DNA of 64,000 nt, taken from NCBI GenBank assembly GCA_041586955.1, contig JBFGZE010000007.1, positions 1-64,000 on the forward strand, read 5' to 3'. Positions 1-64,000 of this stretch are shown piece by piece (the first letter of the stretch is position 1; every line of letters starts with the position of its first letter). Source of the stretch: Bacteriovoracaceae bacterium (GTDB lineage Bacteria > Bdellovibrionota > Bacteriovoracia > Bacteriovoracales > Bacteriovoracaceae). A model generated the notes under the pieces. It was not told the origin of the DNA, made no database searches, and worked only from the letters and a program-made list of their open reading frames with translations. The translations under genes and the position numbers were made by a program.

Positions 1-1173
1 GGGATAACAGAGGCGATGTTTAGTTTTCTTTCCAGTGGTACACGTCGCTATTCGCAAAAAGATATTGCCAATCACCTTGAGTTTTTTGGTGTTGGCCATG
101 GTGCCAGTGTCACTCATGAATATAGTACTTACCAAGTCGAAGGTCTGGTTAAGGACATCATGCCGACCATGAAAAAAGTGTGCCATTTATTCGCTGATGC
201 CGTTTTTCCTAAAAAGGAAATTAAAAAAGATCAAAGGCGTTTGGCCAATTCTTTAAAAGGAATGGTTAATTCTCACGGTGCTCTCGCCAGTCGCTCTTTT
301 CGAGAATTATCCCTAAAGGGCAGTCCTTTTTATTATCCCGTTGGTGGCAAGATAAAGGACATCAAAAGCTGGGATCAAAAAGCTCTTAAAAATAAATTGG
401 CCTATTTTAAAAAGAATGTTAAGAAGCGTCTTTATCTTTCCGGTCCGGAGTCTATTCTTAGTATTAAAAAAATTGTCTTAGACGAGTGTGGTTTTCGTGG
501 ACAAGGTCATTTTGAGCGCAAAGAGATTGTTCAAAAAAAGACCCTTAAAAGTGGCCCTCAAATGTTTCTTGTGACGGTCCCCGAGGCCAATCAAGTTCAA
601 GTGCGTATCGGTCGCCTGATGAGTCAATCAGAAATTCAGGATCCGGAGCTTCTCACTTTCTCTTATGAGTTTTTAGGTGGTGGTTTTACTTCCCAATTAA
701 TGCGTGAATTGCGAGTCAAAAGAGGTCTCACTTATTCAGTAGGTGCTTTCGCCTCCGGTCAAAAATACTATGGCCGCGCTGGTATCTCCACTTTTACAAA
801 AAATGAGACCCTCGGTAATTTATTACAAGTAACGAAAGAGACGATTGAAAAAATCTCCAAAGGAGAGTTTGAAAGAAAAAGTTTTGAACGGACTAAAGGG
901 AACGTTGCTGGTAGTTATCCCTTTCGCTTTGAAAAGAGTGATATTTACTTATCCCAATTACTTTATCTCGACCACATTGGAATGGATTATAAAAGGCTCT
1001 ATGAATTTCCTCAGTTAATTAATAAAAAGACTCCGGAGGAAGTTGCTCAAAATATTAATGATGTCTTTTCTTGGAATCAGCAAGTCATTGTGGTTGTTGG
1101 GCCAAAGTCAGTGCTTCCCCAGATGAAGAAATTTGGTCGTGTGACAGTTAAATCATATAAAGATTTTCTTTAG
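1..1173 (+). CDS. M16 family (pitrilysin-like) peptidase subunit, probably non-catalytic partner; 5'-truncated by window edge
   Basis: Frame open from base 1; 'LGGGFTSQLMRELRVKRGLTYSV' is the typical M16 C-terminal motif; no HxxEH in the visible part. Confidence 0.85.
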   Translation, partial: GITEAMFSFLSSGTRRYSQKDIANHLEFFGVGHGASVTHEYSTYQVEGLVKDIMPTMKKVCHLFADAVFPKKEIKKDQRRLANSLKGMVNSHGALASRSFRELSLKGSPFYYPVGGKIKDIKSWDQKALKNKLAYFKKNVKKRLYLSGPESILSIKKIVLDECGFRGQGHFERKEIVQKKTLKSGPQMFLVTVPEANQVQVRIGRLMSQSEIQDPELLTFSYEFLGGGFTSQLMRELRVKRGLTYSVGAFASGQKYYGRAGISTFTKNETLGNLLQVTKETIEKISKGEFERKSFERTKGNVAGSYPFRFEKSDIYLSQLLYLDHIGMDYKRLYEFPQLINKKTPEEVAQNINDVFSWNQQVIVVVGPKSVLPQMKKFGRVTVKSYKDFL

Positions 1174-1511
1174 TGATCATTACCGGTGTGGGCCTCAAGG
1201 TTGACTTGGGCCCCTGGTTTTATCGATAGGTTTTGACCTTTGAGTTGACCTTTGATTTTCCCCGTGGAATACACCTCCACAAGCCCAGAGGCCTTAATAT
1301 CACCTTGGATTTCACCATAGATCTTTAAGTTCTCCGCCTGGACGTTGCCTTCAATCAGACCTGTGGGCTCTATAATCAGCAGGTCGGATGTCATCATTTG
1401 AACATTGCCACGCACGATACCTGCGATATGAGTAATACCTTTTAAGTGAAGATCACCTAGGTACTCGCTATGCTTACCGACATAATTAAATTCCTGCTTT
1501 CTTAAATCCAT
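1170..1511 (-). CDS. Bactofilin (polymer-forming cytoskeletal protein, CcmA-like)
   Basis: 113 aa of repeated I/V-x-G-x-I/V-x-G beta-helix motifs (IEGNVQAENLKIYGEIQGDIKA...IKPGAQV). Confidence 0.9.
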   Translation of the reverse strand: MDLRKQEFNYVGKHSEYLGDLHLKGITHIAGIVRGNVQMMTSDLLIIEPTGLIEGNVQAENLKIYGEIQGDIKASGLVEVYSTGKIKGQLKGQNLSIKPGAQVNLEAHTGNDH

Positions 1512-1514
1512 GAA

Positions 1515-2261
1515 TTATCGACCTGGTTCGGGATATTTTATTAAACGCTTGGCCATCAAGTCCCCCGAGCGGGAAAAGATGAGAAATTTAATGATATAAG
1601 ACTTTGATGACTTTGGAATATTAAAGCTGATGACACCTGAGCGAAAGCGACTTGTCGCAAAGATTTCGCCGGTATTAAAGGCAATATTTAATTTTTCTCC
1701 ATCAAGAGCAGATTTGGGCCAAACATGGAGTTGGTTCTGGGTTTTAAGGAGGGCAAAAATATAACCGGCCACTTTTTCATGAGGTTCGCTGGTATTGACT
1801 AAATCATAATTAATGCGCAATTCACTGGCATTTTGACTAATTTTAACCTTTTCGATACTGAGGCGGCGGGTATGAGTGATATCTTTTTGGCCGGGAGCTG
1901 GGGCAAAAAGAATCTGATCAGACTCAAGGGCCTTTATACCTGTTGCGCCCTGTGCGAGGCGCTTTTCAAGGTCGAGATTGAGAGCTTCGATATTAGACAT
2001 CGATAATTTTAATTCAGCTTTTTCTTTTTTTAATAGGTTTATGACTGCCGGTTCTTTTCGCTTAGCGGCCATCTTTATTTCTTTAAAATAAAGTCCAACA
2101 AAAAACAGAGAGATTAGAGCACTGATGGTAAGAATAGGGAGCACATAAACAAATAATTTGACCCAAATTTTTTTGAGTTCAAAGTAACGAGGAGGTGCCT
2201 GGTCTTCGTAAAGGACAAAGGTGAGGTTTTTATCGTCAAATTCTTGGGTGCTGTCTTCCAT
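1515..2261 (-). CDS. Single-pass membrane protein with coiled coil and beta-rich C-terminal domain
   Basis: TM segment (LFVYVLPILTISALISLFFVGLYF), heptad region, lies between LDT and bactofilin genes with 3-12 bp gaps. Confidence 0.7.
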   Translation of the reverse strand: MEDSTQEFDDKNLTFVLYEDQAPPRYFELKKIWVKLFVYVLPILTISALISLFFVGLYFKEIKMAAKRKEPAVINLLKKEKAELKLSMSNIEALNLDLEKRLAQGATGIKALESDQILFAPAPGQKDITHTRRLSIEKVKISQNASELRINYDLVNTSEPHEKVAGYIFALLKTQNQLHVWPKSALDGEKLNIAFNTGEIFATSRFRSGVISFNIPKSSKSYIIKFLIFSRSGDLMAKRLIKYPEPGR

Positions 2262-2273
2262 GATACGGCCTTT

Positions 2274-3293
2274 TTAATTTTCGCCAGAGGCTTCCCTAAG
2301 AATAGCTTGGGGGTTTTCGGTTTTAAAGAATCTCATCGATGGGCGAAAGGCCAAAGAAGCATCTTCGGAGTTGATTCCTCGTTTTGACCATCTTTCTGAA
2401 ACTATTTTCCAGTGATAAAAAGGGTCTCGTTTTAAATAAAGAGTTTTTTTACCTAAATCTTGAATAGTATTCGATTGATAAAATTGGCGGAATGTTACGG
2501 TGGCATAGTCCCCATTGGTCAGGATCGAAATATTTTTGGCCTCAACTTTAGGCCGGCCTGGGCGGCGAAAAATTTCTCGTTTATAATTACGAAAATGGCT
2601 GAGTCGACCACGCGTAGGGTCTCGGAAAAGAGGGTGGTAATGGCCGATATAGCTGTTGAGGTCTTCTTCCTGCCACGCCTTGAGCCAGTTGTCGACCATC
2701 ATTTGCAATTCTGTCTTTTTTGTTTGCCAAGCTTTTTGATTGAGATACTTCAATTCATGGACGACGATAATGCTCGTGCGGTGCAATTGAATATAGCGTG
2801 CGATATCAATAAGGTCCTTATTGGCGGCAACAACGCAACCACGAGAGTCGAGGCCTTTATCAATACGGGTTTCATCGTTGGTCGAATGTAGCCAGATGCC
2901 GTTGCCCGTTTTAGCATCGAGGTTATCCATGGGGTTGGGATAATCCATGACAAAGGCCCCCACACCATAAATTTTACCTTGCTCGCCATGTTTTTTTAAC
3001 AGCGAGGCGCGAGTGAGGAAGTCGGTGAAAAAGTAAACACCCTCTGGAGTGCGGTGGTCCCCCTGGTATTGTTTATCGCCGGCCTTTTTACCGGTGACCA
3101 TTTTATAGCTTTGAATAAGCTTTGGGGTGCCCATATTATTTTGAAAAAGGTGGAGTTGGTGGGTTGATTTTTCGGCAATGATGACATGGTGAGAGAAATA
3201 ACTATCCAGATGCAAAAGGACCTCAGGGTAAAATCCTTGAGCAAAAGAGTTTCCTAGAACCAAGGACATGGCCATAAAAATAATGCTTTTCAT
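2274..3293 (-). CDS. L,D-transpeptidase/carboxypeptidase (YkuD domain) with C-terminal NTF2-like domain, Csd6/Pgp2/Bd1075-like
   Basis: Signal peptide; GDK..GDHRTPEGVY; DYPN; catalytic IWLH...SRGCV; C-terminal WLKAW..D...YIGHY...TVTFRQFYQS...KTLYL...WKIVSE. Confidence 0.85.
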   Translation of the reverse strand: MKSIIFMAMSLVLGNSFAQGFYPEVLLHLDSYFSHHVIIAEKSTHQLHLFQNNMGTPKLIQSYKMVTGKKAGDKQYQGDHRTPEGVYFFTDFLTRASLLKKHGEQGKIYGVGAFVMDYPNPMDNLDAKTGNGIWLHSTNDETRIDKGLDSRGCVVAANKDLIDIARYIQLHRTSIIVVHELKYLNQKAWQTKKTELQMMVDNWLKAWQEEDLNSYIGHYHPLFRDPTRGRLSHFRNYKREIFRRPGRPKVEAKNISILTNGDYATVTFRQFYQSNTIQDLGKKTLYLKRDPFYHWKIVSERWSKRGINSEDASLAFRPSMRFFKTENPQAILREASGEN

Positions 3294-3439
3294 ACAATTC
3301 CACCAAAATTCAAATATTTCCTTAATTTTAATCTAATTAAAAACGTCTGGGCAATAGTTTTCCATGGTCAATTGGCCTAAATATCCCATTGATAAATATT
3401 AACTCTTTGATATGATTAAATTAATGCTCTATATAAAAA

Positions 3440-6136
3440 ATGGAACTATCTGTGAGTCGATTAGCATTTTATACAACTAATGATGAATTTCATGACTGGG
3501 TTCTGTCAGTTTGGCCTAAAAATAGCGTTCTCGTTTCTTCTAATATCGAAGATATTGTTACTTGGTGCACAGAGTCTCGCCATTCAGTGACTTTTATTGA
3601 TCTCGAAAATGAGGTGGAAGGTCTGGCGATTAATGCTGCCTTAACTGAACATCAAAGTATTGGTCGTTTTTTACTAAGTGATGGTCAAGGTCTACAAAAG
3701 CTAAAGCAATTACAAATGGGCCCTCACGCCGCTGAAGGTATAATAAAAAAACCGGTGAGTGAGGAGATCATTAAAGAGCTTATCAGTGACTACGCTCGGG
3801 TGCTCGAGATCAGTGAAGATCCAAATAAGCATGAAGGGGTGGGTTTAGAGGACATTCCCACCAGTATACTTCGTTTTCGCGCTCCAGGAACTAACACGAA
3901 TATTTCTAAAGATAATTTGGTTGATGAGGAGATAACCTCGAGTGAGGTGATTGCTGCTAAAGAGTATAAGGTCGATCCCGAGGTGAGGGAGCAAGTTAAG
4001 CGCCATACCAGTGATGGGGTGGACTTTGATAATACTCTCAATCGTAATATTCAGGCCACCTTCGACGATCTTTACGATCTTGAAGACCGAGGTGCCACAG
4101 AAATCATTGATAATGAAATTGGGCCCGGGAAAGATTTTTTTGAAAAGGAAGAGGACGAAGAAATTATCGAACTAAATGAAGGAAAAATTGTCGATGAGAG
4201 TACATTATGCGTGTCTCTCGACTTTGACAACGAGACGAATCATGCGCTACCTCGTCAAGAAGTTCTTCAGGATGATGTGTTGCTCGATGATCAGGAAGAC
4301 CTTCAGGATGATGTGTTGCTCGATGATCAGGAAGTTCTTCAGGATGATGTGTTGCTCGATGATCAGGATGTCCTTCAGGATGATGAGTTGCTTGATACTC
4401 AGGAGGATAAACCTCTTTTAGAAAGCTCCGGTGAAGGGACTCTTATTGATTTTGAGGATGATGACCTCAATGAGGATATCGATATTGAATTTACTAAATC
4501 CGAGCACCAGATCTCCCCAGAGTTAATTCAAGCTGGTGAAAAAAGCCCTGTTTCTTTAGAGGTTGTTGAGGAAGAGCAATCGGTTCAAGGAGGGGACATT
4601 GACCTTGATCTTGACTTTGATTTTGACCTGGATCCAGGTGAAGATGTCTCATTAAACCTTGCCCCAACTAATGGAGAAGCAGAAACTGCGCCAGAACCTA
4701 CACCAGAGCCTTCATTTTCTGCTATAGAATTAGAGGATGAGGAAGCCGACCTCGTACTTACTGAGGAGTCTTCCCCACAGAATAATGTCACTGAGAATGG
4801 TTTGGACCTCGAACTTTTAGATGATGATAGCGGTATAATTGTCGAATCAAGTCAGTCGGGTCCGGTTGAAGATGATGATAATGGTCTTCTTAACTTTCAG
4901 GTCGGTCATTATGAAGGAGTGGAGGAAAGTTCACTCTCGATTGAGGATGACCAAAGCTTTAATCAAAGTGATGAAATTAACTTTGCCGACATGGTCACTG
5001 ATGATTCGCCAGAAGAACTCGTCGCCGAGGAGGGAGAAAGTACCCTCTCTGAAGTGGATGCTGGCGTCAGCTCTGATCATTATACCCAGTCGACTTTAGT
5101 AGGCTCAGAAGATATTGTGAATGTTATTGAGGTTATTGAGAAAAAACCTTACGAAGAGTCAATTCATGAGATTACAGAGCTCGATTTCGAGGATATTAAT
5201 GTCGATGATGATGAATCCACGTCAAATCTTTTGATGGACGAGAATTCTTCGGTGAAAGATAGTGAAACCCCGCCAAATGTTGAACAAAAAGTTAAAACAG
5301 ATATTAAGGACATCGATTTTGTCGCTAGCGATGATCATCAAGACCCACCGACGGATTATGATGATGACGATCTTTCGACGGTTTTAGATGATCTTGACTT
5401 TGTACCACAATTTCCCTCTGAAGAAGATTTAATGATTCCTGATGCGACCTCCAGCAAGAGGAATCAAATGCCGGCTTCTCCGCCAAATTTTAGTGAGCAA
5501 AATGGATCAGAAGTAGGGGAGTATTTGGCCTCTCAGGAGTTGAACCAAATTCGGCAAACATTGGCGCAGATGGATTTAGAGCGCGAAAAATTATTAAGTA
5601 AAATAACTCTTTTAGATGGTGAGAATTCGTTATTAATAAAGGATATTTCCGGACTTAAAAGTCAGCTAGAAGAGAAAAATCTGACTTTAAAAATGGTGGA
5701 AGAAGAGTTTAAAAGTGAGAAAAAAGAGCTGCTCTTACGGCTTAGTAAATTAGAAAAAGGTAAGCTCCTTCATCAAGATAAAGTTAAAGAAATTGATACA
5801 GAAATTGAAAAAATACAAGGCCAAGCTCGACTTGATCTGTCTGTCATTAAAAGGCGAGAAGGTGAATTAGAGTCCCGTCTAGAGCTTTTACGGATGGACT
5901 CTGAGAATCAAGTCAAGGCCCGCGATATGAAAATTCTTGATCTTAAACGCAAGATCGATCAATTAGAATTTAATATGGAAAATGCAGTGATTCGTGAACA
6001 TAAGGCCAAAGAAGATAAAATGAAATTGGAGCTTAAGTTAAATAAATTATTGCGGAGTTTAAAAGGATCTCTTCAATTCATATCGGATGAAGTTGAAATC
6101 GACCCAGAATTAGAAGATGAGCTAAGGAAATTATGA
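3440..6136 (+). CDS. Large acidic protein: N-terminal pseudo-receiver domain, long D/E-rich disordered linker, C-terminal coiled coil
   Basis: 898-aa ORF; 'VTFIDLE...GIIKKPVS' resembles REC beta3/beta5; C-terminal ~200 aa heptad-rich. Confidence 0.7.
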   Translation: MELSVSRLAFYTTNDEFHDWVLSVWPKNSVLVSSNIEDIVTWCTESRHSVTFIDLENEVEGLAINAALTEHQSIGRFLLSDGQGLQKLKQLQMGPHAAEGIIKKPVSEEIIKELISDYARVLEISEDPNKHEGVGLEDIPTSILRFRAPGTNTNISKDNLVDEEITSSEVIAAKEYKVDPEVREQVKRHTSDGVDFDNTLNRNIQATFDDLYDLEDRGATEIIDNEIGPGKDFFEKEEDEEIIELNEGKIVDESTLCVSLDFDNETNHALPRQEVLQDDVLLDDQEDLQDDVLLDDQEVLQDDVLLDDQDVLQDDELLDTQEDKPLLESSGEGTLIDFEDDDLNEDIDIEFTKSEHQISPELIQAGEKSPVSLEVVEEEQSVQGGDIDLDLDFDFDLDPGEDVSLNLAPTNGEAETAPEPTPEPSFSAIELEDEEADLVLTEESSPQNNVTENGLDLELLDDDSGIIVESSQSGPVEDDDNGLLNFQVGHYEGVEESSLSIEDDQSFNQSDEINFADMVTDDSPEELVAEEGESTLSEVDAGVSSDHYTQSTLVGSEDIVNVIEVIEKKPYEESIHEITELDFEDINVDDDESTSNLLMDENSSVKDSETPPNVEQKVKTDIKDIDFVASDDHQDPPTDYDDDDLSTVLDDLDFVPQFPSEEDLMIPDATSSKRNQMPASPPNFSEQNGSEVGEYLASQELNQIRQTLAQMDLEREKLLSKITLLDGENSLLIKDISGLKSQLEEKNLTLKMVEEEFKSEKKELLLRLSKLEKGKLLHQDKVKEIDTEIEKIQGQARLDLSVIKRREGELESRLELLRMDSENQVKARDMKILDLKRKIDQLEFNMENAVIREHKAKEDKMKLELKLNKLLRSLKGSLQFISDEVEIDPELEDELRKL
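4256..4399 (+). repeat. Intragenic tandem repeat, 4 x 36 bp (QEVLQDDVLLDD-type 12-mer)
   Basis: Consensus caggaagttcttcaggatgatgtgttgctcgatgat; units start at 4256, 4292, 4328 and 4364. Confidence 0.95.
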
Positions 6137-7152
6137 AAGATATTACAGAAGTTAAAAGAGATATGGCGGATTTGCTAAGATTTATGGAGTTTATTTCTAG
6201 CTTCGAAGTCTATGGAGATTTTAAAAAACTGTTTGAAAGCTTAGACGAGTTCTTGCAAGAGAAGTTAAATGCTGGGCCTCTTTTTGTCATCAGTCGGCCT
6301 AAGGACCAGGCCCAATTTAAAGGAAAAGTAGGTTATAAGCGGAATATCTGGAATAAAAAAAAGTACCCAAGTATGGCCAAGATTTTGGATCCGCTATTTG
6401 CTTCTATCCCAGTAACGAACGAGCAAGAGTATATTCGATATTTTCCCGATGAAGGGCAAGTTCTTTTTTACTGTGGAGAAATGACCCGCCAACGTTATTT
6501 TGGTTCCTTTAGTATCGATCGTGTACCAAGTCCCTATGTCTTAGAATTCCTTGTTAAATTTATGAACTCCATATCCAAGGCCTATCATCACTTTCGCGAT
6601 TTAGAAAAGAAGCAATTCCTTATTTACATTGATGACATTACAGGTCTTTATAACCAAAGAAAATTATTATTAGATTTGGATAAGTCAATTGAGCTCTATA
6701 ATGAAAAAAAAGAGGAATTTGTTGTCCTTTTTATTGATATCGACCATATTAAAAATGTTAACGATGGCCACGGGCATCTCGTTGGAACTCATTTATTATT
6801 AGAAGTGGCTAAATTATTTAAATCAGTTCTAAGAGAAACTGATTATCTCTACCGATATGGCGGTGATGAATTCGTTGTGATTCTACCGGATGTCAGTATG
6901 TCCATTGGTCAAGAGGTTGGAGAAAGGCTATTAGAAATTGTCAAGCGCACGCCCTTTGATATTCGCGATATCGAGGGGGTCGAAGTGAAAAAAGGTGAGC
7001 GTAAAAAACTAAACCTTACAATATCTATTGGTGTCGCAAATTTTCCTCAAAATGCCACATCAAAAGACGAAATTCTTAATATCGCCGATCGTATGATGTA
7101 TCACGCGAAGGAAAGAGGCCGTGGTCGGGTGTGCATGGCAAGTGAAATCTAA
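6133..7152 (+). CDS. Diguanylate cyclase (GGDEF)
   Basis: DDITGLYNQR, FIDID, RYGGDEF, intact RxxD I-site (RETD), ADRMMYHAKERGRGRV; ATGA overlap with upstream gene. Confidence 0.95.
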   Translation: MKDITEVKRDMADLLRFMEFISSFEVYGDFKKLFESLDEFLQEKLNAGPLFVISRPKDQAQFKGKVGYKRNIWNKKKYPSMAKILDPLFASIPVTNEQEYIRYFPDEGQVLFYCGEMTRQRYFGSFSIDRVPSPYVLEFLVKFMNSISKAYHHFRDLEKKQFLIYIDDITGLYNQRKLLLDLDKSIELYNEKKEEFVVLFIDIDHIKNVNDGHGHLVGTHLLLEVAKLFKSVLRETDYLYRYGGDEFVVILPDVSMSIGQEVGERLLEIVKRTPFDIRDIEGVEVKKGERKKLNLTISIGVANFPQNATSKDEILNIADRMMYHAKERGRGRVCMASEI

Positions 7153-7952
7153 GTAGTGACGATATCAAAGATGGTTTTATAAACATCTGGTAATTTCTTA
7201 AAATTTAGAGTTGTCATAAAAATCTCAATGGCCGGTATCGAGGAAGAAATATCCATATAGTGAAATTGCTCTAATTCATCTTCAATAAGGTGGTCGGGAA
7301 CAACCGCCAGGCCATGTCCCTCTTGGACCATATGTACAATCATATCCATCGATTGAATGGTATGAATTTTTTTAGATGGTTTTTTTGACAACTTAAAAAG
7401 GTTATCATGGGGGCCGTAAACAATCCACGGCGATTCATGGAGTTGGCGTCGGTTAAATTCAAAATTGCTAATTAAGTAAAATTTCTCTTTAAAAAGACGT
7501 AGAGAACTTAAAAGGTCTGATTGGATATTTTGTGTGGAAAAAATAATGTCCAACGTTCCTGTTTCAATTTGCTCCTTCAATTGATTAATGTCGGCAGCGA
7601 TTAACTCAATAGGGTTGTTTAATTGTTTGGCGATTTCAGTTAATCTTGGAGGAAACCAAGAGTGAAAGAGACCTTGAAGCGCACCGATTTTAATAGGAGC
7701 TTGGGCCTCTTGGGAGACCATTTCATAAATAGTGGAATCAAATTGTTTGATGGCCAAGAAAATTTCTTTGCCTTTTGTGGTGAGGACCATACGCTTGGAG
7801 TTACGGATAATAAGCTCTTGGCCCAGACTTTCTTCTAATAATTTTACCTGACGGCTAACGGCGCTCTGAGCGATATTAAGCTCTAAAGCGGCTTTGGAAA
7901 AACTTTGGTAGGTGGCAGTAAGAAGAAAGGCCTTGAGGTATCGATAATCCAC
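7149..7952 (-). CDS. LysR family transcriptional regulator
   Basis: N-terminal HTH SFSKAALELNIAQSAVSRQVKLLEESLG. Confidence 0.93.
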   Translation of the reverse strand: MDYRYLKAFLLTATYQSFSKAALELNIAQSAVSRQVKLLEESLGQELIIRNSKRMVLTTKGKEIFLAIKQFDSTIYEMVSQEAQAPIKIGALQGLFHSWFPPRLTEIAKQLNNPIELIAADINQLKEQIETGTLDIIFSTQNIQSDLLSSLRLFKEKFYLISNFEFNRRQLHESPWIVYGPHDNLFKLSKKPSKKIHTIQSMDMIVHMVQEGHGLAVVPDHLIEDELEQFHYMDISSSIPAIEIFMTTLNFKKLPDVYKTIFDIVTT

Positions 7953-8375
7953 TTATTTGAGTCCTTGGCCGATAGGCGGAACCTTGTCAGGATGGCCACG
8001 CCAAAATTTACCATGGTAATCTTTTTGCGCTAAGTTATTTATCACAAATCCCTCTTGCCCTGAATTGAAGTCTTGGTGGTAATCAATTTCAACTTTTTGT
8101 AAATAAAAGGCGGCGAAAGGATCTAAGGCCATTTCAAGATGAGTGTTATCATCTCCAATTTCGAGAATAAAATCCTCTTCCATAAGATCGGTAAAACCGG
8201 CCGAATAGGTAAACCCATTGCAGCCTTTTCCTGAAATAAGAATACGAAAGTATTTACCGACAAGTGTAAAATCATTATCTGTAATGAGTTTCAATTGAGA
8301 CTTTGCCTGCTCTGTTAAGGTTATTTCCGGCAGATTGATTTGTGTGCGGTCTATGGAATTGTTGGCATTGTCCAT
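7953..8375 (-). CDS. HesB/IscA-like A-type carrier protein, atypical (no C-terminal CxC)
   Basis: ITLTEQA...FRILISGKGCNGFTY...IDY...EGFVINN; stop abuts lysR start. Confidence 0.8.
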   Translation of the reverse strand: MDNANNSIDRTQINLPEITLTEQAKSQLKLITDNDFTLVGKYFRILISGKGCNGFTYSAGFTDLMEEDFILEIGDDNTHLEMALDPFAAFYLQKVEIDYHQDFNSGQEGFVINNLAQKDYHGKFWRGHPDKVPPIGQGLK

Positions 8376-8495
8376 TGCTATATATCTCGTTGCTTTTGGC
8401 CCTTGTTGGGCCTTTAAAATTTCGATATGATCTGTAAAATTTAGCTTTAAATATCCAAGGCATTATCTTTTGCCAAGTAAAAAAAAGGCCCCCTT

Positions 8496-10223
8496 ATGCA
8501 GTTAAAATACGAACTTTCAATTCCTACCCCTCATACTCATTTTGTTCACCTTAAAATTAAAGGAAAACGGGATCTTAAGCAGGATATCATAAAATTTTAT
8601 TTACCGACATGGAGTCCGGGATCTTATTTAATACGCGAGTACTCTCGTCATATACGCAATTTTCGGGCGCTTGATAAAAAGGGTTGCTTTTTGTATTTCA
8701 CGCAGAGCGATAAGTGCACCTGGGAGATTAACTTTTCACATCCTGAATTGACTTCAAACGAGTTGGAATTTGAAGTTTCCTATGAAGTTTTCGCCCATGA
8801 ATTAACAGTGCGGACCTCCCACGTCGATGATAGTCACGCATTTCTTCACGGTCCAAGTCTTTTTATGGGAGTGAAAGAGGTGGTTATAAATCGCCCAACT
8901 TTGCAGGTCGAAATCCATCCCGCTTGGTCAAAGATTACCACTGGTCTTAAAAATATATCACCATCACGCGAACTATTTATTTACGAGGCCGAAGATTATG
9001 ATCAATTAATTGATACACCTATCGAAATCGGTTGCCACGAAACAGATGGCTTTCAAGTCGAAGGGATTGACCATGAATTGGCCTTTTTTGGTGACCATAA
9101 ATGGCATGGGCGAAATCTCAAAAAAGATATAGAAATACTCGTTAAGACAGTCCTCAAAACCACCAGAGAGATTCCTTATGATAAATACACATTTATTACC
9201 CATTTTATTCCGGCGACTTTTGGAGGATTAGAACACCTAAACTCAACAGTTTTACAATTCTGCCCCATGCAATTAAAAGACGATAAAACCTATCGAGATT
9301 GGTTATCTCTCGTTGCCCATGAGTACTTTCATACCTGGAACGTCAAACGTATTCGACCACAGGCGTTGGGCCCATTTGATTACACAAAGGAAGTGGATAC
9401 CTCAATGCTATGGCTTGCTGAAGGATTGACAAGTTTTATGGATGAGCTTTTTGTTCTACGTAGTGGTCTTTGTACTCTCGAGGATTATTTAGAGTGGATG
9501 AAAAAACATCTCACGCGTTTTTTCGATAACCCCGGTCGACTCTTTGACTCTCTGGAAAGTGCCGGTAAAAATGCTTGGATTAAATTATACCGACCGAATG
9601 AAAACTCTAATAATTCAACCACCAATTATTACCTTAAGGGAGGATTGGCGTTCTTTGTGCTTAATGCTCTGATGACGGAGAGGGGTCACAATATAGACGC
9701 TCTTTTTGATCTTTTATGGCAACGATTTAAGGAAAGGCCAGAGGTTGGTGTTGATAAGAATGAAGTTTATGCCATGATTCAGTCCCTGGCCGGCGTTGAA
9801 GTCGTTAATGATTTTAAAAATATGATTGAGACAACTCAAGATATTTCTTTTGATCGTGCCTTTCAAGCATTAGGTCTGGAGCTCGTTTGGTCTAATAAGG
9901 AAGAGATCGACTTGGGAATCAAAACAAAAGTGGATGGGGAGCGTATTTTTGTGGAGTCAGTGGTTCAGGATGGACCGGCCTATAAAGGCGGGGTGAATGC
10001 TGGAGATGAAGTGCTTGCCATTGATGATCTGCGTATGACTCAGGAACTTTTTAAGGAGCATGAGAAGTATTTAAACCGCGACCAAAGCATTGAATTATTA
10101 TTGGCGCGCTCTGGACGTTTGGTCACCACAGTGATGACTCCCGGTATTAAAGGACGGGTCTTGCAGGAAATCAAGATCAATAATAAAGTCCAAGCGCTTA
10201 ATGGACTAGGTGTAACGTCATAA
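8496..10223 (+). CDS. M61 glycyl aminopeptidase with PDZ domain
   Basis: PTWSPGSY, GGLEH, HEYFHTWNVKRIRP, LWLAEGLTS, C-terminal PDZ (GPAYKGGVNAGDEVLAID). Confidence 0.93.
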   Translation: MQLKYELSIPTPHTHFVHLKIKGKRDLKQDIIKFYLPTWSPGSYLIREYSRHIRNFRALDKKGCFLYFTQSDKCTWEINFSHPELTSNELEFEVSYEVFAHELTVRTSHVDDSHAFLHGPSLFMGVKEVVINRPTLQVEIHPAWSKITTGLKNISPSRELFIYEAEDYDQLIDTPIEIGCHETDGFQVEGIDHELAFFGDHKWHGRNLKKDIEILVKTVLKTTREIPYDKYTFITHFIPATFGGLEHLNSTVLQFCPMQLKDDKTYRDWLSLVAHEYFHTWNVKRIRPQALGPFDYTKEVDTSMLWLAEGLTSFMDELFVLRSGLCTLEDYLEWMKKHLTRFFDNPGRLFDSLESAGKNAWIKLYRPNENSNNSTTNYYLKGGLAFFVLNALMTERGHNIDALFDLLWQRFKERPEVGVDKNEVYAMIQSLAGVEVVNDFKNMIETTQDISFDRAFQALGLELVWSNKEEIDLGIKTKVDGERIFVESVVQDGPAYKGGVNAGDEVLAIDDLRMTQELFKEHEKYLNRDQSIELLLARSGRLVTTVMTPGIKGRVLQEIKINNKVQALNGLGVTS

Positions 10224-10380
10224 AAATTGGTACTTTGAACTTTTCCAAATGAAAAAGTAAGAATTAATTGGCCAGTTGAACTATTGAAGGATTGCCGAAA
10301 CGCGATAATTTTGTCATATAATCTAATAACTTTCTAAAATAAGGGGCATATTTTTGTTTCCGCATGAGATGCAGGCCACC

Positions 10381-10506
10381 ATGGCCAAAATGTTATTTTT
10401 AATTTTTGCTGTCATTATGCTGTGCCTTTCGAGGGCCCGCGCTTGCAGTGACTTTAGTCGTCCTTTGATTACCAATCCTCAACATATAATGGACACCTCT
10501 CTTTAA
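10381..10506 (+). CDS. Possible small secreted peptide (41 aa)
   Basis: Manual translation MAKMLFLIFAVIMLCLSRARACSDFSRPLITNPQHIMDTSL; signal-peptide-like; no clear RBS. Confidence 0.3.
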   Translation: MAKMLFLIFAVIMLCLSRARACSDFSRPLITNPQHIMDTSL

Positions 10507-10622
10507 CATCACTTAATTTTTTTATTTTTACTCATCTTTTGACTTCAACTAGAGTAAACTAGAGGGGTCACTTATTTTTAATGAGGTCAAGAGGACCATT
10601 TTAGACAAGGAAGGAGCAAGGT

Positions 10623-12812
10623 ATGTCTTTCACTAGCCGTTTTAAAGCAAAATCAAAAGCTGTTGAACGAAAACTTAAATCATTTGAATTCCCCAAGAAT
10701 GGTAATGGGCAGAGTCTTAAAGTCTCCGAGTTCTTTGGCGAGAATATTTTTGATTTCCACAAAATGTCGGAGATATCAGATAAAGTTAAAGAAGAATTAA
10801 TTGAAGTTTCTCAGTCTAAAGACCGGTACCTCAGTAGAGAACAAGCAGATATTGTGGCCAAGGCCGCTATGGACTGGGCGATGGCAAGAGGGGCAACTCA
10901 TTTTTGTCATTGGTTCCAACCACTCACCGGTCAAACTGCTGAAAAGCATGATGCCTTTCTTGATTTTAAGGATGGCCAAATGATCGAAAACTTTTCCGGC
11001 GGACAATTAATGCAAGGGGAGCCGGATGCTTCATCTTTTCCCAATGGTGGCTCTCGTTCCACTTTTGAGGCCCGCGGTTATACCTCTTGGGATATGTCAT
11101 CACCATTATTTTTAATTGAAGGGGTGAATGGCAAAACTCTGTGTATCCCCACTGCCTTTATTTCCTATACCGGGCAGGCCTTGGATGTTAAAACACCTTT
11201 ATTGCGCTCAAATACTCGTCTTAATAATGAAGGTACCCGTTTTATGAACTTATTGGGCTTCTCAGATGTTAAGTCTGTGACGGCCTATTGTGGGCCAGAA
11301 CAAGAGTATTTTTTGGTTGATAAATCACTTTATTATTCACGGCCAGACTTGGTGATGACTAATCGAGCTTTATTTGGCAAGTCATCCGCTAAAAACCAAC
11401 AATTAGACGATCATTACTTTGGTGAGATTTCTGAGAGAGTCCTCTCCTTTATGCAGGAGTTTGATTATGAGCTCTATCGTTTAGGGATTCCGGCCAAAAC
11501 ACGTCATAATGAAGTGGCACCTGGCCAATTTGAAATTGCCCCCATTTTTCGAGAGGCCAATTTAGCAGCAGATAATAACCAATTATTGATGACCACATTA
11601 AAACGAGTCGCCAATAAACATGATATGGTGGCACTTTTACATGAGAAGCCATTTGCTGGGATCAATGGGTCTGGTAAGCATATCAATTGGTCATTTGGAA
11701 CTGATACGGGCATCAATTTATTGGAGCCAGGGGATCAACCTCACCAAAATATGAGCTTTTTAGCAACCCTTGCGATTATACTTGAGGCGATTAACCGTCA
11801 TGGAGCTGCTATTCGCATGTCCATCGCTAGTGCGGGTAATGATCACCGCCTGGGCGCCAATGAAGCCCCTCCTTCTATTATTTCGGTCTACTTGGGATCA
11901 ACACTTGATAGTATCCTTAAAGGTATTATTGAAGGTAAAGAGTTTACACCCAACGAAACAATCATCATGAATATGGGGGCCGCGCAATTGGCCGCCCTTT
12001 TACAGGATAATACCGATCGTAACCGCACGTCTCCATTTGCCTTTACCGGGAATAAGTTTGAATTGCGGGCGGTAGGAAGTTCGATGGCCATAGGCCTTCC
12101 ACTTAGCATTATTAATGCTGCTGTTGCGGATGTTTTGGCCGATTCAAACGACTTCATTGAAAAGGCCTTAGAAACAGAGAAAGATATTGATATTATCCTT
12201 CATAAATTGATCCAAAAATGGGGTAAGCAGGCCTATCATGTGGTTTTTAACGGAGATGGCTATGGTGAGGAATGGCTTAAGGAGGCGGATAAACGAGGGC
12301 TGCCTAATTTGCGAACTACGCCGGACGCTTTAAGCGTTTTAAAGGACGAGCAACAAACTCGTTTTCTCATTAAGCAGGGAATATATCTTAAAGAGGAATT
12401 GGACACTCGTTATAATGTCTTGGTGGAAAATTATATCACCATGCGCTCGATTGAGTTTGATACCCTAAATATGCTTGTGCAACAATATGTTTTCCCAGTC
12501 GCGCTCGATTATAAAATTAAATTGGCAGAGGTGATTAAAAATCAAAAGGCCATTAATATTGAATCCACCGCTGAGCTAGAAATTTATAAGCGTCTTAATT
12601 ATTCGATGGAAAGCCTTTATAAGGTCAATCTCAATTTAAAATACGGTTATGATGAATTAAAAGGTGAAGAAATTGAGAAGGCACATATCATTGCTAATGA
12701 GTTGATGCCAATTTCTGAAGAAGTCGCACGATTTTGTAATGAAATTGAGGAAATTATTCCCGATTCAAAATGGACTCTGCCTAAATTTTTCGATTTGCTT
12801 TTTATTCGCTAA
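10623..12812 (+). CDS. glnN: Glutamine synthetase type III
   Basis: 729 aa; HWFQPLTG.TAEKHDAF, GEPDASSFP, HNEVAPGQFE, HEKPFAGINGSGKH, DRNRTSPFAFTGNKFE. Confidence 0.95.
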   Translation: MSFTSRFKAKSKAVERKLKSFEFPKNGNGQSLKVSEFFGENIFDFHKMSEISDKVKEELIEVSQSKDRYLSREQADIVAKAAMDWAMARGATHFCHWFQPLTGQTAEKHDAFLDFKDGQMIENFSGGQLMQGEPDASSFPNGGSRSTFEARGYTSWDMSSPLFLIEGVNGKTLCIPTAFISYTGQALDVKTPLLRSNTRLNNEGTRFMNLLGFSDVKSVTAYCGPEQEYFLVDKSLYYSRPDLVMTNRALFGKSSAKNQQLDDHYFGEISERVLSFMQEFDYELYRLGIPAKTRHNEVAPGQFEIAPIFREANLAADNNQLLMTTLKRVANKHDMVALLHEKPFAGINGSGKHINWSFGTDTGINLLEPGDQPHQNMSFLATLAIILEAINRHGAAIRMSIASAGNDHRLGANEAPPSIISVYLGSTLDSILKGIIEGKEFTPNETIIMNMGAAQLAALLQDNTDRNRTSPFAFTGNKFELRAVGSSMAIGLPLSIINAAVADVLADSNDFIEKALETEKDIDIILHKLIQKWGKQAYHVVFNGDGYGEEWLKEADKRGLPNLRTTPDALSVLKDEQQTRFLIKQGIYLKEELDTRYNVLVENYITMRSIEFDTLNMLVQQYVFPVALDYKIKLAEVIKNQKAINIESTAELEIYKRLNYSMESLYKVNLNLKYGYDELKGEEIEKAHIIANELMPISEEVARFCNEIEEIIPDSKWTLPKFFDLLFIR

Positions 12813-14053
12813 CCAGCATAAATAGGTGGCCTAGCAATCAAAGCGATGTTGCGGGGAGAAAGAGTCTCATCAAAAAATTCGACCAGATCGACTTGATGGC
12901 CTTTCTCTTGCAACCATAAAGCGCGGTCGAGTAAAAGATAGCATTCAATATTTCGACCCCATTGCCAGCGGATGAGATTGGCCATGAACATCTTATTAAT
13001 TAAATGTTGAACCTTCTCCTGGGCAAAAAATAGATTGAGTTCAGACTCGCGAGGAAGTGGGTCAAGTGAAATTTGGCCCATCTTTTTTAAAGCATAAATT
13101 GAAAAATCACCATGGTAAACACGAGCATGTTCATCACCGACGGAAAGAAAGTCGGTGATTCCACGCTCATGAAAAAGATAGAGGTGGAGCGCATAACGAA
13201 ACGCCTTGACTCTTTTTTTAAGCAAAAATTCTTTAAAAGTCATTTCAGTATGGCCGCGAGTCGCCAAAGTTAGGGCGTGGTTGCTCATAGGGAGACCATG
13301 TACTTTGGCCCAGGCGGATAAATTAATGTCGCGCTCAGGGTTAAGACGGTGGTAGCAGCAACCAAAGTTAATGAGGCCGGCATTTTTGAAATGATTAAAG
13401 GCAAAGATTAAATGATTCGCCAAATTACCACAGGTATGGAGACCTAGTGCGAGACTATCAGTGGTGAAAAAAGGTCGTAAGTCCTCCACATCTTCCCCAA
13501 AAGCGAGATGGTGAAAATGAAGCTTACCCGCTTGTGCGGGAATAGGATATTTTTTAGCGCGCTTGGCACCTATTTCTTGGAAGTCGCGATTGATATCCAG
13601 AGTATGGCAATGATGGCCATGATAATGGGCCAGAACCCTTGAGAGATGGCCAACTCCACCGCCGATATCAATAATGCGCTTAAAGGAGAGTTCAGCTTGA
13701 TTCAGATAATGACGAATGCGATCAATTTCATGTTTTTTCTTTTCTTTAACACGGAAAAAGGCCCAGGAGGGTAATTGTTCCGGACTTTCGTTTTTAAGAT
13801 GTGTGAACTTTGGTAATTGCTCTCTGAGTTCTGTGATATAGCGACCCAGGGAAGAGTCGCCCAAGGAACTAATATCACCTCGGCCATCGAGACGATAGAG
13901 CTCATCTTCATTGAGTTGAAGGAGTTGCTCAATCCATTCCTCGGGATAATCGGCCAGTGATTGAGGGTAGGAATTGAGAACTTCTCGAGACCAGAGGGGA
14001 TAAAAGGACTTTAGCCCTTGCGATAATGTGAGAAAACTCTGTTTAAAATTCAT
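12809..14053 (-). CDS. SAM-dependent methyltransferase (Methyltransf_32/METTL25-like)
   Basis: KKKHEI, IIDIGGGVGHLSR, GLHTCGNL, GCCYH, LSPRN. Confidence 0.85.
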   Translation of the reverse strand: MNFKQSFLTLSQGLKSFYPLWSREVLNSYPQSLADYPEEWIEQLLQLNEDELYRLDGRGDISSLGDSSLGRYITELREQLPKFTHLKNESPEQLPSWAFFRVKEKKKHEIDRIRHYLNQAELSFKRIIDIGGGVGHLSRVLAHYHGHHCHTLDINRDFQEIGAKRAKKYPIPAQAGKLHFHHLAFGEDVEDLRPFFTTDSLALGLHTCGNLANHLIFAFNHFKNAGLINFGCCYHRLNPERDINLSAWAKVHGLPMSNHALTLATRGHTEMTFKEFLLKKRVKAFRYALHLYLFHERGITDFLSVGDEHARVYHGDFSIYALKKMGQISLDPLPRESELNLFFAQEKVQHLINKMFMANLIRWQWGRNIECYLLLDRALWLQEKGHQVDLVEFFDETLSPRNIALIARPPIYAG

Positions 14054-14103
14054 TGGTCCATTTTTGCCTCATTGTGTTAGGATTAGTCAATATAGGAGTC
14101 TGT

Positions 14104-15417
14104 ATGACAGGTGAAAAATTTCTGGTTCTAGGTCCTGGATTGAGTGGATATTCGGCCGTAAAGATTTTAAAGCAATTCAATTATGAGACGATTTACCTCG
14201 CTGGCGAAGGTGAAGCCGCTGGTTGGCCGCGTTATGAGCAATTATTAGAGCTTCTCGGTGAAAATTATTTAATCCACCAAGATCAGGCCCAAGCGACCTC
14301 TTTTTTGGCCAATATCACCGTTTTGGTTTTAAGTCCGGGCATTGCTCGTACCCATCCCCTGGTGGCCCAGGCCATTAAACAGGGGATTCAAATTTGGTCT
14401 GAGGTGGAATTGGCCTATCGCCATTGCCAGGTCCCCATTTTGGCGATCACTGGTACTAATGGTAAAACCACCACCTGTACACTTTTGGCCCAGGCCCTTG
14501 AGAGTGCTGGCAAAAAAGTTTTTTTGGGTGGCAATATAGGCACACCTTTATGTGATCTCATCGCTCATCAAGACGATTTTGATTATGCGGTTTGGGAATT
14601 ATCGAGTTTCCAATTAGAATCCATTGATACTTTCAAACCTCAGCTCTGCGCTCTTTTAAATTTGGCGTTCAATCATGGGGAGCGTTATGACAATATTGAA
14701 GATTATGCCCTGAGCAAGCTTCAAATTTTAAAAAATCTTGATGGTGTTGATCAGGCCCTGGTGAGTGAGGATTTTCTTGTCTATGATCAGCGCTCCTTTA
14801 CCCAAGTTCTGGGAAATGTTGATGATTTAGCTTTGTATCGGAGCAAATACCAGGAGATTGAATGGGATGACTTTGTCATGGGCCATAAGCATAATCAATT
14901 GAATCTCTATGTCGTGGCCTGGTTTCTCGAGCAATTAAACTTATCTGTGGCGGCAATCAATCCTGTTATTCGCGAATTTAGAGGTGTCGCGCACCGTCTG
15001 CAAAAAATCGAGACTTCTCAATTTTTGGGGGATGTTTTTAATGACGCCAAAAGCACAAATTGGCCGGCGACATTTTCAGCTCTTAAAAGTATTTTTAGGG
15101 AAGGGCGAAGGCTGTGTTTAATTTGCGGTGGTCAAAGAAGAGGTGTGGGTGATGGCCTGGCCCCTGAGCAGATTGATGAGCTTATCAAATGGCGGCCATT
15201 GATTTTAACCATAGGTGAGGCCGGACCTTTTATTAAAGAAAGTTTGAGTAAGACCCCATTAGAAGTTCACCATTGCGACAATTTAAAGGGGGCCTGGAAT
15301 CATCTTAAAGAGACGAATTTTTCTGGCGATATACTTTTTTCCCCGGCCTACCCATCTTTTGATCAATTCAACAATTACGTGGCAAGGGGCGAAGCTTTCA
15401 TAAAAATTTTTAATTAA
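14104..15417 (+). CDS. murD: UDP-N-acetylmuramoyl-L-alanine:D-glutamate ligase
   Basis: LSPGI, ITGTNGKTTT, GGNIGTP, ELSSFQL, NDAKSTN, SFDQF.NY..RGE.F; RBS AGGAG before ATG 14104. Confidence 0.92.
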   Translation: MTGEKFLVLGPGLSGYSAVKILKQFNYETIYLAGEGEAAGWPRYEQLLELLGENYLIHQDQAQATSFLANITVLVLSPGIARTHPLVAQAIKQGIQIWSEVELAYRHCQVPILAITGTNGKTTTCTLLAQALESAGKKVFLGGNIGTPLCDLIAHQDDFDYAVWELSSFQLESIDTFKPQLCALLNLAFNHGERYDNIEDYALSKLQILKNLDGVDQALVSEDFLVYDQRSFTQVLGNVDDLALYRSKYQEIEWDDFVMGHKHNQLNLYVVAWFLEQLNLSVAAINPVIREFRGVAHRLQKIETSQFLGDVFNDAKSTNWPATFSALKSIFREGRRLCLICGGQRRGVGDGLAPEQIDELIKWRPLILTIGEAGPFIKESLSKTPLEVHHCDNLKGAWNHLKETNFSGDILFSPAYPSFDQFNNYVARGEAFIKIFN

Positions 15418-15541
15418 GATTTTCGATTTTAATCTTTGTAAGAGGTGATTTTTGGAGAGTCATCCCCATTGCCACCTTGGCAAAAAATACAAATAATATA
15501 CCTAAAATAATATCTCTTAAACGCAATTGACCCATTTTCAT
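15410..15541 (-). CDS. Small membrane/secreted peptide (43 aa)
   Basis: Manual translation MKMGQLRLRDIILGILFVFFAKVAMGMTLQKSPLTKIKIENLN; AAGGA/GGAG upstream; fills the gap downstream of the matrixin gene. Confidence 0.45.
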   Translation of the reverse strand: MKMGQLRLRDIILGILFVFFAKVAMGMTLQKSPLTKIKIENLN

Positions 15542-15582
15542 CTCCATCCTTTCTAGCTTGTCGGCACGGAGAAGACTAGGGG

Positions 15583-16365
15583 TTAAGAGCGCTTTTTCGA
15601 GGGGCGAAAAATGCCCGCTACAAGGAAAAAACCAAGAAGAAGGGTTATCATATAATTTTTCACCTCGTCAGGTTTATCAAAAGAGACGCTACCACAACCG
15701 CCAAAAGGCTGTTGAGCAGGGTAGAGATAGGTCACACCATCGACATCATCCCAGCCTAATCCCATACGAGTCGAAAAACTGAGATAATACATCAGTGAAT
15801 CTTCGACGGGACTATGCCCAAGGCCGATCGCATGACCAATTTCATGGGCGAGAATCGCCATTTGTTCTTCTTTACTCTTGCTTTGGAATTGATTGGAGGC
15901 AATATCATTGAGAAGAACAAGGGCCCCATTAATGACTTCTCCGGAAATATTATTGGGTACGGTCACGCCTAAAACACCGAGGTTATTTGAGAAATTGGTG
16001 GCATTCGTATTACAGGAAATAAGGATATCACTTCCCACAATGAGATCTGTATTGGGGACACAATTGGTACCTGTTTGGCATATAAGGCCAGTTTGAAAGT
16101 CCGCACTGGTAGCGACCAGGTCGCCTTGTTCAATTTGTAGGCGACTGGTGGCGACGGTATTCCAATACTTGTCCATAGCATCACCTGCGAGGGACAATAA
16201 TTCGTCATTGGTCATGCCCATATTAGAGCAGGGAGTAGAAGAGACATTAACTTTAATTACGTCTTGTTCGAAAGCAGCACCAACAGAATTATTGAGAGTA
16301 AAGGCATAAAGCTCGCCTGTTAATAGACAGGTGATAAGCACCAATATGAGATTTGTGATTTTCAT
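15583..16365 (-). CDS. Matrixin (M10-like) zinc metalloprotease with C-terminal GGCG-TM-basic tail
   Basis: Signal peptide; HEIGHAIGLGHS plus Met-turn (SLMY); tail FGGCG...MITLLLGFFLVAGIFRPSKKRS. Confidence 0.88.
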   Translation of the reverse strand: MKITNLILVLITCLLTGELYAFTLNNSVGAAFEQDVIKVNVSSTPCSNMGMTNDELLSLAGDAMDKYWNTVATSRLQIEQGDLVATSADFQTGLICQTGTNCVPNTDLIVGSDILISCNTNATNFSNNLGVLGVTVPNNISGEVINGALVLLNDIASNQFQSKSKEEQMAILAHEIGHAIGLGHSPVEDSLMYYLSFSTRMGLGWDDVDGVTYLYPAQQPFGGCGSVSFDKPDEVKNYMITLLLGFFLVAGIFRPSKKRS

Positions 16366-17057
16366 CGGCGACTCCTACGCGATCTTTCCTTCTTTTTCTT
16401 TGTTCTCTTTTTCTTTTTAACTTTATAAGTTCTGGTATTTTTCCCATCATTCCATAAGCTATCGTGGAAATGATAATTTAAAAGGAGGGCATAATTAAAG
16501 GCGCGATTGGCACCGCTGGCAATATTATAGAATGAGGTATCAAAGCGCACCGACCAATCATAACTGAGCAGGTAATCGACACCGAAATGCATCGTTACAC
16601 TTTGAGAGGTGCTCGATTGTTCAGGCATAGGAAAAGCATCAACTCCCACGCCATTGGGGAGCTCTTGAGTGCTGCCATCAGAGCTGATACGGGTATAGAA
16701 TAATCCGAGACCGGTGGTAAAAAGGAAGTCACCAAATTTATATCCAATATGAGTCGCTAGGTAATAAGACATTTTACTGATTAAAGGGTCTCGTGCTCCG
16801 CCTGGCCAAAGAAATCCAAATTCAGGGAAAAGTGAGAATTGATCTGTGAGTTGATATTCGCCTTGGGCCACTAATAATGGCCTAAACTCAAATGAGTTTT
16901 TTGAGCTGGCGGAGTCTGTATAGACATGAAATGCTTGTTGGGTAATCGTACCTAGGCCAAAAGTTAAATCTTTCAAACCTGCTTGGGACTTGCCTTTGGG
17001 GAAAATACCCATGTTTAATAGGCAGCAAAAAACTATAACTCCAATCCGTGAGTTCAT
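16362..17057 (-). CDS. Putative outer-membrane beta-barrel protein with polybasic C-terminal extension
   Basis: Signal peptide, alternating aromatic/Gly beta-strands, LLLNYHF followed by K/R-rich tail; ATGA overlap with protease gene. Confidence 0.6.
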   Translation of the reverse strand: MNSRIGVIVFCCLLNMGIFPKGKSQAGLKDLTFGLGTITQQAFHVYTDSASSKNSFEFRPLLVAQGEYQLTDQFSLFPEFGFLWPGGARDPLISKMSYYLATHIGYKFGDFLFTTGLGLFYTRISSDGSTQELPNGVGVDAFPMPEQSSTSQSVTMHFGVDYLLSYDWSVRFDTSFYNIASGANRAFNYALLLNYHFHDSLWNDGKNTRTYKVKKKKRTKKKKERSRRSRR

Positions 17058-17168
17058 ATTATATCCTTTTTGTTTATTTGATTTTCTCAAAATTGTTCTT
17101 TATATGGCAATGATATTCTTCTATTTTGGGCCCTCTTGGCCTACAATTAAGACCAAGTGAGGATGATT

Positions 17169-18284
17169 ATGAATTTAGAAAACTTTTCCATACCAGATAA
17201 TTTACTTCCCTCTGACCCGCGTTTTGGTTCGGGACCGTCTTTGGTTCCCACTCAATATGTGCAGGAATTGGCCGAAACGGGCGTTCATTTGCTTGGTACC
17301 AGTCACCGTCAGACTCCTATTAAGAATTTATGTAAAGGTATTCAAGAGGGCCTCAAAGAATATTTCAAGTTACCTGATGATTATAGTGTTGTACTTGGTA
17401 ACGGCGGTGCCACTTTTCTTTTTGATATGATCGGCCTAGGGATGGTGGAAAAGAAAATCACCCATTTCACCTGTGGTGAGTTTTCGCAGAAATGGTTTAA
17501 GTCTTCAAAGGCAATCCCTTGGATAGAGGCGGATGAAGTGGCCGTGGAATATGGCCAAGGTATTGATGGGAAAAATGTAGAGGGATCAGATGTGATCGCT
17601 ATAACCCTTAATGAAACTTCAACTGGTGTTCAGATTACTGGACTTCCAGAGGTTGATGATCAGACCATTTTAGCAGTTGATGCTACAAGTGGTGCGGGAC
17701 AATGCCCTTGTGATGTTTCAAAAGTTGATCTTTTCTTTCTCTCCCCGCAGAAAGTTTTTGCCAGTGAAGGAGGACTTTTTGTCGCTATCATAAGTCCTAA
17801 AGCGCGGGCCCGTGCCTTACGTATGGCCGAAGATAAAACCCGTTATGTGCCACCTATTATGAATTGGAAGACGGCAATTACTAATAGTGATAAAAACCAG
17901 ACCTATAATACCCCAAGTGTGGCGACCCTCTTTTTCCTGAATAAGCAAGTCGCTGCGATGAATGCTTTGGGTTACGATAAAGTTCAAGAGATGGCCAAAA
18001 AGAAGGCCGACTTAGTTTATGGTTGGGCGCAAGAAAAACCCTATTTAAGCTGCTTTATTAAAGACGAACAATATCGCTCACAAGCTGTCGCGACCATTGA
18101 TGTTGATGAGTCATTACCGGTTGAACCGCTGATTAATTTGTTAGCGGAGAAGAAAATTGCCTATGGCATCGATGCTTATCGTAAATTAGGACGCAATCAA
18201 TTTAGAATAGCGCTCTTTCACAATATATCCTATGAAGATCTCGATAAGCTTCTTAAAATTTTATCGATGGCACTTGAGGGTTAA
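17169..18284 (+). CDS. serC: Phosphoserine aminotransferase (actinobacterial-type SerC)
   Basis: DPRFGSGPS, GTSHRQ, NETSTGV, DATSGAG, SPQK (PLP Lys), NQTYNTP, YRKLGRNQFR. Confidence 0.9.
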   Translation: MNLENFSIPDNLLPSDPRFGSGPSLVPTQYVQELAETGVHLLGTSHRQTPIKNLCKGIQEGLKEYFKLPDDYSVVLGNGGATFLFDMIGLGMVEKKITHFTCGEFSQKWFKSSKAIPWIEADEVAVEYGQGIDGKNVEGSDVIAITLNETSTGVQITGLPEVDDQTILAVDATSGAGQCPCDVSKVDLFFLSPQKVFASEGGLFVAIISPKARARALRMAEDKTRYVPPIMNWKTAITNSDKNQTYNTPSVATLFFLNKQVAAMNALGYDKVQEMAKKKADLVYGWAQEKPYLSCFIKDEQYRSQAVATIDVDESLPVEPLINLLAEKKIAYGIDAYRKLGRNQFRIALFHNISYEDLDKLLKILSMALEG

Positions 18285-18295
18285 TTCCTTGTCAT

Positions 18296-18321
18296 AGCTG
18301 ACCTTTGTTCAAAGGTCAGCT
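18296..18321. terminator. Hairpin between convergent serC and tgt (likely bidirectional terminator)
   Basis: agctgacctttg-tt-caaaggtcagct perfect inverted repeat. Confidence 0.7.
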
Positions 18322-18332
18322 CTCATCATTTT

Positions 18333-21775
<3,443 letters not shown>

Positions 21776-21949
21776 CGCCGTTTTTCTTCCTCATGAATGA
21801 TATTTCTATTGTCCTATTCCCAATGGAAATAAGCAAGTTTTACCTATTCTTGACCAAAATTGATGGAAACCAATTTCCTAGTTTACAAATTTTAAGAATG
21901 ATTTATTCTTTATAAAAAGGAATTTTAAAATTATCAAAAGGATTTGATC

Positions 21950-23224
21950 ATGAGGCGAATGAGTACTCTCTTAAAAATTACTGCTTTGCTATGTACTGTA
22001 GTGGTAATTTCTGAAATGCAAGCTGCTTACAACGTTGTAGACCGGTTTAAGTTAGTTGAAGATAAACTTTATACCCACGAAATGTTAAACCCTTTTGGTC
22101 ACGACTTCATCTTTGATGTCGGGGCCTACCTTAATAAGGACGTCCAAGACGTAATAGATGAAGCTGAAAAGCTCTCTAAAGGATCTGGGACAGTAACAGA
22201 AAAAATTGCTGACGCTGATGCCTTTATGTTGAAGTATAATAAGACAGAGCAAAATGTACGGATTAAACTCAATTTGGGTGTCCCCCTTCCGACTTTTCAT
22301 GTGAAAGGTGTTAAGATTGTTCCAGATTTGAGAATTGGTGCTGGCGTTGGCGTTATGCTCGGTTTCCAATCAGAGGTCTTTGATCTGTCCGCAGTACTTG
22401 AATACCTACCACAGGATTTCCCACAGGCCGGTAAGGACGCAGCAGCAACTTGTGCCGCTGCAGATCTTTCTCCCGGAAATGATATTGTTCAAGAAATGGT
22501 GAACGCCGGTTGTATACCCGCAAACCTTGTAACGAGTTATATCGGTAAATATTTTGTCCCAGCTTCAGGTAGTCCAGTACTTAATGGTTTTGCAAAAGCT
22601 GATTTTAGAGCTGGTCTTCTTTTTAATTATTTTTATCAGGAAAATTGGTTTGGGCATGTTAAGTTTTATGGCCACGGGAAGTTAGATGTAAAGGCCAAGG
22701 TTTCAGGTAATTCATTGGCGCAAAATACAGATGATGTTGTTGATTTTGGTGATGAGATGAATACTACTATTAACCTCGCTTCGGATCTCCAATTTGGTTA
22801 TAAGAACGGAAATCTTAGTGCTAGCGTTGGCATCGAGGAAATTAAACTTTCTCGAATGGCCGATAACGAAGATAAGGGAGTGAAGCTTAACTATGGGGAT
22901 GATCCTTTGATTCGTTTACACGGTAAATACCGTTATGAGTTCTTGGCCTTTCATGTTGAGCCCTTTGGTGGCCTTCATAAAAGAAGTGGTTATGGAATTA
23001 GCGATGGCATTTATGGCGGAGCGGATGTTGGAGCATTCTTTTGGGGTGATCGCCTTGGTGTCCGTGTACGGGCGATGGCCGATAAGGAGCATATCACTTT
23101 CTCACCTATGGCCAAATTATGGTTTGCTTCGCTTGAATATATGCTGAAGTCGCCAATGTCATCAGAGGTTGATGGGGTTAAGCCGGCCACTATACATAGC
23201 TTAAATTTTCGATTGTTCTTTTAG
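21950..23224 (+). CDS. Outer-membrane beta-barrel protein (possibly TraF-like)
   Basis: Signal peptide, amphipathic beta-strands, terminal Phe (LNFRLFF). Confidence 0.6.
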   Translation: MRRMSTLLKITALLCTVVVISEMQAAYNVVDRFKLVEDKLYTHEMLNPFGHDFIFDVGAYLNKDVQDVIDEAEKLSKGSGTVTEKIADADAFMLKYNKTEQNVRIKLNLGVPLPTFHVKGVKIVPDLRIGAGVGVMLGFQSEVFDLSAVLEYLPQDFPQAGKDAAATCAAADLSPGNDIVQEMVNAGCIPANLVTSYIGKYFVPASGSPVLNGFAKADFRAGLLFNYFYQENWFGHVKFYGHGKLDVKAKVSGNSLAQNTDDVVDFGDEMNTTINLASDLQFGYKNGNLSASVGIEEIKLSRMADNEDKGVKLNYGDDPLIRLHGKYRYEFLAFHVEPFGGLHKRSGYGISDGIYGGADVGAFFWGDRLGVRVRAMADKEHITFSPMAKLWFASLEYMLKSPMSSEVDGVKPATIHSLNFRLFF

Positions 23225-23249
23225 ATTGAATACTCAATAGATATTATAG

Positions 23250-23275
23250 GGCCCTCTTTTGAGGGCCTTTTTTTT
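23250..23275 (+). terminator. Rho-independent terminator
   Basis: ggccctc-tttt-gagggcc followed by T8. Confidence 0.9.
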
Positions 23276-23427
23276 GCTTAAGTCCTTGAAAATAAAAAAT
23301 CTAACCATATCAAAGGGTTTTCCCACTCGCCTCATGCTCCGGTAAATCTTGCATAAATGCTTGAAATTAAACTTCCTAGGCCGTAGGTTGAGCGGATAAT
23401 TAAATACCCTTAAAGGATGAATGACTT

Positions 23428-24717
23428 ATGGCAGTAGTAAATTTTTCTGACCTGGACTTGATGGCCCCTCTTCTTGCTTATACCAAAGAGAATGAATTTG
23501 CCAAACCTACGGGGACCCAAAAACAATCAATTCCCCTGATTTTATCGGGTAAGCATACATTAGTTTTGGCACCTCCAGCTGCGGGAAAAACACTTTCCTA
23601 CGCCCTGCCGCTTTGCCAATTATTGAAAGAAGGTGAAGAACAAGGCCTTTACGAAAATACTGCAATTATTTTATTGCCGACTAAAGAATTGGTGGCGCAA
23701 GTCTATAAAGTGATTAAGGGGATGACTCATTTTGCTAAACTACGAGTGCGTGCTTCCTCTTTACCGATGAAAAGTTTAACGAAAAAAGATATTGATGCTG
23801 CCGATATTTTGATCGCTACTCCTAACAAAATGTCCACTTGGTTTGGCCTGGTTCCCAACCTAAAAGAAAATGTTCGTTTTGTTGTTTTGGATGAATTGGA
23901 TGATCTTCTAACATCAAGTCATTTTAAAGAAACCCAGAAGTGCGTTGCCCAGATGCCTCTTAGCCGTGTTCAAGTTATCGGTTCATCTGCGACCTGGGAA
24001 GGGCAAATGGACGAGAAACTAGGGACAGTCCTTCCCGGTATTAAACCTGCCAAAGTGGTTATGGACGGTGCCAATTGTGTTCCTATCAAGGTCGAAACTT
24101 ATAATATTTATTGTCATGCTGGTGAAAAATTAAAATTATCAGATGCCCTCATTAAAGAGCGTTTATCAGGCCCTGGAATTATTTTTGCCAATCGTAAAAG
24201 TCAGGTAAAAGAAATTTATGAGACTCTTAAAAAAGATTTCCCACGGCTCAGGGTTAACCAAATTCACGGGGACTTAGAATTTAAAGAGCGTAAAAAAGTA
24301 ATGACAAATTTTCGCGATGAGGGCGGGATTCTCGTGGGTAGTGATGTCGTAGCACGCGGTATAGACATTAAGGGCCTCAATTGGATCATTAATTACGATA
24401 TGCCTTTTGAAGCAGAGTTTTATATCCACCGTTCTGGGCGCGTTGGCCGTCATGGAAGTAAAGGTATGGTTGTCAATTTAGTAGAACAACGGGATATGGC
24501 GATTATTAAGCGCATTAACCAAGCGATTGAGCAACAATCTATTTTAAAAATTGATCCTGTTAAAGTTCGCGAATTGAGTGACAAAAAGAAGTCAGCTACT
24601 AAAAAGGCAGCGGTCAAAAAAACAACAAAAGTCGAGAAAAAGTCAGGATATGGTGCTCTTAAAAAATCAACGAAAATGAAAAGAGTGAAGGGCACTCCTC
24701 GCTTTAAACGCCGTTAA
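23428..24717 (+). CDS. DEAD-box RNA helicase (variant DELD)
   Basis: Q motif, AGKT, PTKEL, TP, DELD, SAT, ARGID, HRSGRVGR, basic tail. Confidence 0.92.
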   Translation: MAVVNFSDLDLMAPLLAYTKENEFAKPTGTQKQSIPLILSGKHTLVLAPPAAGKTLSYALPLCQLLKEGEEQGLYENTAIILLPTKELVAQVYKVIKGMTHFAKLRVRASSLPMKSLTKKDIDAADILIATPNKMSTWFGLVPNLKENVRFVVLDELDDLLTSSHFKETQKCVAQMPLSRVQVIGSSATWEGQMDEKLGTVLPGIKPAKVVMDGANCVPIKVETYNIYCHAGEKLKLSDALIKERLSGPGIIFANRKSQVKEIYETLKKDFPRLRVNQIHGDLEFKERKKVMTNFRDEGGILVGSDVVARGIDIKGLNWIINYDMPFEAEFYIHRSGRVGRHGSKGMVVNLVEQRDMAIIKRINQAIEQQSILKIDPVKVRELSDKKKSATKKAAVKKTTKVEKKSGYGALKKSTKMKRVKGTPRFKRR

Positions 24718-24752
24718 TTTGAAATCCTGGCCTATGATGGTAAAATGAATTG

Positions 24753-25148
24753 ATGAAAAATGTTATTTTCCTAGGCCTTCTTTTTTCTTTATGTTTTTCC
24801 TGTTCCAAAGAGGAAAAAGTCTATTCCCCTATCGAGTTATGGAATATGGCGGTTGCATTTGACCCTAAGGTTGAATTAGTTCCTATTCCTAATCACGAAG
24901 CTCATAGACGAGTCGTTTGTTCTCAGTATGGTGCTGGCTGTATCAAAGGCAGTGGAAAGCGGGTTTTAGTACGCAAGGTAGAATTAATTGTCATCCAGTT
25001 TAATACAGAGGAAGATGCTAAAAAAGAGGCGGCCCGTTTGGGACAATGGTACGCCCGCAATTGGCTCCTCGATGATGTTCATAATGAGCCGGTTTTAGAA
25101 GACTTTGTCGTGCGCGCCTTTAAGGCAAAAAAAGGCCAGGCGCTTTAA
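24753..25148 (+). CDS. Hypothetical lipoprotein
   Basis: Lipobox-like LCFSC after hydrophobic signal. Confidence 0.7.
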   Translation: MKNVIFLGLLFSLCFSCSKEEKVYSPIELWNMAVAFDPKVELVPIPNHEAHRRVVCSQYGAGCIKGSGKRVLVRKVELIVIQFNTEEDAKKEAARLGQWYARNWLLDDVHNEPVLEDFVVRAFKAKKGQAL

Positions 25149-25536
25149 GAAACTTTCCCTTAAAAAGTTCAATTTTATTTTCCCAATTCAAAAATAAGCT
25201 TTCATGATCTGGATACTTCTGGCGTCCTTCACTAAGGGATTCTTTGAAGAGTAAGACCCAACGCCCTAATTCTCCGACTTTCATATGCAATCGTTTATGG
25301 ACACCTATGAGATCAAAAGGCCTTTGCCCAGGTGTCAATGGCCGACCTAATAATTGCATGTACCAGAAAGACTTAATTCGAGGCAGGTGTGATTCAAAGG
25401 CAGTAAGAGGGGGAAGAAGTGGATCTTCTCCTTCCCATTCTTGGATTTTTCTAAATTGGTAACCAATTAAGAAATCAGTTGTTGCCTTGCCATAGAAGTG
25501 ATCGATGACATAGTCGATGACCAGCTCTTTTTTCAT
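25120..25536 (-). CDS. Group III truncated (2/2) hemoglobin
   Basis: VIDHFY.KA..D.LIG..F, HLPRIKSFW, proximal His (VH), RWV.LF; start re-assigned to MKKELV just after dksA stop. Confidence 0.75.
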   Translation of the reverse strand: MKKELVIDYVIDHFYGKATTDFLIGYQFRKIQEWEGEDPLLPPLTAFESHLPRIKSFWYMQLLGRPLTPGQRPFDLIGVHKRLHMKVGELGRWVLLFKESLSEGRQKYPDHESLFLNWENKIELFKGKFLKAPGLFLP

Positions 25537-25537
25537 T

Positions 25538-25987
25538 TTAACGAGAGGCCATTTCCTGAAGGGAAGTGCCCAGAGACTTCGATTGCCTCTGCTTAAAATT
25601 ATTTTTTTCAGAATGTTCAGACTCTTCTTTACAGCCAATACAAAGCTCTGCTGTTGGTCTTGCCTTTAAACGTTCAAAGGAGATTTCAAGACCGCATTCA
25701 GAACAAAGGCCGAACTCGGGGTCGTTCACGCGTTGAATGGTTTTATTGAGTTTGCGCAAATAAAAGCTTTCTCTATTCTTGACGCGAATATCGTGTGAGG
25801 CCTGCATATTCGCAGATGCTTCATCCACTGGATCACTTAACTCATTGCGATCAATAAGGTACTTTTGCCTTTCTTCGTCTTTTTGAGCAGTTTCCAAAAT
25901 TCGTTCTCTTTCAGCGATTAACTTTTCCCGGATTGTGTTAATTTGCTGCAAACTTAAAAACTCGTGCTTATTTTTTGTGCATTCCAT
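25538..25987 (-). CDS. dksA: DksA/TraR family RNA-polymerase-binding factor
   Basis: DPVDEA coiled-coil tip; CSEC...RLKARPTAELCIGCKE zinc finger; GGAG before ATG 25987. Confidence 0.88.
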   Translation of the reverse strand: MECTKNKHEFLSLQQINTIREKLIAERERILETAQKDEERQKYLIDRNELSDPVDEASANMQASHDIRVKNRESFYLRKLNKTIQRVNDPEFGLCSECGLEISFERLKARPTAELCIGCKEESEHSEKNNFKQRQSKSLGTSLQEMASR

Positions 25988-26138
25988 AGCGATAGCTCCC
26001 AGTAAGAAAGTTCCCATCTTCTAAAGCTCAAAGGCGCTTATTCAAAGTCGGAAGAATTGGTCTAGGGTATTTAATGGCAAAAACTTACTTAAAAGTAGTG
26101 GCCATCGTAAATAAAAGCTTTCTAACAAAAATTGACAT

Positions 26139-26498
26139 CTAAGCTGGGGCATTGGGCGTCAATGGGCTTTCGCACTGCGGGCAAAGCGCCCAAAATTGCT
26201 GGTCCCAATCACTCTGACAATTAATACAAGTGCCAAAATTTTTGAGGTCATTAAAACCTTCTTCCCCTAGTAAAAAGAGATTTTGGCGCATTGCTTTTAT
26301 AGTGGAAGGGTGGGCGTAATAAACACCTGGTGAAACTCTACTGGCCTTAAATTTTGCGGTGGAAATATTTTTGTCGGGCAGAATTTGCACTTTGACGCTT
26401 TCCTCGTGAGGAGCGAGAAGGGGAGAAAGCGCGGCGTTCTTTAAACCTTTTATTTGCTTGAATTGATTTAATAAATAATTCTTGGCCTCTTTATCCAT
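26139..26498 (-). CDS. Hypothetical protein with C-terminal zinc ribbon
   Basis: CINC...CPQC. Confidence 0.65.
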   Translation of the reverse strand: MDKEAKNYLLNQFKQIKGLKNAALSPLLAPHEESVKVQILPDKNISTAKFKASRVSPGVYYAHPSTIKAMRQNLFLLGEEGFNDLKNFGTCINCQSDWDQQFWALCPQCESPLTPNAPA

Positions 26499-26548
26499 GA
26501 CACCACCCTTTTCTTTATTATAAAGCGGCCGGAGATAGAAAGAAAGAA

Positions 26549-27088
26549 TTAGGGGTTAAAACGTTTGAGCATCATATCAATTAATTGCTGCAAGGCCTTC
26601 TTATGAGGATTTTGAAATAGGGTAAAGCGCGGTCGTAGAGCAACAAGATCGGCCTTAAAAAAGATTGCTTGTGGCCCTAATTGATCGATAAGGCGGAGCA
26701 ACCATTCATGCACTTCATCACCAATATCCTGGCGTAAGAGGCTTTGAAAGGTTTGCAAAAGATCTAGATCAAAGCGTTTTCCATCACGGGTATAAGGGGC
26801 AATAATTTGATTTTGTAAGGCCTGAAGAGCAAAGACCAACTCATCATTATCATGGAGAGTGGGAAAAAGCTCTAATAATGGAGTGAGAAAAATATCCGGG
26901 TAGGCCGGGCCATAGGAGAGAAGACAGAGAATTTGATCAAGAGGAGGGCCGTCATCCTGCATTTTTCTCTCTGTCAAAATATTGGCCAATTCTATGGCAA
27001 AGTCCCTTGTAAAATGGGCATTGGGCCTTTTTCCCTGGCGCATGCTTTCCAATATTTCGGTAAATATGAGGTTAATTTTGGTTTTCAT
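26549..27088 (-). CDS. Hypothetical alpha-helical protein
   Basis: 179-aa ORF filling the space, Leu-rich helical pattern. Confidence 0.6.
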   Translation of the reverse strand: MKTKINLIFTEILESMRQGKRPNAHFTRDFAIELANILTERKMQDDGPPLDQILCLLSYGPAYPDIFLTPLLELFPTLHDNDELVFALQALQNQIIAPYTRDGKRFDLDLLQTFQSLLRQDIGDEVHEWLLRLIDQLGPQAIFFKADLVALRPRFTLFQNPHKKALQQLIDMMLKRFNP

Positions 27089-27162
27089 GACAATTTATCC
27101 ATATCAAATCGAGGACTTTATTTAAAGCCGGAAAGTGGTAAAATAATGGCAGAGGGAAATTT

Positions 27163-27600
27163 ATGGTAAAGGTGCGCGATTTAACTGATAGTCAATTAGC
27201 AAAACAGATTGCTAAGTATGAAGAAATTCTCAAAAAGTTAACAAAGGAAAGGGATCGGCGTAATCCCGAAGATAAAAGTGATCAAACCGATATCGGGGCC
27301 TTCCAATTTAGCCTTGATGACTCTGCCATTATGCCATCAATTCCCGACCCGGCCGGGGCAGACACTCCTGAATCAGAGCAAGAGCAAATACGGGTGACTC
27401 AATTATTAAAATTATCGCGTGCCGAATTAGATGAGTTACAAAACAACAAGAGCAGTGAAAAATCACGCTTAAAAAATAGGCCCAAAATGAAAGTTAGAGA
27501 GAAGACCAAAGTAGGCGCGCGGCCTTTAAAAGAGAACGAAGACCCTGCTAAGGGTAAATTTTCTTTACCGGGTAAAAAGAAAAAGGCCGGAGAGGAGTAA
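27163..27600 (+). CDS. Hypothetical charged protein
   Basis: 145-aa ORF with GAGGG RBS. Confidence 0.6.
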   Translation: MVKVRDLTDSQLAKQIAKYEEILKKLTKERDRRNPEDKSDQTDIGAFQFSLDDSAIMPSIPDPAGADTPESEQEQIRVTQLLKLSRAELDELQNNKSSEKSRLKNRPKMKVREKTKVGARPLKENEDPAKGKFSLPGKKKKAGEE

Positions 27601-27606
27601 GTTTCT

Positions 27607-28083
27607 TTAGGCGCCTTTTTTATTCCGTGACTTTTGATGATACTGATTGGATGCAACTGAGCGGCGACCTTCTTTGCGACTTATAGTGATTTCATAACCA
27701 TTTTCTTGCTCTGCGAGCATCGACACATCTTTAGAATTTTGACCAATTTTCTCAGGGTTACGCCACTTTTGTTTTTGAATCAGGGAAAGGTTGGAGGTAT
27801 CAATTGAGAGGTAGCAATCTCCAATTTGAATAATATCATCGATATAGAGCTTTTGCTGCAGTTCCTTTCTATGATTATTTATAAATGTTCCATTTTTGGA
27901 TTCTAGGTCTTGAATCATGAGAAAGCCGTCTTTTAAGTACAATTGGCAATGTTGACCAGAGCAGCTTGGGTCTGGAAGGGTGACAGAGGCATGTTCTGCC
28001 CGACCAAAGATGACTTTTTCACTGCCAATCTCATGAATCATGATACTTTTTTTAAATCTTACGATAATATTAACTGAATTCAT
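27607..28083 (-). CDS. FHA domain protein
   Basis: FGR...CSGQH...DLESKNGTFIN...DIIQIG. Confidence 0.9.
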   Translation of the reverse strand: MNSVNIIVRFKKSIMIHEIGSEKVIFGRAEHASVTLPDPSCSGQHCQLYLKDGFLMIQDLESKNGTFINNHRKELQQKLYIDDIIQIGDCYLSIDTSNLSLIQKQKWRNPEKIGQNSKDVSMLAEQENGYEITISRKEGRRSVASNQYHQKSRNKKGA

Positions 28084-28204
28084 GATGACCCCTATCTAAT
28101 CATTCAACCAGAAAACCTAAATATTGCAAGAAATTAATGCACGATGTCGCTGTAAATACTTCTTTTTATGGCCATGGGTTTTCTAAATGTGTTAATTCAG
28201 GTCT

Positions 28205-28909
28205 ATGGAACAAAAATCTAATTTAAATTCAATTTATCGTGCAACTGAGGGAGAAGGGATTTTTATTGGCACCCCCCAGGTCTTTGTCCGTTTTCAGGGA
28301 TGCGCAGTTGGTTGCCTCAATTGTGATTCTAAGGACACCTGGGACTTCTCAGCAGGTCATGCCATGACGATGCCCGAAATACTAAAAGAGGTGCAAATAG
28401 AGGCCCTTGAGGGCCGTATTAAGCGCGTTTCCATCACTGGTGGTGATCCTCTCCACCCCAAACTATTGCCCGATGTGATTCGTCTTGCCAAGGAGCTAAA
28501 GGAGCGCCGCTATTTTGTTAATATTGAGGCGGCTGGAACACGAATTGATAACCTTCTTTTTGATTTAGTTGATTATATTAGTATTGATTACAAAACGCCA
28601 TCAACTGGCGTTAAGATGGGCCATCGTGTTTTAAAAAAAATGACTGAGCAATTTGCCGGTAAATTTCAAATTAAGGCGGTGGTTGAAGACAGAATTGACT
28701 TTGAAGCATGTGCCGAACTGTATGATCAATTAGAATTAGAGGGAACGGAAATTCCCTTTTGTTTAACACCTGCCTATAATCTAGGTGAAAAATTTCCTCT
28801 CAAAAGATTTACAGATATCCTTCAGTGGAATGAACATTTAAGTGGTCAATTTCGAGTAATTGGTCAGCAGCATAAATGGGTATTTGGACCTGATCGTAAA
28901 CAAGTGTAG
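28205..28909 (+). CDS. queE: 7-carboxy-7-deazaguanine synthase (radical SAM)
   Basis: EGEG..IG.P..FVRFQGCAVGCLNCDS, SITGGDP, QQHK. Confidence 0.85.
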   Translation: MEQKSNLNSIYRATEGEGIFIGTPQVFVRFQGCAVGCLNCDSKDTWDFSAGHAMTMPEILKEVQIEALEGRIKRVSITGGDPLHPKLLPDVIRLAKELKERRYFVNIEAAGTRIDNLLFDLVDYISIDYKTPSTGVKMGHRVLKKMTEQFAGKFQIKAVVEDRIDFEACAELYDQLELEGTEIPFCLTPAYNLGEKFPLKRFTDILQWNEHLSGQFRVIGQQHKWVFGPDRKQV

Positions 28910-28991
28910 AGTTTGCGATGTCTCTTTGAAAGACTTCGCTACTACTAACGCTTTGATGCCTTAACATTTATTCCTTATCTAGGAGTTCATT

Positions 28992-30515
28992 ATGGCCTTC
29001 GATATCATTTCCGTTATGATCGTGCTTGGTTTACTCGTGGTGGTTTTGGTGATCTATGATCTTTGCCAAAAAAAACACGCCATTATCCGTAATTTTCCAA
29101 TTATAGGCCACCTGCGCTACCTTTTAGAAAAAGTGGGGCCAGAATTAAGGCAATATATTGTGACAAGCAATAACGAGGAATTGCCCTTTTCGCGGGATCA
29201 AAGACGCTGGATCTATGCCACGGCCAAAGAAGAGAATGAAAATTTTGGTTTTGGTTCTGACAACGAAATGGAGCGCTCCTCCAATTATATCATCATTAAA
29301 CATTCGGATTTCCCCCATTCTGGTAAGTCCAGAAATGATTGGCCTATCCCCTGTGCCAAAATACTTGGTGGCCATAGGCATAGACGGCACGCCTTTAGAC
29401 CTCAGTCCATTGTGAATGTCTCTGGAATGAGTTTTGGCTCCTTGAGCGGCGCCGCAGTTACCGCCCTCAACCGAGGATCAGAAATGGTCGGTTGTTTACA
29501 GAGTACCGGAGAAGGTGGTGTGTCGATTTATCACGATGAAGGAGGGGACCTTATTTGGAATATTGGCTCCGGTTATTTTGGATGTCGGGATGAAAAGGGG
29601 AAGTTTTCATTGACGCTTTTTAAGGAAACGATTGAGAAGTTTAATATTAAGGCGATCGAAGTTAAACTTAGCCAGGGCGCTAAACCAGGTCTTGGAGGAG
29701 TTTTGCCTGCCAAAAAAGTAACTCGTGAAATTGCCCAGGCCCGCGGCATACCGATGGGACAAGATTGCGTTAGCCCTTCACGTCACTCGGCATTTAGAAA
29801 TGTTGATGAGATGCTCGACTTCGTGGAATTATTGGCAGAGGAAAGTGGACTCCCTGTGGGAATAAAATCGGCGGTTGGTGAACTCAAATTTTGGAAAACG
29901 CTGGCGAGCTTAATGGAGTCTGGAAAAAGAGGAGTTGATTTTATTGTGATTGATGGAGGAGAGGGGGGAACTGGTGCGGCCCCTTTGGTCTTTGCTGACC
30001 ATATTGCTTTGCCATTCAAAATCGCCTTTAGTCAGGTGTATGCCATTTTTGCCAAAAGGAAACTTGTTGATCGTATCGTTTTTGTCGGCTCTGGCAAACT
30101 TGGGTTTTCTGAATCTGCCATTTTAGCATTGGCGCTCGGCTGTGATTTGGTGAGTGTTGGGCGGGAGGCGATGATGGCCGTTGGGTGTATCCAGGCACAG
30201 CGATGCCATACCAATCGTTGCCCGACGGGAGTTGCAACCCAATCAAAATGGCTTACACGAGGACTTGATCCCAGTCTTAAGTCACAAAGACTGGCCAAAT
30301 ATATTATTGCCTTAAGAAAAGAAATTATGCGGGCCACCTGGGCCTGTGGTATAGATCACCCTGGACTATTAGGCCCAGAGAAAATTGCGATATTAGATGG
30401 GCATTTTGGCTCACGTTCAGCGGCAGAGATCTTTCATTATCAAAAGAATTGGGGCCTTCCAGAGGCCCAAGAGAGAATTAAAATTCGTAAAATGATGAAG
30501 GACCTCTATAGCTAA
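28992..30515 (+). CDS. FMN-binding glutamate synthase family protein (YerD-like, N-terminal membrane anchor)
   Basis: MSFGSLS, STGEGG, KLSQGAKPG.GG, DGGEGGTGAAP, CIQAQRCHTNRCPTGVATQ. Confidence 0.92.
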   Translation: MAFDIISVMIVLGLLVVVLVIYDLCQKKHAIIRNFPIIGHLRYLLEKVGPELRQYIVTSNNEELPFSRDQRRWIYATAKEENENFGFGSDNEMERSSNYIIIKHSDFPHSGKSRNDWPIPCAKILGGHRHRRHAFRPQSIVNVSGMSFGSLSGAAVTALNRGSEMVGCLQSTGEGGVSIYHDEGGDLIWNIGSGYFGCRDEKGKFSLTLFKETIEKFNIKAIEVKLSQGAKPGLGGVLPAKKVTREIAQARGIPMGQDCVSPSRHSAFRNVDEMLDFVELLAEESGLPVGIKSAVGELKFWKTLASLMESGKRGVDFIVIDGGEGGTGAAPLVFADHIALPFKIAFSQVYAIFAKRKLVDRIVFVGSGKLGFSESAILALALGCDLVSVGREAMMAVGCIQAQRCHTNRCPTGVATQSKWLTRGLDPSLKSQRLAKYIIALRKEIMRATWACGIDHPGLLGPEKIAILDGHFGSRSAAEIFHYQKNWGLPEAQERIKIRKMMKDLYS

Positions 30516-30622
30516 AGTGCGAGTAATAAGTCTCAATTTTTTGCTTGATTTAGGTCACCGACAAAATTTAAATATAATAATATTAATAAGTATCAGAAAA
30601 CGAGTCATCTAAAGGAGTATGG

Positions 30623-31219
30623 ATGAAACGAGTACTTATTAATTTTAAAATTATTAGTTGCATTCTGGTAGGCCTTATTTCTTCCCACGCGACGGCAAAA
30701 GCTAAAACAAAAAGTAAAACATCGTGGGTCTATTTTGACTTAGGCGATACCGTAATTGATACCAAGGGACCAGAGGGTATCCGCTACTTCAAAGGTGCCA
30801 GGCAATATATTGAAAATCTCCATCAACGGGGTCTCAAGGTTGGACTCATCTCAAATATCCCTGAAACATTTGGAATAGATTATAAGGAAAAATTAAAAAC
30901 CTTAAAAGAATATGTCGCTAAGAATTGGGCCGGAGATAGGTCTTTTGATTGGGGGCAATTTGATGAAATTTTTCTTCCTCTTAATAATTCTGAATTAAAA
31001 CCTGCGGAAATTATGTATGTGAAGGCCATGGCAAGGGCCGATCATTGTCCCATTGCCTATATTTCTGAAAATTTGGCAGAAGTTGAGAAGGCCCAGAGCA
31101 TGGGGATCGCAGGACATTTATTCACTCCGGGAAAGGATGAGTTATACATCCCATTAGAGGCGATCAATGAATTTATAGAGTATCATTATACCAATGAAGT
31201 GCCCGATGATTGTTTATAA
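30623..31219 (+). CDS. Secreted HAD-superfamily hydrolase
   Basis: Signal peptide; motif I FDLGDT, motif II ISN, motif III KP. Confidence 0.75.
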   Translation: MKRVLINFKIISCILVGLISSHATAKAKTKSKTSWVYFDLGDTVIDTKGPEGIRYFKGARQYIENLHQRGLKVGLISNIPETFGIDYKEKLKTLKEYVAKNWAGDRSFDWGQFDEIFLPLNNSELKPAEIMYVKAMARADHCPIAYISENLAEVEKAQSMGIAGHLFTPGKDELYIPLEAINEFIEYHYTNEVPDDCL

Positions 31220-33361
31220 TATAGAAATTAAGGTATTAACGATTTTGGGATCAAGTTTTCCATCGTTAGCTGACTTTAAAAGTTCATCGCAAGCGACTGG
31301 TTGAGACCATGCGTCCCGGTAGGGTCTCCAAGAAATTAGCGCCGCATAACTATCACAAACTGTTACAATACGCGCTTCTCTTGTGATGGAGGACCCCGAA
31401 AGCCCTTGGGGGTAGCCACTACCATCTAAATATTCGTGACTTTGTTTGATGATATTTAAAATATCATCTTCAACAATTCCTAACCTTTTTAAGGTTCGAA
31501 TCGATTCATCTGGATGGCGCATGACTTCAGAGAATTCTCGAGAATTGAGATGCCCAACTCTATTGCAAATATTTTCAGGAATAATTCCTTTTCCTATATC
31601 GGCCAGGTAGCCGGCATTAACTATATTTTTCACTTCACCAGAGCAGAGGTTTAACTCTTTGGCCACGGCGTAGGAGAAAAGCGCAACCAGGCGTGAATGG
31701 CCGATACTACCATCAATTGCCTCGATGGGAAGTAAGTGGTCATTATCTAAAATGAGAAGCTCTTCAAAGGCACGATATTTTTCAAAAAAAGTACGGGACA
31801 CTCGAGATCCATCTTTTAGGGGGTCTTTCAGGCCGATTACCTCTAGAACTTGGACATTATTGACTTTGCCCTTAATCGTAATAATTTTTTGTTCTTCTAG
31901 TTTCAATGTTGCTTCGGCGAAGGCCATTTTATATTCCATCGTATTGGGCCCTAATAAGGTAGCCGTTTTAAAGCAATCATAGGCCTCTTGGAAAGCGCAT
32001 AAACTCAAATGGAGGTGACCACATTTATAATTCAAGATAGCGCGCTCTTGATCGTCATTCGCCATTTTTAACTCTTGTAATATGTCTTCGAGTTCTTGTT
32101 GAAGATCTTTGACTTTTTCTTTGCCTTCAACTCCCATTTGTTGGAATATTTTAACGTCGAGGTACCTTTCAATTCCAATATATGTCTCATGGTCAATAAG
32201 TACACCTCCGGCAGGACATATGCCCTCAAGCCTGGATGCCAGATTGACCACGTCTCCCATCGCCGTATAAGTTTTTCTTTTTGAACCAAACATACCAACA
32301 ATGGATGGACCGCAGGCGATTCCGATTCTCATTTTCCATGGGAAATTTTCGGATCTTAATTTTTCCTGCATCTTGAGGGCAGATAGAACGCATAATAATT
32401 TATACTGGGCAAAGGGGATTGGAGCACCGAATTCACACATAATACTATCACCGATAAATTTATCGATATGACCTTGGTAACTTGAGATAATAGGCTCCAT
32501 CGTCGCAAGAAAGCGATTGAGATCACGAACGACTAAATCGGGACTCAATGTCTCACAATAGCTTGTAAAATTAACTAAGTCGGTAAATAAAATTCCGATC
32601 TCTCTTTTTTCACTGCGTAAACGGCCGGTGATAATCTGTTGAACGACGGCCGAGTCCATTGTTGCGTAGAGGGTATCTTCAACTTTATTTTTAAGTTCTT
32701 GGATTGAGGCGTGTGACTTTTCAAGCTCTGCAGTCCTTTCATTGACCTTTACTTCCAGGTTTTCAGTATAATCTTTCAATTGCTGATTAGCGGTTTTTAA
32801 TTCATTTTGAGATTTAATCAGATCTTCATTAAGGGATTTTTCATTTGTTATTTTAGAGAAGATTTTTTCCTGTTGCTTGCCGACAATATAGGCCGCAAGG
32901 ATAAGAAATCCGCCCCAAGTTGAAATTTGAATATAAATGGATTCGGTTGAAGAATGGGTAATGAAACTTCCAGGTGAGATAATATAATTAAAAATGACCA
33001 TGAGAACACAGAGAGTCGCACCAATGGTCGCTGTTCTTAGTCCCAAGAAATAACTGGCGGCTATGATTGGTAAGTAATAAAAATTTAAAAACGCTAATTT
33101 TTGAACTACAAAATAATTTATAAAGACAGTGGAGCATAAAATAATTAATACAAAAAGGCGTTCAAAATGATTCGTGACGATCCGTTCAAGTAGTGTAATA
33201 ATTTTTCGTTTGATATTTTGATTAACTTCTTTTTGTGAAATCACTTGGGAGACGGATTGTTCACTTATAGAATCGTTCTCCGGTTCGACTAATTCCAATT
33301 TCTTCTTGATGTCAGTGGTTTTTGAGGTATCGCCTGGTTTAATCTGTTTTGTCTCGGCCAT
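31214..33361 (-). CDS. Membrane adenylate cyclase (class III) with TPR-like insert and C-terminal degenerate HD-GYP domain
   Basis: About 4 TM segments, coiled coil, LFTDLVNFT, DKFIGD, YTAMGDVVNLASRLE, IKGK; C-terminal GHS..V...LADIGK...SHEYLDGSGYP...RPY. Confidence 0.88.
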   Translation of the reverse strand: MAETKQIKPGDTSKTTDIKKKLELVEPENDSISEQSVSQVISQKEVNQNIKRKIITLLERIVTNHFERLFVLIILCSTVFINYFVVQKLAFLNFYYLPIIAASYFLGLRTATIGATLCVLMVIFNYIISPGSFITHSSTESIYIQISTWGGFLILAAYIVGKQQEKIFSKITNEKSLNEDLIKSQNELKTANQQLKDYTENLEVKVNERTAELEKSHASIQELKNKVEDTLYATMDSAVVQQIITGRLRSEKREIGILFTDLVNFTSYCETLSPDLVVRDLNRFLATMEPIISSYQGHIDKFIGDSIMCEFGAPIPFAQYKLLCVLSALKMQEKLRSENFPWKMRIGIACGPSIVGMFGSKRKTYTAMGDVVNLASRLEGICPAGGVLIDHETYIGIERYLDVKIFQQMGVEGKEKVKDLQQELEDILQELKMANDDQERAILNYKCGHLHLSLCAFQEAYDCFKTATLLGPNTMEYKMAFAEATLKLEEQKIITIKGKVNNVQVLEVIGLKDPLKDGSRVSRTFFEKYRAFEELLILDNDHLLPIEAIDGSIGHSRLVALFSYAVAKELNLCSGEVKNIVNAGYLADIGKGIIPENICNRVGHLNSREFSEVMRHPDESIRTLKRLGIVEDDILNIIKQSHEYLDGSGYPQGLSGSSITREARIVTVCDSYAALISWRPYRDAWSQPVACDELLKSANDGKLDPKIVNTLISIL

Positions 33362-33403
33362 AATTGGATCTCTCAGCAAATTCTTATTTTTATATATATT
33401 ACT

Positions 33404-33430
33404 TTATCGGTTGTTCGGACTAAAAAGTAA
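33404..33430 (-). promoter_or_regulatory. Possible sigma-28 (FliA) promoter of the cyclase gene
   Basis: TTAC-N15-ACCGATAA; good -10, weak -35. Confidence 0.35.
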
Positions 33431-33609
33431 TAGTTTAATAGGAGGAAAAGTGAATAATTTTCTTAAACTCGTATAATTTTTTTGGGCAAAGATGAGCAAA
33501 ATAAGTTCAGAGCATCCTTCAAAAAAAATGGTTTCCATCATTTCTCAAAATTTTAAAATTATCAAAAGCCGATGTTTTGGATAATGAAATAACCGACGAG
33601 TTTAATGAA

Positions 33610-34089
33610 TTACTGATTATTTGATAGATGGATAATATCTTCAATGACCTGTGAGAAGTCCTCTTGCATCGCTTCTGAATCAATCGCCATTCCATTCGCC
33701 AAGAGATTCATCTCTTCTTCTCGCTGTCGTGCTGCGGCCATGTCACGACCAAATTCATTAAGTAGGCCAAAGGTCATCAAGCAAAAATCTAATTCATCCG
33801 CGAGGTGGCGATCAGATTCTGAAAAACTATCGCAAATAACAATGAGGCGATGATCTTCTGGTATTTTGCGGTGAGCGAGCTTAATGAGGTTACGCGATTT
33901 CTTCATTTGGGGGGCGCAGAAAATCGCGTAATGGTGACCAGTCCTTTTGTAGCGACTGGTAAAGTGCCATAAGGTGGAGCGAGATAAGGCCAAATTTGTT
34001 TCATGTTCAAATAATTTAAAGGTATTTGTACAACAGCTAACAAAGTTCTGTAAGGGGCCATTGACCCTCGCTTCTGTGCTCATACTCAT
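33610..34089 (-). CDS. Hypothetical protein
   Basis: 159-aa ORF with CAGGAG RBS. Confidence 0.7.
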   Translation of the reverse strand: MSMSTEARVNGPLQNFVSCCTNTFKLFEHETNLALSRSTLWHFTSRYKRTGHHYAIFCAPQMKKSRNLIKLAHRKIPEDHRLIVICDSFSESDRHLADELDFCLMTFGLLNEFGRDMAAARQREEEMNLLANGMAIDSEAMQEDFSQVIEDIIHLSNNQ

Positions 34090-34106
34090 CTCCTGGGATA
34101 ATATTC

Positions 34107-34133
34107 TTATCGGTCCTGAGCAGAAAAAATTGA
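34107..34133 (-). promoter_or_regulatory. Sigma-28 (FliA) promoter
   Basis: TCAA-N15-ACCGATAA ending 18 bp upstream of ATG 34089. Confidence 0.6.
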
Positions 34134-34230
34134 GAATTAAATAAATTTAATTATGAGATGGAAAAACACCTTTTTTGGATAATCTGAGCAATTTACATTC
34201 AATAAGGATTTGTTATTGAAGTGAATTTGA

Positions 34231-34584
34231 TTAGTCGGTCTTTCTCGCTGACAGGCCAATCATAGGCCATGAAAGGACCATAATGACTCCACCGAGGGGG
34301 ATTAGGTGAACCACTTGGCGCCATCCAAAAAAGGCAACGAGGTAAAGGTTTATTGAAAAGCATAAAACACCAAGCCAATTGAGCCAATAGAGTCGATTAC
34401 TTATCGGTGACTTCAATAGAGCGAGATGCGCAAGTGCGTGTACCATCAAATAATGAGTCGCGGTTTCAACCTGGGCCAATTGATCTGGTCCTAGAACCTT
34501 TTTAAAGGCGTGAGCACCCATCGCTCCCATTGCAATACAAAAGGCGATCATAAAAAAGGGAAGGTTACGTCTGATGTGAATCAT
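34231..34584 (-). CDS. DUF423 (YgdD-like) membrane protein
   Basis: GAMGAH..., TA..Y.MVHAL, FS..LY, PLGG. Confidence 0.85.
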   Translation of the reverse strand: MIHIRRNLPFFMIAFCIAMGAMGAHAFKKVLGPDQLAQVETATHYLMVHALAHLALLKSPISNRLYWLNWLGVLCFSINLYLVAFFGWRQVVHLIPLGGVIMVLSWPMIGLSARKTD

Positions 34585-34659
34585 AAGATTAAATCCTTAA
34601 GGCCTAAATTGGCCCTATATATGAGGTAGAAAAGGCCCCGTCAATGTATCCCCAGGGAA

Positions 34660-35754
34660 TCATTTCTTCTCTCCTGATAAAAGTAAAATATTTTTAGCGC
34701 GGTTGAGCCCTTTGCGGAGTTGTAAAGAGGCGGATGCCTTATTCCCCGCAAGAAGAGCGTCGCTGTTGAGTGATTTTCCTCCATAGGATTGTTTGGATAG
34801 ACGTGGGTACACTAAATGCAATTGTTTGGTTAATTGATTTTTGAGTACCATTAATTCTTTGCCAACACCTTGGATATTCTGATCAGCTTCTAGTTTTTGG
34901 CGTAACCCTAAGGAGAGACCTTTAAAAAATGATTTACGGTGATTGGCATTCGCTTTTTCTGTTAATTGATTCTTTTTGAAGTCCTGCCAAAGGCGTTCAT
35001 ATTCAAAGGATAAGAACTTTGCCATATAATCAGCGGTCTCAACATTTAAAGCGCTACCAATGATTTCAATGCCGGTGCGACCTTTTGATCGGTGGACAAT
35101 GGGTTTGACCAGAAAGAGATCCATGACATCGTAAATGGCCTCAATCTTGGGAGTCATTTTTTTGGCCTCGAGTGCCATGCAGACATAAATTAGCTCTTCA
35201 TCGTATTCATTAAAATCGTTTTGTCCTAAATTATATTCTTGTTGGTATTGCGCTGCCTTGAGTGCTGCGGCCTGTGCTTCATGGGGGTTTTGGCTATGAG
35301 AGAGGCGTAATAGTTTTTGTATTTTATCTAAAATTTTTTGATTAGGGTTCGGCTGTGATTTGTGGACCTCTGGAAGAGAGAGGTAGGCGCGCTCAATACC
35401 ATTACCTCCTAATAACTTGCATTGTTCCTTAAACTCTGGCCCATGGTCGTTCACTTCATTGCCATATTTGAGAAAGGTCAAAAAATGGGCCATTTCATGC
35501 TTGAGAACCTGCAATTGAATGTCTAAAGAATAATTCATCAATGAGCGGTGCAGGGCAATTTGGTAGCGGGAGGGATCGAAATAACCCCATTTATTATTTT
35601 GTTCGAAAAGCACAATATGAAAGGGGACGTAATGGCCATTCCATTCAAACCGGCTACGGTGACAAGTAAGTCCCAACTCCTGCCGCATGATACGGCGGAA
35701 GTGGGACGTTAAGACTTTTGTGAATTGATTAATCTTCTCGGAGTAGACGAGCAT
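34660..35754 (-). CDS. SprT-like zinc metalloprotease with DUF2786-like domain
   Basis: VLKHEMAH...HGPEFK..C; KILDKIQKLLRLSHSQNPHEAQAA..KA. Confidence 0.82.
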   Translation of the reverse strand: MLVYSEKINQFTKVLTSHFRRIMRQELGLTCHRSRFEWNGHYVPFHIVLFEQNNKWGYFDPSRYQIALHRSLMNYSLDIQLQVLKHEMAHFLTFLKYGNEVNDHGPEFKEQCKLLGGNGIERAYLSLPEVHKSQPNPNQKILDKIQKLLRLSHSQNPHEAQAAALKAAQYQQEYNLGQNDFNEYDEELIYVCMALEAKKMTPKIEAIYDVMDLFLVKPIVHRSKGRTGIEIIGSALNVETADYMAKFLSFEYERLWQDFKKNQLTEKANANHRKSFFKGLSLGLRQKLEADQNIQGVGKELMVLKNQLTKQLHLVYPRLSKQSYGGKSLNSDALLAGNKASASLQLRKGLNRAKNILLLSGEKK

Positions 35755-36527
35755 TAATCAATTTTACTAGCAACCGCCGCTTTGAGGTATTCAAGATTCA
35801 TGCGGGCAATATTGCTGATATTGATGCCTTTGGGGCAGCTTGCTTCGCATTCGGCCTCATTAGTGCAATTTCCAAATCCCAATTCATCCATCTTGTCGAC
35901 CATACTAAGTGCACGTTTCTCAGCTTCGACTTTACCTTGGGGCAAAAGTGCCAATTGAGAAATTTTAGCGGAAACAAATAACATCGCTGAAGCGTTATTA
36001 CAGCTAGCAACACAAGCAGCACAACCAATACAAGAAGCTGCATCCATCGCTAAGTCAGAATCTAGCTTAGGGATGAGGATACTATTAGCGTCTTGAGCGT
36101 TTCCTGTGGCGACGTTAACAAAACCGCCGGCCTCGATGATTTCATCAAATGCCGAACGGTCAATAATTAGGTCTTTATGAACTGGAAGGGCGCGGGCACG
36201 GAATGGCTCTATAACGATGGTATCGCCATCTTTATACTCACGCATGTGCAATTGGCAGGTGGTGGTATTTTTTCGAGGTCCATGGGCCTGGCCGTTGATC
36301 ATCAATGAGCACATACCGCAAATGCCTTCACGACAGTCATGATCAAAGGCCACTGGCTCTTTGGACTCATTAACTAATTGCTCATTAAGTAAATCGAGCA
36401 TTTCAAGGAATGACATATCCTTAGAAACACCAGATAGTTTATAATCTACCATTTGGCCCTTATCATCTTGGTTCTTCTGGCGCCAAATTTTTAAATTAAG
36501 GGTCATTAAATTATTATCGTGACTCAT
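35754..36527 (-). CDS. sdhB: Succinate dehydrogenase/fumarate reductase Fe-S subunit
   Basis: [36 protein letters not shown]...CPK. Confidence 0.95.
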
Positions 36528-36537
36528 ATTACTTCCC

Positions 36538-38466
36538 TTATTTATATGATCTTTGAGTTAAAGTTACATTTTCAAAAGTTAATTCTTCGGTGTGGCGAAT
36601 AGGAGTATTGTCAACTCCTTGGAATTCCCAGGCCGCAACGTGAGCAAAGTTTTGATCATCACGTTTCGCTTCATTCTCTTCGGTTTGGGATTCCATTCTA
36701 AAATGACCACCACAGGATTCCCTTCTTTCTAGGGCATCACGGGCCATTAATTCACCTAATTCTAAAAAGTCCGCGACACGGTTGGCCTTTTCCAATTCAA
36801 TATTGACACCCACTTCCGTACCGGTCACTCTTAGATTTTTCCAAAATTCATCTCTTAACTTTTGAATTTTTTCAATGCCAGCTTTTAGACCTTCTTCTTC
36901 TCTTGCCATACCAACGTGTTCCCACATAATTTGACCAAGTTCTTTATGGAAAGAGTCAACAGAACGATTACCACCAATACTGAGAAGCTTTTGGAAACGC
37001 TCTTGGGCGGAATGATAAGCTTCATTAAATTCAGGAGAATCGAGATCAACTGGAGTCTCCTCTGGTTTTTCTGTCGCTAAATAATTTCCGAGAGTATAGG
37101 GAATAACAAAATAGCCATCGGCCAAACCTTGCATTAATGCTGAAGCGCCTAAGCGGTTTGCTCCATGGTCAGAGAAATTGGCCTCACCCAAAACAAAAAG
37201 TCCTGGGACATTACTCATGAGGTTATAATCAACCCATAATCCGCCCATCGTATAATGAACTGCTGGGTAAATTCTCATCGGAACGACGTACGGGTTCTCG
37301 TCGGTAATACTTTCATACATATCAAAGAGGTTACCGTATTTCGCCTTAATCGTTTCTAGGCCATCTCTTTCAATGGCGTCCTTGAAGTCGAGATAGACAG
37401 CGACTCCTGTTGCACCGACGCCCTTACCATCATCCACTTGATTCTTGGCATTTCTTGAGGCGACATCACGTGGTACGAGGTTACCAAAAGAGGGGTAAAT
37501 CCTCTCGAGATAATAATCGCGCTCATCCTCAGGAATATCTTTAGGACTTCTTTTATCACCTTTGGCCTTGGGAACCCAGACTCGACCGTCATTGCGTAAT
37601 GACTCTGACATCAATGTCAGCTTGGATTGATTTTCCCCATGAACGGGAATACAAGTGGGATGAATTTGAGTATAGCAAGGGTTAGCGAAATAGGCGCCTT
37701 TTTTATAAGCTTTCCAGGCAGCAGAACCGTTGGAGGCCATGGCATTGGTCGAAAGGAAATAAGCATTCCCGTAACCACCAGTACAAAGAAGAACAGCATC
37801 GGCCTTATATTTTTCAAGCTCTCCTGTGATGACGTTACGAACGATGATACCACGGGCCTTGCCGTCTACCATTACCAATTCTACCATTTCACGGCGAGTA
37901 TAAATTTTCACTTTGCCTTTATGAGACTCTTTCATGAGAGCACTATAGGCCCCTAATAATAATTGCTGCCCCGTTTGGCCGCGAGCATAGAAGGTTCTTG
38001 AAACCTGAGCACCACCAAAAGAGCGATTACTCAAGGTCCCGCCGTAATCGCGAGCGAAAGGCACACCTTGGGCCGTACATTGATCGATGATATTATTAGA
38101 GACTTGAGCGAGACGGTAAACATTCGCCTCACGGGCGCGGAAATCCCCACCTTTAACAGTATCGTAAAAAAGACGCCAGACAGAATCTCCATCATTGGGG
38201 TAGTTTTTAGCAGCATTGATACCCCCTTGTGCGGCGATTGAATGAGCGCGCCGGGGAGAGTCTTGGATACAGAAAGCGTCTACATTATAGCCAAGCTCTG
38301 CAAGAGTCGCCGAAGCGGAAGCTCCCGCTAAACCTGTACCAACAACGATCACCTTAAATTTTCTTTTATTGGAAGGGTTAACCAATTTCATATTGAAACG
38401 GTGCTTATCCCATATTTCTTGAATGGGCCCTTCAGGTACATTTCCATTTAATTTCTTAGAACTCAT
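36538..38466 (-). CDS. sdhA: Succinate dehydrogenase/fumarate reductase flavoprotein
   Basis: [43 protein letters not shown]; start at MSSKKL with GGAGG RBS. Confidence 0.96.
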
Positions 38467-38468
38467 AA

Positions 38469-39140
38469 TTAATTCCCTCCTTGAAGAAAGCAGTAGATGG
38501 GAAGTGCGGCAAATCCTAAAGTGATCACGACAGCGTAAAGCTTCGAGAGGCATTTAAGGGCACAATTGTATTTAGGGTGGTTAAAACCTATTGATTGAAA
38601 AGCAGAGGCAAAGCCGTGGCTGACGTGTAGACCAAGAGCAAGCATAGCAATAACGTACCAAGCTACTGCGAAAGGGTTTTGGAAGTATTCAATTAAGAGC
38701 TTATAGAGATCTCTCATTTCCACACCATTATAGGAGGCGGTGTAAACGGGTCCAAACTTGAAATGGAGGATATGGAAAACAAGAAAAACAAGAATGGTCA
38801 TACCGGTATAGGGCATAGTGGCCGAAGCGAAAGTCGCTCCACGGCCAGTAGGTGTCTTCATATAATAAGAAACTGGGCGCGCTTTCTTATTCTCAATCGT
38901 CAGCCGGATTGCCAAGCCGATATGAGTGAGAAATATCGCCAATAATCCCGCTTCGGCAATATAAATGAGGGGGTTAGTGATAAGGGCATGGGCATAAGAA
39001 TTAAACGCTTCCGCTCCGAGATAAATGAGGCAATTACCAATAAGGTGACTGACTAAAAATCCACAAAGCAAAAGGCCTGTGATGGCCATCAATTGTTTTT
39101 TGACAACTGAAGAGCTCAAGCGCTTGCATAATGAAGACAT
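38469..39140 (-). CDS. sdhC: Succinate dehydrogenase cytochrome b subunit (b558-type)
   Basis: KK..MAITGL, five TM helices with conserved His, SHGF.SAFQS.G. Confidence 0.92.
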
Positions 39141-39359
39141 AGGACACGTACTCCTTGAAAAATGAACGTATGATAAAGATAAATCTTGCTTATAGTATCT
39201 GATAAATTTTAATAAATTAAGCCCTAATTAAAGTGCAGAGCGTATAAACAAAAAGCGATAACTACGCATATTCCAGAGAGTCGGATCGAATTACTCAAGT
39301 TTTGGTGCCGGTTTTACGATGAGTTGAACGAGGAATAATCCCTATGATTGGAGGTAATT

Positions 39360-39824
39360 GTGAATAAATGGTTATTGGGTATTTCTCTTTGTCTCGTGGG
39401 TACGAGTGTCATGGCGCAAGATCGACCAATAAGTAGGTTGAAAGAGAAGCGTCACGAGGCCCGCAAAGAGATGAAGAAAAAAAGGGCCGAGGCCCGATCC
39501 GAGTTTAGAAAAGATCGGCAAGAGGCCCGAGAAGAAATGAAGGAGAAGAGGGCCGAGGCACGAGAAAACTTTAAGGAGGATCGTAAGGCAGATCATCAGG
39601 CCTTTAAGGAGGCCAAAAAGGAGAATCGCGAGGCGATGAAAAATGGTGAAATTTCTAAAAAGGAAATGCGCCAAGAGAATCGCCAGGTCCATCGCAAATA
39701 TAAAAATGAAAGGAGAAGAGAACGGCGTGAGATGCGCCAGCAAAAGCGTCAAACCCGGCGAAAGTTTCGCCAGGAAAGGCGCGCTGATCGCAAAGAAATG
39801 CGCCAGGCCCGTCGCCGACGTTAA
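39360..39824 (+). CDS. Secreted, highly basic 11-residue-repeat helical protein
   Basis: GGAGG RBS plus GTG; signal peptide (VMA|Q); E/K/R-rich hendecads. Confidence 0.75.
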   Translation: MNKWLLGISLCLVGTSVMAQDRPISRLKEKRHEARKEMKKKRAEARSEFRKDRQEAREEMKEKRAEARENFKEDRKADHQAFKEAKKENREAMKNGEISKKEMRQENRQVHRKYKNERRRERREMRQQKRQTRRKFRQERRADRKEMRQARRRR

Positions 39825-39844
39825 TGAAATCGTAATATTAACCT

Positions 39845-39872
39845 AGAGGGGGCCCATCTGGGCCTCCTCTTT
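39845..39872 (+). terminator. Intrinsic terminator-like hairpin
   Basis: agagggggccca-tc-tgggcctcctct-tt. Confidence 0.65.
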
Positions 39873-39963
39873 ACATATCGCCGCTCAGATCGCCAATTAA
39901 CCAAGTGTCAAAATGCAATTTAAAGTCATGGTTATTTAATTTCAAAAAGACTTTGGATGTAAA

Positions 39964-41817
39964 TTAATTGGGAGAATTATCATCAATTCTTTTTAAGATA
40001 GTCAGGTTCTCTGGTTTTTTACATAGATTCGAGCCATCGGCCTGTTTGAGGACTCGCCCTATTTGTGTCATATAAACTAAACCATCGACCCCGTCTCCTG
40101 TTACTTGATAATATTCAGTGAGTTGTGATCCCGCCATTTTTAATTTATGAAGAGGACCTTTAGTACTGAAATCTGTGTGCTTATCTAAAAAGGGATCATT
40201 TTTTTTGATTGCGCTGGTAAAATCGTCAAGAGAGATTTTATCCTTTTCAAGCGCCTTTTGGAAATTTGGGCGATAGGTATACCGCTGGCCTTCTTTACTG
40301 ATGATTAAATGCTGCCCCTCCTTTTTGACATTAAAGCCTAGTCCCGTCTCTAATTCCTTTTTAATGGCCCCAAAATAATTATCGAGAAAGCGATTATATT
40401 GTTGTGTGGTGAAATTTTTCCCTCGAATCAAGTATAGGCCTTTAATATATTGATCGAACGCCTCATTGATATTAAGAAGCGCTCTACCACGCTTACTTAA
40501 TAATTTATGACCGCTTTTTGCCATTGGGCGGTTAATATAGCGGTTAACGGAAACCTTGGCGATTTTCAACTTCGTGTTTCGGTAGGCGTTGGAATAGGGT
40601 CGCATAAACCAATTATTATTAACAAAGCGACTTAAGGGGGGGCCAACTGCTATCCAGTTGAGGAATTCATTAGCGGCACCTCGAAAATAGGAGCCGGCGT
40701 TGAGTATAGAGTTAAGAACCGAGGTTCCCTTTTGATCAAAGGAAATATTAGAGGTTACTCGTCTGCCAAGTGTTGAGCCTCTAAGATCTGTAATTTTATC
40801 GGTGAACTTGCTGGCATTGGTGATCTTTTTACCAACGGAAGTTAATTTAGCTATTTTGATCATACTTGCTGGAACGGCAACCGCGCCCCCTAATAAGGCA
40901 AAGCCTCCCGCCTCGGCCAAAATACCGCAAATCAAATTAAGTTTATCATCGCAGGAATTGCATGAAAGTGCGTTGGCCTTTTGTAAACATTTTGACTCAT
41001 AGGGATCGCCTTCCCATTTGGTACATCCGATGACCCCTCCATAATAATCTTTAAGTCCCTCGATGATCGCTCTAAAATTCTTTTTAATACTATCATAAAC
41101 TGCATCTGTGTTTCCCTCTTCAACGGCGGAGACAATCGATTCACCCATAAAACTACGCAAGATTTCTCCCTTTTGGAAATTATCCTGCTTATTAAAATAG
41201 GAGTTCCAAATTGTTTTAGCGAGGGAACCCGCAAATTGTGGTATGTCATGAAAAACGAATTTTAATGTTGTCTTAAAGTCAGTTTTGATTTTTGACAAAA
41301 AATTGCCAATACAACCAACCTCAGTGCCAGCGGCAGGATCTTCTTTTTTGGAAAAAAGGTATTTCCAATCCTTTTTAAAACTATCTTTGACTTGACTAAA
41401 ACATTGTTTCACAGTCAATGAGCATGAATCGACCTGATACATTTTATTGATTTCTTCTGCCGTACTGATCAATTCATTGAATTTTTCGTTATTGAGTGGC
41501 TCGCTGTGATTGGGATCGACACAGGGATTTTCTTGATTATCAGGAGGCGTAAGGTCATGCTCGACAAAGGCCAGCGCTGAATCTTTACCTGTGCAGTGGA
41601 AGTTAAAGTTAAGAATTTGACCATCATCTTTGAAATAAACCTTAAAACTGACCCTCGAAAGAGAGTTCTCCGTGCAGCTTTTTAAAGCTTCGCAATTTAA
41701 ATATCCTTTTGTATTTTGTGAAAGTACTTTATCATAGAGTTCAGTTGCTAAACCAATGCTGGGAGTCGAGATGCCTAGAACAAAGATTATGATGGCCATT
41801 ATACTCTTATTTGCCAC
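39964..41817 (-). CDS. Large secreted Cys-rich hypothetical protein
   Basis: Signal-peptide-like (V/M)ANKSIMAIIIFVLGISTPSIGLA; many Cys; hydrophobic Gly/Ala helix then basic C-terminal domain; start uncertain (41817 GTG or 41799 ATG). Confidence 0.7.
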   Translation of the reverse strand: MANKSIMAIIIFVLGISTPSIGLATELYDKVLSQNTKGYLNCEALKSCTENSLSRVSFKVYFKDDGQILNFNFHCTGKDSALAFVEHDLTPPDNQENPCVDPNHSEPLNNEKFNELISTAEEINKMYQVDSCSLTVKQCFSQVKDSFKKDWKYLFSKKEDPAAGTEVGCIGNFLSKIKTDFKTTLKFVFHDIPQFAGSLAKTIWNSYFNKQDNFQKGEILRSFMGESIVSAVEEGNTDAVYDSIKKNFRAIIEGLKDYYGGVIGCTKWEGDPYESKCLQKANALSCNSCDDKLNLICGILAEAGGFALLGGAVAVPASMIKIAKLTSVGKKITNASKFTDKITDLRGSTLGRRVTSNISFDQKGTSVLNSILNAGSYFRGAANEFLNWIAVGPPLSRFVNNNWFMRPYSNAYRNTKLKIAKVSVNRYINRPMAKSGHKLLSKRGRALLNINEAFDQYIKGLYLIRGKNFTTQQYNRFLDNYFGAIKKELETGLGFNVKKEGQHLIISKEGQRYTYRPNFQKALEKDKISLDDFTSAIKKNDPFLDKHTDFSTKGPLHKLKMAGSQLTEYYQVTGDGVDGLVYMTQIGRVLKQADGSNLCKKPENLTILKRIDDNSPN

Positions 41818-42223
41818 GAATATATTTTCCAATGAATTAATCATTCCCAAATCTTGGGAATTGGTGAAAGAAAATAAGGACGCACGGAGGTTTAAGCTAA
41901 AAAATATGCGCTTGATTGTCAGTAAAGCGCCTTCTAGGCCAGCAAACTTACAAAAAGATCTGATCAATGTTTTAAGAATACAAAAAGAAAAACAAATGAC
42001 CGAATTAAAGGGAAGGTTGCTAAATTTTAAGGTGCTTGAAAACAATGAATCACGGCTTTTGATTGAATCAAGATTGGAACTCCAAAATGAGATTCGCTTC
42101 GAATTATTTTCATTTATTTGGTGCAATCAAGACTCCTATCAAGTTTATTCTGTTTTGAAGAATAAAGGGGAGCTTTCATTTGCAAAAGAAAGTACGAAGA
42201 AAGTTCTTTGTCAAAATAAATAA
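41771..42223 (+). CDS. Small secreted hypothetical protein
   Basis: GGGAG RBS at 41761-41765; signal peptide MPRTKIMMAIILLFATNIFS; two C-terminal Cys. Confidence 0.6.
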   Translation: MPRTKIMMAIILLFATNIFSNELIIPKSWELVKENKDARRFKLKNMRLIVSKAPSRPANLQKDLINVLRIQKEKQMTELKGRLLNFKVLENNESRLLIESRLELQNEIRFELFSFIWCNQDSYQVYSVLKNKGELSFAKESTKKVLCQNK

Positions 42224-42501
42224 CCTCAAAAATACCCGTCACAACTGCCCCTGAACCTTTTCTTAATAATATTTTATAGGAACTAAAAATAGAATCAATT
42301 GACACGGCCTGAATTGTGAACGGAATTGATTTATTATATTAGTAAATCTAATGATAACTTATAGTTAGGTATATAGTTTTTAAAAAAAGGTATCAACAGA
42401 TGCCTGTCATTTTTGCTCTGTAAGGCATTTTCTTAGTGAAGCAGGTGATAATGATGTTTTTTGAGTGGGCCCCGAAGACTTTCTTCAGGGCCGTCGCTTT
42501 T

Positions 42502-43068
42502 TTATTTGCAGTTTTTTAAATTGGCGGTAATTTCAATATTGACATCAGACCAGGTTTTTCCTTCATGAAGGGCAAAACATGCTTTATTCAATGCCGCTAA
42601 TTCTCTATTCATACCAAAGTCTAGCACATCGATAGTCGCCTTAGCGCTTAAAACTCCTTTATTAACACTACGTTTGAAATCAATGACTTTACTTTTCTCA
42701 TTAAAGGACAGTTCGATACTAATTATATCTTTGGTCACTTTCGTGACTTTCCCTGTAATCGTCGTTCCGCTTTTCATCGTGCTAAAAAAGAATTTGGCAA
42801 TCTTTTTATCTCGAGCGGGGTTTTTAGTGCTGATTGATGTCGTTTCAATGCTGATTTCCTGGCCTAATAAGGTTGCATCGAGGTCTTTTTGGGCAGCACG
42901 GGCAATTAAATCTAGATTGGTAAAACTTCCACCAACTCCGACTTTCTTTTTGGTTTTAAAGGCGGTCCATTTGACATTAATATCATCGTTGCTTATTTGG
43001 CATTTTGCCTGAGCAGCGGTTCCTAAGATGACACCCAAGAAAAGGGGAAAGAGAATCCTTGTCTTCAT
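42502..43068 (-). CDS. YceI family periplasmic lipid/polyisoprenoid-binding protein
   Basis: Signal peptide; WTAFKT..KVGVGGSF; SISTKNPARD.KI..FF; HEGKTWSDV. Confidence 0.85.
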   Translation of the reverse strand: MKTRILFPLFLGVILGTAAQAKCQISNDDINVKWTAFKTKKKVGVGGSFTNLDLIARAAQKDLDATLLGQEISIETTSISTKNPARDKKIAKFFFSTMKSGTTITGKVTKVTKDIISIELSFNEKSKVIDFKRSVNKGVLSAKATIDVLDFGMNRELAALNKACFALHEGKTWSDVNIEITANLKNCK

Positions 43069-43127
43069 TTATTAAATCCTTTATTACTAATTAGCTTGAG
43101 AGCAATGGTAATTCAAGGGAGGTCAGC

Positions 43128-43379
43128 ATGCAAGAAGTGTGTGAATATCCGGCCGAACATTGGGTCGAATTAAAAGGTGATCCTTTTTATCGTGGCCGCA
43201 TTGTTATTTACCCGGTCTCGGAGCGGTTTCATTTGGATGTGGATATCGTCTATAAAGATTCCCCCAAGATTTTCTGTCATATTGGAACTTTTCTTGGCAA
43301 CGAGGATGAGCGTGAAAGTTTATGGCAAGGTATTCGAGAATTAGAAAACTTTATTTATGCGCGTCAAACTTTTGACTAG
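43128..43379 (+). CDS. Small hypothetical protein
   Basis: 83 aa with GGGAGG RBS. Confidence 0.7.
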   Translation: MQEVCEYPAEHWVELKGDPFYRGRIVIYPVSERFHLDVDIVYKDSPKIFCHIGTFLGNEDERESLWQGIRELENFIYARQTFD

Positions 43380-43469
43380 ATGACTGTGGGCGTTAGTCAT
43401 CTTATTGGCACCATTGATTTTAAAACCACGTGAACCATCCACTTCTGGTCCTTTTTGAGATCTCATTTT

Positions 43470-43485
43470 TGGCACGCTCTTTGCT
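43470..43485 (+). promoter_or_regulatory. Sigma-54 (-24/-12) promoter
   Basis: TGGCAC-GCTCT-TTGCT matches the TGGCAC-N5-TTGC(A/T) consensus. Confidence 0.8.
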
Positions 43486-43495
43486 ATATATTTAA

Positions 43496-43585
43496 GTGTG
43501 TGTGGGAGTTCTTGAAAAAAGGATTTTTTCTTAACTCCAAAAATGTCTCTCGTAAAAAGGCCCCGTTTTTAACGGGGCTTTTTTT
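43496..43585 (+). ncRNA. Candidate sigma-54-dependent small RNA (~90 nt)
   Basis: Promoter, internal hairpin GGAGTT..GAAAAAA-GGA-TTTTTTC..AACTCC, then terminator; no substantial ORF. Confidence 0.55.
43554..43585 (+). terminator. Rho-independent terminator (likely bidirectional)
   Basis: aaaaaggccccgtt-ttt-aacggggc-ttttttt. Confidence 0.9.
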
Positions 43586-43652
43586 CGTCTCGGGTTAACG
43601 TTATAGCGAGAATTAACTGTCTCATTAAAATGATTAAACCTTACACCTAGTG

Positions 43653-44357
43653 TTAAATCATTAAGGCCTTATGATGTGCCATAATAAGGTCAATCATTAG
43701 ATCCATTATTTTACCCCGATAAGCATCAAATTTTTGCGCAAGTTTCATCTCGGGAGTCGAGGTATTCTTGTAATCATGAACTTCAAGATAAACGGACCCA
43801 TCTCCCAATACCTCAACTCTAAAGTCGAGATTAAAAATTCGCGCCTTAAGAACTTTTTGATCGGGATTATAAGAAATAACAGAAGATAAAATGGCCTCCT
43901 TATCATCAGTAAGACTTTTTAAAGACTTTGTTAATAATTGCACACTGAGTTTTAGCCACTCTTCACCTGTAACTTCCTTTTCTTCTACCTTAACTTCGAC
44001 TCCAGTAGCGGAAGAGTTGATATAAGAAGTCATATGGTCGAAGGCCATCTGAGTTGAATTATGAATCAGATTAATAATTAATTCCTCAGGGCCTTTTTCT
44101 CCCTTCCCAATAATCCCATGTTTTAATGGATAAAGATCACCGTTTAGTAATTGTATAAACCCTAATTGCGAGTCAGTTGTTCCGATGGCAATTTGTTTAT
44201 TTAATGGACTATTAAGGATGGGGCCAAAGTTTATTTGAGCGATAAAAGCGTAGCGAGAATTGGTTTGAGTATAATGATGAATTTCATCAATCATTTGGTG
44301 GTTATTTATTTTATTAAACGCATTATGTAGTAATTTTTTGAACATTTTTAATCTCAT
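43653..44357 (-). CDS. Hypothetical protein
   Basis: 234-aa ORF, no recognised motif. Confidence 0.65.
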   Translation of the reverse strand: MRLKMFKKLLHNAFNKINNHQMIDEIHHYTQTNSRYAFIAQINFGPILNSPLNKQIAIGTTDSQLGFIQLLNGDLYPLKHGIIGKGEKGPEELIINLIHNSTQMAFDHMTSYINSSATGVEVKVEEKEVTGEEWLKLSVQLLTKSLKSLTDDKEAILSSVISYNPDQKVLKARIFNLDFRVEVLGDGSVYLEVHDYKNTSTPEMKLAQKFDAYRGKIMDLMIDLIMAHHKALMI

Positions 44358-44557
44358 ATCAAGAAGTCGATTTCACCATACTTTTTGGCATAATGCTGGC
44401 CATTGATCAAGGCTTCGATGACTTAACAGAAAAGAAAAGCTTGCGGACCTCGCTATGATGGAGACGAGATTAATGCGGGGTTATGCGAACAGAAATGTTG
44501 GCCAGAAAATGGTACAAAATTTCATTTAAAAAGGAGAATATGTTTACCACTTTTCTT

Positions 44558-45463
44558 TTAACGCGTTTCTTTCAAAAGAAATGGGTAAATCAGACCCGCT
44601 AATAAACGCGCCCCCTTGTTAGAAAGATTGTCGTAGAGAGGGTTGTATTCATAAAGGCCCAGATAGGAAGGTCGATTTTGGGAGATATTCCAATAATGGT
44701 TAAATAGAGCGAATGCCTTTTCTTTACTTATGCCTAGATGATTAACTGCACTGACTGCTTCCATAACACTACTATCAAGGCCATCACAATCTAAGGACAG
44801 AACGATTTGATCATGATCGTTTATTTGCGGAAAGAGGTCAACGACATCCATAGACTCTGTTTTTTGCCAATTGAAGATACGCATGGGGGTAGAGAGCTCG
44901 GTAAAAGTACTATCGGTATTGGCGTAGGGATGAATTCCCAATTGGGTCAGTTCCATCATACCGGGATGCTCACGGTCAAATTGACGGAAGGGAGTACCAG
45001 AGTGGGGAAGTGGGTCTGTGCGGGTGTCCAAATGGGCATCAATATTCACAACCTTTATCCGGCGTTCGTTTTTGGCAAGGGCCTTAAGTAGTGGGTAAAT
45101 ATGATCATGGCCACCACCTAAATGAATAAATACCGAGGGGCCTTGCTCGAGCAGAGATTCAATATCCCTTTGCTCTTTTGCTTGCTTAGAGGAGAAGCTT
45201 TCCATTGCAGGAGATGAGTGAAGAGTGTGGGCATAGAGGGGCGGCATCACTGATCGTTTCGATAGGTTTTTAATTTGATTAAAAATCGCCTGAGGCCCAA
45301 ATTCGCTTCCGCGGCGACCGCCATTGAGCCTAACGCCCTCATCGTCGTTCGCGAGGAAAACCATATGGCCATTTTGCTGAGGGGTTTTTGTTAGCAGCGA
45401 TGAGACTTTGTCGGCGCGACGGCCTTTCAGTTGAGCGCTATAGTCAGGTGTTTGGCTTGCCAT
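44558..45463 (-). CDS. hutG: Arginase/ureohydrolase family, formimidoylglutamase-like
   Basis: DEGVRLNGGR.G...GP, LGGGHDH, NIDAHLD, HSGTPFRQ, SLDCD, EYNP..D. Confidence 0.8.
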   Translation of the reverse strand: MASQTPDYSAQLKGRRADKVSSLLTKTPQQNGHMVFLANDDEGVRLNGGRRGSEFGPQAIFNQIKNLSKRSVMPPLYAHTLHSSPAMESFSSKQAKEQRDIESLLEQGPSVFIHLGGGHDHIYPLLKALAKNERRIKVVNIDAHLDTRTDPLPHSGTPFRQFDREHPGMMELTQLGIHPYANTDSTFTELSTPMRIFNWQKTESMDVVDLFPQINDHDQIVLSLDCDGLDSSVMEAVSAVNHLGISKEKAFALFNHYWNISQNRPSYLGLYEYNPLYDNLSNKGARLLAGLIYPFLLKETR

Positions 45464-45579
45464 ATTTTCTTCCAGAAAAATAATGCAACGTATCTTTTAA
45501 CGAGCATTTTGGTTACAATATTTGGGTATAACCCTAAAAGGCCAGACCGGATTTGTAAATCCCTGGCGCAGAGAGATTT

Positions 45580-46782
45580 ATGGAAAGTCCTGTAAATAAA
45601 AATGACCTGAGTGATGGGCCACCACCGATTCCAAGTATTTGTTTGCAAGAAGACATGGCACCACCGCCACTCCCGTTTTCTTTAGAAGAGGAAATTCAAC
45701 CTGAAATAATGTCTCAAGAACGAGTCGCCACAGCGACTCCTATTGACTCAATTGAGGAAGCTTATGTTAAAGGACCGGAGGAAGGTGAGAAAGATGAAGC
45801 TCCTTGGTTCCGTAAAGGTCCCTTTCAATGGTCATGTATTTTATCTTTCTTTGTGGTGCAATTTGTTTTAGGAGGCTATTTCTTCGGGCAAAGTGACAAA
45901 TTTCATAATACCCATCGCGTTCACGCCAAGGCGCTTAAACGAGTGATGGGCCATAAGGGTTCTCCCAAGTATCGTTTGGTTCCTGATCGCAAGGGCCAGG
46001 GGATTTGGCTCGCTTCTAATCAGAAAGGTCCACAATGGATTTTGGTAGAATTTGTTGGAACTCCTGGGGATATTATGTCGACCCGGGAAGTGCGAGTGCG
46101 TGCCTCTGGCGCCATGAAAGAGGGTCGTCTTTACCTTAATAAGTTTGATGTCCTTGCTGGAAACACTTTCGCTCCGGGGGTTTATAAAGTTAAGCTAAAG
46201 GCCTACCCCTCGGTAGGTGTTCTGAATAAAAATATTGATTGGCAAAAACCCAATATTTTAACAACCACCTTTTATTATTACCCTGGTTCGAAAAGGGCAC
46301 TTAAAAAACGTTTAAAAAAGTTTAAAAACAGGGTCGCGATGGAAATGGTTAATCCTTTACGCGATCGTCTTCAAGGTTATAGAACCTATAACGCCCTTTT
46401 ATTAAAGGTCGAGGGAATGCTAGGACGTTATTTTTCCGGTCGCAGTCCTAATGTTCGAGGATTTGAAAATGCTTATAATACTGAGGTGGGACCGATTCTG
46501 CAGCGCTTGATTTTAGATAATAACCGCCAGCATATTTCACTGATGAATTCCAGGCCTGCCGAATCATTGGCCTTTGATAAGTTATTAAGGCATGGTAAGG
46601 ATATTGGAATGGTTGCTTCAGAGATGGCGAGACTTTTTAAAACTAAACCCCATCGAAGCCACCAACTATCTTCTCAATTTAAAAAGCGCTTACGCCAATT
46701 ACAGCAATCTAATATGCTGGAGCTCAAGCAATTGCAGGCCGAACTCGATTATTTTGGTCCTCTAAAGGGGGAAGGCCTTTAA
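45580..46782 (+). CDS. Single-pass membrane hypothetical protein
   Basis: Pro/Glu-rich N-terminus, one TM helix, basic C-terminal domain. Confidence 0.7.
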   Translation: MESPVNKNDLSDGPPPIPSICLQEDMAPPPLPFSLEEEIQPEIMSQERVATATPIDSIEEAYVKGPEEGEKDEAPWFRKGPFQWSCILSFFVVQFVLGGYFFGQSDKFHNTHRVHAKALKRVMGHKGSPKYRLVPDRKGQGIWLASNQKGPQWILVEFVGTPGDIMSTREVRVRASGAMKEGRLYLNKFDVLAGNTFAPGVYKVKLKAYPSVGVLNKNIDWQKPNILTTTFYYYPGSKRALKKRLKKFKNRVAMEMVNPLRDRLQGYRTYNALLLKVEGMLGRYFSGRSPNVRGFENAYNTEVGPILQRLILDNNRQHISLMNSRPAESLAFDKLLRHGKDIGMVASEMARLFKTKPHRSHQLSSQFKKRLRQLQQSNMLELKQLQAELDYFGPLKGEGL

Positions 46783-47652
46783 GCTCCGTGGTGCAGGGCG
46801 AGCAAAGCGCTCGCCAAAGCTATATTGCTTTTTATCGTTGATAATCACGGTCGCCGCATAATAGAGAGGATCATGTTCAAAAATGATCTTCAGGCCTTTA
46901 TCGATAATAAAATCTAAAAATTCTTTTTTATTTCTGGTGGTTTCGCCTGGGGCAATATCGTAACCCATGACCCAGGGAATAGAGATATGATTAGAAGTCG
47001 GAATAAGATCGGCCAAGTAAATATATTCATTATCGTAGGGATGCATCAGAAATGGGGTATGGCCATGAGAGCATTTAAAACGCAAGCTTTGCTCCTCATT
47101 TAAGTTCATTAATTCACCCTCCTCACCTTGGTGCATCCTTAATAGACCTTGGTTCCGGTAGAAGGCAATGATAGGTTCAAAATTGCTCTTGTGGAAAGAT
47201 CCTGAGTCGCGGTCTGTCGGGTTAAGGGCATATTGATAATGATCTTGGTGGAGGTGGCACCTGGCCTTTGGTAAAACTGGAACCATTTCTCCAGAGACCA
47301 TTTTGCCGATGCCGCCCACATGGTCAAAATGCAAATGACTGATCACCAAGTCGGTTACCTCATCGCTCTTATGGCCTGCCTCTTCTAACGCCTTTTCAAG
47401 AGGTGAGTCGCCACCTTCAACAGCAAAACGTTGGTCAAATTTATCGCCATGATAATCGCCAATTCCTGTGTCGACTAAAATAAGACGGTCTTTGGTTTGT
47501 AATAAATAGAGCCTAAGTGATAAATCAATTCTGTTGAGCTCATCGGCCGGAGCGACCTTATTCCACAAGGGTTTGGGGATAATGCCGAACATTGCTCCAC
47601 CGTCAAGCCTGAAAAATCCGGGTTCCAAAATATATTTTTTAATGTCTTGCAT
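46762..47652 (-). CDS. Metallo-beta-lactamase-fold hydrolase (YtnP-like)
   Basis: FRLDGGAMFGIIPKPLW, VDTG, SHLHFDHVGG, GHT, ADLIP, FEHD. Confidence 0.92.
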   Translation of the reverse strand: MQDIKKYILEPGFFRLDGGAMFGIIPKPLWNKVAPADELNRIDLSLRLYLLQTKDRLILVDTGIGDYHGDKFDQRFAVEGGDSPLEKALEEAGHKSDEVTDLVISHLHFDHVGGIGKMVSGEMVPVLPKARCHLHQDHYQYALNPTDRDSGSFHKSNFEPIIAFYRNQGLLRMHQGEEGELMNLNEEQSLRFKCSHGHTPFLMHPYDNEYIYLADLIPTSNHISIPWVMGYDIAPGETTRNKKEFLDFIIDKGLKIIFEHDPLYYAATVIINDKKQYSFGERFARPAPRSLKAFPL

Positions 47653-47806
47653 TACCTTATCCCCTGCTAACAATGCGGTTTTCGGTGATTATCCTCCAGA
47701 TGAGCAAAAAAAATCAAGTACTTTTGGGGCGATGCTCCTAGTAGGATAGTCGGACTATGATTATTATGGGGTTCAATTCAGATAACGTGGATTTTTAGGA
47801 GCTTGT

Positions 47807-48982
47807 ATGAATGTACATGAGTACCAGGCCAAAGACTTGATGAAAAATTTTGGGATATCAGTCTTAGGTGGCCAGGTCGCAAAGAGTGTTGATGAGGCAG
47901 TTGCTGCTGCCGAAAAATTAGGTGGTAATATTTGGGTTGTAAAAGCTCAGATCCATGCCGGTGGTCGTGGTAAAGCTGGTGGTGTTAAGTTAGCGAAGTC
48001 CCTTGATGAAGTGCGCGCACACGCCACTGAAATTCTTGGTAAGACGTTAGTGACCCATCAAACTGGACCTGAAGGAAAAGTTGTCCATACTTTGTTCATC
48101 GAGCAAGGTTGTGACATTGATCATGAGTACTATGTTGGACTCGTCTTAGATCGTAACAAGGGAAAAATAACTTTCATGGCAAGTTCTGAGGGTGGCGTTG
48201 AGATCGAAAAGGTTGCAGCGGAAACTCCAGAAAAAATTGTTAAAGTTTCTGTAGACCCTGCGACAGGCTTTACTCCCTTTATTGGAAGAAAATTGGCCTA
48301 TGGTATTGGCCTTAAAGATAAAGAAATGGTGAAGAAGGCGACAAAGTTTTTCGCCGGTCTTTATAAACTCTATATTGAAACAGATTGCACCATTGCTGAA
48401 ATCAATCCTTTAGTGACGACGAAAAATGGCGATGTCATTGCTCTCGACGCTAAATTGAATTTTGATGATAATGCGCTTTTCCGTCATAAAGACATCGAAG
48501 AGTTAAGAGACCCAACAGAAGAATCTGAAAAAGAACTAGAAGCTTCTGCTCATGGCCTCTCCTATATTTCCCTCGATGGTAATATTGGTTGCCTTGTTAA
48601 TGGCGCTGGCCTTGCTATGGGGACGATGGATATTATTCAATTAGAAGGTGGAGAGCCGGCCAACTTCCTCGATGTAGGGGGCGGGGCGACTAAAGAAACC
48701 GTTGAGAAGGCGTTTAGCATTATTCTCTCTGATGAGAAGGTGAAGGCGATTCTTGTTAATATTTTCGGTGGCATTATGAAATGTGACATTATCGCTGAAG
48801 GTGTAGTCGCAGCTGCTAAGAGTCTGGGAGTGACTGTTCCTCTTGTTGTCCGTTTAGAAGGAACTAATGTCGCCGTTGGGAAGAAAATTCTTAACGACTC
48901 AGATTTACAAATTATTGCAGCTGATGATCTTGCGGATGCCGCTAAGAAAGTTGTTGCTGCTGCGAATGGAGGAAATGCATAA
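47807..48982 (+). CDS. sucC: Succinyl-CoA synthetase beta subunit
   Basis: [43 protein letters not shown]. Confidence 0.98.
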
Positions 48983-49860
48983 TGGCCATTCTAGTAGGAA
49001 GAGATACAAAATTAATAACCGTTGGTTTTACCGGGAAGCAGGGGACATTTCATTCACTGCAATCTCGAGATTATGGAACCAACCTCGTTGGGGGTGTGAC
49101 TCCTGGTAAAGGTGGAACAATCCACGAAGGCTTTCCTGTTTTTAATACTGTTAGTGAAGCAGTGGAGAAGACAGAGGCCAATGCTGCTATGATTATGGTT
49201 CCGCCACCATTTGCTGCGGACTCAATTCTTGAATGTATTGATGCCGAGATTCCTCTGGTGATTGCTATCACTGAGGGGATTCCCATTATTGATATGACTA
49301 AAGTTAAAGCTGCTTTAAAAGATTCTAAAACGCGTCTTATTGGTCCTAATTGCCCTGGAATTATTACTCCGGGCGAATGTAAAATTGGGATTATGCCTGG
49401 CCATATTCATATGCCTGGTAAAGTAGGTGTTATTTCTCGTTCGGGAACCTTGACTTATGAAGCGGTTTACCAATTAACTCAAAGAGAAATTGGTCAATCA
49501 ACGTGTATTGGTATCGGTGGCGACCCGGTTAATGGCACAAACTTCATCGATATGCTTGAATTATTCGAGGAAGATCCTGATACAGAGGCCGTCATTATGA
49601 TTGGTGAAATCGGTGGTTCTGCTGAAACTGATGCTGGCCGTTGGATTCAAAAGAATATGACTAAGCCTGTCGTCAGCTTTATTGCTGGTGCTTCAGCGCC
49701 TCCCGGTAAAAGAATGGGACATGCTGGTGCCATCATCTCCGGCGGTGACGATACGGCAGAAGCTAAGTTTAAGATTCTTGAAGAATGTGGCGTTGCTATC
49801 GCTCGTTCTCCAGCTGAGCTTGGACAAACCATGGAAAATATCTTAAAAAATAAAAAATAA
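48982..49860 (+). CDS. sucD: Succinyl-CoA synthetase alpha subunit
   Basis: [23 protein letters not shown] (phospho-His). Confidence 0.98.
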
Positions 49861-49883
49861 TTGCTAACGTAAGAGGAGCAACA

Positions 49884-50312
49884 ATGTCGACTGAAAGAAC
49901 ATTAAGTATTATTAAACCTAATTCAACTCTTGATAATAATATTGGTAATATTATTGCGCGCTTTGAAAAAGAAGGCCTACGTATTGCCGCTTGTAAGTTA
50001 ACTCAACTTTCAAAAGAAAAAGCTGAAGGCTTTTATATTGAGCATAAAGAGAGACCATTTTTTGGTGAACTCGTTAACTTCATGACTTCTGCACCAGTGA
50101 TGATCATGGTTTTAGAAGGTGAAGGTGCCGTTGATCGCAATAGAGAAATTATGGGTGCGACTAATCCTGCTGACGCTGCTGAAGGTACAATCCGTAAGCT
50201 TTATGCAAAATCAGTTGGAGAGAATTCAGTTCATGGTTCTGATTCTCAAGCTTCTGCTGAAAGAGAAATTAATTATTTCTTCGATAGCAATGAAGTTCAC
50301 GGCCGTTTCTAA
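49884..50312 (+). CDS. ndk: Nucleoside diphosphate kinase
   Basis: [29 protein letters not shown]. Confidence 0.98.
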
Positions 50313-50338
50313 GTTGTCGTAACGAAAATTCAAAGAAT

Positions 50339-50368
50339 GAATGGCCAGCTTTTGTTGGCCATTCTTTT
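50339..50368 (+). terminator. Rho-independent terminator after ndk
   Basis: gaatggccagc-tttt-gttggccattc-tttt. Confidence 0.8.
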
Positions 50369-50560
50369 AACCAATTGCACCTTTAGGTGCTAATGCAAAG
50401 CTCCGCTCTTCTAAGTCTTTGAATTAGCGTGTACAAAGGCCCTTACACAATATAAAGTAGTCCTGGTAGGTTTGCCTATCATTTTTACAATGTATATGGC
50501 GCGTCATTGATATATCCGTTATCTTAAGAAAGGTAACTTGTTAAGACTTGGAGGCTTTCC

Positions 50561-51034
50561 ATGTTTAAAATTGGGGAATATGCAGTATGTCCTGGACACG
50601 GTGTCGGTCAGATTTGCGATATCGAAGAGCGGGATCTTGGTGGTGAAACTAAGAATTATTATATTATTAAAATTATTGCGAATGGCATGACCGTTATGGT
50701 TCCAACAGATAGTCAAACAGGGATTCGCGGTCTCGTAGATGATAAAGAGGTAGAAGAAGTCTATGGACTTCTCTCTGATCATGATATTCAGGTCGATAAC
50801 TCGACTTGGAATAGACGTTATCGTGAGTATATGATTAAAATTAAAACTGGATCTTTAACCGAGATTGCAGAAGTTTTAAGAGATCTATTTTTATTAAAAA
50901 GTCGCAAAAATCTTAGCTTCGGCGAAAAAAAGATGCTTGAGCAGTGTCGTGAATTAATTGCTCAAGAAATTTCTATTTCTGGAGGGGATGAGACCACTTC
51001 CATCAAAACAAAAATCGATTCCTGTTTTCAATAA
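50561..51034 (+). CDS. carD: CarD/CdnL family transcription factor
   Basis: FKIGEYAVCPGHGVG, WNRRYRE, LSFGEKKML. Confidence 0.93.
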   Translation: MFKIGEYAVCPGHGVGQICDIEERDLGGETKNYYIIKIIANGMTVMVPTDSQTGIRGLVDDKEVEEVYGLLSDHDIQVDNSTWNRRYREYMIKIKTGSLTEIAEVLRDLFLLKSRKNLSFGEKKMLEQCRELIAQEISISGGDETTSIKTKIDSCFQ

Positions 51035-51082
51035 TATTTGCTAAAGCTTTTCTCTCTCGCTTATGATTGGAGAGAGAGGCCT

Positions 51083-53080
51083 ATGATTCATTCATTTCAA
51101 TTAAAAAGTCCATTTAAGGCCACCGGCGATCAACCTCAAGCGATTAAGCAATTAGTCGAAGGCTTTAAAGCGGGGAAAAACAAACAAACCCTTTTGGGGG
51201 TGACGGGCTCTGGTAAAACCTTTACCATGGCGCATGTCCTCCAGCAATTAGGGAAAAAAACTTTGGTTTTGGCCCCCAATAAAACTTTAGCTGCCCAACT
51301 TTATTCAGAATTTAAAGAATTATTCCCAGACAACGCGGTTGAGTATTTTGTCTCTTATTATGATTATTACCAGCCTGAGGCCTATGTTGTAGGTACTGAT
51401 ACCTATATTGAAAAAGATGCCTCTGTTAATGACGAAATTGATAAACTTCGGCACGCAGCGACTCGCAGTCTTCTGGAAAGAGATGATGTCATTGTTATTG
51501 CCTCGGTTAGTTGTATTTATGGGATCGGCTCGCCTGATGAATACGCCTCGCAAAAAATGACCCTTTTTGTTGATGATGAATGGGAGAGGGATGCCTTTCT
51601 CAAGCAATTAGTGGCAATTCAGTATGACCGCAATGATATCGATTTTTCCCGTGGCACTTTTCGAGTACGAGGCGATTTAGTCGAAATTTTTCCGGCCCAT
51701 GAGGATAGCAATGTCATTCGTGTAGAGTTTTTTGATGAAACGATTGAAGCGATTTCGCTAGTCGATCCTCTGCGTGGTAAAGTTCTTCAGGAATTAAAAA
51801 AGGTCGCGATCTATCCTAAAAGCCATTATGTGGTAAGTGCCAAGCGCATGGAAAAAGCGATCGAGGAAATTAAAGTTGAACTACGCGAGCGGCTCCAAGC
51901 ACTTAAGGCCAATAAAAAACTAGTTGAATACCAACGGCTTGAACAGCGTACTCTGTTAGATTTAGAGATGATGGAGGAGATGGGATTTTGTTCAGGTATT
52001 GAAAATTATTCCCGCCATCTTACGGGCATGAAGGCAGGGGAGCCTCCTCCAACCCTCATTGATTTTTTCTTTAAAGACTTTCTTTTAATTATTGATGAGT
52101 CTCATATTGCTGTTTCCCAGGTGGGGGGGATGTATAAGGGGGATCGATCACGTAAGGAAAACTTGGTAGAGTACGGTTTTCGGCTACCAAGTGCCTTGGA
52201 TAATCGCCCTTTAAAATTTGATGAGTTTGAAAAAAAAATAGATCAAGTTCTCTATGTTTCTGCGACTCCTGGTAATTATGAGTTAGAGCAATGCCAGGGT
52301 GAATTTACAGAGCAAATTATTCGTCCCACAGGATTATTGGATCCGATGGTTGAAGTTCGAAATGCTGAATTTCAAGTTGATGATATGCTGGTTGAAGTGA
52401 AGGACGTGGTGGCCAAAGGTCAACGGGTTTTGATTACCACCTTAACTAAAAAATTAGCTGAGGAATTAACGAGTTATTATCAATCTGTTGGCATAAAAGT
52501 GAAGTATCTTCACTCTGATATTAATACTCTCGAGCGGATGGAGATCCTACGCGATTTGCGCTTAGGAGAGTTTGATGTGTTGGTGGGGATTAATCTTTTA
52601 CGAGAGGGTTTAGATATCCCAGAAGTTTCTCTCGTGGGTATTTTGGACGCTGATAAAGAGGGCTTTTTGCGTTCGGAGCGCTCTCTTGTGCAAACTATCG
52701 GACGGGCGGCCAGGAACGCAGAGGGGAGAGTCATTCTTTATGCCTACAAAACAACCAAAAGTATGGAAAGGGCGATTGGGGAAACTAATCGCCGACGAGA
52801 AATTCAAAAGGCCTATAATAAGGCCCATGGCATTACCCCGCAAACCATTCTGAAAAAGGTTACTGGTGGGATTATTGATACCCTCCGGGGGCCTAAAAAG
52901 GCTTCCAAGGGCAAGAAGATCGAAAAATGGGATCATCTGACGATTGAGGAGATCGATTTAAAAATTAATGAGTTAAAATTAGAAATGAAAGAACATGCCC
53001 GACGTTTACGTTTTGAAGAGGCCGCCCATTTACGAGACGAGATTAAAAAGCTGACAGAGTTGAAATTAATGTCTTTATAA
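51083..53080 (+). CDS. uvrB: Excinuclease ABC subunit B
   Basis: [50 protein letters not shown] tail. Confidence 0.98.
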
Positions 53081-53084
53081 TCCT

Positions 53085-53630
53085 CTACATTTCAATCGAT
53101 TTAGTTTTAATATAATGAGCGATTTCCTTAATTCTCAGTTGCGCCTCACGACTTTCCTGATGGTCTAAAAGAACATCAAGTAATTCATTCTCTAGACCTA
53201 GTTGACAGGCGAATAAGTCCGCTTCAAATTGCGCCTCTAGCGGGGTGATATCCCGCTTGGAGTGATTATGATAGAGATGGCCTAGCTCATGAGCTAAAAT
53301 TGCCGCTCCGTACATTGGGGCGGCCGAGCGAAGGGATTGAATAAGGTCAGGGAAGACTAAGATGACATGATACTCATTCATCGAGCCTAGCGCACAGCTC
53401 AATTGACCATTGGCCTTAATAAACGCAATATTTTTATCCATCTTGGAAAAGGCCTTAAGAATATGAATAGGCATCGATTCAAATAAAAAAGAGATAATTT
53501 TTTGGTAACGGGGCATATTGAGGATCCAATCGTGATGAGGATTGGTCAGGATTCGCTCGAGGTAGCTTTCAATAAGAGGGGAAGTCTCTTTATTTGTGAT
53601 GGGAAGCATTTTTTTTAATTTGTGAAACAT
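53085..53630 (-). CDS. HExxH zinc metallopeptidase-like protein
   Basis: AILAHELGH...QFEAD.FA. Confidence 0.7.
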   Translation of the reverse strand: MFHKLKKMLPITNKETSPLIESYLERILTNPHHDWILNMPRYQKIISFLFESMPIHILKAFSKMDKNIAFIKANGQLSCALGSMNEYHVILVFPDLIQSLRSAAPMYGAAILAHELGHLYHNHSKRDITPLEAQFEADLFACQLGLENELLDVLLDHQESREAQLRIKEIAHYIKTKSIEM

Positions 53631-53751
53631 AGGTTCCTCCAATTAGGACTATCGGATAAAAAGTATCGGGAATTAGTTTTTTCTTCAGATTGGTGCGAGG
53701 TGGCATAATTTTCCTGGAAAATCATCCACTCAAGAATGTTAAAATAAAAAT

Positions 53752-54126
53752 GTGAAATACTTTTTATTGGGTTTATTCTTTTCGTTTCATTTGAATCTCG
53801 TGGCAAAGGCCTACGAGAAGGCCGATACGTTTATCGTGAAAATCCATAACGATCGTGTTCGGGTGGTCTCACCAACAGGTTACGACCCTAAAATGGCGAT
53901 TATCATCCAAAATAAAACACTCACACCAATAATCGGTAAAATTGTTAAAAACCAGGGAGAGATTCTCCATTTTTTGAAAATTGGCCCTTCTAAAAGTCGA
54001 AGTTATCCTTTAACTATTAATAAAGGGGATCGTGCTTATTTTATTCCCCAGTCTCCACCATTTCAAAAGATTGAATTGGTATTAGGTCGGAAGGTATATG
54101 AGATTCCTCCAAAAGAAACAAAGTAA
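53752..54126 (+). CDS. Secreted hypothetical beta-rich protein
   Basis: Signal peptide (AKA|Y); overlaps the next gene. Confidence 0.65.
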   Translation: MKYFLLGLFFSFHLNLVAKAYEKADTFIVKIHNDRVRVVSPTGYDPKMAIIIQNKTLTPIIGKIVKNQGEILHFLKIGPSKSRSYPLTINKGDRAYFIPQSPPFQKIELVLGRKVYEIPPKETK

Positions 54127-55234
54127 AAAAACAATCTTAGTTATTAGTGATATCCACCTCGGAGCGGGGTCCGTGGTTAACGGTCGCCGCAATTATTTAG
54201 AAGATTTTCAATTTGATAAAGAGTTAGTGGATTTCCTCGAATATTATTCAACAGGGAATTATGCTAATCAGGCGGTCGACTTGGTGATCAACGGTGATCT
54301 TTTTGATTTTCTGGCCGTTCCCTTTGTTTCTTATTTTGATGATGAGTTTTGGTCAGAAGATGCTGCTTTTGAAAAATTAAAAATGATCATTAATGCCCAT
54401 AAGGAAGTCATGGCCGCTTTTGTTAACTTTGTGAAGCGCAAGGGGAAGAGCATTCGCTATATTTTAGGGAATCATGATGGTGAGATGATCTTTCCGCGTT
54501 TACAGACTTATTTGCGTGAACAATTTCCCGCGGAATTTAGAGACCGCTTTATTATTGATCTCAATACTGAGGGGGTTTTTTCACCCGCTCCAGGTGTCGC
54601 TCTTAAGCATGGGCATGAATATGAGTTAGCGCACCAATTTGATTTCCAAGACAGTATAGTGGAAGACGATCAGGGCAATAAGTATTTCATTCCGCCTTGG
54701 GGCAGTTATTATGTGACCAGGGTGATCAATAAATTTAAAGAAGAGCGCGAGCATATCAATGCTGTCCGGCCGATTAAAAAGTTTCTCATCAATGGCCTCA
54801 TCTATGATACGATTTTTACTCTTCGCTTTATGTTTGCGAATGCCTTTTACTTTATCATGGTGCGCTTTATTTACCTTTTTAAGCAAAATCGCTCATTGGT
54901 TAGGCTTCTGCGTTATGCGTGGAAAGAGCTAGAGCTATTTCAAGATTATGAATCCATTACCAGCGAATTTTTCGAAAAATACCCTCAGTATCATACGCTG
55001 ATTGTTGGCCACACCCATGAGCCCAGTTTGCGATCTTTTGCCAATGGCACGACTTTTATCAATACCGGGACTTGGACGCGGATGTACCATATGGATTTTG
55101 GCAAACGCAATGACACGGAACAATTGACGTACGCTCAGATTGATTTGGTAGAAGGGAAAAAAGGGGATCACTCTGAGGTTTTTCTTAACGCCTGGAAAGG
55201 TGTCAATCCTTTACCTTTTATCCAGCTTTCTTAA
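54098..55234 (+). CDS. Calcineurin-like metallophosphoesterase
   Basis: SDIH, NGD.FD, GNHD, HGH, GHTH, NTGTW. Confidence 0.9.
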   Translation: MRFLQKKQSKKTILVISDIHLGAGSVVNGRRNYLEDFQFDKELVDFLEYYSTGNYANQAVDLVINGDLFDFLAVPFVSYFDDEFWSEDAAFEKLKMIINAHKEVMAAFVNFVKRKGKSIRYILGNHDGEMIFPRLQTYLREQFPAEFRDRFIIDLNTEGVFSPAPGVALKHGHEYELAHQFDFQDSIVEDDQGNKYFIPPWGSYYVTRVINKFKEEREHINAVRPIKKFLINGLIYDTIFTLRFMFANAFYFIMVRFIYLFKQNRSLVRLLRYAWKELELFQDYESITSEFFEKYPQYHTLIVGHTHEPSLRSFANGTTFINTGTWTRMYHMDFGKRNDTEQLTYAQIDLVEGKKGDHSEVFLNAWKGVNPLPFIQLS

Positions 55235-55637
55235 TCTTTCTTTTGAATATGGTATCGATTTTATCGATGAGGTTTTGGGCAGAATAAGGCTTCACCATTA
55301 AATCAGTGATACCACTTTGAATCGCCGCCATCACTTTTTGTTGATCGCTATCAGATAAGGTTAATAGAAAGGCACAGTCCTTATTCCAATGGGTATGGGA
55401 CTGTAGTTTTTCCTTAATTTCTAAGGCCGAAAGTTTATCCACTTCATTATCACAAATAACTAATTGAAAAGGCCTATTTTGCTTGAAGGCGTCCTCTACC
55501 TTAGACCAGGCGATTTCACCATCTTTGGCCTCTGAGACCTTGGTAAAGCCAATTTCAAGCAGCATTCTCTTGAGTCCTTGTCTAATGGTATCACCACCTT
55601 CGATGATAAGAATAGGCATACTGGCCTTGAGCTTCAT
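55218..55637 (-). CDS. Single-domain response regulator (CheY-like)
   Basis: ILIIE, EAKDG, LVICD (phospho-Asp position), GITDLMVKPY. Confidence 0.85.
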   Translation of the reverse strand: MKLKASMPILIIEGGDTIRQGLKRMLLEIGFTKVSEAKDGEIAWSKVEDAFKQNRPFQLVICDNEVDKLSALEIKEKLQSHTHWNKDCAFLLTLSDSDQQKVMAAIQSGITDLMVKPYSAQNLIDKIDTIFKRKIKKAG

Positions 55638-56821
55638 TACGCAACCTCTTTTTGCATTTCTGTTTTTGGTTTGTAAACTATTATTCCATAAAGAACCTGA
55701 ACTAGAGCAGGGGGAAAATTATTTTCTAGGCCTGGGATCATGGCGAGATCTCTAATCAGAGTAATCGTTTGCTTGAGAGTATATCGTTCACCATTTATTT
55801 TACCACCGGAGAATTCAAGTACATGAGCACAAAGGCCAAGTACTTGAGAAAGGGGGTTTACAAATTCATCTTTTTTCATGTGAGGGTAACCGGTGCCATC
55901 TATTCTTTCGTGATGTTCTTCAATAATACTGGCACAATTGGGAGAAATTTGAAGCCCTGCTTTTTTTGCCAGATGGATTGAAAATAGTGAATGTTTACGC
56001 AGCTCTTTCGTCATTTCATAGGAGATCAGGTTATGGGGAAAATAATCGATATCAGAATTAATTTGACTGGTTCCTAAGTGGGAAATGAAGGCCGCAATAA
56101 TTAAGTCTCCCAATTCTTCATCATCATCTAGACCATTTTGTTTGGCCAATAAAAAACTGAGTGCCACCAAGCGATTTGTAAATGAATCGTGATCTAATAA
56201 TTGATCCCCAAGATATTTCGCTAAGCTCGTAGAGGGGCCTATATAAAGACTTAACATCGTTGTTTGCTCTTGGACTGTTTTAATGAGAGGGAGGAAGTCA
56301 TCATTGCTAAGGCCTTTGCATAAACTATTTTTAAGATTAAGTATATCTTGTGCTTTAATAGCAGCTTTTTCTTCAGGGGTTAATTGGTCTCTTGGGGTCT
56401 TCTCCTTCTCCTGTTGATCGTTAATGACTGATGGGGTAAAACCAAAATTAGTATCGGCCATGGGATCGGCTGAGGATGATTGATCATTTTCATGAGATTG
56501 GTATTGACCTCTTATCTGGGCAATCCTGTCGATCTCCTTTTGGGGCGGATGGTTTTGCACGAGATCGGGGATATTTTCTTCTTCTAATTCTGAAAATCGT
56601 AAAAAGGTTCTTTTTTGTCTTAATGAGATGGCAATCTTTCCACCTTTCATTGTGATATAGGAAAGGAATTGGCGTTTGTCTTCGCAAAGGGGAGAATTCG
56701 CATTGAGATAAATGGAATAGTTTTTATTTTGCGGGTTAAAAATATGAACCTGAAATGGGAAGGCCCTATCCTTTGGTAATAGATTAATACTAATAAAAAA
56801 GTATTCCCTTTCCTTACTCAT
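55637..56821 (-). CDS. Degenerate HD-GYP domain protein
   Basis: HHERIDGTGYP present; HD replaced (AAFISHLG); downstream D and RxY absent. Confidence 0.8.
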   Translation of the reverse strand: MSKEREYFFISINLLPKDRAFPFQVHIFNPQNKNYSIYLNANSPLCEDKRQFLSYITMKGGKIAISLRQKRTFLRFSELEEENIPDLVQNHPPQKEIDRIAQIRGQYQSHENDQSSSADPMADTNFGFTPSVINDQQEKEKTPRDQLTPEEKAAIKAQDILNLKNSLCKGLSNDDFLPLIKTVQEQTTMLSLYIGPSTSLAKYLGDQLLDHDSFTNRLVALSFLLAKQNGLDDDEELGDLIIAAFISHLGTSQINSDIDYFPHNLISYEMTKELRKHSLFSIHLAKKAGLQISPNCASIIEEHHERIDGTGYPHMKKDEFVNPLSQVLGLCAHVLEFSGGKINGERYTLKQTITLIRDLAMIPGLENNFPPALVQVLYGIIVYKPKTEMQKEVA

Positions 56822-59640
56822 TAGGCGGCCCTCCTTTTGAAAAAGGAGAAGAATCCCATTTTCTTTTTTTTGGGTTTTTCTTTTTCTGGAGGTTTGGTGG
56901 TTTGATTCATTCTAATGGGCGTAAAGTGTTGTATCATTTTTCCACGAGAGAGTTCTAGAACGGCCTCAAAGAGAGCATTTTTTTCTGTCGCTAATTCTTC
57001 TTTGGCGCTGGCAAGAATAAAACCTAGTTTTTTCACTCCTTCATAAAAAGGGAAGACAAAGTCATAATGATCATCCTTTATAGGGGATTGATACCAAGTC
57101 GGAGAGTCTACCTCGTTCCATAAATCCCAATTTTCAAGGAGATAAGATTCCCATTCCTCAGACTCCAAAAAATCACCTTGATGGCCACAATGCACTAATT
57201 CTTGAGCACCGGTCTGAGGATTAGTCCAATAAAAGCTGGTATTTATTTGCAATTCATCTTTAAGAAAATTGGAAAAATGCTCAAAGAAGTTTTGATTAGG
57301 GTAGTTTTGATAAATATGAAGGCCCTTAATGAGATATTCAAGGCCATGAGATTCTGGCGGATACAAGGTGAGAGCACCTTCGACTTCCTGATCTTGCACA
57401 GATTCTTCCTCTAATAATGATGGATCTATGTTTAATTGTGCCATTTGTTTGGCCAGGTCGGCACCATTGTGCTCTCCTGGTTCAAAATGATAACTTTCTT
57501 CATCGAGAGCAGCTTTTCCAATTTGAATCGCATCAAACTCTTTTTTGAATTTAGAATAATCGATGCTACCGGCGGGCCCACTTTCCTTTGATAACTTTTT
57601 GAGGACATCTTCCTCAATTTCTGGAACCTCTTTTTCTGGCCCTCTTCCAGATGGTGTAAAATTATTGCCCCAGATATTTTTATTGTGGTGGAGAGAGTGT
57701 TGGTTGGAATAGTGAGATTTGATATTATCGGATTTATTATCGGCCTTGTTCCCAGAACTTAAATCAATCTCATCGATGGCGGCGGCCCCTTTGAGGTCAT
57801 TTTCTGCCTTTTCATTAAGAGTAAAACCTATGGTATTGTCGTCTTCTAGGTTTTCATCTTGAGTAGTGGCGTTATTAAAGCTTCCATCAGGGTCAATATT
57901 GGGGAGATATTCGCCTTCGTCATCATTTTCGATATCAAGCTTACTACGTTTTTTATTCCTGATATTTTCAGGTAAAGAGAGATCTTCTTCCTCCTGGTCA
58001 AACCCATCCTCATTTTCTAAACTAAGTGAGGATTTACTTTTCCTTTTTGGCCTCTCTTCTGCATTATTTTTTAGAGTTGCATTTTCGAGCATATTATCAA
58101 GGTCAGTAGGAATTCCTTCATGAATATTGGATTGCGTCTCTTGTTCTATTTGGTTGAGCATATTCTCTAGCTCATCATCAAGTAGATCTAGGGACTTGTT
58201 GGTTTTTTTAGGAGGTTTTTTCGCATTCATTTCTTGAGTGGATGCGGTCTTATTGTTTTCCTCTTCCAAATTTAAACGAATTTGGGAGCGTTGTTTTTGA
58301 GTGAGACCGAATTCATCTTCTTTGTCTAAATAATCATCGTCCTGAGCGTCCTCTAGATCTAGCTTTGTGGGAGGAGATCTTCTTTTCTTCGCTTGCTCTT
58401 CTTCTTCAGCTGCTCTAAGTGCCTCTTGTATATCATCTTCTAATTGTAATTTAGTACGATTGGATTCTCCTGGTTTGAGATCATTGTCTTTTTGATATTG
58501 ATTAGGATTTTTTTGATTTTTATTGGTGTTATTTGTTCGCTTATTATCGGTACTATAATCTTCTGATTCTTCGTCTAAATAACTTGAAATGCTATCCATT
58601 AGTTCACTTTTAAGTGGGAGCTCTTTGGAACGGCCAGTGATCGGACCATTTTCTAAGTTGTCGCGAACTGTATCCGCCATGAGGTCTTCGAGTTGTTCAT
58701 CCTCATTTCTCTCTTGTCTACTGAAATCATTGTCAAAGGACTCTTGAAAATTGCTGGCGCCTGTCATATCGCTTTCGATTTGTTCGACACCATCTTGGCC
58801 ACCTTTATAATAATTATCGATAAAATTACTAATGTCCTTTTTCACCTCATTTTCTTTGTCTAGTTCTTCGTTTTCCGCCTTATTGTTAATACTTCCTTTA
58901 TAATAGGAGGAACTAGCGTTATTGTCAGGAATTTGGGGATTTAGCTTTCTTTCACCTGGGGCATAATCATCACTTTTGTTCTCGGCCGGGCCTTCTTTTT
59001 CTCCTTGATCAAAGTTTTCTTCTTTCTCGCTGGAGCTTTGGTTTTCTGCGAGAAATTCCTTCATGCGCTGAGATGCCTGTTCTTCTGGAGTTTTTGGCGC
59101 ATTCTGGTCCGCTTTTTTTCCATGCTCAGCTTGAAGTTCATTCAATTGAGCAGTAAGGTTTTTTTCTTTTTCTTCTACTTTCTGTTGCTCAGGGCCTTTT
59201 TCCTCTTTGCTCTCAAGTTCAAGACGGCGATTAAATTTTCCTTTAGTGCTTGTATTGGCAATGGAGCGTAGGAATAACTTGACTTTGTATTGGAGTGTTT
59301 TTGCTGCAACTGGTTCAACGATACTATCGGTTAGGCCAGCTTTGATAAATTTATCAAGGGTTTTAGGGGGGATGGTTTTTTTGGTGAGCAATAAAATTTT
59401 ATTTTCATTTTTTTTATTTACGGGTTTACATTTTTGTAGCATCGATGCACATTTTCGTGCATTGCTGGCAAGCACTAGGCATTGTCCGATAGTTGCCATC
59501 AATTGCAACATTTCATCAAGTGAATCGACGACGTAAATTTCTATATTATCTTCTTTTGCATGTGGCCCAATGGCCTCTTTCAAATCTTGAAAAGGCTGGC
59601 TGAGGGGAGCAAGAAATATGAGAGATTTGGGGTTGCTCAT
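56821..59640 (-). CDS. Large protein: N-terminal pseudo-receiver, long acidic disordered linker, C-terminal GAF-like domain
   Basis: KILLLT...AGLTDSIVEPV..KTL..KV; roughly 600 aa D/E/N/K-rich; C-terminal FVFPFYEGVKKLGFI. Confidence 0.7.
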   Translation of the reverse strand: MSNPKSLIFLAPLSQPFQDLKEAIGPHAKEDNIEIYVVDSLDEMLQLMATIGQCLVLASNARKCASMLQKCKPVNKKNENKILLLTKKTIPPKTLDKFIKAGLTDSIVEPVAAKTLQYKVKLFLRSIANTSTKGKFNRRLELESKEEKGPEQQKVEEKEKNLTAQLNELQAEHGKKADQNAPKTPEEQASQRMKEFLAENQSSSEKEENFDQGEKEGPAENKSDDYAPGERKLNPQIPDNNASSSYYKGSINNKAENEELDKENEVKKDISNFIDNYYKGGQDGVEQIESDMTGASNFQESFDNDFSRQERNEDEQLEDLMADTVRDNLENGPITGRSKELPLKSELMDSISSYLDEESEDYSTDNKRTNNTNKNQKNPNQYQKDNDLKPGESNRTKLQLEDDIQEALRAAEEEEQAKKRRSPPTKLDLEDAQDDDYLDKEDEFGLTQKQRSQIRLNLEEENNKTASTQEMNAKKPPKKTNKSLDLLDDELENMLNQIEQETQSNIHEGIPTDLDNMLENATLKNNAEERPKRKSKSSLSLENEDGFDQEEEDLSLPENIRNKKRSKLDIENDDEGEYLPNIDPDGSFNNATTQDENLEDDNTIGFTLNEKAENDLKGAAAIDEIDLSSGNKADNKSDNIKSHYSNQHSLHHNKNIWGNNFTPSGRGPEKEVPEIEEDVLKKLSKESGPAGSIDYSKFKKEFDAIQIGKAALDEESYHFEPGEHNGADLAKQMAQLNIDPSLLEEESVQDQEVEGALTLYPPESHGLEYLIKGLHIYQNYPNQNFFEHFSNFLKDELQINTSFYWTNPQTGAQELVHCGHQGDFLESEEWESYLLENWDLWNEVDSPTWYQSPIKDDHYDFVFPFYEGVKKLGFILASAKEELATEKNALFEAVLELSRGKMIQHFTPIRMNQTTKPPEKEKPKKKKMGFFSFFKRRAA

Positions 59641-59647
59641 AGTTATT

Positions 59648-59675
59648 TTATCGGCAATTTTTTCCTCTTTCTTTA
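59648..59675 (-). promoter_or_regulatory. Sigma-28 (FliA) promoter, apparently giving a leaderless mRNA
   Basis: TAAA-N16-GCCGATAA, then 7 nt, then ATG 59640. Confidence 0.65.
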
Positions 59676-59841
59676 CTCTATAGTCATTTCGGCATTAATT
59701 TTTTAAATCATTTGGTAAGGGATTGATTTAACGATCATTTATCGGAAATTATAGTGATCAGAAACTGATTTTGGCGGGTAAATGGCGAATTGAATAAACC
59801 AACAAGTGAACTATTATTTTTGAGTGGGGAGCAAAAAAGAC

Positions 59842-59868
59842 TTTAGAAAACTTTGCCGGTTCCGAAAG
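59842..59868 (+). promoter_or_regulatory. Possible sigma-28 promoter of flagellin
   Basis: TTTA-N15-TCCGAAAG about 120 bp upstream of ATG. Confidence 0.4.
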
Positions 59869-59988
59869 GGTAATTGTCTGCAAGAGTAGGCATTAAAATT
59901 TGATTATGAGAGCAGTATGCTCATTGATCCTCATGGCTAGGGGGTTGAGTTCCAGGGAAGTTGGGACCGATTAGCAAGGAGGATTTAT

Positions 59989-60822
59989 ATGGGTTATAGA
60001 ATTAACACCAACGTCACTTCACTGACAGCACAAAGAACACTAGGCGCAAGTAACAGAGCACAAGAAAGAACGCTTAATAAGCTTTCTTCAGGACAACGAA
60101 TTGTCCGTTCCGCTGATGATGCTGCCGGTTTAGCAATTAGTGAAAAATTGAAAGCTCAGATTCGCTCGTCGAATCAAGCTGAAAGAAATGCAAATGATGG
60201 TATTTCCATGATTCAAACAGCAGAGGGTGGTCTGAATGAAATTTCAAATATCCTTATTCGTTTGCGGGAATTATCAATCCAATCTGCTTCAGACACCGTC
60301 GGTGATTCTGAACGTCAATTCACCGATCTTGAATACCAAAACTTAAAGGAAGAAGTTCAAAGAATTTCTCAGGTTACTGAGTTTAACGGTAAGAAGTTAT
60401 TAAATGGTACTGGCGAAAGGTATGATTTTCAGATTGGGACAAATAATAATGAGTTTGAAGATCGAATTTCTTTTGATGCTCAGAGAGTTAACTCTACAAA
60501 TGAAACTCTAGGAATTGATTCGCTCAATGTTGTGACAAAAGAAGATTCGCAAAATGCCCTTCAGGCACTTGATTCTGCGATCGAGAATATTTCTGGTCAG
60601 CGAGCGGAATTAGGCGCTAAGCAAAATCGTTTGACTTCAACCATTAATAATTTACAAGTATCTTCTGAGAACATGAGTGCTGCGAATTCTCGTATTCGTG
60701 ACACTGATTATGCCTCTGAGACAGCTAAAAATGCGAAGTTAAATATCTTAACTAACGCAGGTACAGCAGTCTTAGCACAATCAAATGCTCAAGGTGGAAA
60801 TGCTCTGAAATTGATTGGGTAA
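59989..60822 (+). CDS. fliC: Flagellin (short, 277 aa)
   Basis: RINTNV, LSSG.RI..ADDAAGLAISE, NANDGISMIQTAEGGL, RAELGA.QNRL, SRIRDTD. Confidence 0.97.
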   Translation: MGYRINTNVTSLTAQRTLGASNRAQERTLNKLSSGQRIVRSADDAAGLAISEKLKAQIRSSNQAERNANDGISMIQTAEGGLNEISNILIRLRELSIQSASDTVGDSERQFTDLEYQNLKEEVQRISQVTEFNGKKLLNGTGERYDFQIGTNNNEFEDRISFDAQRVNSTNETLGIDSLNVVTKEDSQNALQALDSAIENISGQRAELGAKQNRLTSTINNLQVSSENMSAANSRIRDTDYASETAKNAKLNILTNAGTAVLAQSNAQGGNALKLIG

Positions 60823-60847
60823 GACCAAAAATAAATTATTGCAATAT

Positions 60848-60873
60848 AAACCCTCCGAATGGAGGGTTTTTTT
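60848..60873 (+). terminator. Rho-independent terminator after flagellin
   Basis: aaaccctcc-gaat-ggagggttttttt. Confidence 0.9.
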
Positions 60874-61168
60874 AAATTCTCTCGAAGTTTTTCATCTCAA
60901 TTTCAAGGGTACCAAAACTTTCTTCAAAGCGATGGCGAAAGGGATGGTCTGGCGCCAGGCGGGACTTTATCTCTGCCAAATCTTTGCTTAAGCTTTGCAT
61001 TTCCTTAGCTGTCGCAAAGCAGATATCGCATACTTCTTGAGTAAAGATATTGTCCGCGCTTTGCAAGATTTCCAGGTTTTTTTTCACCTGAGACAGTCTT
61101 TGGCGGATGTTGCTTTCAACTTCGGCCAAGGACTCGTCATTAATATCTTTACCATCTTTAAAATACAT
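60872..61168 (-). CDS. Small helical hypothetical protein
   Basis: 98 aa, CAGGA RBS. Confidence 0.6.
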   Translation of the reverse strand: MYFKDGKDINDESLAEVESNIRQRLSQVKKNLEILQSADNIFTQEVCDICFATAKEMQSLSKDLAEIKSRLAPDHPFRHRFEESFGTLEIEMKNFERI

Positions 61169-61449
61169 AAATTATTCCTGCTTTATTGTGTTATCTCTAT
61201 TTTACCGCAGTTGTCTTAATGGTCCTGTTGGGAGAGGGCAAAAGTGCGCTTATTGATGAGATTTTGTGCAAATAAAACTTAATTATTAGTGGGTTAAGCG
61301 ATAAAAAATAAATATTTTTTTTGGAAAGATACATTTTTTTAAAAAGCTTTAACTTGTTGAATTTATGAACCTTGCCTCATTTTTCGGTCAGTTTTAAATC
61401 CCAATTATGAAAAATGAGTGACTTCTTTCAATAATAATTATGGAGATTC

Positions 61450-62004
61450 TTACAAACCTAATTTCCAGTATTTATATTGTCCCAAAAAGGTAATAAGGCG
61501 CTGGGCCCCTATTCCCATAAAAAGCCAACTGGCCATAAAAAGAAAACCGGTGTTCATGGCATAAGTTTCAAATGAAAGATGGGCGCCCATCAAAAGTCCT
61601 AAATTGAAAAGGCCATAGGTCAATGTCGCGTACCAGGAAAGTTTGGCGATACGAGTGCGCTCAAGAGGTCTTAAAAGAGCGAGAGAGAGAAGAGCACCGA
61701 GGCCCATAAAAACCAGGCCACAATAAGCACCGCAAAGGGCGGGATGAATTTCCATGAGAGAGTGGCCAAGACGATGGCCAAGCTGATTGAGAGCAAAGGG
61801 AATGCGCACACCAAATTGGGGGCAGATACTAAGGGTTAGAATCGATGCCATAAAATGTAGCCCAAAAAACTTGAGATAGAGGTGTTGTTTGGAGGTGTTT
61901 AAGTCGCGAAGAATATCATCTTTAATGGCCAAGGGGCGCGGTGGCGGTACAAGGTTGTCTTCTCGAAGAAATTCATTTAATTCCTCATTGAGATTTTTAT
62001 TCAT
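61450..62004 (-). CDS. Putative membrane anti-sigma factor with Cys motifs
   Basis: Overlaps ECF stop, AAGGAGG RBS, about 4 TM helices, SICPQFG and LCGAYCG. Confidence 0.65.
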   Translation of the reverse strand: MNKNLNEELNEFLREDNLVPPPRPLAIKDDILRDLNTSKQHLYLKFFGLHFMASILTLSICPQFGVRIPFALNQLGHRLGHSLMEIHPALCGAYCGLVFMGLGALLSLALLRPLERTRIAKLSWYATLTYGLFNLGLLMGAHLSFETYAMNTGFLFMASWLFMGIGAQRLITFLGQYKYWKLGL

Positions 62005-62527
62005 GACAATCCTCCTTATCGGCAAAAATATTTTTTAATTTGGCGAGCAGGCGGCTTATTCTTTTTCGGCCTTGGGCCTCTGTGAGTTCCAACTCCCGCG
62101 CCAATTCTTTAAAGGTCAAACCCTCTACCATTCGTCTGTCAAAAAGTGGCCTCTCTTTTGGGCCCAGTGCTTGATAAATTTGTTGCCATAAAATGGCCTG
62201 ATCAAAAGTATTCTCCACCGCTAAATGCTCATCTAAAAATGGCACCTGATGGGGTGGCAATTGGCGCCAATGATCAATCAATGTATGTCTTATTAAAACA
62301 AAAAACCATGGCGCAAATGGTTTATCACATTGGAAGAGCCCGCGTTTAAGATGAAGCTTGAGCCAGATCTTTTGTGCTAAATCATGGACGTCATCTTCCG
62401 TCAGGTATTTCCGTAAATAAGAAATGACCTTGGAAAAATAACGAGCATAAAGCTCTTCAAACGCCTCGCTGTTATCCTGCAGGTAAGCGGCCATCAATTG
62501 GCCATCTGTTAATTCATTCATTTTCAT
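61997..62527 (-). CDS. ECF RNA polymerase sigma factor
   Basis: TD..LM......EAFEELY.RY, DL.Q..WLK, F.PW...RH..ID..R, GLTFKELA. Confidence 0.9.
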   Translation of the reverse strand: MKMNELTDGQLMAAYLQDNSEAFEELYARYFSKVISYLRKYLTEDDVHDLAQKIWLKLHLKRGLFQCDKPFAPWFFVLIRHTLIDHWRQLPPHQVPFLDEHLAVENTFDQAILWQQIYQALGPKERPLFDRRMVEGLTFKELARELELTEAQGRKRISRLLAKLKNIFADKEDCHE

Positions 62528-62552
62528 CGACAACGGACGCCTTTTTAAGGAA

Positions 62553-62578
62553 TACGGGCCAAGGCCTGGTTTTGTGAC
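62553..62578 (-). promoter_or_regulatory. Probable autoregulatory ECF promoter
   Basis: GTCACA-N16-CGTA immediately upstream of the ECF gene. Confidence 0.55.
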
Positions 62579-62682
62579 AATTTTATCAGAAAAAACGATA
62601 ACGCGCAGAAATTAGGTGTGAGGGAGATCAATCAAGTTGGTTATTTTCTGGCAATACGCCAGTATAGAGTGAGGATAATGGA

Positions 62683-63273
62683 CTAGAGAAGTTCAACGAT
62701 CAATTGGTTATTATTGAATAATTTAATATCAAGAGCACGGGCCTTTAGGCGGATCAATTGCATTTGAACCTTGGCCTTTATACGATTGGCCTTAACTTCT
62801 TTACCGTTGATGGGGATAAAAACCTGGGCCTCACAACCTTTTCCCTGGGTTTTTTTTTCGACATTGATTTTAAAGCTGCGGCCCAATTTAAAACGGTGCT
62901 GGTCAACATTCTTTAAAATGGCCGCCAACCTCTTTGGAGGGGTCCAGTTAAGGGTATGCTTGTCAATAAACTTGAGCTGCTTTTGCTTCAAAGGAACGAG
63001 CTTTTTCCCCAAATAACTACGAGTTTCACAGGGAATGATTCCCTTTTTACGCATCCCGTAGTTTTTCCAATAGGGGACCATGGTTTTTTGTTTTTTGATT
63101 TCACAATTAGAATTAGTCCGGAGATTGATTTTAAAATCACCTATGCCCTCAATAGAAATTGTCACGGCATCAGTTGTACCTTTAAGCATTTTGCATTGAT
63201 AATCTAAATCGCCAGCGTAATTAGGTGAAATGATGAGTAAAATGAGAATAATGAGCATGAGCCATTTTTCCAT
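62683..63273 (-). CDS. Secreted basic hypothetical protein
   Basis: Signal peptide, four Cys, K-rich. Confidence 0.65.
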   Translation of the reverse strand: MEKWLMLIILILLIISPNYAGDLDYQCKMLKGTTDAVTISIEGIGDFKINLRTNSNCEIKKQKTMVPYWKNYGMRKKGIIPCETRSYLGKKLVPLKQKQLKFIDKHTLNWTPPKRLAAILKNVDQHRFKLGRSFKINVEKKTQGKGCEAQVFIPINGKEVKANRIKAKVQMQLIRLKARALDIKLFNNNQLIVELL

Positions 63274-63384
63274 TAGGATCCTCTTTTTTAGGGTGTTTTG
63301 AGCTAGCTATGGGTTATACCAGGTTTTAGAAAACGAACAATGCGATGTGTAAAAAATGCGGGCCTGGGGACCAGGGAGAAGCTA

Positions 63385-64000
63385 TTAATAGGGCAGTAGA
63401 GCGACGGCGACCTGGTCTAATTGCCATGAGGGGTTTGTGGAATTGAGGTTTTCACCGTCTAAGAGCCGCTGATAAACGGCAAGATAATCTGCTGTGTGGC
63501 GGGCCATGGCGAAATTATCCTCAATATGCTGGCGGATGGCCTGAGGATCAAAGCTGCGCCCAGGGTCCTGAATTAGCGCTAGAAGCTCTTTTTGATTATG
63601 GGCAATAAGCCCAGTCTTTTCGCTGATAAGCTCTGGTAGGGAGCCGTAAGGGCCGCCAATCACGGGTAGGCCCAGGGCCTGGGCCTCAATAATGGCGATG
63701 CCAAAGGGCTCATGCCAGCGCACGGGAAAGAGCAGGCAATCGGAGTTTTTGATAATATTAAGTTTATCAGCGCCACCCACCATGCCATAAGAGGTGGTAT
63801 AGCGAGATGGCCAAATATCACGGCCGCCGGCAATATGAAGCTCTTTTCGGGCCTGTTTACAGGCCTTGATACAGCCTTTGAGGTTTTTTACCTTCCACGA
63901 CCCTTTGGCCAAAAAGAGGAACTTCTCCCATGAGAATTGGCGCTCCTGATAAGGGTATTCGCTTAAATCGAGGGCATTATAAATAAATTGATCACTGCCA
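63385..64000 (-). CDS. Glycosyltransferase family 4 (GT-B), 5'-truncated by window edge
   Basis: FP.RW.EPFGIAIIEA.A.G.PVI....GSLPELI; frame open to the window end. Confidence 0.9.
   Translation of the reverse strand, partial: GSDQFIYNALDLSEYPYQERQFSWEKFLFLAKGSWKVKNLKGCIKACKQARKELHIAGGRDIWPSRYTTSYGMVGGADKLNIIKNSDCLLFPVRWHEPFGIAIIEAQALGLPVIGGPYGSLPELISEKTGLIAHNQKELLALIQDPGRSFDPQAIRQHIEDNFAMARHTADYLAVYQRLLDGENLNSTNPSWQLDQVAVALLPY

Follow-up and report, generated by a model that had tools for sequence, protein, structure and literature searches.

A single-copy gene for a predicted small RNA with a GGA-loop hairpin, conserved behind a sigma-54 promoter in the predatory family Bacteriovoracaceae

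Can a sigma-54 promoter with no gene behind it mark a small RNA (sRNA) gene, and if it does, what might that RNA act on? The question is raised by a locus in a 64-kb stretch of DNA from a member of the Bacteriovoracaceae, the whole of which is referred to here as the window. The promoter, TGGCAC-N5-TTGCT, is located on the plus strand at 43470-43485 (TGGCACgctctTTGCT), with the GG of the -24 element at 43471-43472 and the GC of the -12 element at 43483-43484. It sits between the convergent ORFs 43128-43379 (+) and 43653-44357 (-), and the sole ORF on the plus strand over the unit is a 47-aa artefact. The consensus promoter, the gap without a downstream plus-strand gene, and the predicted hairpin, single-stranded stretch and strong terminator had all been pointed out in an initial annotation of this DNA, and each was found again at the same place. 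The start of transcription, which we take to be G43496, 12 nt beyond the C of the -12 GC, is placed by promoter geometry and by the point where conservation sets in; the predicted transcript of ~90 nt would run over 43496-43585 (+), from G43496 to the U run of the terminator. The GG and GC doublets are exactly 10 nt apart in TGGCAC-N5-TTGC(A/T) and lie 11-13 nt before the start, as is typical of sigma-54 promoters, and a promoter and an intrinsic terminator of its own, with no ORF, give the unit the make-up of a gene for a trans-acting sRNA. The genome encodes rpoN (Sigma54_DBD domain at C25:25996-26475, 218 bits), and the Sigma54_activat domain of enhancer-binding activators is found in ten of its proteins.

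From the window alone, the unit is not distinguishable from chance. The pattern TGGCAC-N5-TTGC with zero mismatches has its single match in the 64 kb at 43470-43485 (+). When one mismatch is tolerated, the pattern matches six times against 2.56 expected, and six of 100 shuffles reach that number, so that the sigma-54-like match is statistically ordinary and could be due to chance.

The unit is nevertheless not a chance assembly, because it is conserved across relatives. In 107 of 151 Bacteriovoracaceae genomes (as delimited in GTDB), spread over 48 of 69 genera, a promoter-free structure model detects one copy and no more. Among 127 genomes from elsewhere in the phylum, the same model has a single match (G033), which is inside an ORF and has no promoter and is therefore false. 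A promoter-free pattern of the RNA matches in 143 of 237 family genomes, and its reversed control matches in one. Loss of the promoter in relatives, which had been named beforehand as a finding that would speak against an sRNA, is not what is seen: with a looser pattern, a -24/-12 promoter is present upstream of 94 of the 94 copies examined, 10-13 nt (once 15) from the (GU)n run described below. The strict pattern fits 81 of 85 unique relatives, the remaining four reading TTGGCAC...TTGTA or TTGAA, and the spacer letters are free to vary. All 20 divergent copies found by the model have both promoter and terminator. Public records that carry the RNA include the cultured strains Halobacteriovorax marinus, Halobacteriovorax sp. 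CON-3 and Peredibacter sp. HCB2-198, and the genomic context of the RNA varies among loci. Taken together, the comparative data identify 43496-43585 (+) as a single-copy, free-standing gene for a predicted sRNA of ~90 nt, conserved in this predatory family as a whole unit of promoter, covarying hairpin, linker and terminator. As a side observation, the scan of public records also returned matches in Ottowia and Puniceispirillales that are oddly spaced, the Puniceispirillales one (L080) being without a promoter.

The predicted RNA begins with an unpaired (GU)n run (GUGUGUGUG, 43496-43504), followed by a hairpin at 43505-43538 that is supported by the predicted fold and by covariation. Its outer stem pairs GGAGUU (43505-43510) with AACUCC (43533-43538), its inner stem pairs GAAAAAA (43514-43520) with UUUUUUC (43524-43530), and its loop is the GGA at 43521-43523, inside an invariant A-GGA-U. 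A predicted single-stranded stretch (43539-43553) holding AUGUCUCUC comes next, within which GUCUCUC (43545-43551) is unpaired and has AU directly 5' in this window. The unit closes with an intrinsic terminator at 43554-43585, AAAAAGGCCCCGUU-UUU-AACGGGGCUUUUU plus the U run, with a 14-bp stem at 43554-43584; flanked as it is by an A run and a U run, it can work on both strands and also end the convergent minus-strand gene. The fold of 43496-43586 has an energy of -29.5 kcal/mol (z = -4.62), which none of 200 shuffles equals.

Both sides of the stem change in 13 of its 14 pairs among relatives, so that the search for covariation proposed in the initial annotation came out in favour of the hairpin. 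Paired cells make up 87.8% of the alignment; shuffling lowers this to 80.3% and sliding to 49-73%, and none of 500 shuffles reaches the observed values, with the caveat that the alignment was itself fitted to the structure model. While the stems vary, three blocks are held constant among 94 distinct aligned sequences. The loop reads A-G-G-A in all 94. GUGUG is also constant in all 94, with a varying repeat number, and G-U-C-U-C-U is kept in 93-94; for 75 of the 94 rows, however, the collecting pattern demanded both GUGUG and TGTCTCTC, and the invariance of these two blocks is partly built in by construction. Two GGA motifs had been counted as possible protein contacts; the one in the loop stands as a conserved feature, while the one in the 5' stem arm does not, as it is GGA in only ~58 of the 94. 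The letters of the terminator stem differ among genera, and a crude test detects a hairpin and U run after the RNA in 88 of 94, the six misses, this window included, being cases in which the test halted at a T run in the loop. The predicted RNA has a median length of 92 nt in relatives (range 73-105).

The idea that the promoter is activated by a signal is strengthened by elements that the initial annotation had not seen. A perfect GTCA-N6-TGAC palindrome (GTCAAACTTTTGAC, 43363-43376, +) overlaps the final codons of the 83-aa ORF upstream, and a proximal box that keeps seven of the eight specified bases (GTCATCTTATTGGC, 43396-43409, +) starts 33 nt past the start of the distal one. The box is perfect in 71 of 113 unique upstream regions of relatives and has at most one mismatch in 92, many copies reading GTCAAATTAGTGAC or GTCATTTTAATGAC, and paired boxes have a start-to-start spacing of 31-33 nt in 27 of 27 cases. 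Most copies of the RNA have two such boxes. The pair is separated by some three turns of the helix and precedes the -24 element by roughly 75-110 nt, and many relatives have a match to the IHF consensus between palindromes and promoter. Palindromic activator sites ~80-150 nt from the start are a usual companion of sigma-54 promoters, and the layout is the standard one for a promoter that would fire only once a signal-activated enhancer-binding ATPase acts on it. A joint pattern of box and promoter matches in 93 of 237 genomes, and its reversed control in one. This genome holds 47 GTCA-N6-TGAC boxes, and only that at 43363 is followed within 200 nt by a strict sigma-54 promoter match.

Several routes to the activator were tried. 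Inspection of 1.5 kb on either side of the RNA at 42 loci turned up no activator gene, and none of the ten activators of this genome scores above a curated cut-off in NCBIfam. A phylogenetic profile of eight of them (L151-L158, with L159 and L160 left out) against five RNA-negative genomes brought no candidate to the fore, in a design weakened by two of the five genomes carrying a variant RNA. L154 and L155 have no orthologue in the five genomes, but they are sporadic in the family (15 and 14 of 151 genomes) and are therefore not the activator.

The sRNA gene is previously undescribed, as had been supposed. No Rfam family matches at its gathering score in the 64-kb window, and the 25 sub-threshold matches on 43300-43700 include none of the CsrB, CsrC, RsmX, RsmY and RsmZ group. 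The best of them, BTnc231, was rejected, as it reaches 28.4 bits where 80.4 are needed and aligns confidently over the terminator only. A literature search found no paper on small RNAs of Bacteriovorax, Halobacteriovorax or Peredibacter; a chromatin study of another Bacteriovorax strain used KAS-seq and ATAC-seq, and the available parts of that article contain no RNA-seq of its own (PMC11789641). The sequencing runs listed for the DNA of the window are four DNA runs of a single study, with no RNA run among them.

What might such an RNA do? The reading preferred here, to which we give an even chance, is that it serves as a minimal Csr/Rsm-like decoy of CsrA under sigma-54 control. An activator switched on by a signal would cause the sRNA to accumulate, and its GGA-loop hairpin, whose stem has a second GGA at its 5' base in about 60% of sequences, would bind CsrA. 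CsrA would then be drawn off mRNAs with sites of this kind, one candidate being a flagellin leader encoded in this genome, while (GU)n and GUCUCUC could have a second role, for example in stability, processing or added base pairing. CsrA is encoded in 141 of 151 family genomes (108 of 110 among those of good quality), and no Hfq was detected in any of 61. In the flagellin leader (contig C72, 14299-14374, -), a predicted 10-bp GGA-loop hairpin lies 17 nt before the GGA-containing Shine-Dalgarno (SD) sequence AAGGAGGAU, and its core, GAGAAGGAUUCUC, reappears in the sRNA hairpin of a genome of genus g7 (L203). The hag leader of B. subtilis, a CsrA target, has the same layout according to the available part of its description (PMC13443453).

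The genera that lack this RNA are also informative. In g67, g71, g2 and g79, the same two-box sigma-54 promoter precedes a different short terminated RNA, which has two hairpins of A-arm, GGA loop and U-arm and neither GUCUCUC nor (GU)n. These variant RNAs, five of which were scored by script and the other three of the eight read by eye, contain up to 5-6 GGA, and in g67, g71 and g2 the density is 3-6 GGA per 95-115 nt. What the main and the variant RNA have in common is the promoter and the GGA hairpin. No synteny was found between the variant loci and this locus, so the equivalence of the variant RNAs is drawn from the promoter alone. Comparisons of this kind appear to lean toward CsrA rather than base pairing.

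Several findings weigh against a decoy. Just one GGA is invariant, and the RNA of the window has two, where known CsrA decoys have 5-22. In most family genomes csrA adjoins fliW, and FliW is present in 99 of 101, so that the known CsrA antagonist there is a protein; the available part of one study contrasts the sRNA antagonists of CsrA in gamma-proteobacteria with FliW in B. subtilis (10.1101/2020.07.02.184341). A scan of this AT-rich genome returns 137 GGA-loop hairpins with purine-rich arms, so common a feature that the scan is too unspecific to be of use. It is also observed that CsrA binding leaves the invariant (GU)n and GUCUCUC unaccounted for.

Those two elements are the starting point for the main, though tentative, alternative, in which the sRNA is a base-pairing regulator. 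GUCUCUC, and perhaps (GU)n, would pair with purine-rich ribosome-binding sites (GAGAGAC or GGAGAGA) or with (AC)n of mRNAs and block or open their translation, the GGA hairpin being a structural or stability element. Both elements are near-invariant and unpaired in the fold, and several genes behind sigma-54 promoters of this genome, C26:22145-22516 among them, have a ribosome-binding site of the GGAGAGAC or GGAGAGAGA type. In one relative (G127), box and sigma-54 promoter even precede a leader with CACACACACAACACACACA and GGAGAGAGAC immediately ahead of the AUG, complementary to both elements, although the gene in question is accessory and HNH-like, and the present genome has no homologue of it. 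In the present genome GAGAGAC shows no enrichment, with 269 occurrences where 30 permutations of its letters average 380, and no 5' region joins (AC)n with GAGAGAC. The failure to find Hfq in 61 family genomes and the collection of most rows on TGTCTCTC also count against base pairing, as do the RNAs of g67, g71, g2 and g79, which stand behind the same promoter without either element and keep the GGA hairpins. It is less probable, indeed unlikely, that the RNA binds or titrates some other protein, or acts otherwise through (GU)n and GUCUCUC, be it on a novel RNA-binding protein, a ribonuclease or in cis on its neighbours, with the GGA loop as one contact among several. Three invariant blocks amid varying stems would fit recognition by a reader of sequence, and no known RNA family matches; this reading, however, makes no specific prediction, no candidate partner is encoded beside the RNA in the 42 loci, and the varying genomic context argues for action in trans.

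Very improbable is the view that there is no independent RNA gene at all, the unit being the leftover leader of a lost gene, a gene for a tiny protein (MSLVKRPRF) or a chance promoter before a terminator shared by convergent genes. The promoter match is ordinary within the window, the flanking genes would need a bidirectional terminator anyway, and UCUCUC follows an AUG in most copies. The model also brought up copies with ACG, AAG or UAG in place of this AUG, which led to rejection of the tiny ORF, and the putative peptide would run into the variable terminator. Moreover, the whole unit is kept across 48 genera in varying contexts, always in one copy, and promoter, boxes and hairpin are under selection.

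If the decoy reading is followed further, a doubtful though specific scenario can be sketched. The lineage would keep the ancestral FliW, encoded beside csrA, and would have evolved, independently of the gamma-proteobacteria, an RNA decoy with sigma-54 and a dedicated activator, in a two-hairpin version in some genera. CsrA would integrate two inputs, flagellar assembly by way of FliW and a signal from outside or from the life cycle by way of the sRNA, and the one-hairpin form, if it also carries a base-pairing seed, would be a dual-function RNA.

The locus is a complete module, in which two activator sites and a sigma-54 promoter lead into a predicted 90-nt RNA that has three invariant blocks and ends in a terminator. 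Most of the family, cultured strains included, has one copy of the RNA in each genome. If the sRNA binds CsrA, RNA decoys and FliW can coexist, with a signal-dependent switch tied to motility or predation. If it pairs with mRNAs, it would be a case of Hfq-independent regulation with an unusually simple seed. Either way, it offers a handle on a sigma-54 activator whose sole evident target is this RNA.

Among known sRNAs behind sigma-54 promoters, the Qrr RNAs of Vibrio, activated by LuxO, are similar in being ~100 nt long, with a conserved promoter and activator sites specific to the RNA genes. The activator regulon also seems to comprise little more than the sRNA, given that box and promoter together are unique to this locus in the genome. 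The sRNA is not a Qrr RNA, as it has no similarity to them in sequence or in Rfam. Qrr RNAs act by Hfq-dependent base pairing, whereas a search of 61 family genomes detected no Hfq; LuxO recognises TTGCA-N3-TGCAA rather than GTCA-N6-TGAC, and the activator gene is not adjacent here. GlmY and GlmZ (sigma-54 and GlrR) and CrcZ and CrcY (sigma-54 and CbrB) sequester a protein (RapZ, or Hfq/Crc) rather than pair, the same logic as is proposed for the sRNA. The GlrR boxes, TGTC-N10-GACA, have GTC/GAC half-sites as here. The sRNA differs from them in the spacing of the half-sites, in its architecture and in the partner protein proposed for it, and no Rfam family of these RNAs matches here. The identical GTCA-N6-TGAC architecture is found in the FleQ box of Pseudomonas aeruginosa, with the consensus GTCaNTAAAtTGAC, although nothing else appears to be shared and the motif is poorly predictive even in Pseudomonas, according to the available part of the source (PMC6120874). 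No FleQ N-terminal domain is found in the ten activators of this genome (Pfam scan, E <= 0.001), and, as box and promoter occur together only at the sRNA, no flagellar gene of the genome has the pair.

The Csr/Rsm decoys of gamma-proteobacteria (CsrB, CsrC, RsmX, RsmY and RsmZ) are similarly short, terminator-ended, trans-acting RNAs with GGA in hairpin loops, and their promoters, too, are dedicated and signal-dependent, with a palindromic activator site upstream. The GGA density of RsmX, RsmY and RsmZ is similar to that of the variant RNAs of g67, g71 and g2. Unlike these decoys, the sRNA has one invariant GGA rather than 5-22, short of the five or more that mark the group, and no covariance model of the group matches it. 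Csr/Rsm decoy promoters are of the sigma-70 type with a GacA/UvrY box, whereas sigma-54 and GTCA-N6-TGAC boxes are used here; the host lineage pairs CsrA with FliW, and the sRNA has the extra invariant (GU)n and GUCUCUC. With flagellin leaders of the B. subtilis hag type, the sRNA shares a GGA-loop hairpin between complementary A/U-rich arms. Its hairpin is followed by a terminator end rather than by an SD sequence or start codon, so that, if CsrA does bind, the sRNA would be a decoy and not a target.

Within the window, a sigma-54 promoter reading TGGCACgctctTTGCT (43470-43485, + strand) precedes a predicted RNA start at G43496 (+), a two-tier hairpin with GGA as its loop (43505-43538, +), a single-stranded stretch that contains AUGUCUCUC and a 14-bp GC-rich terminator with a U run (43554-43585), the latter three elements being those of the predicted fold. 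The initial annotation had described a promoter, GGA-loop hairpin, single-stranded stretch and terminator between convergent genes, and was correct in each element and its position. With an energy of -29.5 kcal/mol (z = -4.62), the fold is not equalled by any of 200 shuffles. The unit is flanked by convergent ORFs of 83 aa, ending at 43379, and of 234 aa on the - strand, ending at 43653, neither with a Pfam match; a YceI-like gene and an arginase-family (HutG-like) gene lie farther away. In 15 of 42 loci the immediate upstream neighbour of the sRNA, on its own strand, is a small ORF of 80-100 aa that has neither a Pfam nor an NCBIfam match and often follows a RimK-like gene; in the window it is 43128-43379 (+), and the distal activator box overlaps its final codons.

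By itself, the window sequence does not make a compelling case for an sRNA, because the promoter pattern with one mismatch permitted is not rare against shuffles (6 occurrences vs 2.56 expected, with 6 of 100 shuffles attaining 6), because convergent genes would need a terminator anyway, and because A/U-armed GGA-loop hairpins are frequent, with 137 in this 39% G+C genome. That the unit is not a gene is nevertheless very improbable, given that its conservation in relatives, as judged by sequence comparison, shows the predicted unit to be one. With a 161-nt query, matches that span the promoter, the hairpin and the linker were obtained in 12 further genera of the predatory family Bacteriovoracaceae. 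An RNA-only pattern, (GU)3G ... AGGA ... UGUCUCUC, which does not include the promoter, matches 143 of 237 Bacteriovoracaceae genomes in 33 of 69 genera, and its backwards-read control matches one. A related pattern, scanned against public genomes, matched 107 stretches; the labels of almost all of the 80 listed are Bacteriovorax, Halobacteriovorax, Peredibacter, Bacteriovoracaceae or broader names of the same lineage. A covariance model built on the 54-nt core of the sRNA has exactly one match in each of 107 of 151 Bacteriovoracaceae genomes (48 of 69 genera) and, in a sample of the phylum, matches 19 of 23 genomes of the family vs 1 of 127 others. The sole match outside the family was rejected as false, since it lies inside a coding region and lacks the promoter. 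One genome (G091) is the only one seen with two copies of the core, at C1:419900-419957 and C5:41689-41744, the second of which carries AAGGAAUUUU in the loop region.

Compensatory changes occur at 13 of 14 stem pairs among 94 distinct sequences, supplying the covariation in relatives that the initial annotation had named as a check. Paired cells amount to 87.8%, vs 80.3% when shuffled and 49-73% with partners slid, in an alignment that was fitted to the covariance model and so somewhat favours structure. The terminator stem varies in sequence among genera, and a terminator is present in 88 of the 94 by a crude test, of which the six misses are artefacts; the median predicted length is 92 nt. 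The 5' GUGUG and the loop A-G-G-A are found in all 94 sequences, the next letter is U in 92, GUCUCU is present in 93-94, and the U-rich 3' arm is also an invariant block. A collecting pattern that demanded AGGA and TGTCTCTC supplied 75 of the rows, so a fair test of these blocks comes from the 20 model-derived rows alone; these retain GGA and GUCUC, with varying letters preceding GUCUC. Both GGA motifs noted in the initial annotation are in the window RNA, but conservation in relatives does not extend to the one in the 5' arm of the stem, which can be replaced by GGGG, GAAG or GAGG with matching opposite changes.

The promoter was left out of every collecting pattern and of the covariance model, and on comparison of the upstream sequences it is conserved independently of the collection of the sRNA. 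It is present in 94 of 94 copies, 10-13 nt (once 15) upstream of the (GU)n run, and in 20 of 20 divergent copies found by the covariance model; of 85 unique sequences, 81 fit TGGCA(C/T)-N5-NTGC(A/T). The spacer (five letters) and the bases from -12 to the start are free to vary, a sign that selection acts on the two promoter elements themselves. The genome encodes rpoN. The other four of the 85 sequences belong to a subgroup of genus g20 (L025, L028, L040, L041), with an intact -24 and a -12 that reads TTGTA or TTGAA, which may mean that the promoter has been weakened or altered in one lineage. At 21 loci in the window's genome, most ORFs after strict sigma-54 matches start with signal-peptide-like or lipoprotein-like N-termini, and the leaders of several contain a GGAGAGA-type ribosome-binding site or a GGA hairpin.

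Alignment by eye of the DNA upstream of the sRNA copies revealed GTCA-N6-TGAC palindromes. Among 113 unique 115-nt upstream regions, 71 have a perfect box and 92 a box with at most one mismatch, and paired boxes within this span start 31-33 nt apart in 27 of 27 cases. The boxes in the window start at 43363 (perfect) and 43396 (7/8). Perfect boxes number 47 in the 3.46 Mb of this genome, in which the sRNA locus is the only place with a box at most 200 nt upstream of a strict sigma-54 match, and the only one with paired boxes plus such a promoter. Searched across 237 family genomes, the box-plus-promoter pattern has matches in 93, almost always a single one located at the sRNA locus, and the reversed control matches one. 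Between boxes and promoter, many loci have a match (e.g. AATCAGCTACTTA, TATCAAGTACTTA) to the IHF consensus, WATCAANNNNTTR. Upstream regions of g20 (e.g. L019, L029, L032) also have a conserved CTTA-N7-TAAG palindrome right after the proximal box, e.g. GACTTAGCAAATGTAAG, which may be the site of a second regulator or a genus-level leftover. The boxes equal in architecture the FleQ box proposed for P. aeruginosa, with the consensus GTCaNTAAAtTGAC as quoted in PMC6120874. However, no gene besides the sRNA has this architecture in the window's genome, and a FleQ-type domain was not reported among its ten sigma-54 activators.

Two boxes and the sigma-54 promoter are also found in genera g67 (4 genomes; L189, L190, L206), g71 (2; L191, L192), g2 (1; L193) and g79 (1; L195), where the sRNA was not found by pattern nor, where run, by covariance model. 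Downstream of the promoter in these genera comes a terminated RNA of ~95-115 nt that differs from the sRNA: (GU)n and GUCUCUC are absent, and two hairpins share the build of the sRNA hairpin (A-rich arm, NGGA loop, U-rich arm), with additional GGA that bring the number to as many as 5-6 in g71. In a g51 genome (L194) the form is intermediate: (GU)3 and a single hairpin are present, GUCUCUC is not. All these RNAs have in common their regulatory region and the GGA-loop hairpin. Because no synteny was found between these loci and the sRNA locus, the putative equivalence of the variant RNAs to the sRNA is drawn from the promoter alone.

Candidate activators were compared with five RNA-negative genomes, two of which carry the same promoter with a variant RNA, making for a weaker profile test. 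Orthologues (71-75% identity) are well separated from paralogues (at most 52%). Orthologues of L151, L152 and L153 occur in 3-5 of the five genomes, L156, L157 and L158 have full-length matches of just 34-41%, and L154 and L155 are absent from all five. The latter two were rejected, because activators as sporadic as 15 and 14 of 151 genomes cannot serve an RNA found in 107 of 151.

The sRNA is almost certainly real, a conserved, activator-dependent gene that is new as a family. The favoured reading of its action, for which the chances appear about even, is that of a minimal CsrA decoy, on account of the variant RNAs, the distribution of CsrA and Hfq, a flagellin leader and a leader in genus g4. 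The GGA-loop hairpin is the known element by which CsrA recognises RNA (PMC13443453). CsrA was detected in 141 of the 151 family genomes (108 of 110 of good quality), and Hfq in none of 61 that are each at least 97% complete. The window's genome has five clear flagellin genes and a weak sixth match; one of the five leaders (contig C72, 14299-14374, - strand) has a 10-bp GGA-loop hairpin 17 nt before a AAGGAGGAU ribosome-binding site, a two-site layout like that of the B. subtilis hag leader (PMC13443453). The 13-nt core of this hairpin reappears in the sRNA of a g7 genome. The window itself contains another flagellin gene (~59800-60411, +, start near 59989), with CAGGGAAG and AAGGAGGAU in its leader. 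In 6 of 6 g4 genomes, a second box-plus-promoter locus (L187, L188, L205, L208; e.g. L208 1161-1379) drives a gene for a 72-aa lipoprotein, which has no homologue in the window's genome; with its GGA-loop hairpin (GUGAUCACGGAUUGAUCAC) and CAGGGAAG ribosome-binding site, its leader looks like one controlled by CsrA. The decoy reading is weakened, however, because known Csr/Rsm decoys carry far more GGA than the one that is invariant in the sRNA, and because CsrA in the family already has a protein antagonist, FliW. The fliW gene is found in 99 of 101 family genomes, beside csrA at adjacent coordinates (e.g. G003, G160), and we know of no RNA decoy in lineages that pair the two. Relatives have one csrA with an adjoining fliW, whereas the window's genome has two csrA copies, of 58 aa (contig C139; L164 1480-1656, -) and 61 aa (contig C128; L165 1498-1683, +); fliW was not detected in this genome, which is 88% complete, so that its absence is uncertain. 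A true link to CsrA would be of unusual interest, given that the lineage also carries FliW.

A decoy role also leaves the (GU)n and GUCUCUC blocks unexplained, which weakens it further. Both blocks point towards base pairing, the candidate partners being ribosome-binding sites of the GAGAGAC type, examples of which follow sigma-54 promoters in the window's genome. In one g16 genome (G127; L200/L207 1180-1925), a box and sigma-54 promoter precede a leader complementary to both blocks, with CACACACACAACACACACA and GGAGAGAGAC directly preceding the AUG, in front of a gene for a 189-aa HNH-like membrane protein that has no homologue in the window's genome. Action by base pairing is nonetheless doubtful, as pairing sites were not found to be enriched in the window's genome and no conserved target was found; some other mechanism is more improbable still.

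No Rfam model matches the sRNA, so the novelty proposed in the initial annotation stands. No study of sRNAs in Bacteriovoracaceae was found in the literature searched, and for related predators a single sRNA study came up, reportedly on Bdellovibrio bacteriovorus, which belongs to a different family (PMC3627812). Because there is no Rfam match, the GGA count falls short of that of Csr/Rsm, and the Qrr mode needs Hfq, found in 0 of 61 genomes of the family, the sRNA belongs to none of the Qrr, GlmY, CrcZ or Csr/Rsm families. Its layout is like that of the sigma-54 sRNAs Qrr, GlmY and CrcZ, in which a dedicated activator serves a very small regulon, and in its probable action it resembles the Csr/Rsm decoys.
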